Origin: an uncultured candidatus Porisulfidus sp. | GTDB lineage: Bacteria; Pseudomonadota; Gammaproteobacteria; Poriferisulfidales; Poriferisulfidaceae | Direction: 5' to 3' | NCBI GenBank assembly: GCA_965204575.1 | Contig: OZ241993.1 | Coordinates: forward strand, 832,001 to 896,000 | DNA: 64,000 nt | Part shown: piece after piece, positions 1 through 64,000 of the stretch | How the letters are laid out: each line of letters opens with the position of its first letter | Numbering within the stretch: position 1 is the first letter of the stretch | Program-made: the position numbers and the translations under genes | The notes under the pieces: model-generated | Seen by the model: the letters and a program-made list of their open reading frames with translations, nothing else | What the model was told of the DNA's origin: nothing | Databases searched by the model: none

Positions 1-140
1 CCATGTTCGAAGGTGTCTTCGTCGACGACGCTGGCCGGCACGGAGACATGCTGTTCCTTGCCGCGGGTGTCGGTGAAGCGGAAGTCGATGAAACGGACGT
101 CCGACTCTTCAATTGTCTTGAGAATTTCTTCAGGGCTCAT
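1..140 (-). CDS. glnA: Glutamine synthetase type I, N-terminal fragment (runs off window)
   Basis: Not in ORF track. Manual translation from ATG at 140 gives [47 protein letters not shown], matching the GSI N-terminus (DxRFTD..GKEQH). Confidence 0.93.
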
Positions 141-259
141 AGCTCAGGCTCCAGAGTAGCGAATTCAAGCACGGGGAAACACAGCGAAACGCCCACCTGC
201 GCCCGATTGGGTTCAACCAGACACATTGGTGCGTCTAACGCAATCCCCTGTGAGCGGGC

Positions 260-265
260 ATTATA
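260..265 (-). promoter_or_regulatory. Putative sigma70 -10 box (TATAAT) for glnA
   Basis: Perfect TATAAT on the minus strand about 120 nt upstream of the glnA start; no clear -35. Confidence 0.45.
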
Positions 266-300
266 CATACTAAACCCGCCTTTTTTCTCCGGATGGGCCT

Positions 301-1983
301 TTATTCGTAGTCCTCGTAAAGGGAGATCAGGAAACTCACCAGCGGCTGGATGTCGTTCGGCGTGATCCAGACCTCCCGCAGCTCGGGAGCCACATTCCGG
401 ATTGTCCCGTTCCGGCTGTTTGCGGAGGCTGCGATGTAGAACGCGACCGAGGCATGCAGGTCGCTGACCTGGCCGTTGTGCATATAGGGGGCCGAATGGC
501 CCAGATCCCTCAACGTCGGGGTTTTGAATGCCGCGATTGACTGTTCGAGGGCTTGGTCTGCGGTCTTGCAGCCCGCCCCGTTTTGACAGAACGAGCGGTG
601 CAGGGGTTCCTGGGCGTTCGGGTAATCTTCGTTCATGAAGATGTTCCAGGCACCCAGGTCCGTCGCCATCGGCTCGGATTCCGATGCGGGTCTGCGGAAC
701 AGGCCCTGCCGGTCCGGGTTCGCGGCGGTTGCAGGCAGGTAGATGTCCGCCTGCTCGTTGCGCTGTCCGATTGTCGGGATCAGCAGTTTCCAGAACGAAC
801 CTTGTCCGTGGATGGCTTCATATTCCACTTGGGTCACGCCGATGTTGTGAAAACCGAAATCCGTGAAATGCGGGGCCGCGTGGCAGGATCCGCAGTTTCC
901 GGCACCGCGTTCGACAGCAGGTTTCCGGTTGAAGAAAACCTGCAGCCCCTGCAGTTCGATTTCACCGAACCGGTAGGGCTGGTCATGGAACCGGAATCCG
1001 CCATCCTCCGTCGCAGGATTGCGTTTCACGAATTGCAGTTCGCCGCTTTCGTCGAGCGAGTCGATTCGCGTCAGCAACCGGTCGCTGTAGTCCTCGTCCG
1101 ATTCGCCCTCGTCCGGGCGGACGGGCAGGCCGTTGATCGACAGAAACCGATCGTAAGGTGAAAGGATGTCCTCCTCTTTAGAGAATTTCAGATCGGCGAG
1201 ATAGTGTTCGATCAGGTTGGCTACGCCGACCAGGATCTCATCGCAAGAACTTCCCGCCACGTCTACGCGCAGCCCTGCTGCGATCCGGTGCGGTTCAGGC
1301 AATGCTTCCCCGGATCCCGAAACGCCGGAGAACACTTCAGAGTAACTGAATCCACCGAATTCTTTCGCCAATGCGCCCGTCCCGTCGTCTTTCCGGATGA
1401 CTTCGCAGGCATGGCGTGCGGCGAGGCCGCCCTCGCTGGGTAGCCAGCCTAGGTTACGTCCCGTGAGCGTGGCGATAATCACTTCCCGAGCCGAGGCAAA
1501 CTCCCCGTCGACATGTAGCAGGAAGGGATCTCTTGGCGCCAGGGAACCTACCAGCACCGGCGAATTCCGCACGGTCACGGATTGCCCGTCGTTCCGTTCA
1601 GGCACGGGGCTCCGGGAGGCAAAATCGTTGTAGGCGCGCATACCGAGTTCTTGCTGTCCGACATGCTCGTCCACTAGGTGGCAGGTTCGGCAGTTGTAGG
1701 ACAAGCCCTCGAATGGGCCAGTCGCGAACGGGACCTGATAGGGCGGAAGCCCGAAGAACCGGTACGTCTTCTCCAGTTTCGGGTCGCCTTCGTCAAGCGG
1801 TTCGTTGATGTCGCCGCCGCGGGTCACGAAATCATGAAAACGCTGGGCGAACCGGGTCTCGAGGAACAAGCGTTCTCCATGGAAGACTTCGGCGGGATCG
1901 GGTGCCGGCACTTCACCGGCTTGCGCAAAACCGCCAAGGCCCGAAACGGCCGCTGCAGCGAAAAGAATAACGCGAAAGTTCAT
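301..1983 (-). CDS. Periplasmic di-heme cytochrome c peroxidase-family protein (MauG/BthA-like)
   Basis: Signal peptide; two CxxCH motifs (CRTCH, CGSCH); RNSP, FTDFGFHNIG and FKTPTLRD..APYMHNG motifs. Confidence 0.85.
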   Translation of the reverse strand: MNFRVILFAAAAVSGLGGFAQAGEVPAPDPAEVFHGERLFLETRFAQRFHDFVTRGGDINEPLDEGDPKLEKTYRFFGLPPYQVPFATGPFEGLSYNCRTCHLVDEHVGQQELGMRAYNDFASRSPVPERNDGQSVTVRNSPVLVGSLAPRDPFLLHVDGEFASAREVIIATLTGRNLGWLPSEGGLAARHACEVIRKDDGTGALAKEFGGFSYSEVFSGVSGSGEALPEPHRIAAGLRVDVAGSSCDEILVGVANLIEHYLADLKFSKEEDILSPYDRFLSINGLPVRPDEGESDEDYSDRLLTRIDSLDESGELQFVKRNPATEDGGFRFHDQPYRFGEIELQGLQVFFNRKPAVERGAGNCGSCHAAPHFTDFGFHNIGVTQVEYEAIHGQGSFWKLLIPTIGQRNEQADIYLPATAANPDRQGLFRRPASESEPMATDLGAWNIFMNEDYPNAQEPLHRSFCQNGAGCKTADQALEQSIAAFKTPTLRDLGHSAPYMHNGQVSDLHASVAFYIAASANSRNGTIRNVAPELREVWITPNDIQPLVSFLISLYEDYE

Positions 1984-2212
1984 GGGAGGCGCAGTCAGGT
2001 GCGGCGACAGGTCGCCAGCTTGTCCGGGGCCCCGATTTTCCCTTTCGAAGCTCCCGAGGCAAACGGAAATTCTACTCGACCGGCGTGACCGGCTCCTCTA
2101 CGGCGGGATACTTCAAGGTGAGTTCGCCGCCCAGGTCTATGGCGTGCGGGTTCTTTTCGCCCTTCTCCGTCAGGTCGATGGCCACGTGATCGTCGTACTT
2201 GCCCTTGGGGAA

Positions 2213-3472
2213 TTATGTATGAAAATTGGCAGAGGATTCCTCGCCAATCTTCACCATTTTTTGACGCTTCCCAGGCCGACTGTGGCGGGATGCCCCGCCG
2301 GTGTCGCCACCTCCACGTCCAGCCGCCCCATTCCCGAAGGCCAGGATGTTCAATGCGGCGTTCACGTCCGCATTGCCCGCGTGCCCGCAAGCGGTGCACT
2401 TGAAATCTGTTCCATTTCTGTTTTTCTCATCGACATGCCCGCATGAATGACACGTCTGGCTGGTGTACGCCGGAAGCACATGGCGCACTTCCATCTTGTA
2501 GTTCAGGCACAACTCCAGCGTGCCCCAGGCGCTGGCCAGGATCTTCCGGTTCAGAGCCGCTTTCGCTTTTACGTTCCTGCCGGGCTTCTCTTTGGTGCCC
2601 TTGGCCGATTTCGTCATGTTGCCGATGTTCAGCTTCTCGACATAGGCCACATCGTATTCTGACGCAATGCTCTTGCTGACGTGGTGCGCCCAGTTCAACC
2701 GGGCGAAGCGTTCCGCGCGGAACGCTTTCTGCAACTTCACCCTGGTGATCTTCCTGCGGTTGCTCCCTTTCACCTGTCGCGCCATCTTGCGCTGGTACCG
2801 CTTGCGCCTTGCCACCTTCCGCTCCAAGTCCGGGCCCGGGTGCTTCGTGCCGTCCGACAAGACCGCCCACCCGTCCGCGTTCACGTTGCGGTCGATGCCC
2901 ACTTCCCGGATGCTGTGCGGAAGACTCGCTTCCGCCTGGACTTCATAGGCCAGGTAGGCATACCACTTGCCACATTCGTATCTGATCCGGCCGGACTTGA
3001 ACTCGCCGTCCGGGTACGGATTGTTGCCCGCCATCTTCATCCAGCCGACCTTCTGAACGTACAGGCTCTCTCCTGCTACTCGTGCGGATTGATAGTCAAT
3101 CGGAAAACTCGGAATCGTGCTGTACTTGCCGTGAAACTGCGGCAGTTTCCGGTTCAGTTTCCCGCCGGTCTCCCGATCCTTGAAGAACGCCTTGTAGGCT
3201 GTCTCGATGGGCTTCAGGGAGATCCGGACCACCTTGGACGGATAGTCCTGCAGCCACTTTGTCGTCCCGTCATCTCGCCGCATCACGGTGAAGACGTGAC
3301 ACAGGGAATAGTGTCGAAAGTCCGGCTTGATTCCGAATTCGTACTCGCCCCTGAGCTTCCCGACCATGTGGTTCCACACGAAGCGGCAGGCCCCGGCGGT
3401 GCCGTGCAGTTGCTGGTTCTTTCGTGCAGAGCCCGGATGCAGGCGGTAGCGGACGGTGCGGGGGACTTTCAT
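2213..3472 (-). CDS. tnpB: RNA-guided endonuclease TnpB
   Basis: N-terminal YRLHP..GACRFVWN HTH; RuvC I GIDRN; RuvC II VEKLN; Zn ribbon TSQTCHSCG..FKCTACG; RuvC III NADVNAALNIL. The D/E/D triad is intact. Confidence 0.95.
   Translation of the reverse strand: MKVPRTVRYRLHPGSARKNQQLHGTAGACRFVWNHMVGKLRGEYEFGIKPDFRHYSLCHVFTVMRRDDGTTKWLQDYPSKVVRISLKPIETAYKAFFKDRETGGKLNRKLPQFHGKYSTIPSFPIDYQSARVAGESLYVQKVGWMKMAGNNPYPDGEFKSGRIRYECGKWYAYLAYEVQAEASLPHSIREVGIDRNVNADGWAVLSDGTKHPGPDLERKVARRKRYQRKMARQVKGSNRRKITRVKLQKAFRAERFARLNWAHHVSKSIASEYDVAYVEKLNIGNMTKSAKGTKEKPGRNVKAKAALNRKILASAWGTLELCLNYKMEVRHVLPAYTSQTCHSCGHVDEKNRNGTDFKCTACGHAGNADVNAALNILAFGNGAAGRGGGDTGGASRHSRPGKRQKMVKIGEESSANFHT
2215..2360 (-). ncRNA. 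Putative omegaRNA (reRNA) scaffold overlapping the tnpB 3' end
   Basis: TnpB guide scaffolds are known to derive from the element's right end. A strong hairpin TGAAGATTGGC-GAGGAATCCTCT-GCCAATTTTCA lies at 2220-2253. The 5' boundary is a guess. Confidence 0.5.
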
Positions 3473-3517
3473 AGGAAGATTGTCTTCAAGCCTCCCTGTT
3501 TGTCAACTCTCGTACAT
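2215..3517 (-). mobile_element. Non-autonomous TnpB-only insertion element with imperfect TIRs and flanking AATT repeats
   Basis: AATT at 2211-2214 and 3518-3521. Ends read inward as ATGTATGAAAATTGGCAGA and ATGTACGAGAGTTGACAAA (14/19 identical). Interrupts an ORF that is restored on excision. No transposase inside. Confidence 0.8.
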
Positions 3518-4043
3518 AATTCTTGGTGCTTGTATCCTCCCCAGCTTTCCTCCGGGATGTAGCTGGCGTAGTCGTTCTCAATCGTAGCCAGATTAACTTC
3601 GTCGAACAGGTCGGCACCATCCGGCAGCCCCTGGGCATCCTTCTTGCGGTACTCCCGAATCGTCCCGTTGTCCTGCACCTGCCACAGGCCATGCTTGCCT
3701 TCCCCGATCATCGTCATGGTCTGTTCCACCACGTTCACGAAGCGGTAGGTGTAGTTCGTGTTCATGTGTCCAGAGAAAACCGGCAGATGGGGAATGCTGG
3801 AATGCGTCGTCTTGGGACGGCCTTCGCCGACCAGCAACTTCTGCCCGTCATCTCCCCGATCGCCTGGTCGCTCGTGTAGTAATAGGGATCGCCCTTCGTC
3901 AGGTCCTTGATGTGGCCGGCCTCGTCGGCACCCAGCGGGGCGGACGCGATCAGCAACCACGCGCCCGCGAGGCCGAGTGTGGTTGCGTTGGTTGGTTTCA
4001 TGGTTTTACCTCCTGCTACTTTGATTGGTTCAGGGGGAGAAAT

Positions 4044-4481
4044 TCAAAGTTCTCCCTTGGCCCTCTGTCCGCAGAAAAAGGCAAGGCCCGACGAATCCGA
4101 CGTGAACCGGATCTTCGCGCCCTTGTCGAAATAAATGATGTCGCCCGCGATCGCATGGAACGTCTCACCGCCTTCTTCGGCCAGGGTCATTTCGCCAGAG
4201 ACGATGAACTTGGCCTCGTTGTAGGTGTAGGTGTAGTCCAGCGGGTTGCTTTTTGCCAGGCTGAACAGGCCGCAGGTCAGCGGCGCGTTTTCGTCCGAAG
4301 TGATGAGGTCGGACAAAGCGGCCTCGATGCCTTCAATGCCCATGGAAGCCAGTTCCATGTCCGCGGCGCCTTTGTGAGTAGTCATCTTCGCTCCACCGTG
4401 GCCGTCGGCGATGGCTGTGCCCGAGCAGGCCAGCATGGCCGAGACGAGCAGGGCGAGAGAAGTTCTGTTTTTGGGTTGCAT
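4044..4481 (-). CDS. EutQ/DUF861-like cupin with signal peptide
   Basis: YTYTYNEAKFIVSGEM..AGDIIYFDKGAKIRF cupin_3/EutQ pattern; hydrophobic N-terminal signal. Confidence 0.75.
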   Translation of the reverse strand: MQPKNRTSLALLVSAMLACSGTAIADGHGGAKMTTHKGAADMELASMGIEGIEAALSDLITSDENAPLTCGLFSLAKSNPLDYTYTYNEAKFIVSGEMTLAEEGGETFHAIAGDIIYFDKGAKIRFTSDSSGLAFFCGQRAKGEL

Positions 4482-4582
4482 GATGTTCCTCCTAGGATTT
4501 GGTTTGGATTATAGCCCTGAAAATCCGGTCGATGCGCGGCATGCCGTAAAATTTGTGCTTCCTTGTTTCGCTACGGAGACAT

Positions 4583-4891
4583 ATGATGCGCGAGCCTATC
4601 CATCCGGGTGAGACGCTCCGCGAGGATCTCGACGCGCTTGGCATGAGTGCGGCGGAGTTGGCGCGCCAGATCGAGGTGCCGGTCAACCGCATCACGGAAA
4701 TTCTCAACGGTCGTCGTGCGGTGACCGGGGATACGGCACTACGCCTGGGGCACTTCTTTGGCACCACAGGGGAGTTCTGGCTTAATCTGCAGAAACTCTA
4801 CGAGTTGCGGTGCGCGCAACAGAAGCACGGCACCGCGATCGCACGGTTGTCGGTCTTGGATGCCGACCGGACTCTGCGCGCGTCGGGATGA
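4583..4891 (+). CDS. higA: HigA-family (VapI) XRE antitoxin
   Basis: IHPGETL..LARQIEVPVNRITEILNGRRAVTGDTALRLGHFFGTTGEFWLNLQ signature; start moved to ATG 4583, after a GGAG RBS. Confidence 0.9.
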   Translation: MMREPIHPGETLREDLDALGMSAAELARQIEVPVNRITEILNGRRAVTGDTALRLGHFFGTTGEFWLNLQKLYELRCAQQKHGTAIARLSVLDADRTLRASG

Positions 4892-4939
4892 GGATGAATT
4901 GCGGCTGGTCGGCGTGGTACATCGTTGCGGGTTAGGCGT

Positions 4940-5233
4940 ATGCTGGCGAGAAACGACATCCTAGATCTACTCCGGGAGCACAAAACGGCTCTGGCCCAAC
5001 GTTTTGGGGTTATTGACCTTTCCCTCTTTGGTTCCTTCGCCCGTGACCAAGCCACGGATGCCAGCGATGTCGATATCCTTGTGCGGTTTGATGGCCCGGC
5101 CACCTCGAAACGGTATTTCGGCGTGCAGTTCTATATTGAAGATCTACTGAATCAGTCGGTTGTACTGGTTACCGACAAAGCATTGCGAGCGGAATTCCGT
5201 CCCTATGTCGAACAGGAAGCGATCCGTGTCTGA
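4940..5233 (+). CDS. Minimal nucleotidyltransferase (MNT/MntA-type antitoxin)
   Basis: LFGSFARDQA..SDVDILV motif, about 97 aa. Confidence 0.88.
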   Translation: MLARNDILDLLREHKTALAQRFGVIDLSLFGSFARDQATDASDVDILVRFDGPATSKRYFGVQFYIEDLLNQSVVLVTDKALRAEFRPYVEQEAIRV

Positions 5234-5318
5234 TTTAAAAGTTTGGGGTAGGCACCTTAGCTTGGAACAGCGCTCCGGTTAAAATCGGTTCCTCAATTTT
5301 GCTACGGGACATCCCGAC

Positions 5319-5888
5319 ATGGCGGGTTACGGCCTCAACGACATCAAACCTGGCCTGAAGATCATGCTCGACGGCGCGCCGCATGTCGTGGTGGACAGCG
5401 AGTTCTGCAAGCCGGGCAAGGGCCAGGCGTTCACCCGGATGAAGGTGCGCAACCTCCTGACCGGCCGCACCAATGACAAGACGATCAAGTCCGGAGACAC
5501 CGTGGAAGCGGCGGACGTGCGGGAGATCAGCCTCCAGTACCTGTATGCGGACGGCGATTCGGCGGTGTTCATGTCCCCGGAATCCTACGAGCAGTACTCG
5601 ATTCCCGCCTCCGTGCTGGACGATGCCGTCACCTGGATCCGTGCGCAGGACATTTGCTCCGTACTGCTGTACAACGAGCAGCCGGTCAGCCTGACCCCGC
5701 CGCAGTTCGTGGAGTTGAAGATTACCGAGACGGATCCCGGCGTTCGGGGCGACACCGCATCCGGCGGGACCAAGCCGGCCACGCTGGAGACGGGCGCGGT
5801 CGTGCGCGTGCCCCTGTTCGTGGAAACCGGTGAGGTGATTCGGGTGGATACCCGCAGCGGCGAGTACGTATCCCGCGTTCGCGACTAG
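5319..5888 (+). CDS. efp: Elongation factor P
   Basis: [28 protein letters not shown] and [10 protein letters not shown] motifs. Confidence 0.97.
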
Positions 5889-5889
5889 G

Positions 5890-6816
5890 CTATTCGCCGT
5901 CCTCCGGTGACGCCTCGGAAGCGTCGCCGTCTTCACCCTTCGGAAGGAGCAGGGGTTGGCCATAGGCCACGGCCTGTCCGGGCTCGATAGCTGAATCCCA
6001 CACCCGGTCCTGATGGCCGCTGAGCAGCACGACGGTTGATCCCAGGTGAAAACAGCCGAGTTCATCGCCCCGGCGAAGTTCGATGTCCGGGGGCTTTCCG
6101 TTGTGCCGCCAGCGCGAGATCGCCCGCCACCGCGGCGCGACGATGCCGCACCAGCTCATCTCGATGCAGGCCACGTTGACGGCTCCGACCATGACGACGG
6201 CAAAGGGGGTGCCGTCCGGACCCTCGAACAGACTCGCCACGCGCTCGTTGCGTGCGTAAAGCCGCGGGATGCGTTCCACCGCATAGGAGGCGACGGTGAA
6301 CTGACGTCCCGGAATGTGGCACATCTCGGTGAGGCGGCCGTCGGCCGGCATGTAGACCCGGTGACAATCGTCCGGAGAGAGGTACAGGGTGGCGAACCGG
6401 CCCTGTGCGAATTCAGGGTGGGGGCCCCCGAGCAATTCGTCCACGGTGAAGGTCTGGCCTTTCGCCTGGATGGTCCGGCCCTCTTCGATTTGGCCGAATT
6501 GGCCGATTCGGCTGTCGCAGGGTGCCGCCAATGCATCCGGGTCTTCCGGCCAGGGCCGGACGTCTTTTTTCAGGGTGCGGACGAACAAGGCGTTCAGGGT
6601 CGGATACGCTTTCGGGTCCTCGATTTCCGCATCCTCCATCCGGAGCCCGAAAAAGGAGACGAACGAGCGGATCAGGAAGTTCTTGACCGCCGGGGTTTCG
6701 ATCCGGGAGAGCCAGTAAGCAAGGGTGGAGACCCAGCGGTGGGGAAAGCAGTAGAAGCCCCAGGCCTTGAGGTCGAGCAGGCGCGTGCGCCAGGGTGATT
6801 CAGGAACCGGGGTCAT
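5890..6816 (-). CDS. psd: Phosphatidylserine decarboxylase proenzyme
   Basis: QAKG, YLSPDDCHR, RNER, VGAVNV and the FHLGSTVV (LGST) cleavage motif. Confidence 0.93.
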   Translation of the reverse strand: MTPVPESPWRTRLLDLKAWGFYCFPHRWVSTLAYWLSRIETPAVKNFLIRSFVSFFGLRMEDAEIEDPKAYPTLNALFVRTLKKDVRPWPEDPDALAAPCDSRIGQFGQIEEGRTIQAKGQTFTVDELLGGPHPEFAQGRFATLYLSPDDCHRVYMPADGRLTEMCHIPGRQFTVASYAVERIPRLYARNERVASLFEGPDGTPFAVVMVGAVNVACIEMSWCGIVAPRWRAISRWRHNGKPPDIELRRGDELGCFHLGSTVVLLSGHQDRVWDSAIEPGQAVAYGQPLLLPKGEDGDASEASPEDGE

Positions 6817-7409
6817 TGGCCGAGGTCAATCAGTGTTCGAAGATCCGCGGCGATGGCCTTCGGGGCCAGGGGCGGAGTGAACACGCCGGCAAGCCGCGCC
6901 TCGGGATCGATCAGCCAGGCGCTGCCGCTGTGGTCGACGAGATAGCCGGTGGTGAGTGGTCGCCTGGAATAAAAGGCACCCAGTTGTTTTGCGAGGTCCG
7001 CAATCGCTTCGGCCTCACCGGTGGCCCCCACGGTGCCGGGGTGGAAATGGCCGACGTATCGGCTCAGGGCCTCTGGACTGTCACGCTCGGAGTCGACCGA
7101 AACAAAGACGATCCGGGCCTGTTCCTCGCCCAAGGCTTGCAGGGCGGTCGTCAATTGCTGCATGGAAGGCGAGCAGATGTCCGGGCAGTTGGAATAACCG
7201 AAGAACAGCAGGCTCCAGTGGCCGCGGAAATCCTCCGGTTCCAGCGTTTCGCCGTCATGGCGCGTGAGAGAGAAGGCAGGCAGTGGCCGGGCTTGTTCCC
7301 CGAACACGGTGGCCGCCTGAAATTCTGCCACCTCGCCTGTTTTCCACCAGTAGATGCCCGCAATCCCGGCGAGAACGAGGATTGACAGGAGAACAAGGAT
7401 GCGCTTCAA
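6813..7409 (-). CDS. SCO1/SenC family copper chaperone
   Basis: FFGYSNCPDIC, VSVDSERD, YLVDHS motifs; N-terminal TM anchor. Confidence 0.92.
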   Translation of the reverse strand: MKRILVLLSILVLAGIAGIYWWKTGEVAEFQAATVFGEQARPLPAFSLTRHDGETLEPEDFRGHWSLLFFGYSNCPDICSPSMQQLTTALQALGEEQARIVFVSVDSERDSPEALSRYVGHFHPGTVGATGEAEAIADLAKQLGAFYSRRPLTTGYLVDHSGSAWLIDPEARLAGVFTPPLAPKAIAADLRTLIDLGQ

Positions 7410-7443
7410 GGAATCTTCCCGGAAAATTGGAGCGCCCAGTTTA

Positions 7444-9309
7444 TCAGTCGATATGCCAGACTAGTCCTGCGCTGAAGTTCCGGTGGGGAGCCGCGTAGCC
7501 GATCACCTCCTGGTAGGATTCGTCGAGAAGATTCCGGATCTCGAAGAGGAGGTCGAACTTCGGGGCCAGGCTATACCGTGCGGACAGGTTGGCCAGGTAA
7601 TAATTCTCGAGCGTTTTCCTTTCTGCGGGGAAACTTGAGAAATCATCGTCCAGCAGCCCCCGCACCGTCGTGAAATCCAACCGCGAGTGCCACGAATCCG
7701 AGTGATGCGCCAATGTCAGCCGGTATTGGTGCCGGGGCCGGCGGACTTCTTTCCTGTCGGTTGCGCTGTCCGGATCCGGTTCGGTCGCGTGCAGGTAGGC
7801 GTAGTGGGCGGAGACGGTCCAGTCCGGGTGGGGCTCGAATTCCAGTTCCAGTTCTCCTCCCCAGCGTTCGGAACGCCCGGATTCGTTGATGGCGGTGGGC
7901 AGCTCGGGGCCAGCGAAACCGTCCGGGTCGTAGTACCCCCGGATTTCATCGCTCAGGCGCTGGTCGAAAAGGCTGAGGCTGACCCGGCAGCAGGCTCCGC
8001 CGGGATTGTGCTCGATGCCGACCTCGGTGTTCCGGGACCGTTCCGGCTGCAGGCCGGGGTTGCCTTGGAAGGTGTCCGGGGAATAACCGTAGCGTTCGGT
8101 CAGGGTCGGGTTGGCGATCCCGATGCCGCTGGCCAGGTAGAGCCGGGTCGGCTGACCGGGGAACTGGTAGGCAAAGGAGACGCGCCAAGTGTCGGCATCT
8201 TCGAAATCATGGTTCTCGTCGCGCCGGAGCGACAGGTCGACCGTGGCCTGGGGGTCGGGCTGCCAGTTCAGCGTCATGAACACGCCGGAGGAGATGAAAT
8301 GCAAGGGCTCGATGCCTTTCCGGTGGTAGCGTTCCCGGCTCCACTCAAGCCCGACGCCGAAGGTGCAGGGTTGCCCGAGAAGGCAATCCTCGAAGTCGCG
8401 CCAGACCAGTTCGTCGATCTGGATGCGGCGTCCCTTGCTTTCGGTGGGGAAGGCATCCTGCGGCTGATTCGTCGTCTGCAGGAAGCCGAGGGTTGCTTGG
8501 TGCTTGAAGGGCCCGGCCTGCGTGTGCAAACTGGCATTCAGATAGGTCCGGCGGTTTCTGGACGTGTACGGGGCGTCCGTGGGCCCGGATCCGTCGTATT
8601 CCGAATTCGCATGTGTCCGACGGACGGAAAAGCGGAAGCCGGTCTCAGCCGAGGGGCGCCACTGTCCGCCCCATTGCAGGGTATTGTTCCGGTAGCCGTC
8701 TCGCTCCGAACCGGTCAACGAGATGTTCTCGCCCCGCGTCTGGAAATGATGCGCGCTGGCTTGCATGCTGAAGCCTTCGGACTCGGTGGCGACCTGGAGC
8801 GTGGTTTCATGACGCTGGTTCGAGCCGGACTTCTGGGTCAGGCTGGAACTGCCTCCCTTTCGGCTGATCAGGTTGACGATGCCGGAGATGGCGTCGCTCC
8901 CCCACAGGGCGCTCGGCACACCCCGTAGGATCTCGATGCGCTCGATCCCGGCGATGCTCAGGTGAGCGAAATCCACGACGCCGCTGGTCGGGTCGCTCAA
9001 CTCGATGCCGTCCAAAAGGATGCGTGTGTGATTGGATTCACCGCCGCGCATCCTCAGGGCCGTCAATGTCCCGCTGCCCCCTTGCTGGCTGACGGTCAGC
9101 CCGGGGATCTCGCGCAGGACGTCCGAGATGGTGGCGCCCGTCCCGCGCCAGTCGTCCAGGTCGATGATGGTGACGCTGCTGCCGACGGTGTGCACGGGCT
9201 GGGGGATGCGCGAAGCGGTGATGATGAGGGTCTCAATGTCCTGCGCAGCGGGCAGGGGCGAACACCAGAGCGCGATGAGCACAAGCGGCAACAGGGTCTT
9301 TTTGGGCAT
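7444..9309 (-). CDS. btuB: TonB-dependent receptor, likely vitamin B12 transporter
   Basis: Signal peptide, TonB box ETLIITASR, plug motifs (RGG, IERIEILRG..SALWGSDA), NPGLQPE; lies downstream of a cobalamin riboswitch. Confidence 0.85.
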   Translation of the reverse strand: MPKKTLLPLVLIALWCSPLPAAQDIETLIITASRIPQPVHTVGSSVTIIDLDDWRGTGATISDVLREIPGLTVSQQGGSGTLTALRMRGGESNHTRILLDGIELSDPTSGVVDFAHLSIAGIERIEILRGVPSALWGSDAISGIVNLISRKGGSSSLTQKSGSNQRHETTLQVATESEGFSMQASAHHFQTRGENISLTGSERDGYRNNTLQWGGQWRPSAETGFRFSVRRTHANSEYDGSGPTDAPYTSRNRRTYLNASLHTQAGPFKHQATLGFLQTTNQPQDAFPTESKGRRIQIDELVWRDFEDCLLGQPCTFGVGLEWSRERYHRKGIEPLHFISSGVFMTLNWQPDPQATVDLSLRRDENHDFEDADTWRVSFAYQFPGQPTRLYLASGIGIANPTLTERYGYSPDTFQGNPGLQPERSRNTEVGIEHNPGGACCRVSLSLFDQRLSDEIRGYYDPDGFAGPELPTAINESGRSERWGGELELEFEPHPDWTVSAHYAYLHATEPDPDSATDRKEVRRPRHQYRLTLAHHSDSWHSRLDFTTVRGLLDDDFSSFPAERKTLENYYLANLSARYSLAPKFDLLFEIRNLLDESYQEVIGYAAPHRNFSAGLVWHID

Positions 9310-9407
9310 GTCGGCTCCAATCCGGGGTTGAAGCAGACACAGGGAAACGGCACGATCGGGCGACCGCGCGTCATCCCGATCGCCCACCGCAACCGTGACA
9401 ATTCAGA

Positions 9408-9570
9408 ATGAGGCCGGTCTCCGGGCTTGCGAGGGTTACCCGGACACTTCCTTCCCAGGCCGAGGCCCAGTGGCTTGCGTGTCCCTCTCGCCTACCGTTG
9501 CGGGGGCAGCGCCGGCTTTGCGTTTGCGCACCGGCTTCCCTGTTTCATCTGTCGGACAGACACCCCATCC
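9408..9570 (-). ncRNA. Cobalamin (AdoCbl) riboswitch
   Basis: Minus strand carries AGGGAAGCCGGTG (9529-9541), CTGCCCCCGCAACGGT (9494-9509), GCCACTGGG (9466-9474), GGGAAG (9451-9456) and the B12 box AGCCCGGAGACCGGCC (9412-9427). Confidence 0.93.
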
Positions 9571-9611
9571 CGCAGGGTGGGGCAGTGTAACACGCGGGAA
9601 AGGGAGAAGTG

Positions 9612-10316
9612 TCAGGCCGCGCTGGCGGCGAGCGACAACTCTTGCAGGATAGACCGGACGGCAGCGGGGGGATCGTCGGCCTGCACCACCGGGCGTCCGA
9701 TCACCAGATGATTGGCGCCGGCTTCGGCGGCCTCTTTGGGCGTGACCGTCCGCTTCTGGTCGTCCGCGGTCGCGGCCGGCCGAATACCGGGCGTGACGAT
9801 CCAGAAATCCGGCCCGCACGCCTCGCGGATCTGCCGTGCCTCCCGGGCCGAGCAGACGATGCCCGAAAGATTGGCCTGCAGCGCGAGCTGGGCCAACCGG
9901 ACAACCTGTTCTTCGGCAGAACGCTGCCCGATAGCGTCCAGATCCTCGTCGTCCAGCGAGGTCAGCACCGTGATGGCCACGACACGCAGTTCGTCCTGCG
10001 CCGCTTCGCGGGCCGCTTCCAGCATGGCCGGTCCGCCCGAGGCGTGCACGGTGCACATCCACACGCCCATCTCCCGCGCGGCGCGGCAGGCGGCCGCCAC
10101 CGTGTTCGGGATGTCGTTGAACTTGAGGTCCAGAAAGATCTCGAAACCCTGCTGCTTCAGGTCGCGGATCAACTCCGGCCCGCCCTTGACGAACAGTTCG
10201 GACCCAACCTTGAGGCGGCAGTCGCCGGGTGAGAGGCGGCGTGCAAAATCCACGGCCTCCCGGCTGCTCAGGCCGTCCAGGGCGATGATCAGGCCGGGCG
10301 CCGGATCCGCAGGCAT
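9612..10316 (-). CDS. pyrF: Orotidine-5'-phosphate decarboxylase
   Basis: IIALD, KVG, FLDLKFNDIPNTV, VTPGIRP, DDQKR, VIGRP motifs. Confidence 0.97.
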   Translation of the reverse strand: MPADPAPGLIIALDGLSSREAVDFARRLSPGDCRLKVGSELFVKGGPELIRDLKQQGFEIFLDLKFNDIPNTVAAACRAAREMGVWMCTVHASGGPAMLEAAREAAQDELRVVAITVLTSLDDEDLDAIGQRSAEEQVVRLAQLALQANLSGIVCSAREARQIREACGPDFWIVTPGIRPAATADDQKRTVTPKEAAEAGANHLVIGRPVVQADDPPAAVRSILQELSLAASAA

Positions 10317-10323
10317 TGAAATA

Positions 10324-11520
10324 CTAGACCAGGTAGGGGCGGTGCGGGGTCTTCTCGGCGTAGGGCTCGATCGGCCGCAGGGTGTCCCACTGCTGGCAAC
10401 TCGGGCACTGCCAGAACAGCTTGTGCACCTGGAACTGGCACTCCGAGCATTCGTGGGTCGGACGGTCGGCGAGGTAACGGTCCAGCGTGGTCAGGATCTG
10501 GCGCATGCTCTGCTGGTCGGCCGCGACCCGGTTCTCGGTGATCGCTTCCACGTATTCGCGCAGCAGGACCAGCGAAGAGGGGTTGGACTGGAAGGTGCCG
10601 TCGAAGATCTCATCCAATCCTCTGTCGCCGTTCTGTCGAAGATCCTCGACCAGGGACAGCACCGGGAACAGGGCATGCGGCTGGGTTCGTGCTTGGTGCA
10701 AAAACTGGCGGAATCCGTCCAGGTCTCCCTGGGCCTGGTAGGCCTTGTGGATGAGCCGGATGATTCGCGGCGCGAACGCCGGGCGCTTCTCGTAAGCATC
10801 CCGGTAGTGGCGAATGGCGGCATGGTAGTCGCGCCGCTGGGTCGCGATGTCGCCGAGCATGATGTGCGCCCGCGCGCAGTCGCGGTAGTGACTCAGGGCT
10901 TTGTGCGCGTGCTGGACCGCTTGCTCCTCGCCATTGCCGTTGGCGCTCGTCGCCAGTGCGTTCTCTCCCAGCTCGCAGTAGTACTGGGCAATGATTTCCT
11001 GCTGCGACCCGCCGCCTTCGCGCTCGATGTTGCGAGTGACGTGAATCGCTTTCTTCCATTCTTTTTCCTGCTCGTAGATCTCGCGCAGGTGCTGCAGCGC
11101 TTCCAACTGGTGGCTGCCGGTGTCGAGCACGCCGCCGAGCAGGTGCTCGGCCCGGTCGAACAGGCCCGACTTCAGGTAGTCCCGAGCCAGTTCCAGCAGC
11201 GCGTCGGCCTTGGTCTGGTCGTCCAGGTCCGGGCGCGCGATCAAATTCTGGTGCAGGCGGATGGCGCGCTCCACCTCGCCTCGCCGGCGCAGCAGGTTGC
11301 CGAGCACGATGTAGGTCTCGACGGTGTCGGCATCCAGGTCGACGACGTCGACGAACAGGTCGATGGCCTTGTCCGGCTGTTCGTTGAGCAGGTAGTTGAT
11401 GCCCTTGAGGTAGTGGCCCGGGATCGGCTTGGCCTGGTGGCGCTGCATGTCGCGCCGTGCCGCCCACCAGCCGGTGAGTGCCGCGACCGGCAGCAGGAGC
11501 CAGAGCAGGGCGCTCATCAT
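10324..11520 (-). CDS. lapB: LPS assembly protein B (TPR + rubredoxin)
   Basis: YLKGINYLLNEQPDKAI, GEVERAIRLHQNL, C-terminal CxxC..CPSC. Confidence 0.95.
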   Translation of the reverse strand: MMSALLWLLLPVAALTGWWAARRDMQRHQAKPIPGHYLKGINYLLNEQPDKAIDLFVDVVDLDADTVETYIVLGNLLRRRGEVERAIRLHQNLIARPDLDDQTKADALLELARDYLKSGLFDRAEHLLGGVLDTGSHQLEALQHLREIYEQEKEWKKAIHVTRNIEREGGGSQQEIIAQYYCELGENALATSANGNGEEQAVQHAHKALSHYRDCARAHIMLGDIATQRRDYHAAIRHYRDAYEKRPAFAPRIIRLIHKAYQAQGDLDGFRQFLHQARTQPHALFPVLSLVEDLRQNGDRGLDEIFDGTFQSNPSSLVLLREYVEAITENRVAADQQSMRQILTTLDRYLADRPTHECSECQFQVHKLFWQCPSCQQWDTLRPIEPYAEKTPHRPYLV

Positions 11521-11521
11521 G

Positions 11522-11812
11522 TCAGGCCTCGTGGATCGGCATGCGCCGCAGGTTGCGAACTTCCTGGTAAACCAGGTCGTACTGGCGCTGCAGGCGGGTC
11601 AGTTTGAACCGGTAGCGCAACACCATCCAGCCGCCGAGCCCCATGGCGAGGATCAGCCCCAGTCCCAGCGTGGCCAGCAGCGCGAACCCCAACTGCAGCG
11701 TGTACTCGGCGAAATACAGGTTGATGCCGACCGCTTGAGGGTTGGCCATCACCAGCATCAGGCCGAAGGCCATTACCAGCAGGAAGATGAGAAATGCACC
11801 CAGTTTGTTCAT
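11522..11812 (-). CDS. lapA: LPS assembly protein A (DUF1049)
   Basis: Two TM helices plus basic coiled tail, located between ihfB and lapB. Confidence 0.85.
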   Translation of the reverse strand: MNKLGAFLIFLLVMAFGLMLVMANPQAVGINLYFAEYTLQLGFALLATLGLGLILAMGLGGWMVLRYRFKLTRLQRQYDLVYQEVRNLRRMPIHEA

Positions 11813-11900
11813 GTTCGGCGCCTCGAAGAGCCGGACATATGAATATAGCACGGCTCGACCGGATTTTCACCGCAAAACTGCGGGAGAAGAAATACGGGAA

Positions 11901-12215
11901 TTACTGGAACAGGTCGCGCAGTTTTTCGCGCAGGCTCTTGCCAGGCTTGAAGTGAGGCACGTGGCGCGTGCCCAGCATGACGTGGTCGCCGGTGCGGGGG
12001 TTGCAGGCCATGCGCGGCTGGCGCTCGCGCAGGCTGAAACTGCCGAAGCCGCGCAATTCCACCCGATCGTTCTGTGCCAGGCCTTCGGCGATGTGGTCGA
12101 AGACCAGCTTGACCGCCTCGTCCACGTCGCGCGGCGACAGGTGATCCTGCTTGGTCGTAATGCGCTCGATCAACTGGCTTCGGTTGATCTGGGCGGCGTT
12201 GTCTCGGGCAGGCAT
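11901..12215 (-). CDS. ihfB: Integration host factor beta
   Basis: RVELRGFGSF..NPRTG..VPHFKPGK; follows rpsA. Confidence 0.93.
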   Translation of the reverse strand: MPARDNAAQINRSQLIERITTKQDHLSPRDVDEAVKLVFDHIAEGLAQNDRVELRGFGSFSLRERQPRMACNPRTGDHVMLGTRHVPHFKPGKSLREKLRDLFQ

Positions 12216-12228
12216 AATCGGTTCGGGC

Positions 12229-13914
12229 TCAGGAATCGTCGTCCTTCCGGCCTACCAGTTTATCGCGAAGTATGCCGCCCAGCGATTTGCTGATCTTGGG
12301 GGCGGCTTCCTTGTACTCCTTGACCGCCTGTTTTTCTTCGGCCTGGTCCTTGGCCCGGACCGACAGGCTCAGGTGGCGGTTCTTGCGGTCGAACGACTGG
12401 ATAAACGCTTCCAGGGTGTCGCCGACCTTGACATGGTTGCGGGCATCTTCCACCGAGTCGTCCGCCAGTTCGGAGGCCGGGATCGAGCCGGTGATGTGCT
12501 CCGCCACCTCCACGGTGATCGTGCGGGACTCGACTTCGGTGACCGTGCAGGAGACGGCCTGGCCCTTGGGATGCTTCTTGAGCCAGCCTTGGACCGGGTC
12601 TTCCGTCAGTTGCTTGATGCCGAGCGAGACGCGCTCGCGGTCGACGTCGACGGACAGGACCTTGGCTTCGATTTCATTGCCCTTGCGGTACTCGTGGATG
12701 ACCTTCTCGCCGGGGTCGGTCCAGGACAGGTCGGACAGGTGGATCAGGCCGTCGATGCCGCCTTCCAGGCCGACGAAGATGCCGAAGTCGGTAATCGACT
12801 TGACGGTGCCGGCCACTTGCGCGCCCTTGCTGTACATGGCGGCGAACGCCTCCCAGGGATTGGCGGTGCACTGCTTCATGCCGAGCGAGATGCGGCGGCG
12901 CTCCAGATCGATCTCCAGCACCATCACCTCGACCGTCTCGCCGAGCGTCACCATCCGGGACGGGTTGGCGTTGCGCGAGGTCCAGTCCATCTCCGAGGCG
13001 TGCACCAGGCCCTCGATGCCGTCCTCGATCTCGACGAAGCAGCCGTAATCGGTAATGCTGGTCACCGTGCCCGGGACCTTGCTGCCGACCTCGTAGCGGT
13101 CCATGATGTTCTCCCACGGGTCCTCCGTCAGCTGCTTGATGCCGAGCGAGACCCGGCCGCTTTCCTGATCGTAGCTCAGGATCTTGACGTCGATTTCCTG
13201 GCCGACCTCCACCACGTCGGACGGATGCTTGATGCGCCGCCAGGCCATGTCGGTAATGTGCAGGAGGCCATCGACGCCGCCGAGATCCAGGAAGGCGCCG
13301 TATTCGGTCAGGTTCTTGACCGTGCCGCGCACCACGCCGCTCTCGGAGAGCTTCTTCAGCATGGCGTCGCGCTCGGCGCTGTGCTCGGTCTTGAGCACGG
13401 CCCGGCGGGATACGACCACGTTGTCGCGGCGCCGGTCGATCTTGATGATCTTGAATTCCAGTTCGCGGTTTTCCAGGTAGGCCGTGTCGCGCACGGGGCG
13501 GACATCGACCAGCGAACCCGGCAGGAAGGCGCGGATCGAGTTGAGGTTGATGGTGAAGCCGCCCTTGATCTTGTTGACGATGGTGCCGGTGACGTTGGTG
13601 TTTTCCTCGTAGGCTTTCTCCAGGTCGCTCCAGATGCGGATGCGCTTGGCGCGTTCGCGCGACATGCGGGTCTCGCCGTTGCCGTCCTCGATGGCGTCCA
13701 GGGAGACCTCGACGGTGTCGCCGACTTCGACCTCCAGCTTGCCGTCGGGGCCGACGAACTGGTCGGCCGGGATGAAGCATTCGGATTTCAGTCCGGCGCT
13801 GACGACGACGGAGTCCGGCCGGATGTCCACGACGGTGCCGTCGATGATCGAGCCGGCCCGCGTCTGCAGGTGTGCAATGTTCTCTTCGAGAAGTTCCGCG
13901 AAGGATTCGCTCAT
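12229..13914 (-). CDS. rpsA: 30S ribosomal protein S1
   Basis: MSESFAELL start; six S1 repeats ([19 protein letters not shown]). Confidence 0.98.
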
Positions 13915-14612
13915 GGATGGGTGCCCTTGTCTGATGGAGTTAATATTCCGGGCAGGCAGGCCCGGGCCTTTGCATGAACCTCCTCGATCGATTGTTCGCT
14001 GGTGTCGATCAGGCAGGCATCGGGAGCCTGAACCAGGGGCGATTCACCCCGCCGCATGTCTTGAAGATCACGCTGGTTCAACTCGTCGATTAGCGTATTA
14101 AGTCTAGCATTGATCCCCATTTCCTCCAACTGACGCTGCCTCCGGCGCGCCCGGACTTCCAGCGAAGCGACCAGGTGGAACTTCAGGCAGGCGTCCGGGA
14201 AGACCACGGTTCCCATGTCGCGTCCGTCGGCCACCAGCCCGGGCATTCGGCGTGCCGCGCGCTGATGATCCAGCAGGGCGCGGCGGACTTCCGGATGGAC
14301 CGAGACGCGCGAGGCGACCTGCCCGACTTCCGGCGCCCGGATGCGGGTCGTGACGTCGGTTCCATCCAGCAGGATCCGGATCGATTCCGGCCGGGTCTCG
14401 ATCTCGACTCGCATGGCTTGGGCGATCCCGCCGCAGGCGGCCGCGTCGTCGGGATCCGTGCCTGCCTGCAGGACGGCCAGCCCGGCGGCGCGGTACAGGG
14501 CGCCGGAGTCGAGGTAGTGCCAGCCCAGTTCGTTCGCGAGATTCCGGGCCAGCGTACCCTTGCCGGATCCGGCAGTGCCGTCGACGGCGATGACGGGAGC
14601 GGCCTCAGGCAT
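13911..14612 (-). CDS. cmk: Cytidylate kinase
   Basis: [36 protein letters not shown]; start at ATG 14612. Confidence 0.96.
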
Positions 14613-15909
14613 CGTGCAGGCGTATTCCGGCCTGACGGGCGAGGCCGGGGAATTCGGGGAACGAGGTCGCCGCCCACTGCGCGCCTTCGACGGCGACCGG
14701 TTCCGAGGCCGCCAGCGCGGCAATCGCGAACGCCATGGCAATGCGGTGATCCCGGTGGCTTTGGATCGTGCCGCCGCCCAGTGGCCCGCCTGCAATCCGG
14801 ACGGCATCGCCGTCGATCTCCATCGGCACGCCCAGCGTTTCCAGGCCTTCCGCCATGGCGGCGACCCGGTCGCTTTCCTTGATCCTCAACTCGCCGACCC
14901 CGGACAGGGTGGTCACCCCTTCCGCACAGGCGGCGGCCACGCACAGCACCGGAAATTCATCGATGGCATTGGCGACCAGATCGGGCCCGATGTCGATCCC
15001 GGTCAGCGAGCTGCTGCGCACGGCGAGGTCGGCGACCGGCTCCCGGCCGACGGAATCGGCGGCGTCAAGGGTCAGGTCGGCTCCCATTTTCGCGAGGATC
15101 TGCAGGATCCCGTCGCGCCGCGGGTTGACGCCGACGCCGGGCAGTTTCAGTTCGGAGCCCGGCGCAATCAAGGCGCCTACGATGAAGAAGGCGGCGGCCG
15201 ACAGGTCGCGCGGGACGGTGATCTCGGCACCGTGAAGGGCCTGTCCGCCCTCGACGCAGATTTGTGCGCCGTCCACTTCGCAGTCTGCACCGAACAATGG
15301 CAGCATGCGTTCGGTGTGATCCCTTGACGGTACCGCTTCCGTCAGGCAGGTACGGCCTTGGGCCTGAAGCCCGGCAAGCAGGAGGGCGGACTTGACTTGT
15401 GCACTTGCGACCGGAGTCCCGTAAGTGATCCCCTGCAGGGAGGTGCCGTCAATACGGATCGGCGGGTGGCCGGAATCGGTCTCGATGCGTGCGCCCATCT
15501 CCCTCAGGGGGACGGCGACCCGCTCCATGGGCCGCTGCGACAGCGAGGCATCCCCGATCAGCGTGGCGGGGAAAGGGCGGGCCGCCAGCAGGCCGCACAA
15601 CAGCCGCATGGCCGTGCCGGAATTCCCAAGATCCAGCGGGGCCTCCGGAGCCGTCAACCCGTCAGGGCCGCGGCCTTCCACCACCCAGCTTCCGGGCGAG
15701 GCTTCCCGGATGTCCACGCCCATCTGGGCAAGCGCGCGGGCGGTCGCCCGGCAGTCTTCGCTGTCGAGGACGCCTTCCAGCCGGCTGGTGCCCTCGGCAA
15801 GGGCGGCGATCAGGAAGGCCCGGTGGCTGATGGACTTGTCGCCGGGCAAGGCGAGGGTTCCGCGGACCTGACCTCCCGGTTCCAGTCGCCAGCCGTCACT
15901 CGTGTCCAT
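14605..15909 (-). CDS. aroA: EPSP synthase
   Basis: PGDKSISHR, GNSGTAMRL, SAQVKSA, RDHTERML, ELRIKESDR, DHRIAM motifs. Confidence 0.97.
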   Translation of the reverse strand: MDTSDGWRLEPGGQVRGTLALPGDKSISHRAFLIAALAEGTSRLEGVLDSEDCRATARALAQMGVDIREASPGSWVVEGRGPDGLTAPEAPLDLGNSGTAMRLLCGLLAARPFPATLIGDASLSQRPMERVAVPLREMGARIETDSGHPPIRIDGTSLQGITYGTPVASAQVKSALLLAGLQAQGRTCLTEAVPSRDHTERMLPLFGADCEVDGAQICVEGGQALHGAEITVPRDLSAAAFFIVGALIAPGSELKLPGVGVNPRRDGILQILAKMGADLTLDAADSVGREPVADLAVRSSSLTGIDIGPDLVANAIDEFPVLCVAAACAEGVTTLSGVGELRIKESDRVAAMAEGLETLGVPMEIDGDAVRIAGGPLGGGTIQSHRDHRIAMAFAIAALAASEPVAVEGAQWAATSFPEFPGLARQAGIRLHDA

Positions 15910-16765
15910 CGGGACGCAAGGTGTCGCGGGTCTTCTTCGCGGTCGTGAACGAGCCTCGCAGCACATCGGACTGGTCGTTGTGCAGGGCATCGATCAGTTC
16001 GCCGATGCGGCCCTGGAATTGCTTCAGGACGGGCGCCAGGTGCTCACGGTTGGCTTGGCAGATGTCGAGCCAGAGTTCCGGGTTGCTGGAGGCAATGCGG
16101 GTGAAGTCGAGCAGGCCGCCTGCGGCATAGCGCTTCAACTCCTCGGCCGGGAACGTGTCGGTCAGGACCTCCATCAGGGCATAGGCGAGCACATGCGGGA
16201 GATGGCTGATGCCTGCGAACAGCGCGTCGTGCGTATCCGCATCCATGCGTTCGACCTGCGCGCCGAGCTGCTCCCACATCCAGCAGATCCGGTCGACTTT
16301 CCCGGAGTCGGTGTTGCTGACCGGGGTCAGCACCACGCGGCGGTCGCGGAACAGGCCGCTGCTGGCATGCTGCGCCCCGCTTTTCTCCGTACCGGAAATC
16401 GGGTGCCCGGGCACGAACCAGGGCGGAACCTGGCCACACGCTTGCTCAATCTCTTGCAGCACGGGCTTCTTGATGCTGCCGACATCGGTGACCACCTGGT
16501 GCTCGGCAATATGCGGCTCCAGGTTCCGGCAGACCTCGGCAATGGCGGCAGGCGGGGTGGCCAGCACGATCAATTCGACCTCTTTGGCCGCAGCCTCGGG
16601 GGTCGGGTGGATTGCATCGATCAAGTCGAGGCCGCGCGCCTGCTCCAGTGCCTCCGAGTCCGAATCGTAGCCGTGGATCGCATGTACGGCCCCGGCTGCC
16701 CGCAGCCCTGCCGCCATGGACCCGCCGATGTGTCCGACTCCGATCAGCGCGAGGGACGTGCTCAT
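15896..16765 (-). CDS. tyrA: Prephenate/arogenate dehydrogenase
   Basis: GVGHIGGS, DVGSIK, HPISGTEKSG, HD..SHLPH, DFTRIASS motifs. Confidence 0.93.
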   Translation of the reverse strand: MSTSLALIGVGHIGGSMAAGLRAAGAVHAIHGYDSDSEALEQARGLDLIDAIHPTPEAAAKEVELIVLATPPAAIAEVCRNLEPHIAEHQVVTDVGSIKKPVLQEIEQACGQVPPWFVPGHPISGTEKSGAQHASSGLFRDRRVVLTPVSNTDSGKVDRICWMWEQLGAQVERMDADTHDALFAGISHLPHVLAYALMEVLTDTFPAEELKRYAAGGLLDFTRIASSNPELWLDICQANREHLAPVLKQFQGRIGELIDALHNDQSDVLRGSFTTAKKTRDTLRPDGHE

Positions 16766-17883
16766 GATGCCCGCCATGCCTGCAACGCGTCGACCAGGGT
16801 TCGGGTCTCCTCGGCGGTGCCGATGGTGCAGCGCAGCCAGTTCGGCAGTTCGTATTCCGGCAGTGCACGCACCAGGATCCCGCGCTCGCGCAGGAAATCC
16901 ACCACGGCCCGGGCCTGCCCGCCGAAGTCCAGGGTCAGGAAATTGCCATGCGTGCCCAGCGCGCGCAGTTCAAGCTCGCGGGCCGTCCTCAGCAGCTGGC
17001 GCATGCCCTGGGCATTGACGGCCCGGCTGTGCGTCACGTGTTCCTCGTCGCCGACGGCGGCCACTGCCGCCTGTTGCGCCAGCGTGTTGACGTTGAAAGG
17101 CTGCCGCACCCGGTTGAGCATCGCGATGACTTCGGGGTGGGCCAGCGCGTAGCCGATGCGCAGGCCGGCCAACCCGAAAATCTTGGAAAACGTCCGGGTC
17201 ACGATCACCTGCGGGTATTCCAGGAACCGCCCGGCCGCCGGGATCGGGTCGCGGTATTCGGCGTAGGCCTCGTCCAGCACGACCAGGACCTGGGGCGGCA
17301 GCGCCTCGATCAAGGCCCGAATCTCGCCGTCTTCCAGCACGGTGCCGGTCGGGTTGTTCGGGTTGGCGATGAACACCACGGCCGTGGTCTCGTCCACGCA
17401 TTCGAGCAGCGCCTTCGGGTCGTGCCCCAGCGGCTGCTCGTGCTCGACCGGGTATGGGGCCGAAATCCGTGCCGTGGCGCCTGCCGCCTGCACCACCAGC
17501 GGGTAGACCACGAAGGCGTGCCGCGCGAACGCGGCGCTGCGGCCCGCCTCCAGGTAGGCGCACGCGACCAGGTCCAGCAAGTCGGAAGAACCATTGCCGA
17601 AGATCAGGCAGTCGGGCGGGCAGTCGTGACGGGCGCTCAGCGCCTCTCTCAACGCGTGCCCGTCGTTGTCGGGGTAGCGGGACAGGTTGGCGGGCTCCCC
17701 CAGGGCGGCCACCGCCTCGGCGGATGGGCCAAGCGGATTTTCGTTGGAGGCCAGGCGGCAGACCTTCTCGTCCACGGTGCTGGGCCGGGCGCCGGGCACG
17801 TAGGGGGCCAGGCCCTGCACGCAGGGGCGTGCGGCCGCGACGATGCGCCGCAATGCCGCGGCATCGGAGTCGGAAGCAGTCAT
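16762..17883 (-). CDS. hisC: Histidinol-phosphate aminotransferase
   Basis: LASNENPLG, NPNNPTG, DEAY, RTFSKIFGLAGLRIGY motifs. Confidence 0.95.
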   Translation of the reverse strand: MTASDSDAAALRRIVAAARPCVQGLAPYVPGARPSTVDEKVCRLASNENPLGPSAEAVAALGEPANLSRYPDNDGHALREALSARHDCPPDCLIFGNGSSDLLDLVACAYLEAGRSAAFARHAFVVYPLVVQAAGATARISAPYPVEHEQPLGHDPKALLECVDETTAVVFIANPNNPTGTVLEDGEIRALIEALPPQVLVVLDEAYAEYRDPIPAAGRFLEYPQVIVTRTFSKIFGLAGLRIGYALAHPEVIAMLNRVRQPFNVNTLAQQAAVAAVGDEEHVTHSRAVNAQGMRQLLRTARELELRALGTHGNFLTLDFGGQARAVVDFLRERGILVRALPEYELPNWLRCTIGTAEETRTLVDALQAWRAS

Positions 17884-17887
17884 GAGG

Positions 17888-18961
17888 TCAACCCAGTGCG
17901 CAGGGGTAGGAGCCCAGGATCTTGCAGAACGCGGCAGCCTCGTGCAGGCTTTCCAGCGCCTGTGCCACCTGGGGATCCTGCTTGTGGCCCCGGATGTCCA
18001 GGAAGAACACGTATTCCCAGTTGATGGCCTGCGTGGGGCGCGACTCGATGCGGGTCAGGTCGATCCCGGCATCGGCCAGCGGATGCAGCAGTCCCAGCAG
18101 CGCGCCGGGCTGGTTGTGTGCCGACACCAGCACGCTGGTCTTGTCCTCGCCGGAGGGTGCCTGGTCGTGCTTGCCGAGTATCAGGAACCGGGTCCGGTTG
18201 TTCGGGTTGTCCTCGATGTTGGCGGCCAGGATCTTCAGGTCGTACTGTTCCGCCGCGGCGCGCGAGGCGATGGCCGCGGTATCGGCATGATCGGCGGCAT
18301 AGCGGGCGGCGGCGGCGTTGCTGGCGTCGTTGATGCGGTCCAGGCCCGGCAACGCCCGGTCCAGCCACTGCCGGCACTGGGCCAGGGCCTGCGGGTGCGC
18401 GCGCACGCCCCGCAGGGCCGAGCGGTCCTCGCTGGAAGCCAGCAGGTGGTGGTGGACCGCCAGTTCGACTTCGCCGGCGATCTTCAGCGGCGACTCGATG
18501 AACCGGTCCAGCGTATGCGCGACCACGCCGTCGGTGGAATTCTCGACCGGCACCACGCCGTATTCGGACTGGCCGCTCTCCACCTCGCGGAATACCTCGG
18601 CGACGTTGTCGTGCGGGGTGATGTCCGCGGCATGGCCGAAGTGACGCCGGGCGGCCTGGTGGGTGAACGTGCCTTCCGGGCCGAGGTAGGCAACCCGGAT
18701 CGGGCGCTCCAGCGCCAGGCAGGCCGACATGATTTCACGGAACAGGCGCATCATCCCGTCGTCCGACAGGGGGCCGGGATTGGTCTCGCGAATGCGGCGC
18801 AGGACCTGCGCTTCGCGCGCAGGGTCGTAGAACGCGCCGCCTGCTTCCTTGGCGCGTGCCGTCTCCAGCGCCAGCGCCGCACGACGGCTGATGCGCTCCA
18901 TGATTTCGGCGTCCAGCGCATCGATCTGCTGCCGGGCCGATTCCAGCTCGTTGTTCTTCAT
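17888..18961 (-). CDS. pheA: Chorismate mutase/prephenate dehydratase (P-protein)
   Basis: RQQIDALD CM domain, YLGPEGTF, PVENS, NRTRF, LTRIESRP; start at ATG 18961. Confidence 0.96.
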   Translation of the reverse strand: MKNNELESARQQIDALDAEIMERISRRAALALETARAKEAGGAFYDPAREAQVLRRIRETNPGPLSDDGMMRLFREIMSACLALERPIRVAYLGPEGTFTHQAARRHFGHAADITPHDNVAEVFREVESGQSEYGVVPVENSTDGVVAHTLDRFIESPLKIAGEVELAVHHHLLASSEDRSALRGVRAHPQALAQCRQWLDRALPGLDRINDASNAAAARYAADHADTAAIASRAAAEQYDLKILAANIEDNPNNRTRFLILGKHDQAPSGEDKTSVLVSAHNQPGALLGLLHPLADAGIDLTRIESRPTQAINWEYVFFLDIRGHKQDPQVAQALESLHEAAAFCKILGSYPCALG

Positions 18962-20023
18962 GTTTTGCGTTCGAAATCCCGCATGAATTCGACCAGGGCT
19001 TCCGCCCCGGCTACAGGCATGGCATTGTACAGGCTCGCCCGCATTCCGCCGGTCACTTTGTGGCCGCGCAGCCCGGCCAGGCCGGCGGCCTCGGCCTGTT
19101 GCAGGAAGGCGGCTTCCAGCCCCGAGTCTGCCAGGGTGAAGCAGACGTTCATGCGCGAGCGGGCCCGGGGGGCGATGGCGTTCGCATAGAGCGAACTGGC
19201 GTCGATGCAGTCGTACACGAGACTCGCGCGGGTCCGGGCGCGCCGTTCCATTTCCTCCAACCCGCCCTGGTCGCGAATCCAATGCAGCATCAGTGCGCTG
19301 ACGTACCAGGCATAGATGGGGGGCGTGTGATAAAGACAGCCGGTGCGGGCCTGGGCCGCGTAGGACAGGCCCGGGGCCAGTCCGGTCTCCTCGCGAAGGC
19401 AGTCGCGCCGAACCACCAGCACCGTCAGGCCGGCCGTGCCGAAGTTTTTCTGGCTGCCGGCATAGCACAGCGCATACGGGCGGATGTCGAACGGCCCGCT
19501 CAGGAAATCCGAGGTGCGGTCGCAGACCAGGGGGCAGGCCGCCTGCGGGGCCGGCATCGCCAGACCGGTCAGCGTCTCATTGGAGACGTAATGCAGGAAG
19601 GCCAGTCCATCCGTATCCGCCGGTGCGAGGCCGGGATAGTCCGCCGGGTCCGGCGAATCCGGCAGCACGCGGATTTCGCGGAGTTTTCTCGCCTGCTCGA
19701 TCGCCTGTCGGGACCAGAAACCCGAGTCGACCAGTCCGACCCGGTCGCCTGGGGCGCTCAGGTTCTGCACCCACAAGGTGTAGTGCACCCGCGCGCCGCC
19801 GTTCAGGAACAGCACCGCGTAGTCGTCGGGAAGTGCGAGCAGGGCGCGCAGATCGGCTTCCGCCTGTTCCGCGATGGCGCCGAAATCCGGGCCGCGGTGG
19901 CTCAACTCCAGGATGGAGCGGCCGTGCGGGGGGAAGGAACGGACGGCCTCGGCGGCCTCGGCGACGACTTCCGGCGGAAGCTGGGCCGGTCCGGGCGCGT
20001 AGTTGTAGCGGGCTGGGGCTCCC

Positions 20024-20034
<11 letters not shown>
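18958..20034 (-). CDS. serC: Phosphoserine aminotransferase
   Basis: [40 protein letters not shown]; start uncertain (TTG 20034 assumed). Confidence 0.93.
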
Positions 20035-22606
<2,572 letters not shown>

Positions 22607-22667
22607 TCTGAGGGGGTTTTCCTTGGGTAAAAATACGTGGGAATTTGGGCTGAAATTCAATCAAACA

Positions 22668-22676
22668 ATTTTACCA
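22668..22676 (-). promoter_or_regulatory. Putative extended -10 promoter for gyrA
   Basis: TGgTAAAAT on the minus strand about 60 nt upstream of gyrA. Confidence 0.45.
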
Positions 22677-22810
22677 GAAATCGCGGTTTTCTGCACCTTT
22701 TCCAAGGGGGCCAAAAAGGCTGCCGGAAGGGGGGCCCAGAGGGCATGGGAGAGGGCTTCAGCGCCGCGATAAATCGGCCTGAATTCAGGCTTTTCCGGGG
22801 ACCTGGGGGA

Positions 22811-22887
22811 TGGTGGCTATGGGTGGACTCGAACCACCGACCTTGGCATTATGAGTGCCACGCTCTAACCAGCTGAGCTACATAGCC
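22811..22887 (-). tRNA. tRNA-Met (CAT), elongator type
   Basis: GGCTATGTAGCTCAGCTGGTTAGAGC..CTCATAA..GGTTCGAGTCC..ATAGCCACCA folds as a cloverleaf with encoded CCA. A TATAAT box with GC-rich discriminator lies at 22900-22905. Confidence 0.95.
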
Positions 22888-22965
22888 AGGTGCGCGCGCA
22901 TTATATATGCGATTGGGGCAGGTTTGAGCCGGTGCCTTCAAATCCCGACTGCCGGATAAAGGATT

Positions 22966-23187
22966 TCAACCTTTCGGAGGATACGGGTCTTCGCCGTATG
23001 TGTTGCGCTCCCTGATCTGCCCGTTTTCTCGATGGACAAACATCTCGCTTTTGTTTTTAATTGCGATCTCTCTGGCGGTTTCAATCGCTTCTCTCTGTGT
23101 CCGATGGGTCGAGGTGGCGCGCTGATTCCCTTCACCCTTGACGGCCCACTCCCCATCGTGAGGAACAACAGGTTGATTTTCAGCCAT
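22966..23187 (-). CDS. DUF2188-family small protein
   Basis: VVPHDGEWAVKGEGN.RAT..TQREAI..ARE..HRENGQIRERNTYGEDPYPPKG pattern; GGAG RBS. Confidence 0.85.
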   Translation of the reverse strand: MAENQPVVPHDGEWAVKGEGNQRATSTHRTQREAIETAREIAIKNKSEMFVHRENGQIRERNTYGEDPYPPKG

Positions 23188-23235
23188 AATTTACTCCATT
23201 CCAGTAGGAATTTCCTGTCGTCATCTTAGCAGTAA

Positions 23236-23272
23236 GGTTGAATTATATGATGTTATAATGCGTTTGTCAACC
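23236..23272. promoter_or_regulatory. Overlapping divergent promoters within a palindrome
   Basis: Minus strand: TTGACA(23270-23265)-17 nt-TATAAT(23247-23242). Plus strand: TGtTATAAT at 23251-23259. Flanked by GGTTGA/TCAACC. Confidence 0.75.
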
Positions 23273-23324
23273 AACTTCCCAAGAGGGAAGGCGGTGTGGC
23301 AAAATCCATCAATAAGGCAAGACG

Positions 23325-23567
23325 ATGCATAAGGAATTACAAATAAAGGAAGTGGTTGATGGTCATGGCACGGCTATTTTCCATCAGAAAAAATTTCATA
23401 TTGGACCAGAAAGCTCACACCACAAAGAAAAGGGCTACGGTGGACAAACTTTCACCATCAGATTCAATGACGGGTTTGTTGTTAAAACAACTAATTTGAA
23501 TGATTGCGGCAAATGTAATTTGCCGGACAACGCAGAATTCGCAGGACCAAGAAGATTGCCCTTCTGA
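23325..23567 (+). CDS. Hypothetical protein (80 aa)
   Basis: ATG ORF in an AT-rich stretch, downstream of the plus-strand promoter and co-oriented with the XRE-ImmA gene. Confidence 0.55.
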   Translation: MHKELQIKEVVDGHGTAIFHQKKFHIGPESSHHKEKGYGGQTFTIRFNDGFVVKTTNLNDCGKCNLPDNAEFAGPRRLPF

Positions 23568-23615
23568 CCTTTCGATTTTGCTACATTCTTACCTAAAAAA
23601 CTACGGAAACATTCT

Positions 23616-24698
23616 ATGTTTGGACAAAGACTCAGGCTAGCCCGGAAAAAGTCCGGGCTTTCAATGCGTGCACTCGCGGACTGCGTTACTCCCAAAATCA
23701 CGGCACAAGCCATCAGCAAATACGAGGCCGGAAAGATGATGCCGTCTTCGGCTGTTCTGGTCGGGCTTGGAAAGGCGCTCGACGTGCCGCTCGACTTCTT
23801 GATGTCCGATCAGGTCGTCTCGTTGGACAAAATAAACTTCCGCAAGCATTCGGGCACATCGGCACGAGACCGGGCCGTCGCTGAGGCGCTCGTAACCGAA
23901 AAGCTTGAAAACTATCTGGTCATTGAGGATATCTTGGATCTAGGCTCGCAGCCGGACCCTCTGGAGAGTTTGCGGTGCGACCGGGTTGGCAGCTTGGAGG
24001 AAGTTGAAGCAAAAGCGGAAGAAGTGCGACAGGCGTGGGGGCTGGGCACTGACCCGATTTCCAGCATGACCGGTCTTCTGGAAGACAAGGGAGTTAAAGT
24101 GATCGAAGCAAACCTTCCAAAACGATTCGATGGCCTTGCCTGCGACGTGAAATGTGGTGGCAGGCATGCGGATACCCAAGTGGTGGTGATTTCAAGCCAC
24201 ACCAATGTTGAGCGCAAACGGTTTAACCTTGCGCACGAATTGGCGCATCGAGTCATTCGAGAAACTGGCAATCCGGCGATCAGCATAGAAAAGGCCGTGG
24301 ATCGTTTTGCCGGAGCTTTTCTCGTTCCTGCGGAACACCTGCGCGAGGAAGTCGGCGAATGTCGCCGCGGCGTGACTTACCATGAAATTATTCGCCTGAA
24401 GCACACCTATGGCGTTTCGGCAGCCGCCATGCTTGTCCGCTTGGGCCAGACCGGCATTCTGCCCCAAACCGTCGTTGATTATGCATTCCGGAGTTACGCA
24501 CGGTCTTGGCGTACGAACGAACCGAAGCCGATGGGTGAGGGTGAAGGGTTTGCCGCATTTGAAACGCCGGGGCGGTTCGAGAGGCTGAGTTGGCGGGCTC
24601 TGGGCGAGCAATTGATTTCGCCATTACGTGCCGCGCAGTTGCTGGACCTCTCGCTGGACGAAGTCGAGCGTGAGATCAGGGGGCCTTGTGTCCAGTGA
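23616..24698 (+). CDS. XRE HTH fused to ImmA/IrrE (M78) zinc metallopeptidase
   Basis: FGQRLRLAR..ISKYEAGKMMP HTH; RKRFNLAHELAH (HExxH); EKAVDRFAGAFLVP; YGVSAAAM. Confidence 0.92.
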   Translation: MFGQRLRLARKKSGLSMRALADCVTPKITAQAISKYEAGKMMPSSAVLVGLGKALDVPLDFLMSDQVVSLDKINFRKHSGTSARDRAVAEALVTEKLENYLVIEDILDLGSQPDPLESLRCDRVGSLEEVEAKAEEVRQAWGLGTDPISSMTGLLEDKGVKVIEANLPKRFDGLACDVKCGGRHADTQVVVISSHTNVERKRFNLAHELAHRVIRETGNPAISIEKAVDRFAGAFLVPAEHLREEVGECRRGVTYHEIIRLKHTYGVSAAAMLVRLGQTGILPQTVVDYAFRSYARSWRTNEPKPMGEGEGFAAFETPGRFERLSWRALGEQLISPLRAAQLLDLSLDEVEREIRGPCVQ

Positions 24699-25206
24699 TC
24701 GTGTTGTCGTTTGTGATTCATCGTGCTTGATTCACCTGCGCAAGGGAAAAGTCACCGTCGCGACGATGGAGTTGCCCTATCGGTTTGTCATTCCCTACCC
24801 AATACGTGAAGATGAATTGCTTTCTTTCACAGCTAGGGAAAAGAGGCGATTGGAGAGCAAGGGTCTTGAAACGTATGACCTCCCGGGAGACCAGACGGCG
24901 GAAGCCTTTGCGCTGAAGAGCCGGCATCCAGGGTTGTCGGCTTATGACTGCTTCGCCTTCGTGGCGGCAAAACACCATGAAGGCAGCATCTTGTTGACCG
25001 GTGATGGAAGTCTGCGTCACATTGCTGAAAAAAATCAGATGGAAGTACACGGGGTGCTCTGGATTACTGACGAATTGGAGGCCGCTGGAGTATGTGACGG
25101 AGTTTCGCTGATTAAGGCACTTGAAGCTTGGAAGAACGACGAAACGGTTTTCCTTCCGAATGACGAAATCGAGCAAAGACTTCGCCATTTTCGAAGTAAA
25201 CACTAA
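24688..25206 (+). CDS. PIN-domain ribonuclease (DUF3368/VapC-like)
   Basis: VVCDSSCLI, EDELL, LSAYDC, LLTGDGSLR, VHGVLW motifs; GTG start overlaps the upstream stop. Confidence 0.85.
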   Translation: MSSDRVVVCDSSCLIHLRKGKVTVATMELPYRFVIPYPIREDELLSFTAREKRRLESKGLETYDLPGDQTAEAFALKSRHPGLSAYDCFAFVAAKHHEGSILLTGDGSLRHIAEKNQMEVHGVLWITDELEAAGVCDGVSLIKALEAWKNDETVFLPNDEIEQRLRHFRSKH

Positions 25207-25259
25207 TTACAATCCGGATAGTTTAGGCCACGCTCTATGACATTCGGTTTGGCCGCTAT

Positions 25260-25925
25260 TTAGGCTTCGCCGCAATACGCTAGCACGACGACCCGCGGAG
25301 AAGTGATGACGAATACCGACATGCGCTGCCCGTCCTTGAGAGTGGCTTCTCCGGAGTTCAGGTCGATCTCGACGTCCTGAAATCCTAAGAATTGCCCGGT
25401 TTTCGAATTGAAGGCCTTGTAGACGGCCTCTTTGGCACAGAACAGGACCCGGCTTTGAAGGAGGTCAGGGTTGTACCGGCGCTGTTCGCCGGGGGTTGAG
25501 ATCTCTTCCATCACCTTGGGCGGCAAGGGTTCCGCCGGTTCGACATCGATGCCGATGAAAGACGAACCGTCGGAGTGCATCACGGCGGCCACGGCCACGT
25601 CCCTGTCATGGGCGAGGGAGCCGGCCACGCCGTCCGGCCACCTGGGTGCGCCGTTCGGCAACCGGGGCAACTCGGCGTCGGGCAGGCCCAGTTGTTCCAG
25701 GAGCTGCCGCGCCAATATCCGGACCGCGCCACTCTGCCTGAGAACCTTGAGGGTGGCTTTCTCGCGGCCTGCGCGCTCGGCGGGCAAGAGCGCATGCTCG
25801 TCTCCCGGCGTGATGATGCGATGGCCCAGCAACAAGCCGGGTGCCTGCAATGTTTTCAGGGCTTGCGCCAGCAGAGGGTCGACCACCGGCTCGAAGTCGG
25901 GAGATTCTGCTTTTCTCTCAGGCAC
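25260..25925 (-). CDS. 4'-phosphopantetheinyl transferase (EntD/Sfp-like)
   Basis: GAPRWP..GSLAH, IGIDVE, FCAKEAVYKA motifs; GTG start overlapping the UDG stop. Confidence 0.88.
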   Translation of the reverse strand: MPERKAESPDFEPVVDPLLAQALKTLQAPGLLLGHRIITPGDEHALLPAERAGREKATLKVLRQSGAVRILARQLLEQLGLPDAELPRLPNGAPRWPDGVAGSLAHDRDVAVAAVMHSDGSSFIGIDVEPAEPLPPKVMEEISTPGEQRRYNPDLLQSRVLFCAKEAVYKAFNSKTGQFLGFQDVEIDLNSGEATLKDGQRMSVFVITSPRVVVLAYCGEA

Positions 25926-26586
25926 TCGCGGGTCGCTCCCTTCCCGACATGTGTTCCTCCATCCCATAAAGCCGGGACACGCCTTCGGCGAATGCCGCCT
26001 GCCCTCCATAGCTGGGATGTCGCACCGAGTGGTGGTCCAATCCGAATTCATCCAGCGTGTCGTGGGCATCTCTCCCGATGGCGACGATTCGATGGGGCTG
26101 AAGGGCGTCCAGCAGGGCGAAGAACAAATCCTGGCAGGTTTGGCGTTCGGCCCGAGTGTGGCGACGGTTGGACAGGGGCTTGCCGGGCTCGAACGGGTGG
26201 AGGGGGAAGATGTTCCAGAGGAAGACCGGCTGATCCATCTGGGCCAGCATCTTCCAGACCACGGCCGCAGTGCGTTCGGCAACGGGCAGATCCTTGGTGG
26301 CGCGGCGCAGGGAGAGGCCGCCGTAGGCCCGGGAAAGGGCCGGGAGATGTTCTTCGTCGGTCAGCGGCAGTCCGGTGCGGCGGCCGCCGCGGTAGCCAAG
26401 GTCCCGGGCGACCCAGAGGGAATCGACACGCATGCGAATCGCTGCATCAAGCAGGGTGCGCAAATTGGTACGCCGGCGGCGGTCCGCGTCGGCCCGGTCG
26501 CACAGGTCGCATCGCTCGCCATACGGATTGAAGACTCCGTCGAGGCGGATGCGGCTCAGGGTCTTGACGAAAGAGTGGGGGGTCAT
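25918..26586 (-). CDS. Uracil-DNA glycosylase superfamily protein
   Basis: VFNPY, GYRGGRRTGLPLTDE, WNIFPLHP, IVAIGR, VRHPSYGG motifs. Confidence 0.82.
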   Translation of the reverse strand: MTPHSFVKTLSRIRLDGVFNPYGERCDLCDRADADRRRRTNLRTLLDAAIRMRVDSLWVARDLGYRGGRRTGLPLTDEEHLPALSRAYGGLSLRRATKDLPVAERTAAVVWKMLAQMDQPVFLWNIFPLHPFEPGKPLSNRRHTRAERQTCQDLFFALLDALQPHRIVAIGRDAHDTLDEFGLDHHSVRHPSYGGQAAFAEGVSRLYGMEEHMSGRERPASA

Positions 26587-26693
26587 GGATTCATCATTAC
26601 CGCCACCTGCCGAAATGCAGACGTGTAGTACCTACAAATCATAGAATTCTGGTATCCGAAATACATACGGACCTCCTTCGTCAAGAGACATTT

Positions 26694-27023
26694 TTATCGG
26701 CAGGCAAAGAGATATTCTCTTATTTTGCAGTAATCGTGACCAAATATGTCAACCGCATCTTTCATGTAGTTAACACATCGGCTACTGACTAGGACCGCTG
26801 GTTTTTTGAATTGTTGGCACCCTCTCTGACCTTCAGCAATTATCGATTGTTCGGATGGCCATTCCTCAAATAGGTTGCCGCTCGCGGCATTGATCGCCTG
26901 AACGCGGACGAGTCGGTCGGCGAGTGATATGTCGCTAATGGCTGGTGGTTCTGCTGTCCCGGTGCAACCTGCTAGAAAGACAAACACGGACACACAAATT
27001 GTGATACTACTTTGTTTGCTCAT
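26694..27023 (-). CDS. Putative lipoprotein, Cys-rich
   Basis: Lipobox FLAG-C; four further Cys residues; AT-richer than the flanks. Confidence 0.7.
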   Translation of the reverse strand: MSKQSSITICVSVFVFLAGCTGTAEPPAISDISLADRLVRVQAINAASGNLFEEWPSEQSIIAEGQRGCQQFKKPAVLVSSRCVNYMKDAVDIFGHDYCKIREYLFACR

Positions 27024-27246
27024 TTATGCCGAAAAGTCCGGTAGGGTTGTTAAATGAAATTTGCTGCAACGTAGATGATGCTAGTAAGTTCAAAGGCTAA
27101 GGGCGATTCTTGGGGGTTGTTTATCCGCATGATACCAGTAGGTCGCTATTTTTTCACGCAGAGGGTCAGAAGGGCTAAATCTCGCATCCGTCTAAAATCC
27201 GTTCACCACGTCAGTCCGGGTTCGCCATCGACACCGGCAGATCGGC

Positions 27247-28305
27247 ATGGATGCAAAGACGCAACAACCGCTTTCCGACCCCATCCCCTTCGCGTTCGAA
27301 GGGCGCGCCGAGGATTATTTCGCGATCTGGATCGTGAACCTGCTGTTCACGATTCTCACGCTTGGAGTGTATTCGGCTTGGGCAAAAGTCCGCCGGCTCC
27401 AGTTCTTCTACGGCAACACCCGCTTGGCGGGCGACGGGTTCAGTTACCTGGCGCGTCCCGTCGTCCTGTTGCGCGCCCGGCTTCTGGTGGCCGCCGTCCT
27501 GTCACTTTACATTGCGGCCCTCTGGTTTTCTCCTCCGGTCGGTTTCTTGCTGACCCTCGGGTTCATCCCTGTCTACCCTTGGGTCATTCACCGTTCGCTG
27601 CGCTTCAATAGCCGCATGACGGCATGGCGCACCGTGCGATTTGACTGGCACGGGACCTATCCGCAGGCATTCAAGGTATTCGTCCTGTGGCCGGTCGCCA
27701 GCATCCTGACGCTGGGTATTGCGTTTCCCCTTGCCGCCCGCGCCATGCGCGAGTACGTTGCCAACAGCCAGGCGTTCGGGCATGCGAGGTTTTCGGCGCG
27801 CACGGGTGTTGCGGAGTATTACCTTGCCGCAGGAGTGACGCTCTTGGTCTTCCTGTTCGGTGGCAGCGTCATTGCGGCCGTGCTCGGTGTCGTTCTGGCA
27901 TTGCTGGGATTCGGGCTGGCGTCGGAGGCTTTCGTCATCGGGGGGGCCGAGCTGATCGCCTTGCTGGCCGCGCCGCTGGCAGCCTATGCCGGGGGCGAGT
28001 TGTTCATGGTCTTGACGCGAAACATCATCGTCAACCGGCTTGTCCTGCAACCGGGACATCACTTCGGTTGCAGCCTGTCCGGCGCCACGATCATCTGGAT
28101 CAGCGTGACCAACATGCTGGCCATCCTGTTTTCGCTGGGATTGCTGTGGCCGTGGGCGCAGGTGCGGCGCTGGCGCTACCTGGCCGAAGCCATGGCCCTG
28201 AGGCCGGTCGGGTCGCTGGAGCACTTCATCGATTCGCAGCATGCCGCGGGAGTCGCCGTCGCCTCCGAATACGCGGATATTGAAGGCTACGAGGTCGGGT
28301 TGTGA
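27247..28305 (+). CDS. YjgN/DUF898 inner membrane protein
   Basis: FEGRAEDYFAIWIVNLLFTILTLGVYSAWAKVR and SLGLLWPWAQVR signatures. Confidence 0.92.
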   Translation: MDAKTQQPLSDPIPFAFEGRAEDYFAIWIVNLLFTILTLGVYSAWAKVRRLQFFYGNTRLAGDGFSYLARPVVLLRARLLVAAVLSLYIAALWFSPPVGFLLTLGFIPVYPWVIHRSLRFNSRMTAWRTVRFDWHGTYPQAFKVFVLWPVASILTLGIAFPLAARAMREYVANSQAFGHARFSARTGVAEYYLAAGVTLLVFLFGGSVIAAVLGVVLALLGFGLASEAFVIGGAELIALLAAPLAAYAGGELFMVLTRNIIVNRLVLQPGHHFGCSLSGATIIWISVTNMLAILFSLGLLWPWAQVRRWRYLAEAMALRPVGSLEHFIDSQHAAGVAVASEYADIEGYEVGL

Positions 28306-28766
28306 GCGTACGCGGGAAGTTGTACCAGGGGGGCACCACGTTGGCCCGCGAAGCGGCGCTCACCCGAACTGAAGGCGGGGAGTTCACCGCGGTCGTGGTC
28401 TCGGAAGGCAAGACCGTTTTTCTTGGCCACATGCGGGGCGTGACGGCCCGCGTCGCGGGTTCCGACCGGCTGATCTACTTTTCCAACGATTTCGCGTTCA
28501 GCACGGACGACCACGAGGGGCTTGACGCGCTGTTGCCGGAAGGGCAAGCACGGCGAAACCGCCTCCTCGTGTTTTTCGAGCAGACCCGTATTGGCTACAT
28601 GGTGGCTTTGGCCGTCCTGTTGATCGGTCTGGTGGTGGCTTATCAGATCTTTCCAGCTTGGTTTTCCGAGATGCTGGAGGGCCTGATCCATTTCGAGTTC
28701 ATCCCGTTCGAATTCGACCGGGACGAAGGGGCCTGGGCGATTCATGTGCTGGACGTTCGGATATGA
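28302..28766 (+). pseudogene. Truncated YjgN partner (N-terminal domain and TM helix of the usual M48 peptidase)
   Basis: Overlaps the yjgN stop, as the usual M48 partner does. Ends shortly after the TM helix with no HExxH; further stops follow, then the RecQ-UvrD gene. Confidence 0.55.
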
Positions 28767-28878
28767 TTTGCTTCCGGGCTGAAGGATGAAAGATCAGCAT
28801 AGCCGCGATCTGATGCAATGCGAGGGTCGGTTGTGAGAAGTATGGGTATGGCTTCTCCTGAGTGGAAGCAAATTTGAG

Positions 28879-31800
28879 ATGGCTGAGAACAGAAAGAGCA
28901 AGACTTTCTTGCCCCGCTGCGTATCGCTGGACCTTGAGGTCGGGAAAAAGAATGGGCGAATCCACGCCCTCGGTGCGGTGCGGGCCGATACAGGAGAAAG
29001 TTTCACGCACTCAGGAAGCGGCCTCGCGGCGGCATTGTTGAAACTCGACGATTTCGCTGCTGGCGCGTCCTTCATCCTTGGCCACAATCTGATCGCTTTC
29101 GATTTGCCGCATCTGGCGGCAGCAAACCCCGGCCTGCACCTGCTGAAATTGCCTGTGGTGGACACGTTGCGGCTCAGCCCGCTCGCTTTCCCACGTAATC
29201 CCTACCATCATCTCGTAAAGCACTACAAGGAAGGTGGAATCAGGCGCGGACAAATCAATGTTCCGGAACTGGACGCGCGCCTTGCATTGGGAGTCTTCGC
29301 AGACCAGCGCAAGGCGTTGAAGGATGCCCATCCGGACTTGCTTCAGGCATGGCATTGGCTGAGTACGCCGGAGCCTGGAGGTGTTGATCTCGCTCTCGAC
29401 GGATTGTTTACCAAACTTCGCGGTTCGCGCCGCCCCTCGGATGCTGAAGCCCGGGCGGCGATCAGTCGGCGTCTGGAGGGGATCGTCTGCGCCACCCACG
29501 GGCGCGAAGCCGTGTCGAAGGCGGAGTCGGTCGGCTGGGAACTGGCCTACGTGCTGGCTTGGCTGTCGGTTTCGGGCGGCAATTCGGTGATGCCGCCCTG
29601 GGTGCGCCATCAGTTTCCGAAGGCCGCGAAATTGGTGCGCTGGCTCAGGGACTCCGCCTGCACCGACCCCGCTTGCGGCTGGTGTCGGGAGCGGCATGAC
29701 GCACAGAAGGAACTGACCCGCTGGTTCGGCTTCCCCGGCTTCCGGCCCGAGCCTGCGGACCGCAGTGGCCGCTCCATGCAGCAGGTGATCGTCGAGGCGG
29801 CGATGGCCAGGAAACACGTGCTCGGCATCCTGCCCACGGGCACCGGCAAGTCGATTTGCTACCAAGTTCCGGCGCTGTCCCGCTACGACCGCACGGGCGC
29901 GCTGACGGTGGTCATTTCGCCTCTGGTCGCGCTGATGGCGGATCAGGTGGCGGGAATGGAGAAGAAGGGGATCGATTCCTGCGTGACGGTCAATGGGCTG
30001 TTGTCAATGCCCGAGCGGGCCGATGCGCTGGACCGGGTCCGGCTGGGCACTGCGGCTATTCTCCTCATTTCACCGGAGCAGCTGCGCTCCAAAACCCTGT
30101 GTCGGGCGCTCGAACAGCGCGAGATTGGTAGCTGGGTGCTGGACGAAGCACATTGCCTGTCGCGCTGGGGCCACGACTTCCGGCCAGATTACCGCTACGT
30201 GGCCCGCTTCATTCGGGAGTTGGCCGGTTCGGAGGCACTGCCCCCGGTACTGTGCCTGACGGCGACTGCGAAACCTGATGTGTGCGAGGACATCGTCCGG
30301 CATTTCCGGGACAAGCTGGAAATCGAACTGAAGGTTTTCGACGGCGGGGTCGAGCGGTCCAACCTCGAGTTCGAAGTGATCCCGACCTCGGAGGCCCACA
30401 AGTTCAGGGACATCCATCAGGTTCTGGCGTCGTACCTGCCCCCGGACATGCCGGGCGGTGCCATCGTCTACTGCGCGACGCGTCGGCAGAGCGAGGATAC
30501 GGCGGAATACCTGCAAGAGAAGGGGGTTGCGGCCGCCCATTTCCATGCCGGCCTGCCGCCCGACTCGAAAAAGGACGTACAGCAGCGATTCACCGACGGC
30601 GGGTTCCGCGCGATTGCGGCGACGAACGCCTTCGGCATGGGCATTGACAAGCCCGATGTGCGACTGGTCATCCATGCCGACATTCCTGGGTCCTTGGAAA
30701 ACTATCTTCAGGAAGCCGGGCGCGCCGGGCGGGACCGGGAGCTGGCGCGGTGCGTGCTGCTGTATGCGACCGACGACGTGGAACGCCAGTTCGGCATGTC
30801 GGCGCGTTCGAGGCTGAGCCGGGAAGAGATTCACGGCGTTCTCAGGGCGCTGCGAAACCTGAACCGGAAGAAACGCCTCGGTGGCGAAGTGGTGGCGACC
30901 GCCGGTGAAATCCTGATTGAGGACGAGGAACATGCCTTCAAGCGGGACTCTGCGACGGACGACACCCGCGTGCGCACCGCCATTGCCTGGCTGGAGGAGT
31001 CGGAGTTGCTAACCCGGGAGGAGAACCAGGTTCAGGTGTTTCCGTCCTCGCTTCGGGTGAGTTCCGTCGAGGAGGCCGCGAAGCGGCTCGACCGGCCAAA
31101 CATCGCGACCCCCTATCGGCAGAAACTGTTGCGCATTGCCGAAATGATGATCGGGGCGGACGCAGATGAAGGCATCACGACAGATGAGCTAATGGAGGCG
31201 TCGCACCTGAGTCCCGAGGGTGTGCGCAAGGCCCTGTACGACCTCGAGCAAATCGGGATTGCCAGCAACGACACGGCCCTGACCGCGTTCGTTCATGTGG
31301 GTGTGAAACGCCATTCCCGCGAGCGCCTCGAACAGGCGGAAGCGCTGGAGACCGCCCTGACCGCGCACATGCGCGAAGCGGCTCCAGATCAGGGCAAGGG
31401 GGATTCGTCGCCCTTGCACCTGCGGGTTGCCGCGCAGACCCTTCGGGACGAAGGTCTGACTGATCCTCTGCCGGAACGGCTGTGGCGTATCATCCGCAGC
31501 CTTTCCCAGGACGGTCGCGGGGAAGACGGGGCCGTGGGCAGCCTGGCGGTGCGCCGGCAGGATGCGGAGCGGGTGTGGGTGACGTTGCGGCGCGAATGGG
31601 ACGCGATAGAGGAAGCCGCGAAGATCCGGCGCGAGGCCGCCGGACTGCTACTGGAGCACTTGCTCGCCCGACTGCCGTCCGGGAGCCGGGGCACCGACCT
31701 GCTTGCCGAGACCACGCTCGGGAATCTGCTGCAGTCCATTGAATCCGACGTGACCCTGAAGGGCAAGGTCAGAAATCTCCCGAAACTCCTTGACCGCGCC

Positions 31801-34005
31801 CTGCTGTGGTTGCACGAACAGGAGGTCATTCGCCTGCACAAAGGTCTGGCGGTATTCCGCCCGGCCATGACCCTCCACCTGGAGCGCAGGGGCAAGGAGA
31901 GGCGCGGCTTTGCCAAAGCCGATTACCAACCCCTTGCGCTGCATTACAAGGGACAGGTCCTGCAGGTTCACGTGATGACGGAGTATGCCGAACGAGGTCT
32001 GGCCGCCATCGGCGAGGCGCTGCGTATGGCCATGGACTACTTCACCTTGAAGGAGGAAGAGTTCCTTGATCGTTGGCTGCCGGGTCGAGACAGGGAGATC
32101 GGGCGTCAGACGACGATCGGGTCGTGGCAGGCTATCGTCGAGAGCCTGAAGAACCCCGTGCAGCAGCGAATCGTGGCCGACGACCGGGAACAGACCAATG
32201 TCCTGGTGCTGGCTGGCCCCGGCTCGGGCAAGACCCGGGTGCTGGTGCACCGGATCGCCTACTTGGTGCGCGCAAGACGGGAGAACCCCCGCGGCATCTT
32301 GGCCCTGGCGTACAACCGCCATACGGCGGTTGACATCCGCCGCCGCCTCGCAGACCTGATCGGGGACGATGCCCGGGGCGTGACGGTACTCACCTGCCAT
32401 GCCCTAGCGATGCGTCTGGCGGGAGCCAGCTTTACCGGAAGGGCGGCCCGCCCCGACGACAAAATATTCAAGGAAGTGATTCATCAGGCCGCGAAGCTGC
32501 TGCGCGGCGAGGGGCTGCCCCCGGAGGAGGCGGACGAGCGCCGCGACCGCCTGTTGGCAGGCTTTCGATGGATTCTGGTGGACGAATACCAAGATATTGA
32601 TTCCGATCAGTACGATCTGATCTCGGCCCTAGCCGGGCGCACGCTCGACGATGATTCCGGCAAGCTGACCCTGTTCGCGGTAGGGGACGACGACCAGAAC
32701 ATCTACGCCTTCAAGGGTGCATCGGTGGCGTTCATTCGTCGGTTCGAGGAGGATTACGGGTCCAGTCCTGCCTATCTCACCGAAAACTATCGCTCGACCG
32801 CCCACATTGTGGAGGCCGCCAATTCGGTCATTGGTCTGGCGCGGGAACGGATGAAGGCCGGGAACCCTATTCAGGTCAACCGTGCGCGCAGAAAAGATGC
32901 ACCGGGAGGCGCATGGGAAGCATTGGACCCCGTTTCCCGGGGGCGGGTGCAGATCCTCCCGGTGAACCGCGATCCTGTTCATCAGGCCCGGGTCGTCATG
33001 GAGGAGTTTCGACGCCTCGCCGGGCAGGCACCGGATTGGGACTGGTCGCGTTGTGCCGTCATCGCCCGGGAGTGGGAATACTTGGTTCCGGTGCGCGCGT
33101 TCTGCAAGGCCTACCGGATTCCGGTGCAAATGGGTAACGAGGAAGTCCCGGATTTCTGGCGATTGCGCGAAACCCATGAGTTCGTCGAATGGTTGCGGGA
33201 CCGGGAATCCCGTTGCATTGACGGTGCCGGGCTGGGGGCATGGGCAGAAGCCCATCCGTCCGGTCGCTGGCATAACTTGCTGAGGCAGGCCATCGAGGAA
33301 CACGCGCTGGAGGTTGGAGATGGAGAGATTCCGGTGCCCCACTTCATCGAATGGCTGGCGGAATGGGGGCGGGATATCCGGCGGCGGCAGCGCGGGTTGC
33401 TCCTGTTAACCGGGCATGGTGCCAAGGGACTCGAATTCGACCATGTTGCCGTTCTGGATGGTGGTTGGGATCGCGCCAATCCTGATGAGGATCCGGATGC
33501 GCCGCGCCGGCTGTACTATGTGGCCATGACGCGCGCCCGCATGACCTTGGCCCTTGCAAAAAGAGATGGGTCCCGGCGATTGTGCAGCGAACTGTTGGAG
33601 CATCCATCAGTCGTGGTCCGCGAGCTGCCCGATTTCCCGCCGGGTCCCCCGGAACTTGAACATCGGCATATCCGGGTCGGCCTGAAAGACGTGGATCTGG
33701 GTTTTGCCGGGCGCCGGGGTGCCGCGCATTCAATCCACCGCACCATCTCCGCGCTGTCATCCGGCGATCCGCTGAAGACGCGCATTTCGAGCGATGGACG
33801 CTGGGAATTGCTGAATTTGGCGGACATGGTCATAGGACGCCTTGCGAAAAGTTTTATGCCACCGTCCGGAACACGGTGCCAGTCTGCTGTTGTTCGGGCC
33901 GTCGTCAGGCGGAGCCGAGAAGAGACGCCACCGGAGTACCGCGACCCTCTATGCGACGCTTGGGAGGTGGTTGTGCCAGAGTTGACATTTGAGCCAGATA
34001 TCTAG
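28879..34005 (+). CDS. Fusion of DEDD-like exonuclease, RecQ (SF2) helicase and UvrD (SF1) helicase
   Basis: N-terminal LDLE, GHNLIAFD, VDTL; RecQ motifs LPTGTGKS, LDEAH, QEAGRAGRD; UvrD motifs AGPGSGKT, VDEYQD, VGDDDQNIY, ENYRS, GHGAKGLEF, YVAMTRAR. Confidence 0.9.
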   Translation: MAENRKSKTFLPRCVSLDLEVGKKNGRIHALGAVRADTGESFTHSGSGLAAALLKLDDFAAGASFILGHNLIAFDLPHLAAANPGLHLLKLPVVDTLRLSPLAFPRNPYHHLVKHYKEGGIRRGQINVPELDARLALGVFADQRKALKDAHPDLLQAWHWLSTPEPGGVDLALDGLFTKLRGSRRPSDAEARAAISRRLEGIVCATHGREAVSKAESVGWELAYVLAWLSVSGGNSVMPPWVRHQFPKAAKLVRWLRDSACTDPACGWCRERHDAQKELTRWFGFPGFRPEPADRSGRSMQQVIVEAAMARKHVLGILPTGTGKSICYQVPALSRYDRTGALTVVISPLVALMADQVAGMEKKGIDSCVTVNGLLSMPERADALDRVRLGTAAILLISPEQLRSKTLCRALEQREIGSWVLDEAHCLSRWGHDFRPDYRYVARFIRELAGSEALPPVLCLTATAKPDVCEDIVRHFRDKLEIELKVFDGGVERSNLEFEVIPTSEAHKFRDIHQVLASYLPPDMPGGAIVYCATRRQSEDTAEYLQEKGVAAAHFHAGLPPDSKKDVQQRFTDGGFRAIAATNAFGMGIDKPDVRLVIHADIPGSLENYLQEAGRAGRDRELARCVLLYATDDVERQFGMSARSRLSREEIHGVLRALRNLNRKKRLGGEVVATAGEILIEDEEHAFKRDSATDDTRVRTAIAWLEESELLTREENQVQVFPSSLRVSSVEEAAKRLDRPNIATPYRQKLLRIAEMMIGADADEGITTDELMEASHLSPEGVRKALYDLEQIGIASNDTALTAFVHVGVKRHSRERLEQAEALETALTAHMREAAPDQGKGDSSPLHLRVAAQTLRDEGLTDPLPERLWRIIRSLSQDGRGEDGAVGSLAVRRQDAERVWVTLRREWDAIEEAAKIRREAAGLLLEHLLARLPSGSRGTDLLAETTLGNLLQSIESDVTLKGKVRNLPKLLDRALLWLHEQEVIRLHKGLAVFRPAMTLHLERRGKERRGFAKADYQPLALHYKGQVLQVHVMTEYAERGLAAIGEALRMAMDYFTLKEEEFLDRWLPGRDREIGRQTTIGSWQAIVESLKNPVQQRIVADDREQTNVLVLAGPGSGKTRVLVHRIAYLVRARRENPRGILALAYNRHTAVDIRRRLADLIGDDARGVTVLTCHALAMRLAGASFTGRAARPDDKIFKEVIHQAAKLLRGEGLPPEEADERRDRLLAGFRWILVDEYQDIDSDQYDLISALAGRTLDDDSGKLTLFAVGDDDQNIYAFKGASVAFIRRFEEDYGSSPAYLTENYRSTAHIVEAANSVIGLARERMKAGNPIQVNRARRKDAPGGAWEALDPVSRGRVQILPVNRDPVHQARVVMEEFRRLAGQAPDWDWSRCAVIAREWEYLVPVRAFCKAYRIPVQMGNEEVPDFWRLRETHEFVEWLRDRESRCIDGAGLGAWAEAHPSGRWHNLLRQAIEEHALEVGDGEIPVPHFIEWLAEWGRDIRRRQRGLLLLTGHGAKGLEFDHVAVLDGGWDRANPDEDPDAPRRLYYVAMTRARMTLALAKRDGSRRLCSELLEHPSVVVRELPDFPPGPPELEHRHIRVGLKDVDLGFAGRRGAAHSIHRTISALSSGDPLKTRISSDGRWELLNLADMVIGRLAKSFMPPSGTRCQSAVVRAVVRRSREETPPEYRDPLCDAWEVVVPELTFEPDI

Positions 34006-34176
34006 CCGAAAATTCCTTGAAAACCAAGGCTTTTCTCGATTTTTATCCAACCGTGCTAAACTCATCTTGCCCAGTTCGAACGCCCTCTGAAAACGGACTT
34101 GACGAGGGTCTTTTGAATCAACTCAAGGTTGGAATAAATAAAGGCTGACTGACCTGCATGAAGAGGAAACTTGCGA

Positions 34177-34410
34177 ATGATGAACGTTAGCCTGGAATTG
34201 ATAGCAATCGTTGCCCTGTGGGTCACCACGATGGGCTTTCTTTGGAGCCTCCACCGCGACATGGGCAATCTGCGCAAGGATGTCAGCAAGGACATGGCCG
34301 GTCTGCGTCAGGAATTCGGCCGGGACACTGCCGACCTGCGGGAACGCATGGCCCGGATGGAAGGCCTGCTGGAAGGCTTCGTCGGGCGCCCGCAGGAATC
34401 ACAGCCCTAA
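34177..34410 (+). CDS. Small membrane-anchored coiled-coil protein
   Basis: One TM helix, then three 11-aa repeats and LRERMARMEG; GAGG RBS. Confidence 0.75.
   Translation: MMNVSLELIAIVALWVTTMGFLWSLHRDMGNLRKDVSKDMAGLRQEFGRDTADLRERMARMEGLLEGFVGRPQESQP
34258..34356 (+). repeat. 3 x 33-bp degenerate tandem repeat (coding)
   Basis: Units start with GACA at 34258, 34291 and 34324 and share CTGCG at the same offset; they encode DMGNLRKDVSK, DMAGLRQEFGR and DTADLRERMAR. Confidence 0.75.
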
Positions 34411-34536
34411 GGAACGATGCCGCGCATTGGCGCGGTCGAGCAGATCGGCGGGACGAAATTCTCCCCGCCGGGACCCGACAGCGCCTGTAATATACTTGAC
34501 AGGCTAGACACTTGTTATGCCTATGGGAATGACATC

Positions 34537-38997
<4,461 letters not shown>

Positions 38998-39027
38998 GTT
39001 CAGGTCCGGCCCCGTTATCGTTCCGTT

Positions 39028-40794
39028 ATGGCCGGGCGCATCCCCCCCGAATTCATCCAGCAACTGCTGGCGCGGGTCGATCTGGCCGACCTGATCGGTC
39101 GCTACGTCCCGCTCAAGAAAGCCGGGGCGGAGTTCAAGGCCTGCTGTCCGTTCCACAACGAAAAAACACCCTCGTTTACGGTCAGCCCGCGCAAGGGTTT
39201 CTACTATTGCTTCGGCTGTGGTGCGCACGGCACCGCGATAACATTCCTGATGGACTATAACCGGTATTCGTTTCCCGACGCGGTCGAGGAACTGGCCAAG
39301 CAGGCGGGGTTGGAGGTTCCGCATGTCGGTGGAAGTGCCGCGCCGCGTCAGGAACTCGATCCGTTGTACGAATGCATGGAAGCGGCATGCGGGTTCTATC
39401 AGAAAGAGCTGACCCGCTCCAAGCCGGCGCAGGCATATGCGCAGCAGCGCGGTCTTTCGGACAAGATTCGCGAGGAATACCGGATCGGCTATGCGCCGCC
39501 GGGTTTCGAGAACCTCGAGTCGAAATTGTCGGCACGGTTCTCCAAGGAATTGCTGCTGAAGGTGGGCCTGTTGTCGGAAAAGGAAAACCGGGTCTATGAC
39601 AAGTTCCGAAACCGCCTGATGTTCCCGATCCGGGATTCGCGCGGTCGGGTGCTCGGATTCGGCGGGCGGGTCATCGATCCCGAGGATAAGCCCAAGTACA
39701 TGAACTCGCCGGAGACTCCGCTGTTTCACAAGGGCCGCGTCCTGTACGGCGTGCACGAGTTGCAGCAACGCCGCGGGAAGACCCAATACCTGATCCTGAC
39801 GGAGGGGTACATGGACGTGGTCAGCTTGGCGCAGGCCGGGGTCAGGAACGTCCTCGCGACTTTAGGCACGGCCACGACCGAGGATCACATCCGGCAGATG
39901 GGGCGTTTCTGCCGGACGTTCGTGTTCTGCTTCGACGGGGACCCGGCGGGTCGGGCGGCGGGGTGGCGCGCCCTTGAGAACCTGTTGCCGGTTCTGCGTG
40001 AAGGCGACGAGGTTCGCTTTGCTCATTTTCCGGAAGGCGAGGACCCGGACAGTTACATTCGCGCCCATGGCACGCCCGGTTGGAAAGAATTCATCCGGGG
40101 GGCCGAGCCGCTGGAGGACTATTTCTTCGCACACTTGGAGCAGGGTTTGAACCTAGATTCGGCATCCGGAAAATCGGCGTTGGTCGCGAAGACGAGGCCG
40201 TTGCTCGAGAAAGTCGGCGCCCCGGTTTTCCGCGACCTGATGACTCGAAAGCTATGCGATATGACTGGATTGAGGGAAGATCAGTTGCGTCTGGAACCGG
40301 CGGGTTCAGGCCGGACGGAAGCCCAGCGTTCCAAGCCAACTCCGTCGGGGCGGCCGACCACGATCCGGAAAATGATTCGGCTGCTGCTGGAGTATCCCGG
40401 GCTGGCTCGCCTGGTTTCGTCGCCGGAAGACCTGAAGGCCATTCCGGAGCCTGGGTTCCGCCTGTTCGCTGCGGTTGTGGAACTAGCGAAAAAGAATCCC
40501 GAGATCACTCCCCCTGGAATCATCGAGTCATTTCACGGCCAAGATGCAGAAAAACATTTAAGCAGTTTGATGAGTTGGAGACCCATAGAGTTGTCTGGGG
40601 TTCAAGAGGAGGAGGGTGTTCGAGAAGCCTTTATGGAAGGAATGCGCCGATTCAGAGAGAAACTGGTCAAGCAGCAGATCAGCCAGCTACATATCCGGCA
40701 AGTTGAACAAGGAGCCCTGAGTGATGTGGAACAAAAAGAATTGGCGAACTTGCGCAAGGAACGCGCCGAACTCGCGCGGGCTCCGGGCGGATAG
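39028..40794 (+). CDS. dnaG: DNA primase
   Basis: CPFHNEKTPSF Zn finger, FRNRLMFPI, KYMNSPET, EGYMDV, FDGDPAG. Confidence 0.97.
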   Translation: MAGRIPPEFIQQLLARVDLADLIGRYVPLKKAGAEFKACCPFHNEKTPSFTVSPRKGFYYCFGCGAHGTAITFLMDYNRYSFPDAVEELAKQAGLEVPHVGGSAAPRQELDPLYECMEAACGFYQKELTRSKPAQAYAQQRGLSDKIREEYRIGYAPPGFENLESKLSARFSKELLLKVGLLSEKENRVYDKFRNRLMFPIRDSRGRVLGFGGRVIDPEDKPKYMNSPETPLFHKGRVLYGVHELQQRRGKTQYLILTEGYMDVVSLAQAGVRNVLATLGTATTEDHIRQMGRFCRTFVFCFDGDPAGRAAGWRALENLLPVLREGDEVRFAHFPEGEDPDSYIRAHGTPGWKEFIRGAEPLEDYFFAHLEQGLNLDSASGKSALVAKTRPLLEKVGAPVFRDLMTRKLCDMTGLREDQLRLEPAGSGRTEAQRSKPTPSGRPTTIRKMIRLLLEYPGLARLVSSPEDLKAIPEPGFRLFAAVVELAKKNPEITPPGIIESFHGQDAEKHLSSLMSWRPIELSGVQEEEGVREAFMEGMRRFREKLVKQQISQLHIRQVEQGALSDVEQKELANLRKERAELARAPGG

Positions 40795-40797
40795 CTT

Positions 40798-41763
40798 TCA
40801 GAACCGGCGTTTGAACCCGACCGTGATCGCCCAGTACTCGATATTGTCCATCTCGACCTGGTCCACGAAGGGCGTGACTCCATCCACGTACACCGGTGCG
40901 TGACTGCGGATTTGGTCGTAGGGCATCTCGTCCCGGAACTCGTCGAATTGCGCCCAGCGTGCCTTGATGCCGACGGAGGTCCGGTCGGTCAGGGCGTAGT
41001 CGATTCCGGCCAGCAACTGGAACCCGAACAGCGTGTCGGACAGTTCGATGTCCATGGAACTTAACGTGCCCGCTGCACTGGTCCGCCATTCGAGCCACGA
41101 GTCGTCATCCCAACCGTATTCGCGTTGGGTCGCCGGGACATCCGGGGCCACGTTCAGGTAACCCTCGTCCACGGTCTTGCGCAGGAGCCGGCGTTGGTAC
41201 TGCATCCGCACCCGTGCCCATCCGGCACCGATGCCCACGTAGGGGGTCCACCGGGATTCCGTGGCAAAGTCGTAGAGCACGTTGGCGAAATACTGTCGGA
41301 TGCGAAAGTCCGAAATCCATTCATAAGGCGGCGCAGTCTCGCTCCATTCGCGATCCTTGCTGGCTAGGCCCGGGTGCGTTGAGGCGGTAATGATGGGGTG
41401 GCTGGCCGAACCGGGCTTGACATGCATGAACTCCAGTTCGAAGCGGAACTGGTCGCGAATATAACCGGCGTGAAGGCCGGCGGCCAGGCCGCTGCCCGCG
41501 TCGAACCGCGAGTTCCATTTATCTCCGCGGCTGACATTGCTGCAGGCAGGATCGTTGCCGATTGCCCCGGACGGACGGGTCGCGTCGCGGTACATCAGGA
41601 CATCGCAGCGCGTCGGATTGCTCTGCCCGGAGACCGTGGAGTCCAGCGCGCGGGAGTCGGCTAGGCCGATGTCTGCGCCGACGTAGAAGTCGGCATGCGC
41701 GGCAGCCAGGAGGGTCATGCCGAGCGTTAAAAAACAAAGACGAAAGAGACTCAAATGCGACAT
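40798..41763 (-). CDS. Outer-membrane beta-barrel protein (opacity/OmpW/Msp2-like)
   Basis: Signal peptide, FYVGADIG, ANVLYDF, WTPYVGIGAG, FQLLAGIDY, C-terminal F. Confidence 0.8.
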   Translation of the reverse strand: MSHLSLFRLCFLTLGMTLLAAAHADFYVGADIGLADSRALDSTVSGQSNPTRCDVLMYRDATRPSGAIGNDPACSNVSRGDKWNSRFDAGSGLAAGLHAGYIRDQFRFELEFMHVKPGSASHPIITASTHPGLASKDREWSETAPPYEWISDFRIRQYFANVLYDFATESRWTPYVGIGAGWARVRMQYQRRLLRKTVDEGYLNVAPDVPATQREYGWDDDSWLEWRTSAAGTLSSMDIELSDTLFGFQLLAGIDYALTDRTSVGIKARWAQFDEFRDEMPYDQIRSHAPVYVDGVTPFVDQVEMDNIEYWAITVGFKRRF

Positions 41764-41924
41764 TTTCGGCAAATTGTTCGACGGCGACAGACTGCCATTA
41801 TACGGCAAAATGACTGTTTCCCGGCATTAAAAACCCTTATAAAACATTGACCTAGGAAACGCGAGGAATGCGGTAGAATAAGTTTCCAGTTTCCCCAATA
41901 ACAAACATAATAGGGGTTGATCGT

Positions 41925-43835
41925 ATGGAGGGTGTCCTCGAAATTAGAGACGGGTGCAATACTCCGGAGCAACTGCTCCGGAGTCTCGCGTTTGCCCGCT
42001 ACCTGAAGATATACAAGGAAGAGTTCGTCACGGACCTGATGAGCCGCGAAAAGAATCGCGGTGAAGCCCAGCACAAGGCGGAGATGATCCGCAAGATCAC
42101 GTTGCGGGATATCACGAAGATTCTGGACGCCAACCATTTTTCTCCCGACGAGCTGGAACACGCGCGCTCGGTCGTCAAGTTCCTGGACGGTGGCTTCCAC
42201 CACTTCCGCAACGCGAGTTATTCGCGCCTGGTGCGCCTGCAGAACGAGGTGGTCAGTTCCGGTACGGAAAGCCAGAGCACGATCAAGGACAAGGTTACGG
42301 AAAAGGCCGCCCAGCTGAACGACCTGATTCTGGAGACGCGCCGTCGGCTGCTGTCGCAAGTCGGGTTGGGCTACGGGGTCCGTCGTACGCCGGGCATGGA
42401 CGCCTCGCCGAACGTGACGGCCGGCGAGATCTCCGGGCACTACTGCAACATTCCCGCTGGTTACAGCATCCTGTGCCATGTGCCCCTGACCATGGCGGCG
42501 GACATCCGCACGGGGGTGGATTACCGCACGCCGGCCAACCGGCGCGCTTACCCGTTCTTCCAGTTGGATCACAATCCGCTGCACCTCGAGCATTTCAACC
42601 CGGAAGAGTGGGTGTCGGTCCCGTTGCGGGTCGGACGCTGGCTGATCATCGCGTATATCCACAAGTCGCGCGGCTGCATCGAGATGGAGCCGGGCCTGCT
42701 GAACCTGTTCCCGTTCGCCGATGTCGAGCAGACTTTCCCGGCGATGCGCCCTGACGGGCTGTACTTCTTTGGGGACCCGAACGGGGTATTCGGCGAGGAT
42801 CTCGGCTACTACTGGGACGAGGACAACCAGCTGCTGATCGGCATGGTTCCGCAGCACGACGAATACAAGTACTTCGGTTATTGCAAGAAACCCATCCTGA
42901 CCCTGCACAACGTGCTCTCCATCCGTTGCGGCGATGTTCCGCTGCATTGCGGCTGCACCCGCTATCTCGTGGGTTTCGAGGGCGGCGAGCCGTACATTTC
43001 GGAAATGTTGATCAAGGCGGACGACATGGGCCGGGTCGTGCTGGAGCGCGCCAACGGCGCGGCGTTCCGCCGCCCGATCTTTTACGGCACCGAAATCGGC
43101 GCCTTTGCTTGCCTGGACGGCTTCAGCGAGCAGGCGAAGCTGGCCATGGAGGGCCGGGAGGTCGGCTACAACAACCACATGGGCTCGAACGCGCGGCAGG
43201 TCGTGCCGGTGGCCGAGGAATCCGAGGTGGCGCTGGGCAGCAACCTGGACGTGCTGCTGTACCTGAACAACTTCGACATCAAGGAAGAAGGCGAGTCCTG
43301 CATTGATACGGACATTCCGATTTCCGATGCAATCGAACATTTCCGCAAGGGCGAACGGGTCGCCGCGGGCAGTACCCAGACGCATCGGGGCAAGAAGGAA
43401 TCCAGCTACTGGGCCAACCCGTTCCCGGCCCTGATGAGCAACGACGGCGACGTGCTGCACCCCGACCTGTACGAGCAGTTCAGCGAGACCGAGGCTTCCT
43501 TCATGAAGGACGTCGAGGCGTTGGTGGAGCGCAAGGAAATGTATCTTGGCGTGGCCTACAGCCAGCTGATGGCGGGGGTGTACGAGGGCGTCGAAGACGA
43601 TGACGTCACGCGTTGCGGCTTCGCCAACCGGGAGGAGATCGAGCAGGTCGCGCCGGAGCGCCTGGCGCTCGAACTGATTCAGATGGTCAAGCAGATCGCG
43701 GTGAAGAAGCGCGAGCGGCTGGGCGGCGACGCCAAGGAAGTCGACGTGACGGTGGCGCTGGTCGGCGACAGCCGCACCGGCAAGTCGGAGACCGGAGAGA
43801 AACTGGAAGCCGTCCTCGGGCTGACGCTGGTCTGA
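41925..43835 (+). CDS. PEP carboxykinase-fold protein with C-terminally displaced P-loop
   Basis: YFGYCKK, PLHC, DDMG, GTEIGAFA, NARQVVP and ANPF match PEPCK motifs; Walker A GDSRTGKS occurs only at 43764-43787. Confidence 0.7.
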   Translation: MEGVLEIRDGCNTPEQLLRSLAFARYLKIYKEEFVTDLMSREKNRGEAQHKAEMIRKITLRDITKILDANHFSPDELEHARSVVKFLDGGFHHFRNASYSRLVRLQNEVVSSGTESQSTIKDKVTEKAAQLNDLILETRRRLLSQVGLGYGVRRTPGMDASPNVTAGEISGHYCNIPAGYSILCHVPLTMAADIRTGVDYRTPANRRAYPFFQLDHNPLHLEHFNPEEWVSVPLRVGRWLIIAYIHKSRGCIEMEPGLLNLFPFADVEQTFPAMRPDGLYFFGDPNGVFGEDLGYYWDEDNQLLIGMVPQHDEYKYFGYCKKPILTLHNVLSIRCGDVPLHCGCTRYLVGFEGGEPYISEMLIKADDMGRVVLERANGAAFRRPIFYGTEIGAFACLDGFSEQAKLAMEGREVGYNNHMGSNARQVVPVAEESEVALGSNLDVLLYLNNFDIKEEGESCIDTDIPISDAIEHFRKGERVAAGSTQTHRGKKESSYWANPFPALMSNDGDVLHPDLYEQFSETEASFMKDVEALVERKEMYLGVAYSQLMAGVYEGVEDDDVTRCGFANREEIEQVAPERLALELIQMVKQIAVKKRERLGGDAKEVDVTVALVGDSRTGKSETGEKLEAVLGLTLV

Positions 43836-43909
43836 GAACTGACACAAGGACTCTAACCTTAGCCCATGGGGAATTTCAACTGCGGGAGTCCCCGCCGCCG
43901 GAGTCTGGA

Positions 43910-44305
43910 CTAGGCTTCAGCTTTCCTCGCCAGCGACTGGACGGTTTCCAGCAACGCCCCCGCGAGGGCGAGGGCCGGCTCCCGGTCGAGAGGCTCCACA
44001 TCGGGGTCGACCGGTTGATAACGGAGTTCGCCCGCGTAATCGGTATAGTCCACAAGACCCGAAAACTGCTCCACTTCTTCGCCCCGTGCCGCCAGTTTCT
44101 TCAACAGTGCCCCCAGGTCGTGGGTGAACGGATAAGTCTGGCCGGAAAGGCAAATCCAGGCCTTCAGGCATTTCTCGGCCACCTGCTGCACGACCGAGCC
44201 GAACATCCTGTCGACGAAGATGGAAGGGTCTTCCCGGGCGCGGAGTATGGCCATGTCCTCTTCCGCCACCTGCAGGAGATGGCGGGCCTGCTTAAGGTCG
44301 CTCAT
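43910..44305 (-). CDS. HEPN-domain protein (toxin partner)
   Basis: AEEDM..QQVAEKCLKA..YPFTHDL..ELRY pattern; overlaps the upstream MNT gene. Confidence 0.85.
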   Translation of the reverse strand: MSDLKQARHLLQVAEEDMAILRAREDPSIFVDRMFGSVVQQVAEKCLKAWICLSGQTYPFTHDLGALLKKLAARGEEVEQFSGLVDYTDYAGELRYQPVDPDVEPLDREPALALAGALLETVQSLARKAEA

Positions 44306-44627
44306 AGAGCACCTTGCCTTCCCGCAGGGCACGGGCAAGAACATTGTTCAGGGAGTCGCGCCAGTATTCGACATCCTCAAGGCTGAACACCAGGATGTCC
44401 TTGGGGACGTCGAAGTCTTCTACCGCCTTGCGCACCCGGATGGTCTCGGAACGCTTACACCGGCCCTTGCCGAACGGCTCGGTCTCGATGACGATCAGGT
44501 CCACGTCCGAATCCTCCCTCGCGTCGCCGCGCGCATGCGATCCGAACAGGATGATCTGCTCCGGGTCCACCTCGTCCACGATGGCCTGGGCCATCTGCTG
44601 GAGAAATTCCTTGTTCACCTGGCTCAT
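44292..44627 (-). CDS. Minimal nucleotidyltransferase (MNT)
   Basis: IILFGSHARGDAREDSDVDLIVI..REGKVLYE. Confidence 0.9.
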   Translation of the reverse strand: MSQVNKEFLQQMAQAIVDEVDPEQIILFGSHARGDAREDSDVDLIVIETEPFGKGRCKRSETIRVRKAVEDFDVPKDILVFSLEDVEYWRDSLNNVLARALREGKVLYERP

Positions 44628-44727
44628 GCGGTCCGCTCCCATCCGTTTTCCCGACTGATTTTACCGCCATGCGCGGCTATTGCACGGCCGGCCGGGCCTC
44701 CGGGCCGACATTCTGGCTGGAAACGGT

Positions 44728-47484
44728 TTATGCCTGCGCAATCCGCTCGCGCTGTTCCGCGAGTTGTGCCTGCGCAGCTTCCAGTTCCGCCAATCGTTCG
44801 CGTTCTTTCTGCACGACTTCTTCGGGAGCCCGCGACACGAACTTTTCGTTTTCCAGCTTGCCGCGGACCGCGCCGAGCGCGCCGTCCAGTTTCCTCAACT
44901 CCCGGTCCAGTCTGGCCAGTTCGGCTTCGCGGTCGATGAGGTCGGCGAGCGGGACCAGCACACGCATATTCCCAACCAGCACCGTGGCGGCTTCCGGGGC
45001 GGTTTCATCCGGTCCCATCCAATGCACCGATTCCGGACGCGCGAGATTCTGGAGCCAGGCTTCGGTAGCCTCGAAACGCTGCTGATCCTGTGGCGTCCAG
45101 TTCTCCAAAAGCACCGGAACCGGGCGGCCCGGAGCAATATCCATCTCGGCCCGGGTCCGGCGAATCCCGCCGATGAACTCCTGCAGCCAGCGCATTGTTC
45201 CGAAGGTCTCGGAGTCTTCCCCGGCATCCTCCGCCTCGGGCCAGGGGCGGGTCATCAGGAACGCATCCGCCGCATTCTGACGCTGTGGCAATTGCTGATG
45301 CAACTCCTCGGTAATGAATGGCATGAACGGATGCAGCAGGCGCAGAATTCGATCCAACACCGCGTACAAAGTGTGCAGGGTGGCCTGCACGGCACCTCCC
45401 GGGGCCTCTTCATTCAGGGTCGTCTTGGTGAATTCCAGGTACCAGTCGCAGAAGTCGTGCCAGACAAAGTCGTACAGGGTTTTTGCGGCCAAGTCGAAAC
45501 GATAGGCATCGAGGTGTTCGGTCACCTCCCGGGTCACCGTTTGCGCCCGAGCCGTGATCCAGCGATCAACCAGGCTCGCTTCGGCTGAGGGTGCCGACCC
45601 GTCCAGTCGTTCGGCATGGATCAGCGCGAAGCGCACCGCGTTCCAGAGTTTGTTGCAGAAATTCCGGTAGCCCAGCACGCGCGGCAGCTCGAAGCGCACG
45701 TCGCGCCCGAAGGTTGCCTGGGTGGCGAAGCAGAAGCGCAACGCGTCGGTCCCGCACGCCTGGAAGCCGTCCGGGAATTCCTGGCGGGTCACCCGCTTGA
45801 TCGAGCCGGCCTGCTTCGGGTCCATCAGGTCGTCGACGCGCTTCTCGACCAGCGCTTCCAGGTCGATGCCGTCGATGACGTCGATCGGGTCGATGGTGTT
45901 GCCCTTGGATTTCGACATCTTCTGACCGTGGGCGTCGCGCACCAGGCCGTGCACGTAGACGTCGCGGAACGGAACGTCCCCCATGAAGTGCAGCCCCATC
46001 ATGATCATGCGTGCAACCCAGAAGAAGATGATGTCGAAACCCGTGACCAGCACGTCGGTGGGGTAGAAGCGCTCCAGCGCCGCGTCCTTCCGGGGCCAGC
46101 CGAGCGTGGAAAACGGCCAAAGCGCGGAAGAGAACCAGGTGTCCAGCACGTCCTCGTCCTGGCGCAACGGCGCATCGGCCGGAATCCCGTATTTTTCCCG
46201 CACCTCCTGCTCGCTCCGGCCCACGTGCGGCGTGCCGTCGGCGCCGTACCAGGCGGGGATGCGGTGCCCCCACCACAGTTGGCGGCTGATGCACCAGTCT
46301 TCGATGTTCTCCATCCAGTCGTAGTAGGTCCGGCTCCAGTTCTCCGGCACGAAGCGGATGCGGCCGCCCCGTACCGCCGCCACGGCCTTCTCGGCCAGCG
46401 GCCCGGCGCGGACGTACCATTGGTCGGTCAGATAGGGCTCGACCACGGCGCCACTGCGGTCGCCGCGGGGGATGGTCAGGGCGTGTTCTTCCGTCCGCTC
46501 CAGCAGGCCCTGTGCTTCCAGGTCTTCCAGGACCTGCTCGCGCGCCTGCTCCCGGCTCAGGCCCCGGTAGGCTTCGGGCGCGGCCTCGCCGAGGTGCGCG
46601 GTGTCGGTGAAGATGTTGACCAGCGGAAGATCGTGGCGCAGTCCGACCTGGTAGTCGTTGAAGTCGTGCGCCGGCGTGATCTTCACGCAGCCGGAACCGA
46701 ACTCCGGATCGACGTAATCGTCCGCCACGATCGGGATGTCGCGTCCGGCCAGCGGCAGCCGGACGGATTTTCCAATCCATTCCCGGTAGCGGGGGTCGTC
46801 GGGATGCACCGCGACCGCGGTGTCGCCCAGCATGGTTTCCGGACGGGTGGTGGCGACCACCAGCACTTCGTCGGAATCGACGATGGGGTAGCGCAGGTGC
46901 CATAGGTGCCCCTGTTCCTCGGAAGCCACCACCTCGAGGTCCGACAGGGCGGTGCGCAGCACCGGGTCCCAGTTGACCAGGCGCTTGCCGCGGTAGACCA
47001 GATCCTGTTCGTGCAGTTGCACGAACACTTCGCGAACCGCCTCGGACAGGCCCTCGTCCATGGTGAACCGTTCGCGGGACCAATCGACCGAAGCGCCCAT
47101 GCGGCGAAGCTGCCGGGTGATGTGTCCGCCGGATTCGCGCTTCCAGGTCCAGACTTCCTCGATGAAGGCGTCCCGGCCCAGTTCCCGGCGCGTCCGGCCT
47201 TCGCGTTCCAGTTTGCGTTCGACCACCATCTGGGTGGCGATGCCGGCGTGGTCGGTTCCCGGCTGCCACAGGGCGGCGCGACCCTGCATGCGCCGCCAAC
47301 GGGTCAGGATGTCCATCAGGGTGTCCTGGAACGCGTGGCCCATGTGCAGGGTCCCGGTCACGTTCGGAGGCGGGATCATGATGCAGAAGGGCTCGCCCTC
47401 GGCGTTCGGCGCAAATACGCCGCCCTCTTCCCAACGTTGCCGCCAGAAAGCTTCGATCCGTTCGGGGTCGTAACTCTTATTCAT
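44728..47484 (-). CDS. valS: Valine-tRNA ligase
   Basis: [37 protein letters not shown] motifs. Confidence 0.98.
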
Positions 47485-47525
47485 CTGTCGGGCCGCCCGG
47501 AGGGGAGCGGGGGGACGCGGTCGCT

Positions 47526-47942
47526 TTATTTGGCGATCTCGTGAAGTTCCGGTTCAAAGCCGAGTTCCCGGTACTGGCGGAAGCGCGCGCGGCCATGGTT
47601 CTTGGTGATGTCGTCCGGCCCCACGACTTCGGCGACCCGGTTGAACGATTCATATTCTTCCGGCATGTCGTCGGCCAGGTTGATCAGGACGTCCCGCTCC
47701 TGCGGCAGCCATGCGTCATGGATGGTGACCCGGACGTGCGGGCTCGGGCTTTCTCCGAGGCTGTGCGCCAGGAAACTCTGGTCGCGGAAGGTCCACATCT
47801 GGGTATTCAGCGATTCAGCGGCCTGCATGTCCGGGACCCGCACGTGCACGCGATGGCCCTGGGCCACGGCCTTCTCCGCGATCTGGCAGACGATCCGCTC
47901 GCGGTGGCCCCGCTTGATGACGTAGAAGTGGACGTTCTCCAT
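47526..47942 (-). CDS. holC: DNA polymerase III chi subunit
   Basis: [29 protein letters not shown]; pepA-holC-valS synteny. Confidence 0.92.
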
Positions 47943-47946
47943 CGGT

Positions 47947-49440
47947 TCAGGACTTCTGGGCGTCCTTCATCAGGAAATGCGTCAGCAACGGCACCGGCCG
48001 CCCGGTCGCCCCCTTGCTCTTGCCGGTATTCCAGGCGGTTCCGGCGATGTCGAGATGCGCCCACGGCGTGTCGCCGACGAAGCGCGACAGGAAGCAGGCG
48101 GCGGTGGTGGCGCCCGCGTAGCGTTCCCCGATGTTCGCGATATCGGCGAAATTGCTGTCCAGTTCAGGCTGGTAGTCGTCCCATAGCGGAAGCGGCCAGA
48201 CCCGATCCCAACTCTCGCGCCCGGCGGCGACCAGTGCGCGCTCCACCGAATTCTGGTACGTGAACAGTCCCGAAGCATGCTTGCCCAGCGCGTGCAGGCA
48301 GGCACCGGTCAGGGTGGCGATGTCGATGATCAGGCGGGGCTTGAAGCTGAGGGCGTAATCGAGAGCGTCGCACAGGATCAGGCGGCCTTCGGCGTCGGTG
48401 TTCAGGATTTCCACGGTCTGGCCGGAGGCGGTCGTGACCACGTCGCCGGGTCGGGTGGCCCGTCCGCCCGGCATGTTCTCGGTCGCCGGGATGATGCCGA
48501 CCAGGTGCTGCGGCAGATTCAGTGCCGCCGCCGCCTTGAGCGTGCCGAGCACGCTGCCGGCGCCGCACATGTCGAACTTCATTTCGTCCATCGCGGAGCT
48601 GGGCTTGATGGAAATCCCGCCCGTATCGAACGTCACGCCCTTCCCGACCAGCGCGACCGGAGCCTTGGTACGGGCTCGGCCGCGGTATTCGACGACGATC
48701 AACTGCGGTTCTTCCGGGCTGCCCTGCGCCACGGCGAGGAATGCGCCCATATTGCGTTTTTCCAATTCTCGGCGGCCGAACGACTTGACCGTGAATCGTG
48801 AATCCTCGCGGATCAGCGAGCGAGCCTGGCGGGCCAGGTATCTTGGCGTGCAGAGATTGGGCGGCAGGTCGCCGAGTTGCCGGGTCCAGATCATTCCGGA
48901 CGCAATCGCCACGCCTTGGTCCACCGCCTTGCGGACCCCGGCCCGGGTGGCCGCGGAGGCAGTAACCGTGACGGATTCCAAAGGCGTGGCCGGAGGCTTG
49001 GCGGAGGGCTTGGTCTCTTGGAAGACGTAGGCCGCGTTCTCCAGGATCAGCGCGGTCTGGCGCGCATTCCATTGGGCATTCCTGCCGGCGACCCTGACTT
49101 CGCCGCTGGCGAGCGTCGCCGCGACCGTGGAGTCCTTGTGCAGGGTCCGGGCGATTTGGCGCATCGTCTTCAGGAAATCGTTTTCCCCGACCTTGCCGGA
49201 TTCGCCGAAACCGGCCACCAGCAGGCGCGAAGCCTTCAGCCCGGCGGGGCGATACAATGCGTTGAGGGTTTCGGCCTTGCCTGCGGCATCCTGCTGGGAG
49301 AGGAGGTCACTGACCGCCCCGCCCGTGGCCTGATCCACGGCACGGGCACCGGGGGTCATCTGGCCGTTTTCATAGACACCGACCACCAGGCAGTCGCAAA
49401 CGATTTCCGCGGGTGAGGCGGCGACAACGGAATACTTCAT
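47947..49440 (-). CDS. pepA: Leucyl aminopeptidase
   Basis: VGKGVTFDTGG, MKFDMCGA, NTDAEGRL, ATLTGA, HLDIAG. Confidence 0.97.
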   Translation of the reverse strand: MKYSVVAASPAEIVCDCLVVGVYENGQMTPGARAVDQATGGAVSDLLSQQDAAGKAETLNALYRPAGLKASRLLVAGFGESGKVGENDFLKTMRQIARTLHKDSTVAATLASGEVRVAGRNAQWNARQTALILENAAYVFQETKPSAKPPATPLESVTVTASAATRAGVRKAVDQGVAIASGMIWTRQLGDLPPNLCTPRYLARQARSLIREDSRFTVKSFGRRELEKRNMGAFLAVAQGSPEEPQLIVVEYRGRARTKAPVALVGKGVTFDTGGISIKPSSAMDEMKFDMCGAGSVLGTLKAAAALNLPQHLVGIIPATENMPGGRATRPGDVVTTASGQTVEILNTDAEGRLILCDALDYALSFKPRLIIDIATLTGACLHALGKHASGLFTYQNSVERALVAAGRESWDRVWPLPLWDDYQPELDSNFADIANIGERYAGATTAACFLSRFVGDTPWAHLDIAGTAWNTGKSKGATGRPVPLLTHFLMKDAQKS

Positions 49441-49582
49441 GGAGAGAACTTAAAGGTCACGGGTGAAGACGCCAAATTCTATCAAACTGCGCCTTCCCGC
49501 CTCTTTGAAGCGCCTCAAATTTCTTCCGGCTGGAAACTGGCAGTAGAATATTGGGAATCCGCTTCTGAAAGAGGTTTGAAGT

Positions 49583-49783
49583 ATGAGCAAGGCAAAAGAG
49601 TTGTTCAACTTGTCGAACATTTTCGTTTACCTGATTGTCTGGCCGATTTCCACCTTTATCGCCGTTTCGGTGCTGCTGATCTGGTTTGGCATCGGGCGGT
49701 GGCTTCACCATGAGGGCTACTTCAAGTGGCTCATGACACTGGGGGGGCATGCTCCCCCTCCCCCTCCCCCCGGCCTGCCATGA
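49583..49783 (+). CDS. Small membrane protein with poly-Pro tail
   Basis: GAGG RBS, long hydrophobic segment, C-terminal APPPPPPGLP. Confidence 0.65.
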   Translation: MSKAKELFNLSNIFVYLIVWPISTFIAVSVLLIWFGIGRWLHHEGYFKWLMTLGGHAPPPPPPGLP

Positions 49784-49958
49784 CGAAAACGAGCCTGTCC
49801 GACCAGTTTCGGAATGTCCCCGCCTGTTCCGATTAAATCTTGGCCTGGATCTGCAGACCTTCCGGTTCGCGCAGGTTCTCGCAAATGCGCGTCGCCTGCT
49901 GCAATATCATCCGTTCTGCGGGTGCCGGTATTTGTCAAGTCGGGCGTGTAATTCCCTT

Positions 49959-51239
49959 TTGAAGAACCGCCTGACCCGAGGTCTGTCCAGCCTGGACCGC
50001 TATCTGTCGTCGCTGGATCGCCACCTCGCCGATCTCGACCTCCGGTGGAGCCGCAGCGTGTCTCGCGGTGTGGCCAGGCTGCGGCTGGGGACTGGCGGGA
50101 AGGCACACAGCACGCCGGCGTCGAGCCAGTACGATCTTGACGCCCATTCGACGGGCATGCCCGGGCTGCGCCTTTCGATCCTGGATCGCTACCTGGTGTA
50201 CGAGCTTTTGCGTGCCGCATTTGCCGTCACCGTGGTCCTGCTGCTGCTGATCGCCAGCAAACTCTTCATGCAGCAGCTTGGTTACCTGACCGAAGGCAAG
50301 TTCTCCACGGGCATCGTCTACGAACTCCTGTTCAACAAGCTTCTTGCCTATTTCGTCCACATGCTGCCGTTCCTGATGCTCCTGTCGTCGGTGCTGGCGC
50401 TCGGCCGCCTGCACCAGGACACCGAGGTGACGGCGCTGCATTCCTGCGGTTACTCCGATACCCGCCTGTTGCTGCCCATGGCGCTGGTTGGCATTCCCCT
50501 GGCCGTCATGCTGGGGGTAATGAGCCTGCACATCACGCCCAGGCTGTCGCTCGAAGCGGAACTGGCCCACCATCAGGCCCGCCTGGAGGCGGGGCTGGAC
50601 CTGATGCAGGAAGGCCGGTTCATGCAGACCCGGAACGGACGTTGGGCACTGTATGCGAGCCAGACGAAAGGGCAGGTTGCGGAAGATGTGTTTTTCGCCA
50701 GCTACGACGCGGAATCACAGCGAGTTCATATTGAAACCGCAGCCCGGGCCACCCGGGCCCGGGACCAGGAAAACGGCGTCTACGTGCTGGATTTCGAGGA
50801 CGGTCGCTGGCATAGCGGCTGGCCGGGCGATGCGGACTTCCAGACCATGAAATTCGACCGGCATCTGCTGCGGGTCAGCATGGCGCCGTCGCCCAACGTC
50901 TGGACACATACCAAATACATGACGCCGGAGCAGTTGTGGGAGGACGGTTCTGCGGCCGCCCACGCGGAACTGCAATGGCGATGGTCTCTGCCAGTCTCGC
51001 TGCTCCTGATGCTGGCGCTCGCCATCCCGCTTTCGCGCAGTTCGGTCCGGGAAGGGAAGTACGCCCGCGCCGTCTACGCGATCGCCATCTACTTGGTCTA
51101 TGCGCAGTTCCAGTTGCTGGCGACCAGCCAGGTACGGGGCGGGAATTGGCCCGACTGGGCGGGTGTCTGGTGGGTGCATGTGCTGATGGCTGCAGGGATC
51201 TTCCTGTTGTACCGACAAGCCCGACGGGGTCGGACGTGA
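49959..51239 (+). CDS. lptF: LPS export ABC permease LptF (start uncertain: TTG 49959 or ATG 50157)
   Basis: ILDRYL, LGRLHQDTEVTAL..CG, EGRF, AELQWR..P motifs; divergent from pepA, upstream of lptG. Confidence 0.9.
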   Translation: MKNRLTRGLSSLDRYLSSLDRHLADLDLRWSRSVSRGVARLRLGTGGKAHSTPASSQYDLDAHSTGMPGLRLSILDRYLVYELLRAAFAVTVVLLLLIASKLFMQQLGYLTEGKFSTGIVYELLFNKLLAYFVHMLPFLMLLSSVLALGRLHQDTEVTALHSCGYSDTRLLLPMALVGIPLAVMLGVMSLHITPRLSLEAELAHHQARLEAGLDLMQEGRFMQTRNGRWALYASQTKGQVAEDVFFASYDAESQRVHIETAARATRARDQENGVYVLDFEDGRWHSGWPGDADFQTMKFDRHLLRVSMAPSPNVWTHTKYMTPEQLWEDGSAAAHAELQWRWSLPVSLLLMLALAIPLSRSSVREGKYARAVYAIAIYLVYAQFQLLATSQVRGGNWPDWAGVWWVHVLMAAGIFLLYRQARRGRT

Positions 51240-52342
51240 ATATCCTGACCCGCCACCTGATTTGGCGCGTGCTGGTCGGGATTGGGCTGGTGGCGCTGGC
51301 CGTGGTGACGATCTTGACCCTGGTGGATCTGATCGACGAGGTGCGCCGAGTGCGCCCGGGAGGCTATACGTTTGCGGACGCCTTATGGGTGATCGTGTTG
51401 ACCATGCCGCAGCGCATCTACGAAGTGCTGCCGGTTTCGGTGTTCATCGGCAGCCTGCTGAGCTTGGGGCAATTGGTTGCGGACAACGAGATGACGGCAC
51501 TGCGCGCATCGGGAATGGGCGTGTGGTGGCTGTCCAGGAGGCTACTGTCGGTGGGCCTGCTCTTGGCACTGGTGACCATTTTCATTGGAGAGAAGATTGC
51601 CCCGGTGGGCGGGGCATTGGCTTGGGACATCCGGCAGCAGCCGCAGAAAGGAACCTCGGTCGGAGAGGCGCAGGGATTGTGGGTTCGCAAAGGCGACCAC
51701 TATCTCCACGTGCTGCGGGGAGACCGGCGCGACCGCCTGTCTCAGGTGCTGGCGTATCGCCTGGACGCCGATGGCGCCCTGGAGCATAGCCTGCATGCGA
51801 AGAGCGCGCATCTAGTGGGCGGACACTGGATCCTGTACGAAGTTCGGGAAAGCGTCATCCATCCGGACGGAAGTGTGACTCGTGAGGAGCATGCGCTAAG
51901 AACCGACGTGGCCCTGCCGGATGTCGACGTGTTGGATACGATGCTGATGCCTGCCGACGAAATGCCGATCATGCGCCTGAACCGCTACTTGGACTACTTC
52001 GAGGGCGAAGAACTGGACCTGCGCCCCTACCGGTTCGCTTGGTGGCAGCGCTTCGCCACGCCTCTGGCTTGCGTGGTGGTCTTGTTGCTGACGGTTTCGT
52101 TCACTTTCACCCAATCCCGCGGCGGGGGGCTCGGGCAACGCATTTTCATCGGCGTGATCAGCGGTATCGGCATCTACCTGTTCAACCGGGTCGGCGGACA
52201 TCTGGGAATGCTGATGGACTTGCCGCCCTGGCTGGCGGCCTTTCTGCCGCTGGCCCTGCTTTTCCTGCTCGGGTGCGCGGTGTTGCTGGCGCAGCAAGCA
52301 AATACGCGTCAGGACTCGGGCAATCTTCCCAGCCAGGCATAG
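51236..52342 (+). CDS. lptG: LPS export ABC permease LptG
   Basis: GTG start; ILTRHL, LGQLVADNEMTALRASG, GLWVR, FAWWQRFATP. Confidence 0.92.
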   Translation: MNILTRHLIWRVLVGIGLVALAVVTILTLVDLIDEVRRVRPGGYTFADALWVIVLTMPQRIYEVLPVSVFIGSLLSLGQLVADNEMTALRASGMGVWWLSRRLLSVGLLLALVTIFIGEKIAPVGGALAWDIRQQPQKGTSVGEAQGLWVRKGDHYLHVLRGDRRDRLSQVLAYRLDADGALEHSLHAKSAHLVGGHWILYEVRESVIHPDGSVTREEHALRTDVALPDVDVLDTMLMPADEMPIMRLNRYLDYFEGEELDLRPYRFAWWQRFATPLACVVVLLLTVSFTFTQSRGGGLGQRIFIGVISGIGIYLFNRVGGHLGMLMDLPPWLAAFLPLALLFLLGCAVLLAQQANTRQDSGNLPSQA

Positions 52343-52364
52343 GGCCCGGGTCTCCCGCTCTGCC

Positions 52365-53966
52365 CTATTCCGCTGATACCAGCCGGGTGGCGCTCCACTG
52401 GTCGTGCCAGCAGAGCCGCGCCGCGCCGAACAGGCTCCACAGGAAACCCAGTCCAAGGCAGGCCCAGGACAAGATGGCGCCCAAGCCCCGAATCATGGCA
52501 GCCCCCCAGCCGATCCTCTGGCCATCCACGGTCTCGATGCGGACCCGCCAGGCACGCATGCCGACGGTGGCGCCGCGGGAACGCCAGCACAGGACGAAAT
52601 AAGCCAGCCCGACGACTGAAAGGTAGGCTTGGTACAGCATGCGCTCCGGGGAACCGGGCACGGATAGGTCCAGCATGGCAAACGGAACGCTGGCGGCCCA
52701 CCAGATGGCGGCCAGCGCCAGGAGGTCATAGAGGATGCAACCCAATCGCCGCCAGAGGCCGATGGTGTTCGCAGACGGCGCGGTATGCGAGTGTGGCAAT
52801 TGGGAGGGAGAGTTTTTCAGGGATTCCGGAGGATGGTGCTGCAGGAAAAAAGAGATTTGATCCAAGGTAAGGATTAACTGCAAAGCACGCGCCTTAGTGT
52901 ATTTTTCTTTGCTGGCAACTCCATGTCCTACAGAGTGCCGAGAAAAATCGATACTATTTTCTCCTACATTGAATCCTTTGAAAAAAACATCTCCGATGTA
53001 CTTGTTGAATAAACCAGGAAAGCCGAGGCTACCTGAATCCGAGAAGTTCTCTCCTGCTCGGTCTAGCATATATCGCTTCAAGTCTACGGTTTTAGGATGT
53101 GGCTTTCCTTTTGATCCCATTGTGTTGTGATAATCCAACCTAACAATTCCTTCGATTTCACTAGCAAGAGTTTTAATACAATGAACAATGCTGTCAGATT
53201 CGCCCTTGTTATAAGCATTAAGTCCGGCAGTAATTAATTCTTTTTTCTCATTAAAAACCTCGCTTGCCCACCAATACTTTGTAAAGTTTTCTATTCTTTT
53301 GTCGGTAAACGAATCGATTATGCGATCTTCGGTGATTTTAATTTCTTGATTATTATTGATGTCAAGTATGAGCTGGTCGAATTCCTCTCCAAGGATTTGT
53401 ATGAAGGGAAACCAGCCGAGGTTGAATAGGCGCTCAAAGTTATCTTGGATGGAAAGAAAGGAATACAAGGAATAAAATTTTATTTTTCTGAAGCATCTGC
53501 CAAGATCTATCCACAATTTGTCGGTTTCCAAGCGCCCAGAGAAATCAAAATAGAGGCCAAAACTCCAACTAATCCTGAATAGCCATACGAATTTATCTCC
53601 ATTTTTTAAATCGAGCGTGAACGTGGAATCTTGGAACCTGACTTCTGCAATGTCCAGCACTTGGTTATCAAAAACGGCACAGCCTCCTTGGAGATGTACT
53701 TTAGATTTGATCCTCAACATAACTGGGTATTTTTTATATATATATGCTTTTTTGTTTCGGATAATAATTAAAACCTGATTCAGGTTTTCCAGATTCAGGT
53801 CAGAAAACTGGTTCAGTATTTGGTCAAAAAAGTGGCGGTGGTCATTATCGTAGGATGTGAAAAACGCTTTACATAGGACTTTAACTTGTTCTCCTTTATT
53901 TGCTGCATTCATAGAGAGGCCGAGCAGGTCCCCAACTTCTTGAATTTCGTGCCGGTAGTTTTCCAT
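52365..53966 (-). CDS. HEPN-like protein (AT-rich N-terminal ~377 aa) fused in frame to the host RDD-family membrane protein
   Basis: SEIEGIVR and RHSVGHG (Rx4H, 52923-52940). C-terminal LWRRLGCILYDLL..GATVGMRAWRVRI..WHDQWSATRLV is the RDD domain. Abrupt GC shift near 52845. Confidence 0.75.
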   Translation of the reverse strand: MENYRHEIQEVGDLLGLSMNAANKGEQVKVLCKAFFTSYDNDHRHFFDQILNQFSDLNLENLNQVLIIIRNKKAYIYKKYPVMLRIKSKVHLQGGCAVFDNQVLDIAEVRFQDSTFTLDLKNGDKFVWLFRISWSFGLYFDFSGRLETDKLWIDLGRCFRKIKFYSLYSFLSIQDNFERLFNLGWFPFIQILGEEFDQLILDINNNQEIKITEDRIIDSFTDKRIENFTKYWWASEVFNEKKELITAGLNAYNKGESDSIVHCIKTLASEIEGIVRLDYHNTMGSKGKPHPKTVDLKRYMLDRAGENFSDSGSLGFPGLFNKYIGDVFFKGFNVGENSIDFSRHSVGHGVASKEKYTKARALQLILTLDQISFFLQHHPPESLKNSPSQLPHSHTAPSANTIGLWRRLGCILYDLLALAAIWWAASVPFAMLDLSVPGSPERMLYQAYLSVVGLAYFVLCWRSRGATVGMRAWRVRIETVDGQRIGWGAAMIRGLGAILSWACLGLGFLWSLFGAARLCWHDQWSATRLVSAE

Positions 53967-53983
53967 ATGTACTTGACGCTATT

Positions 53984-55501
53984 TCATGTTCTGCCATTGT
54001 TCGCTTGCATTGCGGACGCATTAGCACTTTCTAACAGCACTTTTAAACTTTGTAAATTGCCGGCATAGTTGATTAGATAATAACCAAACGGATGAAAAGA
54101 GCCCCTACCACTTCGCCGCCAATCCCTAATGTCCCACCCTGCATCGACAAGGTCTGAGGCGGCAAAAATAAATTCAAGTGTATTAGTTAGAAAAACTACT
54201 GTGGCCATTTCCGCTTCGTAATTAATCTTGGCTTCGCCCCCATGGACAAAAAAATTCCGGCAGTCTACAGCTTCATCTACAACCACGAGAATATCGGGAA
54301 TCCAATCTTCTATTACTTCTATGAGGACCTGAGACCTGTGATGTATTTTCCGCTTGAGTGTTAATTTTCCTACGCGACCAAGAGCGCTAAGTACGCTGTT
54401 GCGGTCCATACATTCTGGTAGTTTTCTAAATATCTTTTTAGCTTCTTCGGTAGCAAGCACTAAATTTTCAGAAATCGTTTCACTGTCAGGAAACTCGCTA
54501 TCTGGCAAAAAATCGAACGTGTTGGCTGATCTGATCATGCGATCTTCTACAAAGACATTATTGTTTTCCCATCCGCTAGAGAAACTTAATCGAGCGTTAC
54601 TCCAAGCCGCATCTCGCTCAAGCCATGTTTTGAGAACACGGGCAAACTCGTCTGGATCGTGAGCCGCATTTATCAATGTATCGCGTATAGTCGGATCATC
54701 TTCTACTGGCTCTTTGGGTTCGGGGTACATACTGGCATAGACATCGACCACTTTGGGAGGCGAGTTGGCCCCCCACACGATCTTAATCTCAGTTGGATAT
54801 TGTGTAGTCCCCACCATCAGCGAGAAGAAACGCAAAGTCTGACGCATTCTGGAAAGTGCCAATTCGGTCGTGATTGCTTCCTCAAACTTGATGCCAATAA
54901 AGATTTTATTTTTCAGGTGCGCACCATCTGGCCCACCAAAGCCAACATTTAGCGAATGACCTGCGAAGATCTTACCGATATTAGTGGTAGACGAAAATAT
55001 CTCTTTTTCCCCTGTGTAATAGGCTATCAAGGGATGATCACACACCGAGATCTTGTTGCGGGGCTTCTCTGAATCTAAAACTTTTCTAAGCGTTCCACTG
55101 GAACACCTTAGAGTCCCGAAGGTATCAATTCCCTGGAACAATGTAGTTGAATCGTCTAAAGAAAACAGTATTTGAGAAACATTGCTATCAGTATCGTTAA
55201 CGTGATAATCGCCAAAAGTCACATAATATGCAGGTATGTCGTAGAAATGGTTCTCCACATCCTGTCTCCAACTAGTTCCCGGAGCCCCAGGAGTGATGCA
55301 TTCAATGAGAGACACTTTTGTTAAATCATTCAAAATACCTGTAATGGTCTTTCCAGAGGATGGGGTAATTGAAAAAGGGTTACTATCCCATACATGCAAC
55401 GAAGTTTTGAGGCCATCTAATAGGAGAGTGCCATGAACCTCTCTGTCGGGGGCAACAGTGAAAGTGCCGGTTAACAGCGAGTCACCATGTGGGCTTTTCA
55501 A
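53984..55501 (-). CDS. ApeA-like protein (ApeA N-terminal domain + HEPN)
   Basis: N-terminal G.F..HGTL..ITG..KVSLIEC beta domain; C-terminal RNFFVHG (Rx4H, 54242-54259); about 500 aa. Confidence 0.72.
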   Translation of the reverse strand: MKSPHGDSLLTGTFTVAPDREVHGTLLLDGLKTSLHVWDSNPFSITPSSGKTITGILNDLTKVSLIECITPGAPGTSWRQDVENHFYDIPAYYVTFGDYHVNDTDSNVSQILFSLDDSTTLFQGIDTFGTLRCSSGTLRKVLDSEKPRNKISVCDHPLIAYYTGEKEIFSSTTNIGKIFAGHSLNVGFGGPDGAHLKNKIFIGIKFEEAITTELALSRMRQTLRFFSLMVGTTQYPTEIKIVWGANSPPKVVDVYASMYPEPKEPVEDDPTIRDTLINAAHDPDEFARVLKTWLERDAAWSNARLSFSSGWENNNVFVEDRMIRSANTFDFLPDSEFPDSETISENLVLATEEAKKIFRKLPECMDRNSVLSALGRVGKLTLKRKIHHRSQVLIEVIEDWIPDILVVVDEAVDCRNFFVHGGEAKINYEAEMATVVFLTNTLEFIFAASDLVDAGWDIRDWRRSGRGSFHPFGYYLINYAGNLQSLKVLLESANASAMQANNGRT

Positions 55502-55521
55502 GAGAGATTCCTTGATTTAGG

Positions 55522-58500
55522 TTAGTCCGAGAAAGTTACTTGCAAAATTTCTGCAATCCGTCTTGCGGTGGACGAAAAATACTGCACTTCATCAGGTGTT
55601 AGTGCCCGTCCGAGAATAGCGTGTTCGCGGTAAGAAAGCCACTTCTTAAGTACTTGGTAGCCTCCTAATTTGTAATTCCAAACGTTTGCAGGAATGTTAC
55701 GCCAATAGGCATTAGTATTAAGGTAAATGTCAAAAGTTGTTTTGCCCAGCGCAGGCGTGGTTGCACCAAGAGTAGCTAGTTCTTCAGACGTATAGTCGCG
55801 CTCAATCATTCGTCCTGACCCCGGTTGTACTGCACCCTTTGATCCGAAATATCCCCATCTCGCCGTCAACTCAAAATCGCCACCATCCATATTATTTCCA
55901 TTCAGTGTCATAGGCACGGAAATAGTTGAAACCCCAACATTTAGGATTCCTTCCGTAATGCCTGAAACAGGCACATCAGGGTTAAGCAATTGTGCCAACT
56001 TGCGACCGCGCTCTGATAGCCGAAAGAATTCTTCTGCAGCACTCTCGGCCTCGCCGTTAGGCCAATCTGGGAGTGGAATACGTGGCCATTCCATACGCAG
56101 TGCTCCAGCGTTGGCTTTGCGGTAATCTGGACAGTGCAGTGTTGCGATAATGTAGTGAAATAGGTCTTCCACGCTCGACCCTATACGCTCAAGATAGCGT
56201 TCGGCCATTCCAGACAAGTTTGCGCGGCGCAAGCAACTGCCATCATTTCGAGTTTCTCCTTCACTAAGCCATGCTGGAAACATATTGGCTCCACGTTCAA
56301 TAAGATGTAGTGACGCGAGATGTTGTGTGACGCAAGCTTGAGGCGCTTCTGAATCTTTTCTCAAATGTGGGGCAGCCGACAACCAGACATTGCCCTCGAA
56401 CACATGCGGTTTGTATTCAGGCCGTTTTTCGTTTAACAACTTAGTTTCTGATTCCCAATACAACCAGCGATGGTCAAAAGGTCGGTATGTATGGCGAACA
56501 AAGCCGGCTTGATTGGGTCCTCCTCGTGCAAGCAGTGTATGGCGTATAGCGTGCGGTTTATATCGTGCCTTGACTTCCATAGCTGCCGGATAGCGATTTT
56601 TAATTTCATCATCGTCTAATTCTGGATTGAAGTAGTCCGTAACACGCATTTTCAGCCGATCACGATCGATATCAATCACAAACGCATCACGATTCGTATT
56701 GATTCCAGAATAGTTGACAGGAAGCAAATCGGGTAGTGTTGGCCAATCAAACCAATCATCACTCACTGTTGTTGGCGCGAAAGGCAACCCTAGGGGGAGG
56801 ATTGGTTCAATTTTCTTATAAAGTGTGTCTGGTTTTTCTTCCGCTGTTGCAATCAGTTCGGCATGCTTTTCTGATCCCCAAAGATTTCGAAAATCCACTG
56901 CATCAGTCGATTTGTGGTCGACTTTTCGTATTAGCGTCGTGATGGCCGTTCCGACTTGAATACCAACTGAATTCCCGGGAATAGAGAAAATACCCGGATC
57001 TGGTTTTCCCTCAGGAGTTTCCCCTCCTTTTCGGACATCTCCGTTTAGACAGTCGATACGAATTGCGTCGAATTCTTCGAGGTAATGCTCCCGCATTCCC
57101 GCAAATGAACGGCCGTCAAGCCAAGAATAATTAGAGATAAAACAGATAACACCTAGTTTGGTTTTTTCAGCAATGCGTCGCTCGGCCATGCGGAAGAAGC
57201 GAACGTAGAGATCATGCAACGCCCTACTGTCCGGCATTTCTGTTCGTCTTGCCGTCCTATAGACATCTAGAAGTGTTTGTTCTTCATCTACCGCAACACC
57301 TGCGAAGCCGTTGTAAGGAGGATTGCCAAGGATTACTAAGATTGGAGTTTCCTGTTTTACCTGCTCGGCGCGGTCGCGCTCCTCTCCAAGCTCTGGAAAG
57401 AGCAACGGCTTAGTTGTGCGAGACTCCCAGCCAGTAAGTGCATTAGTAAGGAATATACCAGCGCGCTCGGCACCATCATTTGCAAGTGCTGCGTTGAGTT
57501 TCTGCATTGCCAACCCGACCTGAAGGTGGGCAACAACAAAAGGTGCGGGCATTATCTCGAAACCGAATATTCGCTCCATTGCTGCTTGTTTCACTCGAGC
57601 GCCAACAAGTGCTCCAAGGCCACATCCCTCAAGATTGGCGGCAATACGACGTAATATTTCAGCAAGATACGCTCCAGTGCCACAGCATGGGTCGAGAACA
57701 TAGACATTCTCTGCCGCTAATCCGTCTGTGACGCCAAGATCATCTTTTAATGTCCGGTCCACACGAGCTACCATGTAACGAACCACTTCAGTAGGGGTAT
57801 ACCAGACACCAAGTTGTTTGCGCAAAATCGGGTCAAAGGCTTGCAAAAAGGGTTCGTAGAAATAAGGTACGACTTCGCCTTCATTAAAACGTGCGAAAAA
57901 AGCAGATCGGTCTACTCGGTCGAGTGTACTAGCTGTCCAGTCCAATACCTCAACAAGGCCAAGTGATTGCAACCGACCTGGGTCGGAAAGTTGTTGGAAT
58001 AGTGCACGTAATACAGGGGCTCGCAAATGCCAAACCGCTTCTCGCCAATTGAATTGTGATGATTTGTAGCCGCCTTCGAATAGAGGGCCATCGTCGGATT
58101 GTGTTTCTTGTGCCCACAACACCCAAGCTGAAAATACTCCATAAAACAGAGTCTGCACTAAAGTTGAGTGAAAAAAGCGCGCACCCTTTTCGCCCTCAAA
58201 ATGAACGCCGAGAGCGTCTTCAAGTGCCACACGCAATGACTCAAGTGTTGGGGTGTCACCTGCCATTTCGACACGTGCTAGTCCATCTCGGGCATAGGAT
58301 GCCAGTAACCAAGCCAGATCCTTCGGGTCAGTGAGCACTGCCTTATGTGACAATACCCGCGCAAGATACTCACCCAATCCTATTCCAGTTTCGCGAGCGA
58401 AAGCACGAGGTTTTTCCAACTTCTGGTGGAAAGCACCCGCACTATCTGTTAACTGAAATGTTTCCAATTTCGCAGGGTTACCTGATGCGTCTTGGCCTAG

Positions 58501-58890
58501 CAACACAAAATCATGCGTATTCGTCACCAATACCATCCGGTGTTGGTTCCAGTAACGGCTTACTTGATTACTCTTTGCTGTTAGCCAACTATCATCAGAC
58601 GCATCTTTCACCTCAATCACGCCTCGTTCTGGCTTCTGACCCTCACGTGGTTGGCCTTTTTGCACTTGTTTGGCCGTATACAGTCCAATGTCTGGATGGC
58701 CAGCCCCCATATCCGCAAGTTGGATAACACAGAAGACCTTTGGATTGAGTGTTTTACCTATAGCGTTTAACAGGTTCGCAAGTGGTCCATAAGTCGACAA
58801 TTCTGGAGTGGCTCCACCTGATGCATGTATTCTTCGAAGATCAGCAAAATATGCTTCTGATGCTGCCGAGAACTTCTTTTTTTGAGTCAT
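55522..58890 (-). CDS. Single-chain restriction-modification enzyme (nuclease, N6-adenine MTase, Type ISP-like specificity domain; no helicase)
   Basis: HPD..IEVK PD-(D/E)xK; YFYEPFL..GVWYTP; LDPCCGTG; GNPPY; YRPFD; WNYKLGGYQVLKKWLSYR. Confidence 0.88.
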   Translation of the reverse strand: MTQKKKFSAASEAYFADLRRIHASGGATPELSTYGPLANLLNAIGKTLNPKVFCVIQLADMGAGHPDIGLYTAKQVQKGQPREGQKPERGVIEVKDASDDSWLTAKSNQVSRYWNQHRMVLVTNTHDFVLLGQDASGNPAKLETFQLTDSAGAFHQKLEKPRAFARETGIGLGEYLARVLSHKAVLTDPKDLAWLLASYARDGLARVEMAGDTPTLESLRVALEDALGVHFEGEKGARFFHSTLVQTLFYGVFSAWVLWAQETQSDDGPLFEGGYKSSQFNWREAVWHLRAPVLRALFQQLSDPGRLQSLGLVEVLDWTASTLDRVDRSAFFARFNEGEVVPYFYEPFLQAFDPILRKQLGVWYTPTEVVRYMVARVDRTLKDDLGVTDGLAAENVYVLDPCCGTGAYLAEILRRIAANLEGCGLGALVGARVKQAAMERIFGFEIMPAPFVVAHLQVGLAMQKLNAALANDGAERAGIFLTNALTGWESRTTKPLLFPELGEERDRAEQVKQETPILVILGNPPYNGFAGVAVDEEQTLLDVYRTARRTEMPDSRALHDLYVRFFRMAERRIAEKTKLGVICFISNYSWLDGRSFAGMREHYLEEFDAIRIDCLNGDVRKGGETPEGKPDPGIFSIPGNSVGIQVGTAITTLIRKVDHKSTDAVDFRNLWGSEKHAELIATAEEKPDTLYKKIEPILPLGLPFAPTTVSDDWFDWPTLPDLLPVNYSGINTNRDAFVIDIDRDRLKMRVTDYFNPELDDDEIKNRYPAAMEVKARYKPHAIRHTLLARGGPNQAGFVRHTYRPFDHRWLYWESETKLLNEKRPEYKPHVFEGNVWLSAAPHLRKDSEAPQACVTQHLASLHLIERGANMFPAWLSEGETRNDGSCLRRANLSGMAERYLERIGSSVEDLFHYIIATLHCPDYRKANAGALRMEWPRIPLPDWPNGEAESAAEEFFRLSERGRKLAQLLNPDVPVSGITEGILNVGVSTISVPMTLNGNNMDGGDFELTARWGYFGSKGAVQPGSGRMIERDYTSEELATLGATTPALGKTTFDIYLNTNAYWRNIPANVWNYKLGGYQVLKKWLSYREHAILGRALTPDEVQYFSSTARRIAEILQVTFSD

Positions 58891-59323
58891 TTTCTACATT
58901 ATTCCCGATGCTTGGCATGGCACCAATTTGACGACTGACTTCAGTCTGGACTCTACTGAAGCGCGTGTTATCTTCTGTCATCTGCGCAATATACGCAAGA
59001 GTTTCCCTATGCCGTGGCAGATAATCAACGCTATGTTACTAGACAGGTTTCCTTGATTTTTTGGAGTTGCTATAACTCGATTTTCTGACATCGCAACTTT
59101 TCCCTGAGCCTGTTTACTAACAGCTTCACCCAGTTAGGTTAATCGAGCAACAGTTTTCTCTGTCTGCCGGGCGTATATGTTTCTTTCATAATTGTAGTTG
59201 TAGGATATCGCCTTTCTCTAGAAGTAGGCGAACTTTATTTTCTAATCTGCCATGGGCACGGAAAGGTCGAAGAAAACCTGGGAAGACTAGAGCCGAGGGC
59301 GCACTGCTGTATACTTTCCACGC

Positions 59324-60217
59324 ATGTCCGACGCCGACATAATCGACACATTCCTCGACAGCAGCTGGGCGGAGCAGGGGCTCGCACGCTCGACGATGCT
59401 GGCATATCGGTCTGATTTAACAGGATTTTCAAAATGGCTCAACGCTCAGGGTGCGAACTTGCGCGCGGCGGATGGCGGCGACATCCAGATGTATCTGGCT
59501 TCCCGGCTCCAAAAAGGCATGCAGGCCAGCAGCGTGGCGCGCATCCTGTCGGCGATTCGGCTGTTCTACCGCTATGCGAAGCGGCACGCCCTGCGCAGCG
59601 ACGACCCCTGCACGCAGATCATCACCCCGAAGCCGTCCCGGTACCTGCCCTCGGTGTTGAGCGAGCAGGAAACCGAAACCCTGTTGAACATGCCGAATAC
59701 GGACACCCCCAAGGGACTGCGGGACCGCGCCATGCTGGAACTGCTGTATGCCTGCGGACTCAGGGTGAGTGAACTCGTCACCCTCAAACAAGGTCAGATC
59801 AACATGAAAACCGGAGTCTTGCGCCTAGTGGGGAAAGGCATGAAGGAACGGCTGGTGCCGATCGGCGAATGTGCGACCGATTGGCTGGAGCGTTACCTCC
59901 GGGATTCCCGGCCGGCGTTATTGAAGGACCGCCCCCGGACCGAGGACCTGTTTGTCACCCGCCAAGGCCGGGCGATGACCCGCCAGGCTTTCTGGCAGAT
60001 GCTGCGTCAAGTGGCCCGGAAGGCCGGCATCACCAAACCGCTGACACCGCACACGCTGAGGCACACGTTCGCCACGCACCTGCTCAACCATGGGGCGGAC
60101 TTGCGGGTGGTGCAGATGCTGCTCGGCCACAGCGATCTCGCTACGACCCAAATCTACACTCACGTCGCTCATGACAAACTCAAAGACATGCACCGGGTTC
60201 ACCACCCTCGTGGCTAG
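59324..60217 (+). CDS. xerD: Site-specific tyrosine recombinase XerD
   Basis: [70 protein letters not shown]; precedes dsbC. Confidence 0.96.
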
Positions 60218-60920
60218 GCGAGTCCTGTTGCTCGGTGCTTTGCTGCTCGCGGCCGCAGTTTCCGCGGAAACGAACAGCGAACAGCTCCGGGAACGCCTGC
60301 AGCTGCTGATACCGGACCATACGCCGGACCAGATCCGCCCTTCGCCGTCGCCGGGCTTGTACGAAGTGTTGTACGGCGCGGACATTTTCTACATTACGAG
60401 TGACGGGGAGCACCTGATTACGGGCGGCAATCTGATCGATGTGGACAGCCGGATCAATCTGACAGAGATTTCCCGGGCCGAGGTTCGGGCGAGACTGCTG
60501 GGCGCTTACGGCACGGACAAGATGCTGGTCTTCCCGGCGACCACGTCGCGTCGTCATTCGCTCGTCGTGGTGACGGATATCGACTGCCCGTACTGCCAGA
60601 GATTCCATGAGCATATCGAGGAGCTCAACAATGCCGGGATCGAAGTCCGCTATCTGCTGTACCCGCGGGCTGGCGAGGGGAGCGAGAGCTATCAGAAGTC
60701 GGTCAGCGTCTGGTGTTCCAATGATCCCCTGGATGCGCTGACCCGTGCCAAGCGCCGAGAATCGATCTCGCCGAAGACCTGTGCGAACCCGGTCCTGGAG
60801 CACATGAACCTGGTCGAGCGAATCAACATCCGGTCGACCCCCTCCATTTTCCTGTCGGACGGTTCGCTGATCCGCGGCTACCGCCCGCCGGCGGAGATCC
60901 TGGCCCTGCTTGGCGACTGA
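60210..60920 (+). CDS. dsbC: Disulfide isomerase DsbC
   Basis: Signal peptide, [24 protein letters not shown]; xerD-dsbC synteny. Confidence 0.92.
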
Positions 60921-60929
60921 TTTGGGATT

Positions 60930-63900
60930 CTACGGATCGGGCATGTCGTGCAGCCGGCGGCTGCGCGTGAACAGCAGGGAACAGCGTACCGGCCGGTCGG
61001 GGTAGACGAGGCGGATGTAGCGGGCGTATTCGTTCATCTGCCCCGCATAACGCTCGGCGATTCCAGCCAATTCTTCCGGGTCCTCCGTGGCGTGGGACTT
61101 GAAGTCGATGACCCAGGCCATATCCGGGGAGAGCAGCAGCCGGTCGATGATGCCGAATCCCTCGCCCGCCTCGGTTTTGCAGGCGACGGGCACTTCCGTG
61201 TACACGCGGGTCTGGGCGCCGGGCCGGAAAACCGGATCCAGTTCCGGGTCGGCGACCACCCGGCGGGCTTCGTCCAACCAATCCTGAAAGTCGGGACCCT
61301 CAAGGTCGCGGTTGTGGTCGTGCGCCAGGCGTTCGAGTTCGGTCCGGTCCGGTTCGCTGGCTCCCAGCCGTTCGATCAGGGCATGGATGGCGCGCCCGCG
61401 TTCCAGTGCGCGCTGACGTTCCAGGATTCCGTCCACGTCTCCGGTTTCGTCCAACTCGCCGACCATGCTTGGCGACGCCGTGCTCGGAAGTGCGAGCGGT
61501 GTGCCCAGCCCGGTGCAGTCCGGTTCCGGCACGGAGGGGGGAGGCGCGGCATCAGCGGATAGAGTGGGCGGCTTCGGGCCCCGGGCCAGCAACCTGTCTT
61601 CCTTTCCGGGCGCCCCCGGGAACAATTCCCGAAGCTCTTCGTGGAGTTCTTTGTACTGGCAGAGGATCAGCATCTGCCGGGCACGGGTAAATGCGACATA
61701 GGCACGGTTGAGTTCTTCTGCCTGTCTTTTCTGGTGTGCCAGTTCCAGGCATTCCAGCGAGCAGGAATCCATGTCTTCCTTGCGGGGCCGGAACAAGAAA
61801 CGTCGGGGTCGGGCCTCGTCGGCGGGCCAGTCAAGCAAGATGTCGCCTTGTCGGCCTTGTTTCGTGGGCTTGTCCAGTTCAGCGTACACGATGATCGGAC
61901 TCTCTAGGCCTTTGGCCGCGTGCACGGTCAGAATCTGGACGCGGTCGTCCTGGTCGTCTGATTTCAGGCTGACAAGATCGGGAGCGTCGTAGCCCTCGAC
62001 GCGGCCGCAGCGCATTTCCTCGATGAAGTGGACGAAAGCCGCCGTGCTGGGGTAGCGTCCGCTGTCAAACTCCAGGGTCAGCTCGATGAAGCGGGTCAGG
62101 TTGCTGACCGCGCGCTCGCCGCGTTCTTCGTTCGGCCAGGCGTACCGGTAGCAGCGCAAGGCATCCGTCTCGAAGTAAATCCGGTCCAGCAGGTCATGGG
62201 TAGGGATGTGACCGATCAGCTTCCGCCACTTTTTGAAGTCTCCGTCTGCACGCCGCAACGGATGATCCGGGTCTTTCTGTTGGGCCAGGATTTCCAGGCG
62301 CTCGACCCAGCGGCCCGCACCCGCATTCGTGCGTGCCAGTTCCATCAGTTCCTCGTCCGTAATGTTGTACAGGGGGGAGCGCAGCACCTGCACCAGGTGC
62401 AGGTCGTCCGCCGGGCGAATCAGGGACTGGAGCAGGGCCTGCATGTCCCGCACTTCCAAATGGTTGAGCAGGGTCTGTCGGGACTGGCGCGCGAAAGGGA
62501 TCTTGAGCCGTGCCAGTGCATGCTCGATCTGCGGCACATGGGTGCGCCGGTTTACCAGGATCATGCAATCGCGGTACCGGGCGGCGCGGGCTCCGCCCTC
62601 CCGGTCTTCGATGGCGATCCGTTCGTCGACGATTTGCCGGATTCGCTGGGCGATCTGGTCGGCCATCTGCTCCAGGTGGGTGGACCGGGTTTCGGGGCGG
62701 GGTTCAGTCAGGGGATTGCGCAGCGGTTCGCCGGGAAAATGCTCCGGCGACTTGTTGCGTGGCTCTTTCGGAATGAACGGGAGCAGTTCGACCCGCCCCC
62801 AGAGTTCTGCCAGACGAGTCTGGTGAGAAGGGAAATCCGGAAGAGGGAAGAGGCCGCCTTCGCCGAAAGCGGCGTTGACGAAGTCGATGATGACCTCGGA
62901 TGAACGGCGGGAGGCATCCATGGAGGCGGGTTCGTCCGCCTGTAAGTAGGACTGGAGATAAATGCCGGCCTCCTTCTGGATTTCCGGGTTGGCGCGCCGC
63001 CATTGGTAGATGGACTGCTTGGTATCGCCGACGATGAACGCGGAACTGGATCCGTCCTCGGTTTCGTGCAGGGCTTCGAGGAAGACCTGCAGGGTTTGCC
63101 AGGACAGGGCGTCGGTGTCCTGAAATTCGTCGACCAGCACGTGCCGGAAACGTTGCCCGAGCTTGTACTGAACCCACTCGATGCCGCCGTTCATTAGCCG
63201 GTTCGCGAACCACAGCAGGTCGTCGTAGTCCATGTAGCCGTATGTCTGCTTCAGGCGCTGGTAGTTCTCGGCCAGCCGCCCGACGACGGTGTACCAATGG
63301 CCGTTGAGTTCGCAGGCTTTCCGGCGTCGCAGTTCGTCCAGAGATTCGGAAGTCGATTGATGCCACGAATCAAGTTGCTGTTCGAGTTCCCTGGCATTGT
63401 CCTCGCCCAGGCGTTTCCGCACCGCGTCTTGCGTTGGAATAAGCGAGCGCCGAATGCCTTCTCCCTTTGGATCGTCCAGGGCTTGGTGGAGATGCTGGAT
63501 CTGTTCGAGGCTCCCGGCCTCGTCGTCGTCCAGCGCGCGACACAGTTTGACCGCGGCCCGGGCCTGGTTGGACTTCTCCGAGGCGCCGCTTTTCTGCAAA
63601 AGGCCCGCAAGACGGCGAATCCCCGGCTCGATTTTGGAAATCTGGATAGGGTCCGAATCTTCGTCCAGGCGAAAAACTTCATCGTGTAGATGTGCGCGCA
63701 ATTGTTCCAGGGTGAACTCGCCTTCGAAAGCGCGCCACTCCAGGATGTGTCCTCGAAATCCCTCCAGGATGCGGCGCAGGTTCCATAGGTTCGGAATCTC
63801 CGCCATGATCGCGTTCATGGATTCGGCCAATTCGCTGCCGGGGTTGCGGAGGGTCTCCTCGAAAAGCAAATCTTCTGAAGCCTGGTGTAAGCGGGCGGCC

Positions 63901-64000
63901 TGTTCCCTTTGCGGGATCGCGAACCCGGCGGGGATGCCGGCTTCCAGAGGGAAGCGTTGCAGCAGTTCTTGGAAGAAGGAATGGAAGGTCGCGATGCGGA
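60930..64000 (-). CDS. AddA/RecB-like UvrD helicase-nuclease (5' part beyond window)
   Basis: TFHSF, VDEFQDT, VGDTKQSIYQWR, TVHAAKGLE, YVAFTRAR; C-terminal RGRAIH..IIDRL..IDFKS nuclease. Confidence 0.9.
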   Translation of the reverse strand, partial: RIATFHSFFQELLQRFPLEAGIPAGFAIPQREQAARLHQASEDLLFEETLRNPGSELAESMNAIMAEIPNLWNLRRILEGFRGHILEWRAFEGEFTLEQLRAHLHDEVFRLDEDSDPIQISKIEPGIRRLAGLLQKSGASEKSNQARAAVKLCRALDDDEAGSLEQIQHLHQALDDPKGEGIRRSLIPTQDAVRKRLGEDNARELEQQLDSWHQSTSESLDELRRRKACELNGHWYTVVGRLAENYQRLKQTYGYMDYDDLLWFANRLMNGGIEWVQYKLGQRFRHVLVDEFQDTDALSWQTLQVFLEALHETEDGSSSAFIVGDTKQSIYQWRRANPEIQKEAGIYLQSYLQADEPASMDASRRSSEVIIDFVNAAFGEGGLFPLPDFPSHQTRLAELWGRVELLPFIPKEPRNKSPEHFPGEPLRNPLTEPRPETRSTHLEQMADQIAQRIRQIVDERIAIEDREGGARAARYRDCMILVNRRTHVPQIEHALARLKIPFARQSRQTLLNHLEVRDMQALLQSLIRPADDLHLVQVLRSPLYNITDEELMELARTNAGAGRWVERLEILAQQKDPDHPLRRADGDFKKWRKLIGHIPTHDLLDRIYFETDALRCYRYAWPNEERGERAVSNLTRFIELTLEFDSGRYPSTAAFVHFIEEMRCGRVEGYDAPDLVSLKSDDQDDRVQILTVHAAKGLESPIIVYAELDKPTKQGRQGDILLDWPADEARPRRFLFRPRKEDMDSCSLECLELAHQKRQAEELNRAYVAFTRARQMLILCQYKELHEELRELFPGAPGKEDRLLARGPKPPTLSADAAPPPSVPEPDCTGLGTPLALPSTASPSMVGELDETGDVDGILERQRALERGRAIHALIERLGASEPDRTELERLAHDHNRDLEGPDFQDWLDEARRVVADPELDPVFRPGAQTRVYTEVPVACKTEAGEGFGIIDRLLLSPDMAWVIDFKSHATEDPEELAGIAERYAGQMNEYARYIRLVYPDRPVRCSLLFTRSRRLHDMPDP

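What the first reader, a model, noticed from the sequence alone, without database searches (positions are those of the whole stretch)
2211..3521. Transposase-less TnpB element bounded by inverted repeats and an AATT duplication: not IS200/IS605-like
Seen: the 1303-bp element (2215-3517) sits in GAATTC with AATT on both sides. Its ends are imperfect 19-bp inverted repeats (ATGTACGAGAGTTGACAAA vs ATGTATGAAAATTGGCAGA; 14/19, all mismatches transitions). Among the junctions tried, only the symmetric GAA|TTC one restores the host ORF; a TTAT-target IS605-style junction did not. Known: IS200/IS605 elements have no TIRs or TSDs and use subterminal hairpins at both ends; IS607 elements use a serine recombinase with a GG core. 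Inference: a catalytically intact TnpB is riding a TIR element mobilised in trans by a DDE transposase, or by a recombinase acting on a palindromic AT/AATT core. This would be a bacterial parallel to Fanzor capture by DDE transposons. The data cannot separate a 4-bp TSD, a 2-bp AT core or a blunt insertion.
Basis: partly seen in the sequence, partly recalled or inferred. Interest (0 to 1): 0.82.

Follow-up and report, generated by a model that had tools for sequence, protein, structure and literature searches.

The report
TnpB riding an IS1595-type transposon
A 1.3-kb mobile element that carries only the RNA-guided nuclease gene tnpB has the inverted-repeat ends and 8-bp target duplications of an IS1595-family cut-and-paste transposon, so it is a hitch-hiker moved by another element's transposase and not a classical IS605-type element.

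Summary
The sequence facts hold: AATT on both sides, and a 14/19 inverted repeat. The boundaries and the junction argument do not. Six sister copies in the same genome and 16 relatives stay conserved 7 bp further out on each side. The element is therefore window 2208-3524 (1317 bp), with ends GGGAATTATGTA...TACATAATTCCC, and AATT is positions 4-7 of the inverted repeat, not a duplication.

Sister copies carry 8-bp target duplications. Two were confirmed against empty sites in sister species (TGGATATA, ATGTCTTC). The window's copy has none, because 67 nt of host DNA are missing at the junction, so the "restored ORF" is a coincidence.

No Y1 TnpA was found in 16 genomes of the genus, and no serine recombinase in this genome. 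Ends of the same kind bound elements that encode IS1595-family DDE transposases in sister species; one is 25/26 identical to a sister TnpB copy's end. The same holds in distant phyla. This genome keeps only a frameshifted IS1595 transposase.

DDE-linked TnpBs with inverted ends were published in 2023, so this is a new member of a known kind. How a nuclease that normally needs a fixed target-adjacent motif (TAM) fits a non-specific 8-bp-duplicating transposase remains open.

The parts
2208..3524 (-). Whole non-autonomous element (1317 bp): IS1595-type TIRs enclosing tnpB and its predicted omega-RNA. No transposase gene.
   Evidence: Host homology to 8 orthologues stops exactly at 2207/2208 and 3524/3525. 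The conservation limits of 22 copies end at ...AATTCCC. Sister copies have the same ends with 8-bp TSDs.
3496..3524 (-). Left-end TIR in tnpB orientation: AAGAATTATGTACGAGAGTTGACAAAC... The tip is AAG instead of the family's GGG.
   Evidence: 19/26 identical to this copy's right TIR and 22/26 to the left TIR of the copy at G000 1618196-1619511.
2208..2236 (+). Right-end TIR, shown as it reads on the + strand: GGGAATTATGTATGAAAATTGGCAGAGG...
   Evidence: the first 26 nt are 20/26 identical to the TIR of an IS1595-transposase element of sister species G042, against 9/26 to each end of the resident ISL3.
2213..3472 (-). tnpB ORF, 419 aa. RuvC D-E-D residues and the CxxC...CxxC zinc finger are present. 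The last ~35 codons run through the predicted omega-RNA and end at a TAA inside the TIR.
   Evidence: In the alignment to ISDra2 TnpB (8bf8/8exa), query residues 9-386 align and D194, the E in VAYVEKLN and the D in NADVNAALNI fall on the chain's catalytic positions. The catalytic numbering of ISDra2 is recalled, not from a call.
2208..2359 (-). Predicted omega-RNA scaffold: from the NAALNI codons to the element's last base, including a long terminal hairpin at about 2215-2257 that uses the inner part of the TIR.
   Evidence: This is the most conserved stretch of the element (mean pairwise identity 0.92-0.93, against 0.65-0.89 in most of the ORF). RNA fold -65.9 kcal/mol, z -3.2, 0 of 200 shuffles as good. 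Consensus fold of 22 copies has 35 pairs, 4 of them with compensatory changes, three in the terminal hairpin. No Rfam family matches. It has not been shown to be transcribed.
2188..2207 (-). Flank that would supply the guide of the omega-RNA if it is read through the right end, as in other TnpB systems.
   Evidence: Inference only, by analogy with IS200/IS605 TnpB and with Fanzor elements in TIR/TSD transposons (PMC10711439, passages seen).
3525..4001 (-). N-terminal part of the interrupted host gene (signal-peptide protein of unknown family). It has a further frameshift between about 3760 and 3960.
   Evidence: The orthologues have open frames of 485-545 aa. The intact orthologue has no Pfam match.
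2073..2207 (-). C-terminal remnants of the same host gene. About 40 nt match the orthologue just past the insertion point, then about 763 nt are missing (junction near 2168-2175), then comes the last ~114 nt of the gene.

Best explanation
The feature is a non-autonomous member of an IS1595-family (ISXO2-like DDE) transposon lineage. The transposase gene is replaced by a passenger: a catalytically intact tnpB plus the RNA encoded over and after its 3' end.

SHOWN
- The element is bounded by imperfect terminal inverted repeats that begin GGGAATTATGTA.
- Sister copies are flanked by 8-bp, AT-leaning target-site duplications.
- Empty sites in sister species contain one copy of the 8-mer.
- Elements with the same kind of ends in sister species, and in two other phyla, encode IS1595-type transposases.
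- This genome has only a frameshifted IS1595 transposase.

INFERRED
- The element inserted by DDE-type staggered cutting and gap repair, catalysed in trans by such a transposase.
- The window's copy later lost, or never had, a clean junction. 67 nt of host DNA and the duplication are missing, and 2 of the 3 G's of the left tip are changed.
- It is now probably immobile, although its tnpB is intact.
- TnpB makes an omega-RNA whose scaffold ends with the right TIR and whose guide is the 8-bp duplication plus the flank.

What TnpB does for a transposon whose transposase has no fixed target motif is not explained by the IS605 homing model.
For: 1. Boundaries and TSDs
- Alignments of the 7 own copies and of 22 copies lose all similarity right after ...AATTCCC.
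- For the copy at G000 443457-444770, four of eight sister-species loci examined show ...AGAAGG TGGATATA GGGTGAA... with a single TGGATATA, which is duplicated in G000.
- For the copy at 261520-262786, six of nine loci show a contiguous empty site. Four of them carry a single exact ATGTCTTC.
- The automatic scoring of 22 elements gave 7 with 8/8 and 6 with 7/8. The chance of 7/8 or better is about 4e-4 per site.
- A 565-bp protein-less derivative (16578-17142) has the same ends and the duplication AAAATCGC.

2. Partner transposase
- Sister species G042 has a 2680-bp element with 37-nt TIRs and TSD GGCCATTT. It encodes DDE_Tnp_IS1595 (1.3e-46) plus Zn_ribbon_IS1595.
- The first 26 nt of its TIR are 25/26 identical to both ends of the TnpB copy at 435784-437062, and 20/26 to the window's right end.
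- G047 has a 1271-bp IS1595-type IS (TIR GGGAATTATAGCGATTGTTTGACAA, TSD ATTTCGGA). G044 has a third such element.
- In a Rhodothermales genome whose TnpB homologues are 40% identical, an element carrying an IS1595 transposase and a methylase has TIRs that match the TnpB elements' left ends over 27 nt.
- The tip motif is 10-fold enriched there: 67 sites against 6 for the reversed control.
- PF12762 is present in 13 of 15 sister species.

3. Other mobilisers are absent
- Y1_Tnp: 0 of 16 genomes of the genus.
- Resolvase: 0 in the own genome.
- All 22 aligned close homologues sit in 1.27-1.40-kb elements, which leave no room for a second gene.

4. TnpB itself: intact ORF, domains and catalytic residues.
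Against: - The window's own copy has no TSD (5/8) and a deviant left tip (AAG). Its membership therefore rests on its sister copies.
- The inner part of its TIR (TGAAAATTGGCA / CGAGAGTTGACA) is only 18-21/26 like the nearest IS1595-transposase TIRs found. No transposase-bearing element with exactly this TIR variant was found.
- No intact IS1595 transposase exists in this genome. The remnant near 1081541-1082500 reads in three frames.
- Eight of the 25 close elements looked at have no convincing TSD.
- No element was seen that carries both the transposase and tnpB: 0 of 19 loci.
- Transposition was not observed. Copies are 71-90% identical to the window's copy, which speaks for old activity.
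- The 8-bp TSD as a general property of the IS1595 family is recalled from ISfinder and comes from no call. Here it is shown only for the elements examined.
Confidence: 0.85

Rival explanations
1. The resident ISL3-family transposase moves the element. It has three identical 1348-bp copies in this genome and also makes 8-bp duplications.
For: ISL3 is the only intact DDE transposase in this genome that makes 8-bp TSDs. A third TnpB family in the same genome does carry ISL3-like TIRs: right end GGCGCTTCACGAATTTGTGT against GGCGCATCACGGTTTTGTGT of the IS, with TSDs ATAATAGG and CTTCTAAA. The tips share the form GGnnnTT.
Against: The window element's TIRs match each end of the ISL3 IS at only 5-9 of 26 positions, against 20/26 for an IS1595 element. 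ISL3 elements of two sister species and of the Rhodothermales genome all have the GTGTGGAA or GGTGGGT type of TIR, not GGGAATTAT. A Caldilineaceae genome with TnpB elements of this kind has no ISL3 match at all.
Confidence: 0.06
2. It is an IS200/IS605 (IS1341-group) element moved as single-stranded DNA by a Y1 TnpA supplied in trans. The inverted repeats would be incidental or RNA-related.
For: The protein is a typical TnpB. There is a strong subterminal hairpin at the right end.
Against: 8-bp TSDs are verified by empty sites, which peel-and-paste transposition does not make. There is no conserved tetra- or pentanucleotide 5' of the left end; I read the six bases before the duplication in the 22 rows and saw no consensus. 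The left and right ends are inverted, not direct. Y1_Tnp is found in 0 of 16 genomes of the genus.
Confidence: 0.03
3. One reading: insertion into GAATTC with a 4-bp AATT duplication, a 2-bp AT crossover by a recombinase at a palindromic core, or a blunt GAA|TTC insertion.
Against: AATT lies inside the conserved TIR and is replaced in other copies. Orthologues show that GAATTC never existed at this site: 67 other nucleotides lie there in 8 of 8. Empty sites of two sister copies define 8-bp duplications outside GGG...CCC. No Resolvase-domain protein is found in the genome.
Confidence: 0.02
4. TnpB itself (an RNase-H-fold nuclease) is the transposase of these TIR elements.
For: This genome has about 16 TnpB loci with TIRs and TSDs but no intact IS1595 transposase.
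Against: The same ends also bound a protein-less 565-bp element, and a 1966-bp element whose two ORFs have no Pfam match and look like a restriction-modification pair. Elsewhere they bound elements with IS1595 transposases plus DNA methylases. The ends therefore do not need TnpB. No TnpB is known to transpose DNA (established knowledge).
Confidence: 0.02

Closest known systems
DDE-transposase-associated TnpB branches (DDE-1 to DDE-6) of Altae-Tran et al. 2023, PNAS (PMC10691335)
   Same: TnpB inside elements with inverted terminal repeats. The 3' end of tnpB lies within 250 bp of the transposon end. Solo TnpBs are flanked by ends nearly identical to those of transposase-bearing elements, and are taken as mobilised in trans (section 9 read).
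   Different: The main text names only IS630 (DDE-6) as a partner family. Here the partner is IS1595, and ISL3 for another TnpB family of the same genome. Whether DDE-1 to DDE-5 include these families is in supplements I could not open. Here the TSDs and empty sites are documented copy by copy.
IS1595 family 'transporter IS' and transposase-less derivatives (Siguier, Gagnevin & Chandler 2009, cited in PMC3129680)
   Same: TIR-bounded elements with 8-bp duplications and IS1595 DDE transposases. The family is noted for copies with passenger genes (passage seen in PMC3129680). The relatives found here carry DNA methylases as passengers.
   Different: The window's element has no transposase at all, and its passenger is an RNA-guided nuclease with its RNA. 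The 2009 paper itself was not read.
Fanzor elements in eukaryotic cut-and-paste transposons (Bao & Jurka 2013; Yoon et al. 2023, PMC10711439)
   Same: A TnpB-family nuclease as sole gene of a non-autonomous TIR/TSD transposon. The TIR falls within the guide-RNA scaffold and the TSD lies next to it (passages seen).
   Different: This element is bacterial, carries a canonical TnpB (aligns to ISDra2 TnpB over residues 9-386), and has a different transposase superfamily.
IS1341 group of IS200/IS605 (tnpB-only elements)
   Same: A single tnpB gene of about 1.3 kb in multiple diverged copies per genome.
   Different: IS200/IS605 elements have no TIRs or TSDs and insert 3' of a fixed short motif (established knowledge). 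Here TIRs and 8-bp TSDs are present, and no Y1 TnpA is found in the genus.

Membership tests
IS1595 family (as a non-autonomous derivative) | Terminal inverted repeats of the kind found on elements that encode DDE_Tnp_IS1595 transposases | tested here: met
   The tip GGGAATTAT is shared with IS1595-transposase elements of G042, G044 and G047 (same genus) and of G053 and G054 (other phyla). Identity is 20/26 (window right end) and 25/26 (sister TnpB copy) to the G042 element.
IS1595 family (as a non-autonomous derivative) | 8-bp target-site duplication | tested here: inconclusive
   Met for sister copies: two by empty sites, and 13 of 22 with 7/8 or better by the automatic routine. Not met at the window's own copy (5/8), where 67 nt of host DNA are missing.
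IS1595 family (as a non-autonomous derivative) | Encodes a DDE transposase with the ISXO2-like domain and an N-terminal zinc ribbon | tested here: not met
   The only ORF is tnpB. It is therefore not an IS1595-family IS proper but a transposase-less relative of one.
IS1595 family (as a non-autonomous derivative) | Mobilised by an IS1595 transposase | not testable with these tools
   Needs a transposition assay. This genome has only a frameshifted transposase.
IS200/IS605 family, IS1341 group | No TIRs and no TSD; insertion 3' of a conserved tetra- or pentanucleotide | tested here: not met
   TIRs and 8-bp TSDs are present. I saw no conserved motif before the left end when reading the rows.
IS200/IS605 family, IS1341 group | A Y1 (HUH) TnpA available in the genome or on related copies | tested here: not met
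   PF01797 is found in 0 of 16 genomes of the genus, while the control rings in 6 of 14 reference genomes.
IS607 family | Serine-recombinase TnpA; no TIRs or TSDs | tested here: not met
   PF00239 is absent from the own genome. TIRs and TSDs are present.
TnpB RNA-guided nucleases (OMEGA) | HTH/WED-RuvC-zinc-finger architecture with an intact D-E-D triad | tested here: met
   Three Pfam domains. Alignment to ISDra2 TnpB places D, E and D at the aligned catalytic positions, and both CxxC pairs are present. The residue numbering of ISDra2 is recalled.
TnpB RNA-guided nucleases (OMEGA) | Omega-RNA encoded over the 3' end of tnpB and ending at the transposon's right end | tested here: inconclusive
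   The strongest nucleotide conservation lies there. The fold is stable (z -3.2). There is a hairpin with compensatory changes. There is no Rfam match and no expression data.
TnpB RNA-guided nucleases (OMEGA) | A fixed TAM that equals the transposase's target motif | tested here: not met
   Reading the 22 rows, I found no conserved bases before or within the 8-bp duplication. The TAM was not measured.

The most novel reading that the evidence does not exclude
In this small symbiont genome, tnpB plus omega-RNA cassettes have been taken up by two different DDE transposon families: IS1595 for the window's lineage and a 46%-identical one, and ISL3 for a third. Both families insert without a fixed target motif. 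The IS605 logic, in which the TAM equals the transposase's target so that the nuclease re-cuts the emptied donor site, cannot then hold. These TnpBs would have to work with a very relaxed TAM or none, or take the TAM from the TIR tip, or serve the transposon in a different way. That would be a mode of transposon-nuclease cooperation not yet described for bacteria.
Probability: 0.2. Interest if true: 0.75.

Novelty: new member of a known kind. Interest (0 to 1): 0.5.

Why it matters
- It corrects a tempting misreading: a palindromic AATT 'duplication' that is really part of the inverted repeat.
- It gives a clean, copy-by-copy documented bacterial case of a canonical, apparently active TnpB living as the sole passenger of a DDE cut-and-paste transposon. 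The partner family is identified, empty sites are in hand, and a protein-less derivative and methylase-carrying relatives with the same kind of ends are known.
- It is a natural test bed for two open questions: what TnpB does for transposons that do not excise scarlessly next to a fixed motif, and how the guide RNA scaffold coexists with a transposase-binding TIR.
- The element family has spread among unrelated bacteria. By the titles of the related records these are uncultured MAGs of Chromatiales/Candidatus Porisulfidus, other Gammaproteobacteria, Caldilineaceae, Rhodothermales and Pseudomonadales. That makes it a marker of horizontal transfer.
- For genome annotation, such elements should not be filed under IS200/IS605.

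Tried and rejected
- ISL3 as partner. It was suggested by the 8-bp AT-rich TSDs and the GG tips, and an intact ISL3 IS is present. I rejected it for the window's lineage because the TIRs do not match (5-9/26), but kept it for a different TnpB family.
- ISL3 next to TnpB relatives. tblastn with the ISL3 transposase against the 51 related loci hit only L129, a broken copy beside a partial TnpB.
- Host-gene frame as a junction test. Rejected, because the gene carries a 67-nt gap, a ~763-nt deletion and a frameshift.
- Rfam search of 2000-3700: no match at E up to 1.
- Pfam on the intact host orthologue: nothing.
- Pfam on the two ORFs of the 1966-bp element at 585386-587351: nothing. Their reading as a methylase/nuclease pair rests only on an NPPW motif that I saw in the translation.
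- Automatic TIR finding gave spurious GC-rich pairs for L086, L093, L104, L113 and L120. L086 and L093 were re-read by eye: L086 is ambiguous and L093 has no TSD.
- The genome-wide TSD+TIR scan returned 46 pairs. I take 11 as real elements (3 ISL3, 3+1+3 TnpB, 1 cargo element). The other 35 are GC-rich pairs at the 14-16/20 threshold that I did not examine one by one.
- Literature. 'TnpB'+'ISL3' gave 14 papers and 'IS1595'+'TnpB' gave 9. From the listings alone, none appears to report such an association. A third search added nothing.
- Not tried: expression data (look-up of sequencing runs, read laying), structure prediction, and a TnpB phylogeny.
Full report
WHAT IS THERE

Window 2213-3472 (-) is an uninterrupted 419-aa ORF. 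It has the three TnpB domains: HTH_OrfB_IS605 (5.6e-06), OrfB_IS605 (5.5e-12) and Cas12f1-like_TNB (3.6e-17). Aligned to ISDra2 TnpB (8bf8/8exa, E 7e-25, residues 9-386), it keeps an Asp, a Glu and an Asp at the chain's catalytic positions and both CxxC pairs. The ISDra2 residue numbers are recalled.

AATT lies at 2211-2214 and 3518-3521, and the 19-nt arms match 14/19 with only transitions. On its own the repeat is not remarkable. It is the top inverted pair of 54 in the region (22 nt, 82%), but internal pairs of 20-22 nt at 75-80% follow it.

THE OTHER COPIES MOVE THE BOUNDARIES

The window lies in a single-contig genome of 1.82 Mb (G000). That genome holds seven full-length copies of this element at 71-100% nucleotide identity, plus a fragment, and about nine more distant TnpB loci. 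Five of the seven tnpB frames are open. Two are broken near residue 350.

Aligned in tnpB orientation, all seven copies stay similar up to ...ATAATTCCC at the right end and then diverge. Most start GGGAATT at the left end. The same holds when 16 relatives from other genomes are added.

AATT is therefore positions 4-7 of a terminal inverted repeat. Because it is self-complementary, it appears on the same strand at both ends. Copies with GGGGATTAC, GGGAGTTAT/GGGATTTAT or GGGACTTAT tips lack it.

TARGET DUPLICATIONS OF 8 BP, PROVEN BY EMPTY SITES

Outside GGG...CCC the copies carry 8-bp direct repeats.
- Copy at G000 443457-444770: G000 reads AGAAGG-TGGATATA-[element]-TGGATATA-GGGTGAA. Four of the eight sister-species loci examined have the two flanks contiguous, with one TGGATATA. 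One has a different 329-nt stretch, one is too diverged, and two gave no paired match.
- Copy at 261520-262786: six of nine loci are contiguous empty sites. Four carry a single exact ATGTCTTC and two a diverged version. In three loci only one flank matched. Here the bases after the right repeat (TTT) differ from the element's first bases (GGG), so the duplication is exactly 8 bp.
- Automatic scoring of 22 elements gave 7 with 8/8, 6 with 7/8, 2 with 6/8 and 7 with 5/8 or less.
- Two of the low scores are mis-registrations. L004 is 8/8. L091 is 8/8 by eye once a 2-nt deletion in its left tip is allowed for.
- Three further elements that the routine did not take (L007, L086, L093) show no clean duplication.
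- In all, about 15 of 25 elements have 7/8 or better, where chance gives about 4e-4 per site.
- The duplicated 8-mers are AT-leaning for 60%-GC genomes and share no motif. I also saw no motif in the six bases before them when reading the rows.

THE WINDOW'S OWN JUNCTION

The interrupted host gene is intact in 8 of 15 sister species and in one other genome of the order. All eight same-genus orthologues read ...TACAAGCACC + 67 nt + CAAGGGCAAGTACGAC.... G000 reads ...TACAAGCACC + [AAGAATTATG...CATAATTCCC] + CAAGGGCAAGTACGAC....

Host homology therefore ends exactly at the edges of a 1317-bp element (2208-3524). 67 nt of host DNA are missing and there is no duplication (5/8). The left tip is AAG rather than GGG.

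GAATTC never existed there.

The gene also has a ~763-nt deletion a little further on (junction near 2168-2175) and a frameshift in its first part. Adjacent deletions are a common by-product of DDE transposition (established knowledge), but the history of this junction cannot be reconstructed.

WHO MOVES IT

There is no Y1 TnpA in any of the 16 genomes of the genus (the control rings in 6 of 14 reference genomes). There is no Resolvase-domain protein in G000.

By repeat analysis and Pfam, G000's transposases are:
- an ISL3-family IS: 1348 bp, three identical copies, TSDs AAATGTTC, CCTAAAGT and AATCTATT;
- two repeat families whose longest ORFs I read by eye as IS110-type transposases (no domain search was run on them);
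- an element with a DDE_Tnp_1_4 transposase.

The ISL3 TIRs (GGCGCATCACGGTTTTGTGTGGAA / GGGTCTTCACGGAATTGTGTGGAA) fit a different TnpB family of this genome (see the notes). They match the window's element at only 5-9 of 26 positions.

The matching partner turned up elsewhere. In a Rhodothermales genome and a Caldilineaceae genome the TnpB homologues are ~40% identical and also sit between GGGAATTATAT- or GGGGCTTATAT-type TIRs, with 8-bp TSDs that I read from the flanks printed (AAAACAAT, ATTTATTT, AAATGAAT). The tip motif is strongly enriched there (67 against 6, and 30 against 3, for a reversed control). The longer TIR pairs enclose IS1595-family transposases (DDE_Tnp_IS1595 at 6e-41, 7e-40 and 3e-37, with the zinc ribbon) plus DNA methylases. 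One has TIRs that match the left ends of the TnpB elements of the same genome over 27 nt.

In the window's own genus, PF12762 is present in 13 of 15 sister species:
- G042 has a 2680-bp element with 37-nt TIRs GGGAATTATGTAGCAAAATCTGCAAGCGCAGGTTTCA and TSD GGCCATTT. It encodes an IS1595 transposase (1.3e-46) and a methylase-HNH protein.
- G047 has a minimal 1271-bp IS (TIR GGGAATTATAGCGATTGTTTGACAA, TSD ATTTCGGA).
- G044 has a third such element.

The G042 TIR is 25/26 identical to both ends of G000's TnpB copy at 435784-437062. That copy's TnpB is 92% identical to the window's over residues 1-352. The same TIR is 20/26 identical to the window's right end.

The two TIR variants in this TnpB lineage (...TGAAAGTTGACA and ...GCAAAATCYGCAAG) always change on both ends together. 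This is what transposase-binding ends should do.

G000 itself keeps only a decayed IS1595-plus-methylase element near 1081541-1083000. Its transposase reads in three frames and its tip is GTGAATTATAAAG.

None of 19 loci with IS1595 transposases or long TIR pairs holds both a transposase and tnpB inside one TIR pair. All 22 aligned TnpB elements are 1267-1398 bp. TnpB therefore replaces the transposase rather than joining it.

HOW IT MOST LIKELY WORKS

Shown: TIRs, 8-bp duplications, empty sites, and a cognate transposase family on like-ended elements.

Inferred: insertion by staggered DDE cleavage and gap repair, catalysed in trans. Present immobility of the window's copy, given its damaged tip, the missing duplication and the lack of an intact transposase in the genome. 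Copies 71-90% identical to the window's copy point to old activity, in contrast to the three identical ISL3 copies.

The tnpB 3' end and the sequence after it are the most conserved part of the element (0.92-0.93 mean pairwise identity). The last 152 nt fold well as RNA (-65.9 kcal/mol, z -3.2, 0 of 200 shuffles). The consensus fold of 22 copies has 35 pairs. Four show compensatory changes, three of them in a terminal hairpin that pairs the inner TIR with an upstream complement in all three TIR variants.

I read this as the omega-RNA scaffold, ending with the TIR as in Fanzor elements of TIR/TSD transposons (PMC10711439, passages seen). The duplication plus the flank would be the guide. It is not shown to be transcribed, and Rfam has no match.

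Unexplained: IS605-type homing needs a TAM equal to the transposase's target motif. Here neither the duplication nor the bases before it are conserved.

COMPARISON WITH WHAT IS KNOWN

Altae-Tran et al. 2023 (PMC10691335; section 9 read, other passages seen) report DDE-associated TnpB branches with inverted terminal repeats, and solo TnpBs with ends nearly identical to transposase-bearing elements. The main text names only IS630.

IS1595 is cited as the family that blurred the line between IS and transposon through passenger genes (PMC3129680, passage seen).

Searches for TnpB with ISL3, with IS1595, and with DDE/non-autonomous terms gave only co-mentions in unrelated papers, judged from the listings.

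The thing is therefore a new, well-documented member of a known kind. Its AATT mechanism and its novelty claim do not.

Noticed in passing
G000:C1 105881-107336, 163657-165115, 410088-411537, 1158419-1159879, 1453214-1454671, 1468268-1469726 (loci L028-L034); outside the window: A third TnpB family (37-42% identical to the window's) sits between TIRs that look like those of the resident ISL3 IS. By eye, its right end matches the ISL3 left end at 17 of 20 positions. TSDs are CTTCTAAA and ATAATAGG (perfect) and AATTAGG(A/T). This is a second DDE family carrying TnpB in the same genome, with its intact transposase present in three identical copies (36848-38195, 236196-237543, 396974-398321).
   Followed up: partly
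G000:C1 226531-227949, 266612-268029, about 362140-363560 (L025-L027); outside the window: A second TnpB family (42-54% identical) also has GGGAATT-type ends (GGGAATTGTATACGATAATCCGCAA) and 8-bp TSDs (CTATAAAT, perfect). It seems to belong to the same IS1595-type chassis.
   Followed up: partly
G000:C1 585386-587351 (L154): A 1966-bp element with GGGGATTACATAGATAACTTGACA / GGGAATTACATACTTTAGTTGACA ends and a perfect TSD TCGAATTT. It carries two ORFs (354 and 228 aa) with no Pfam match. The larger has an NPPW motif, so this may be a methylase/nuclease pair. An extra internal end at about 585597 makes the left 212 bp look like a nested miniature element.
   Followed up: partly
G000:C1 16578-17142 (L156) and 395874: A 565-bp protein-less element with GCAAAATCC-type IS1595 ends and TSD AAAATCGC. 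A further solo end of the same type lies at 395874, 1.1 kb upstream of an ISL3 copy.
   Followed up: partly
G000:C1 about 1081541-1083000 (L176): A decayed IS1595-type element. The tip is GTGAATTATAAAGAAAGGTTGATGA, the transposase reads in three frames, and it is followed by a gene with a DPPY methylase motif. It is the only IS1595 transposase trace in this genome.
   Followed up: partly
window 2073-2207 and 3525-4001: The host gene hit by the element is a pseudogene several times over: a 67-nt gap at the insertion, a ~763-nt deletion and a frameshift. Its intact orthologue (open frames of 485-545 aa, signal peptide) is present in 8 of 15 sister species and matches no Pfam family.
   Followed up: partly
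L158, L159 (G053), L161 (G054), L164 (G042), L168 (G044): IS1595-type elements with these ends regularly carry a DNA methylase next to the transposase: N6_N4_Mtase, N6_Mtase, once fused to HNH and once to a T5orf172 domain. Methylases and TnpB thus appear as alternative passengers of one transposon chassis.
   Followed up: partly
G000:C1 1066530-1068416, 1674005-1675889, 342990-344118; 24145-25603, 713404-714859; 1241919-1243330, 1813850-1815261: Other repeated elements of the genome: an 1887-bp IS with a DDE_Tnp_1_4 transposase (two full copies and a partial one), and two repeat families whose longest ORFs look like IS110-type transposases by eye.
   Followed up: partly
window 44255-44620 (G000:C1 876255-876620): A 366-bp stretch that is repeated elsewhere in the genome at 80% identity or more (self-BLAST). 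I did not look at what it is.
   Followed up: no
L157 and L160: In the Rhodothermales and Caldilineaceae genomes, some TnpB elements of this kind are themselves interrupted by other ISs (DDE_Tnp_ISAZ013, DDE_Tnp_1).
   Followed up: no
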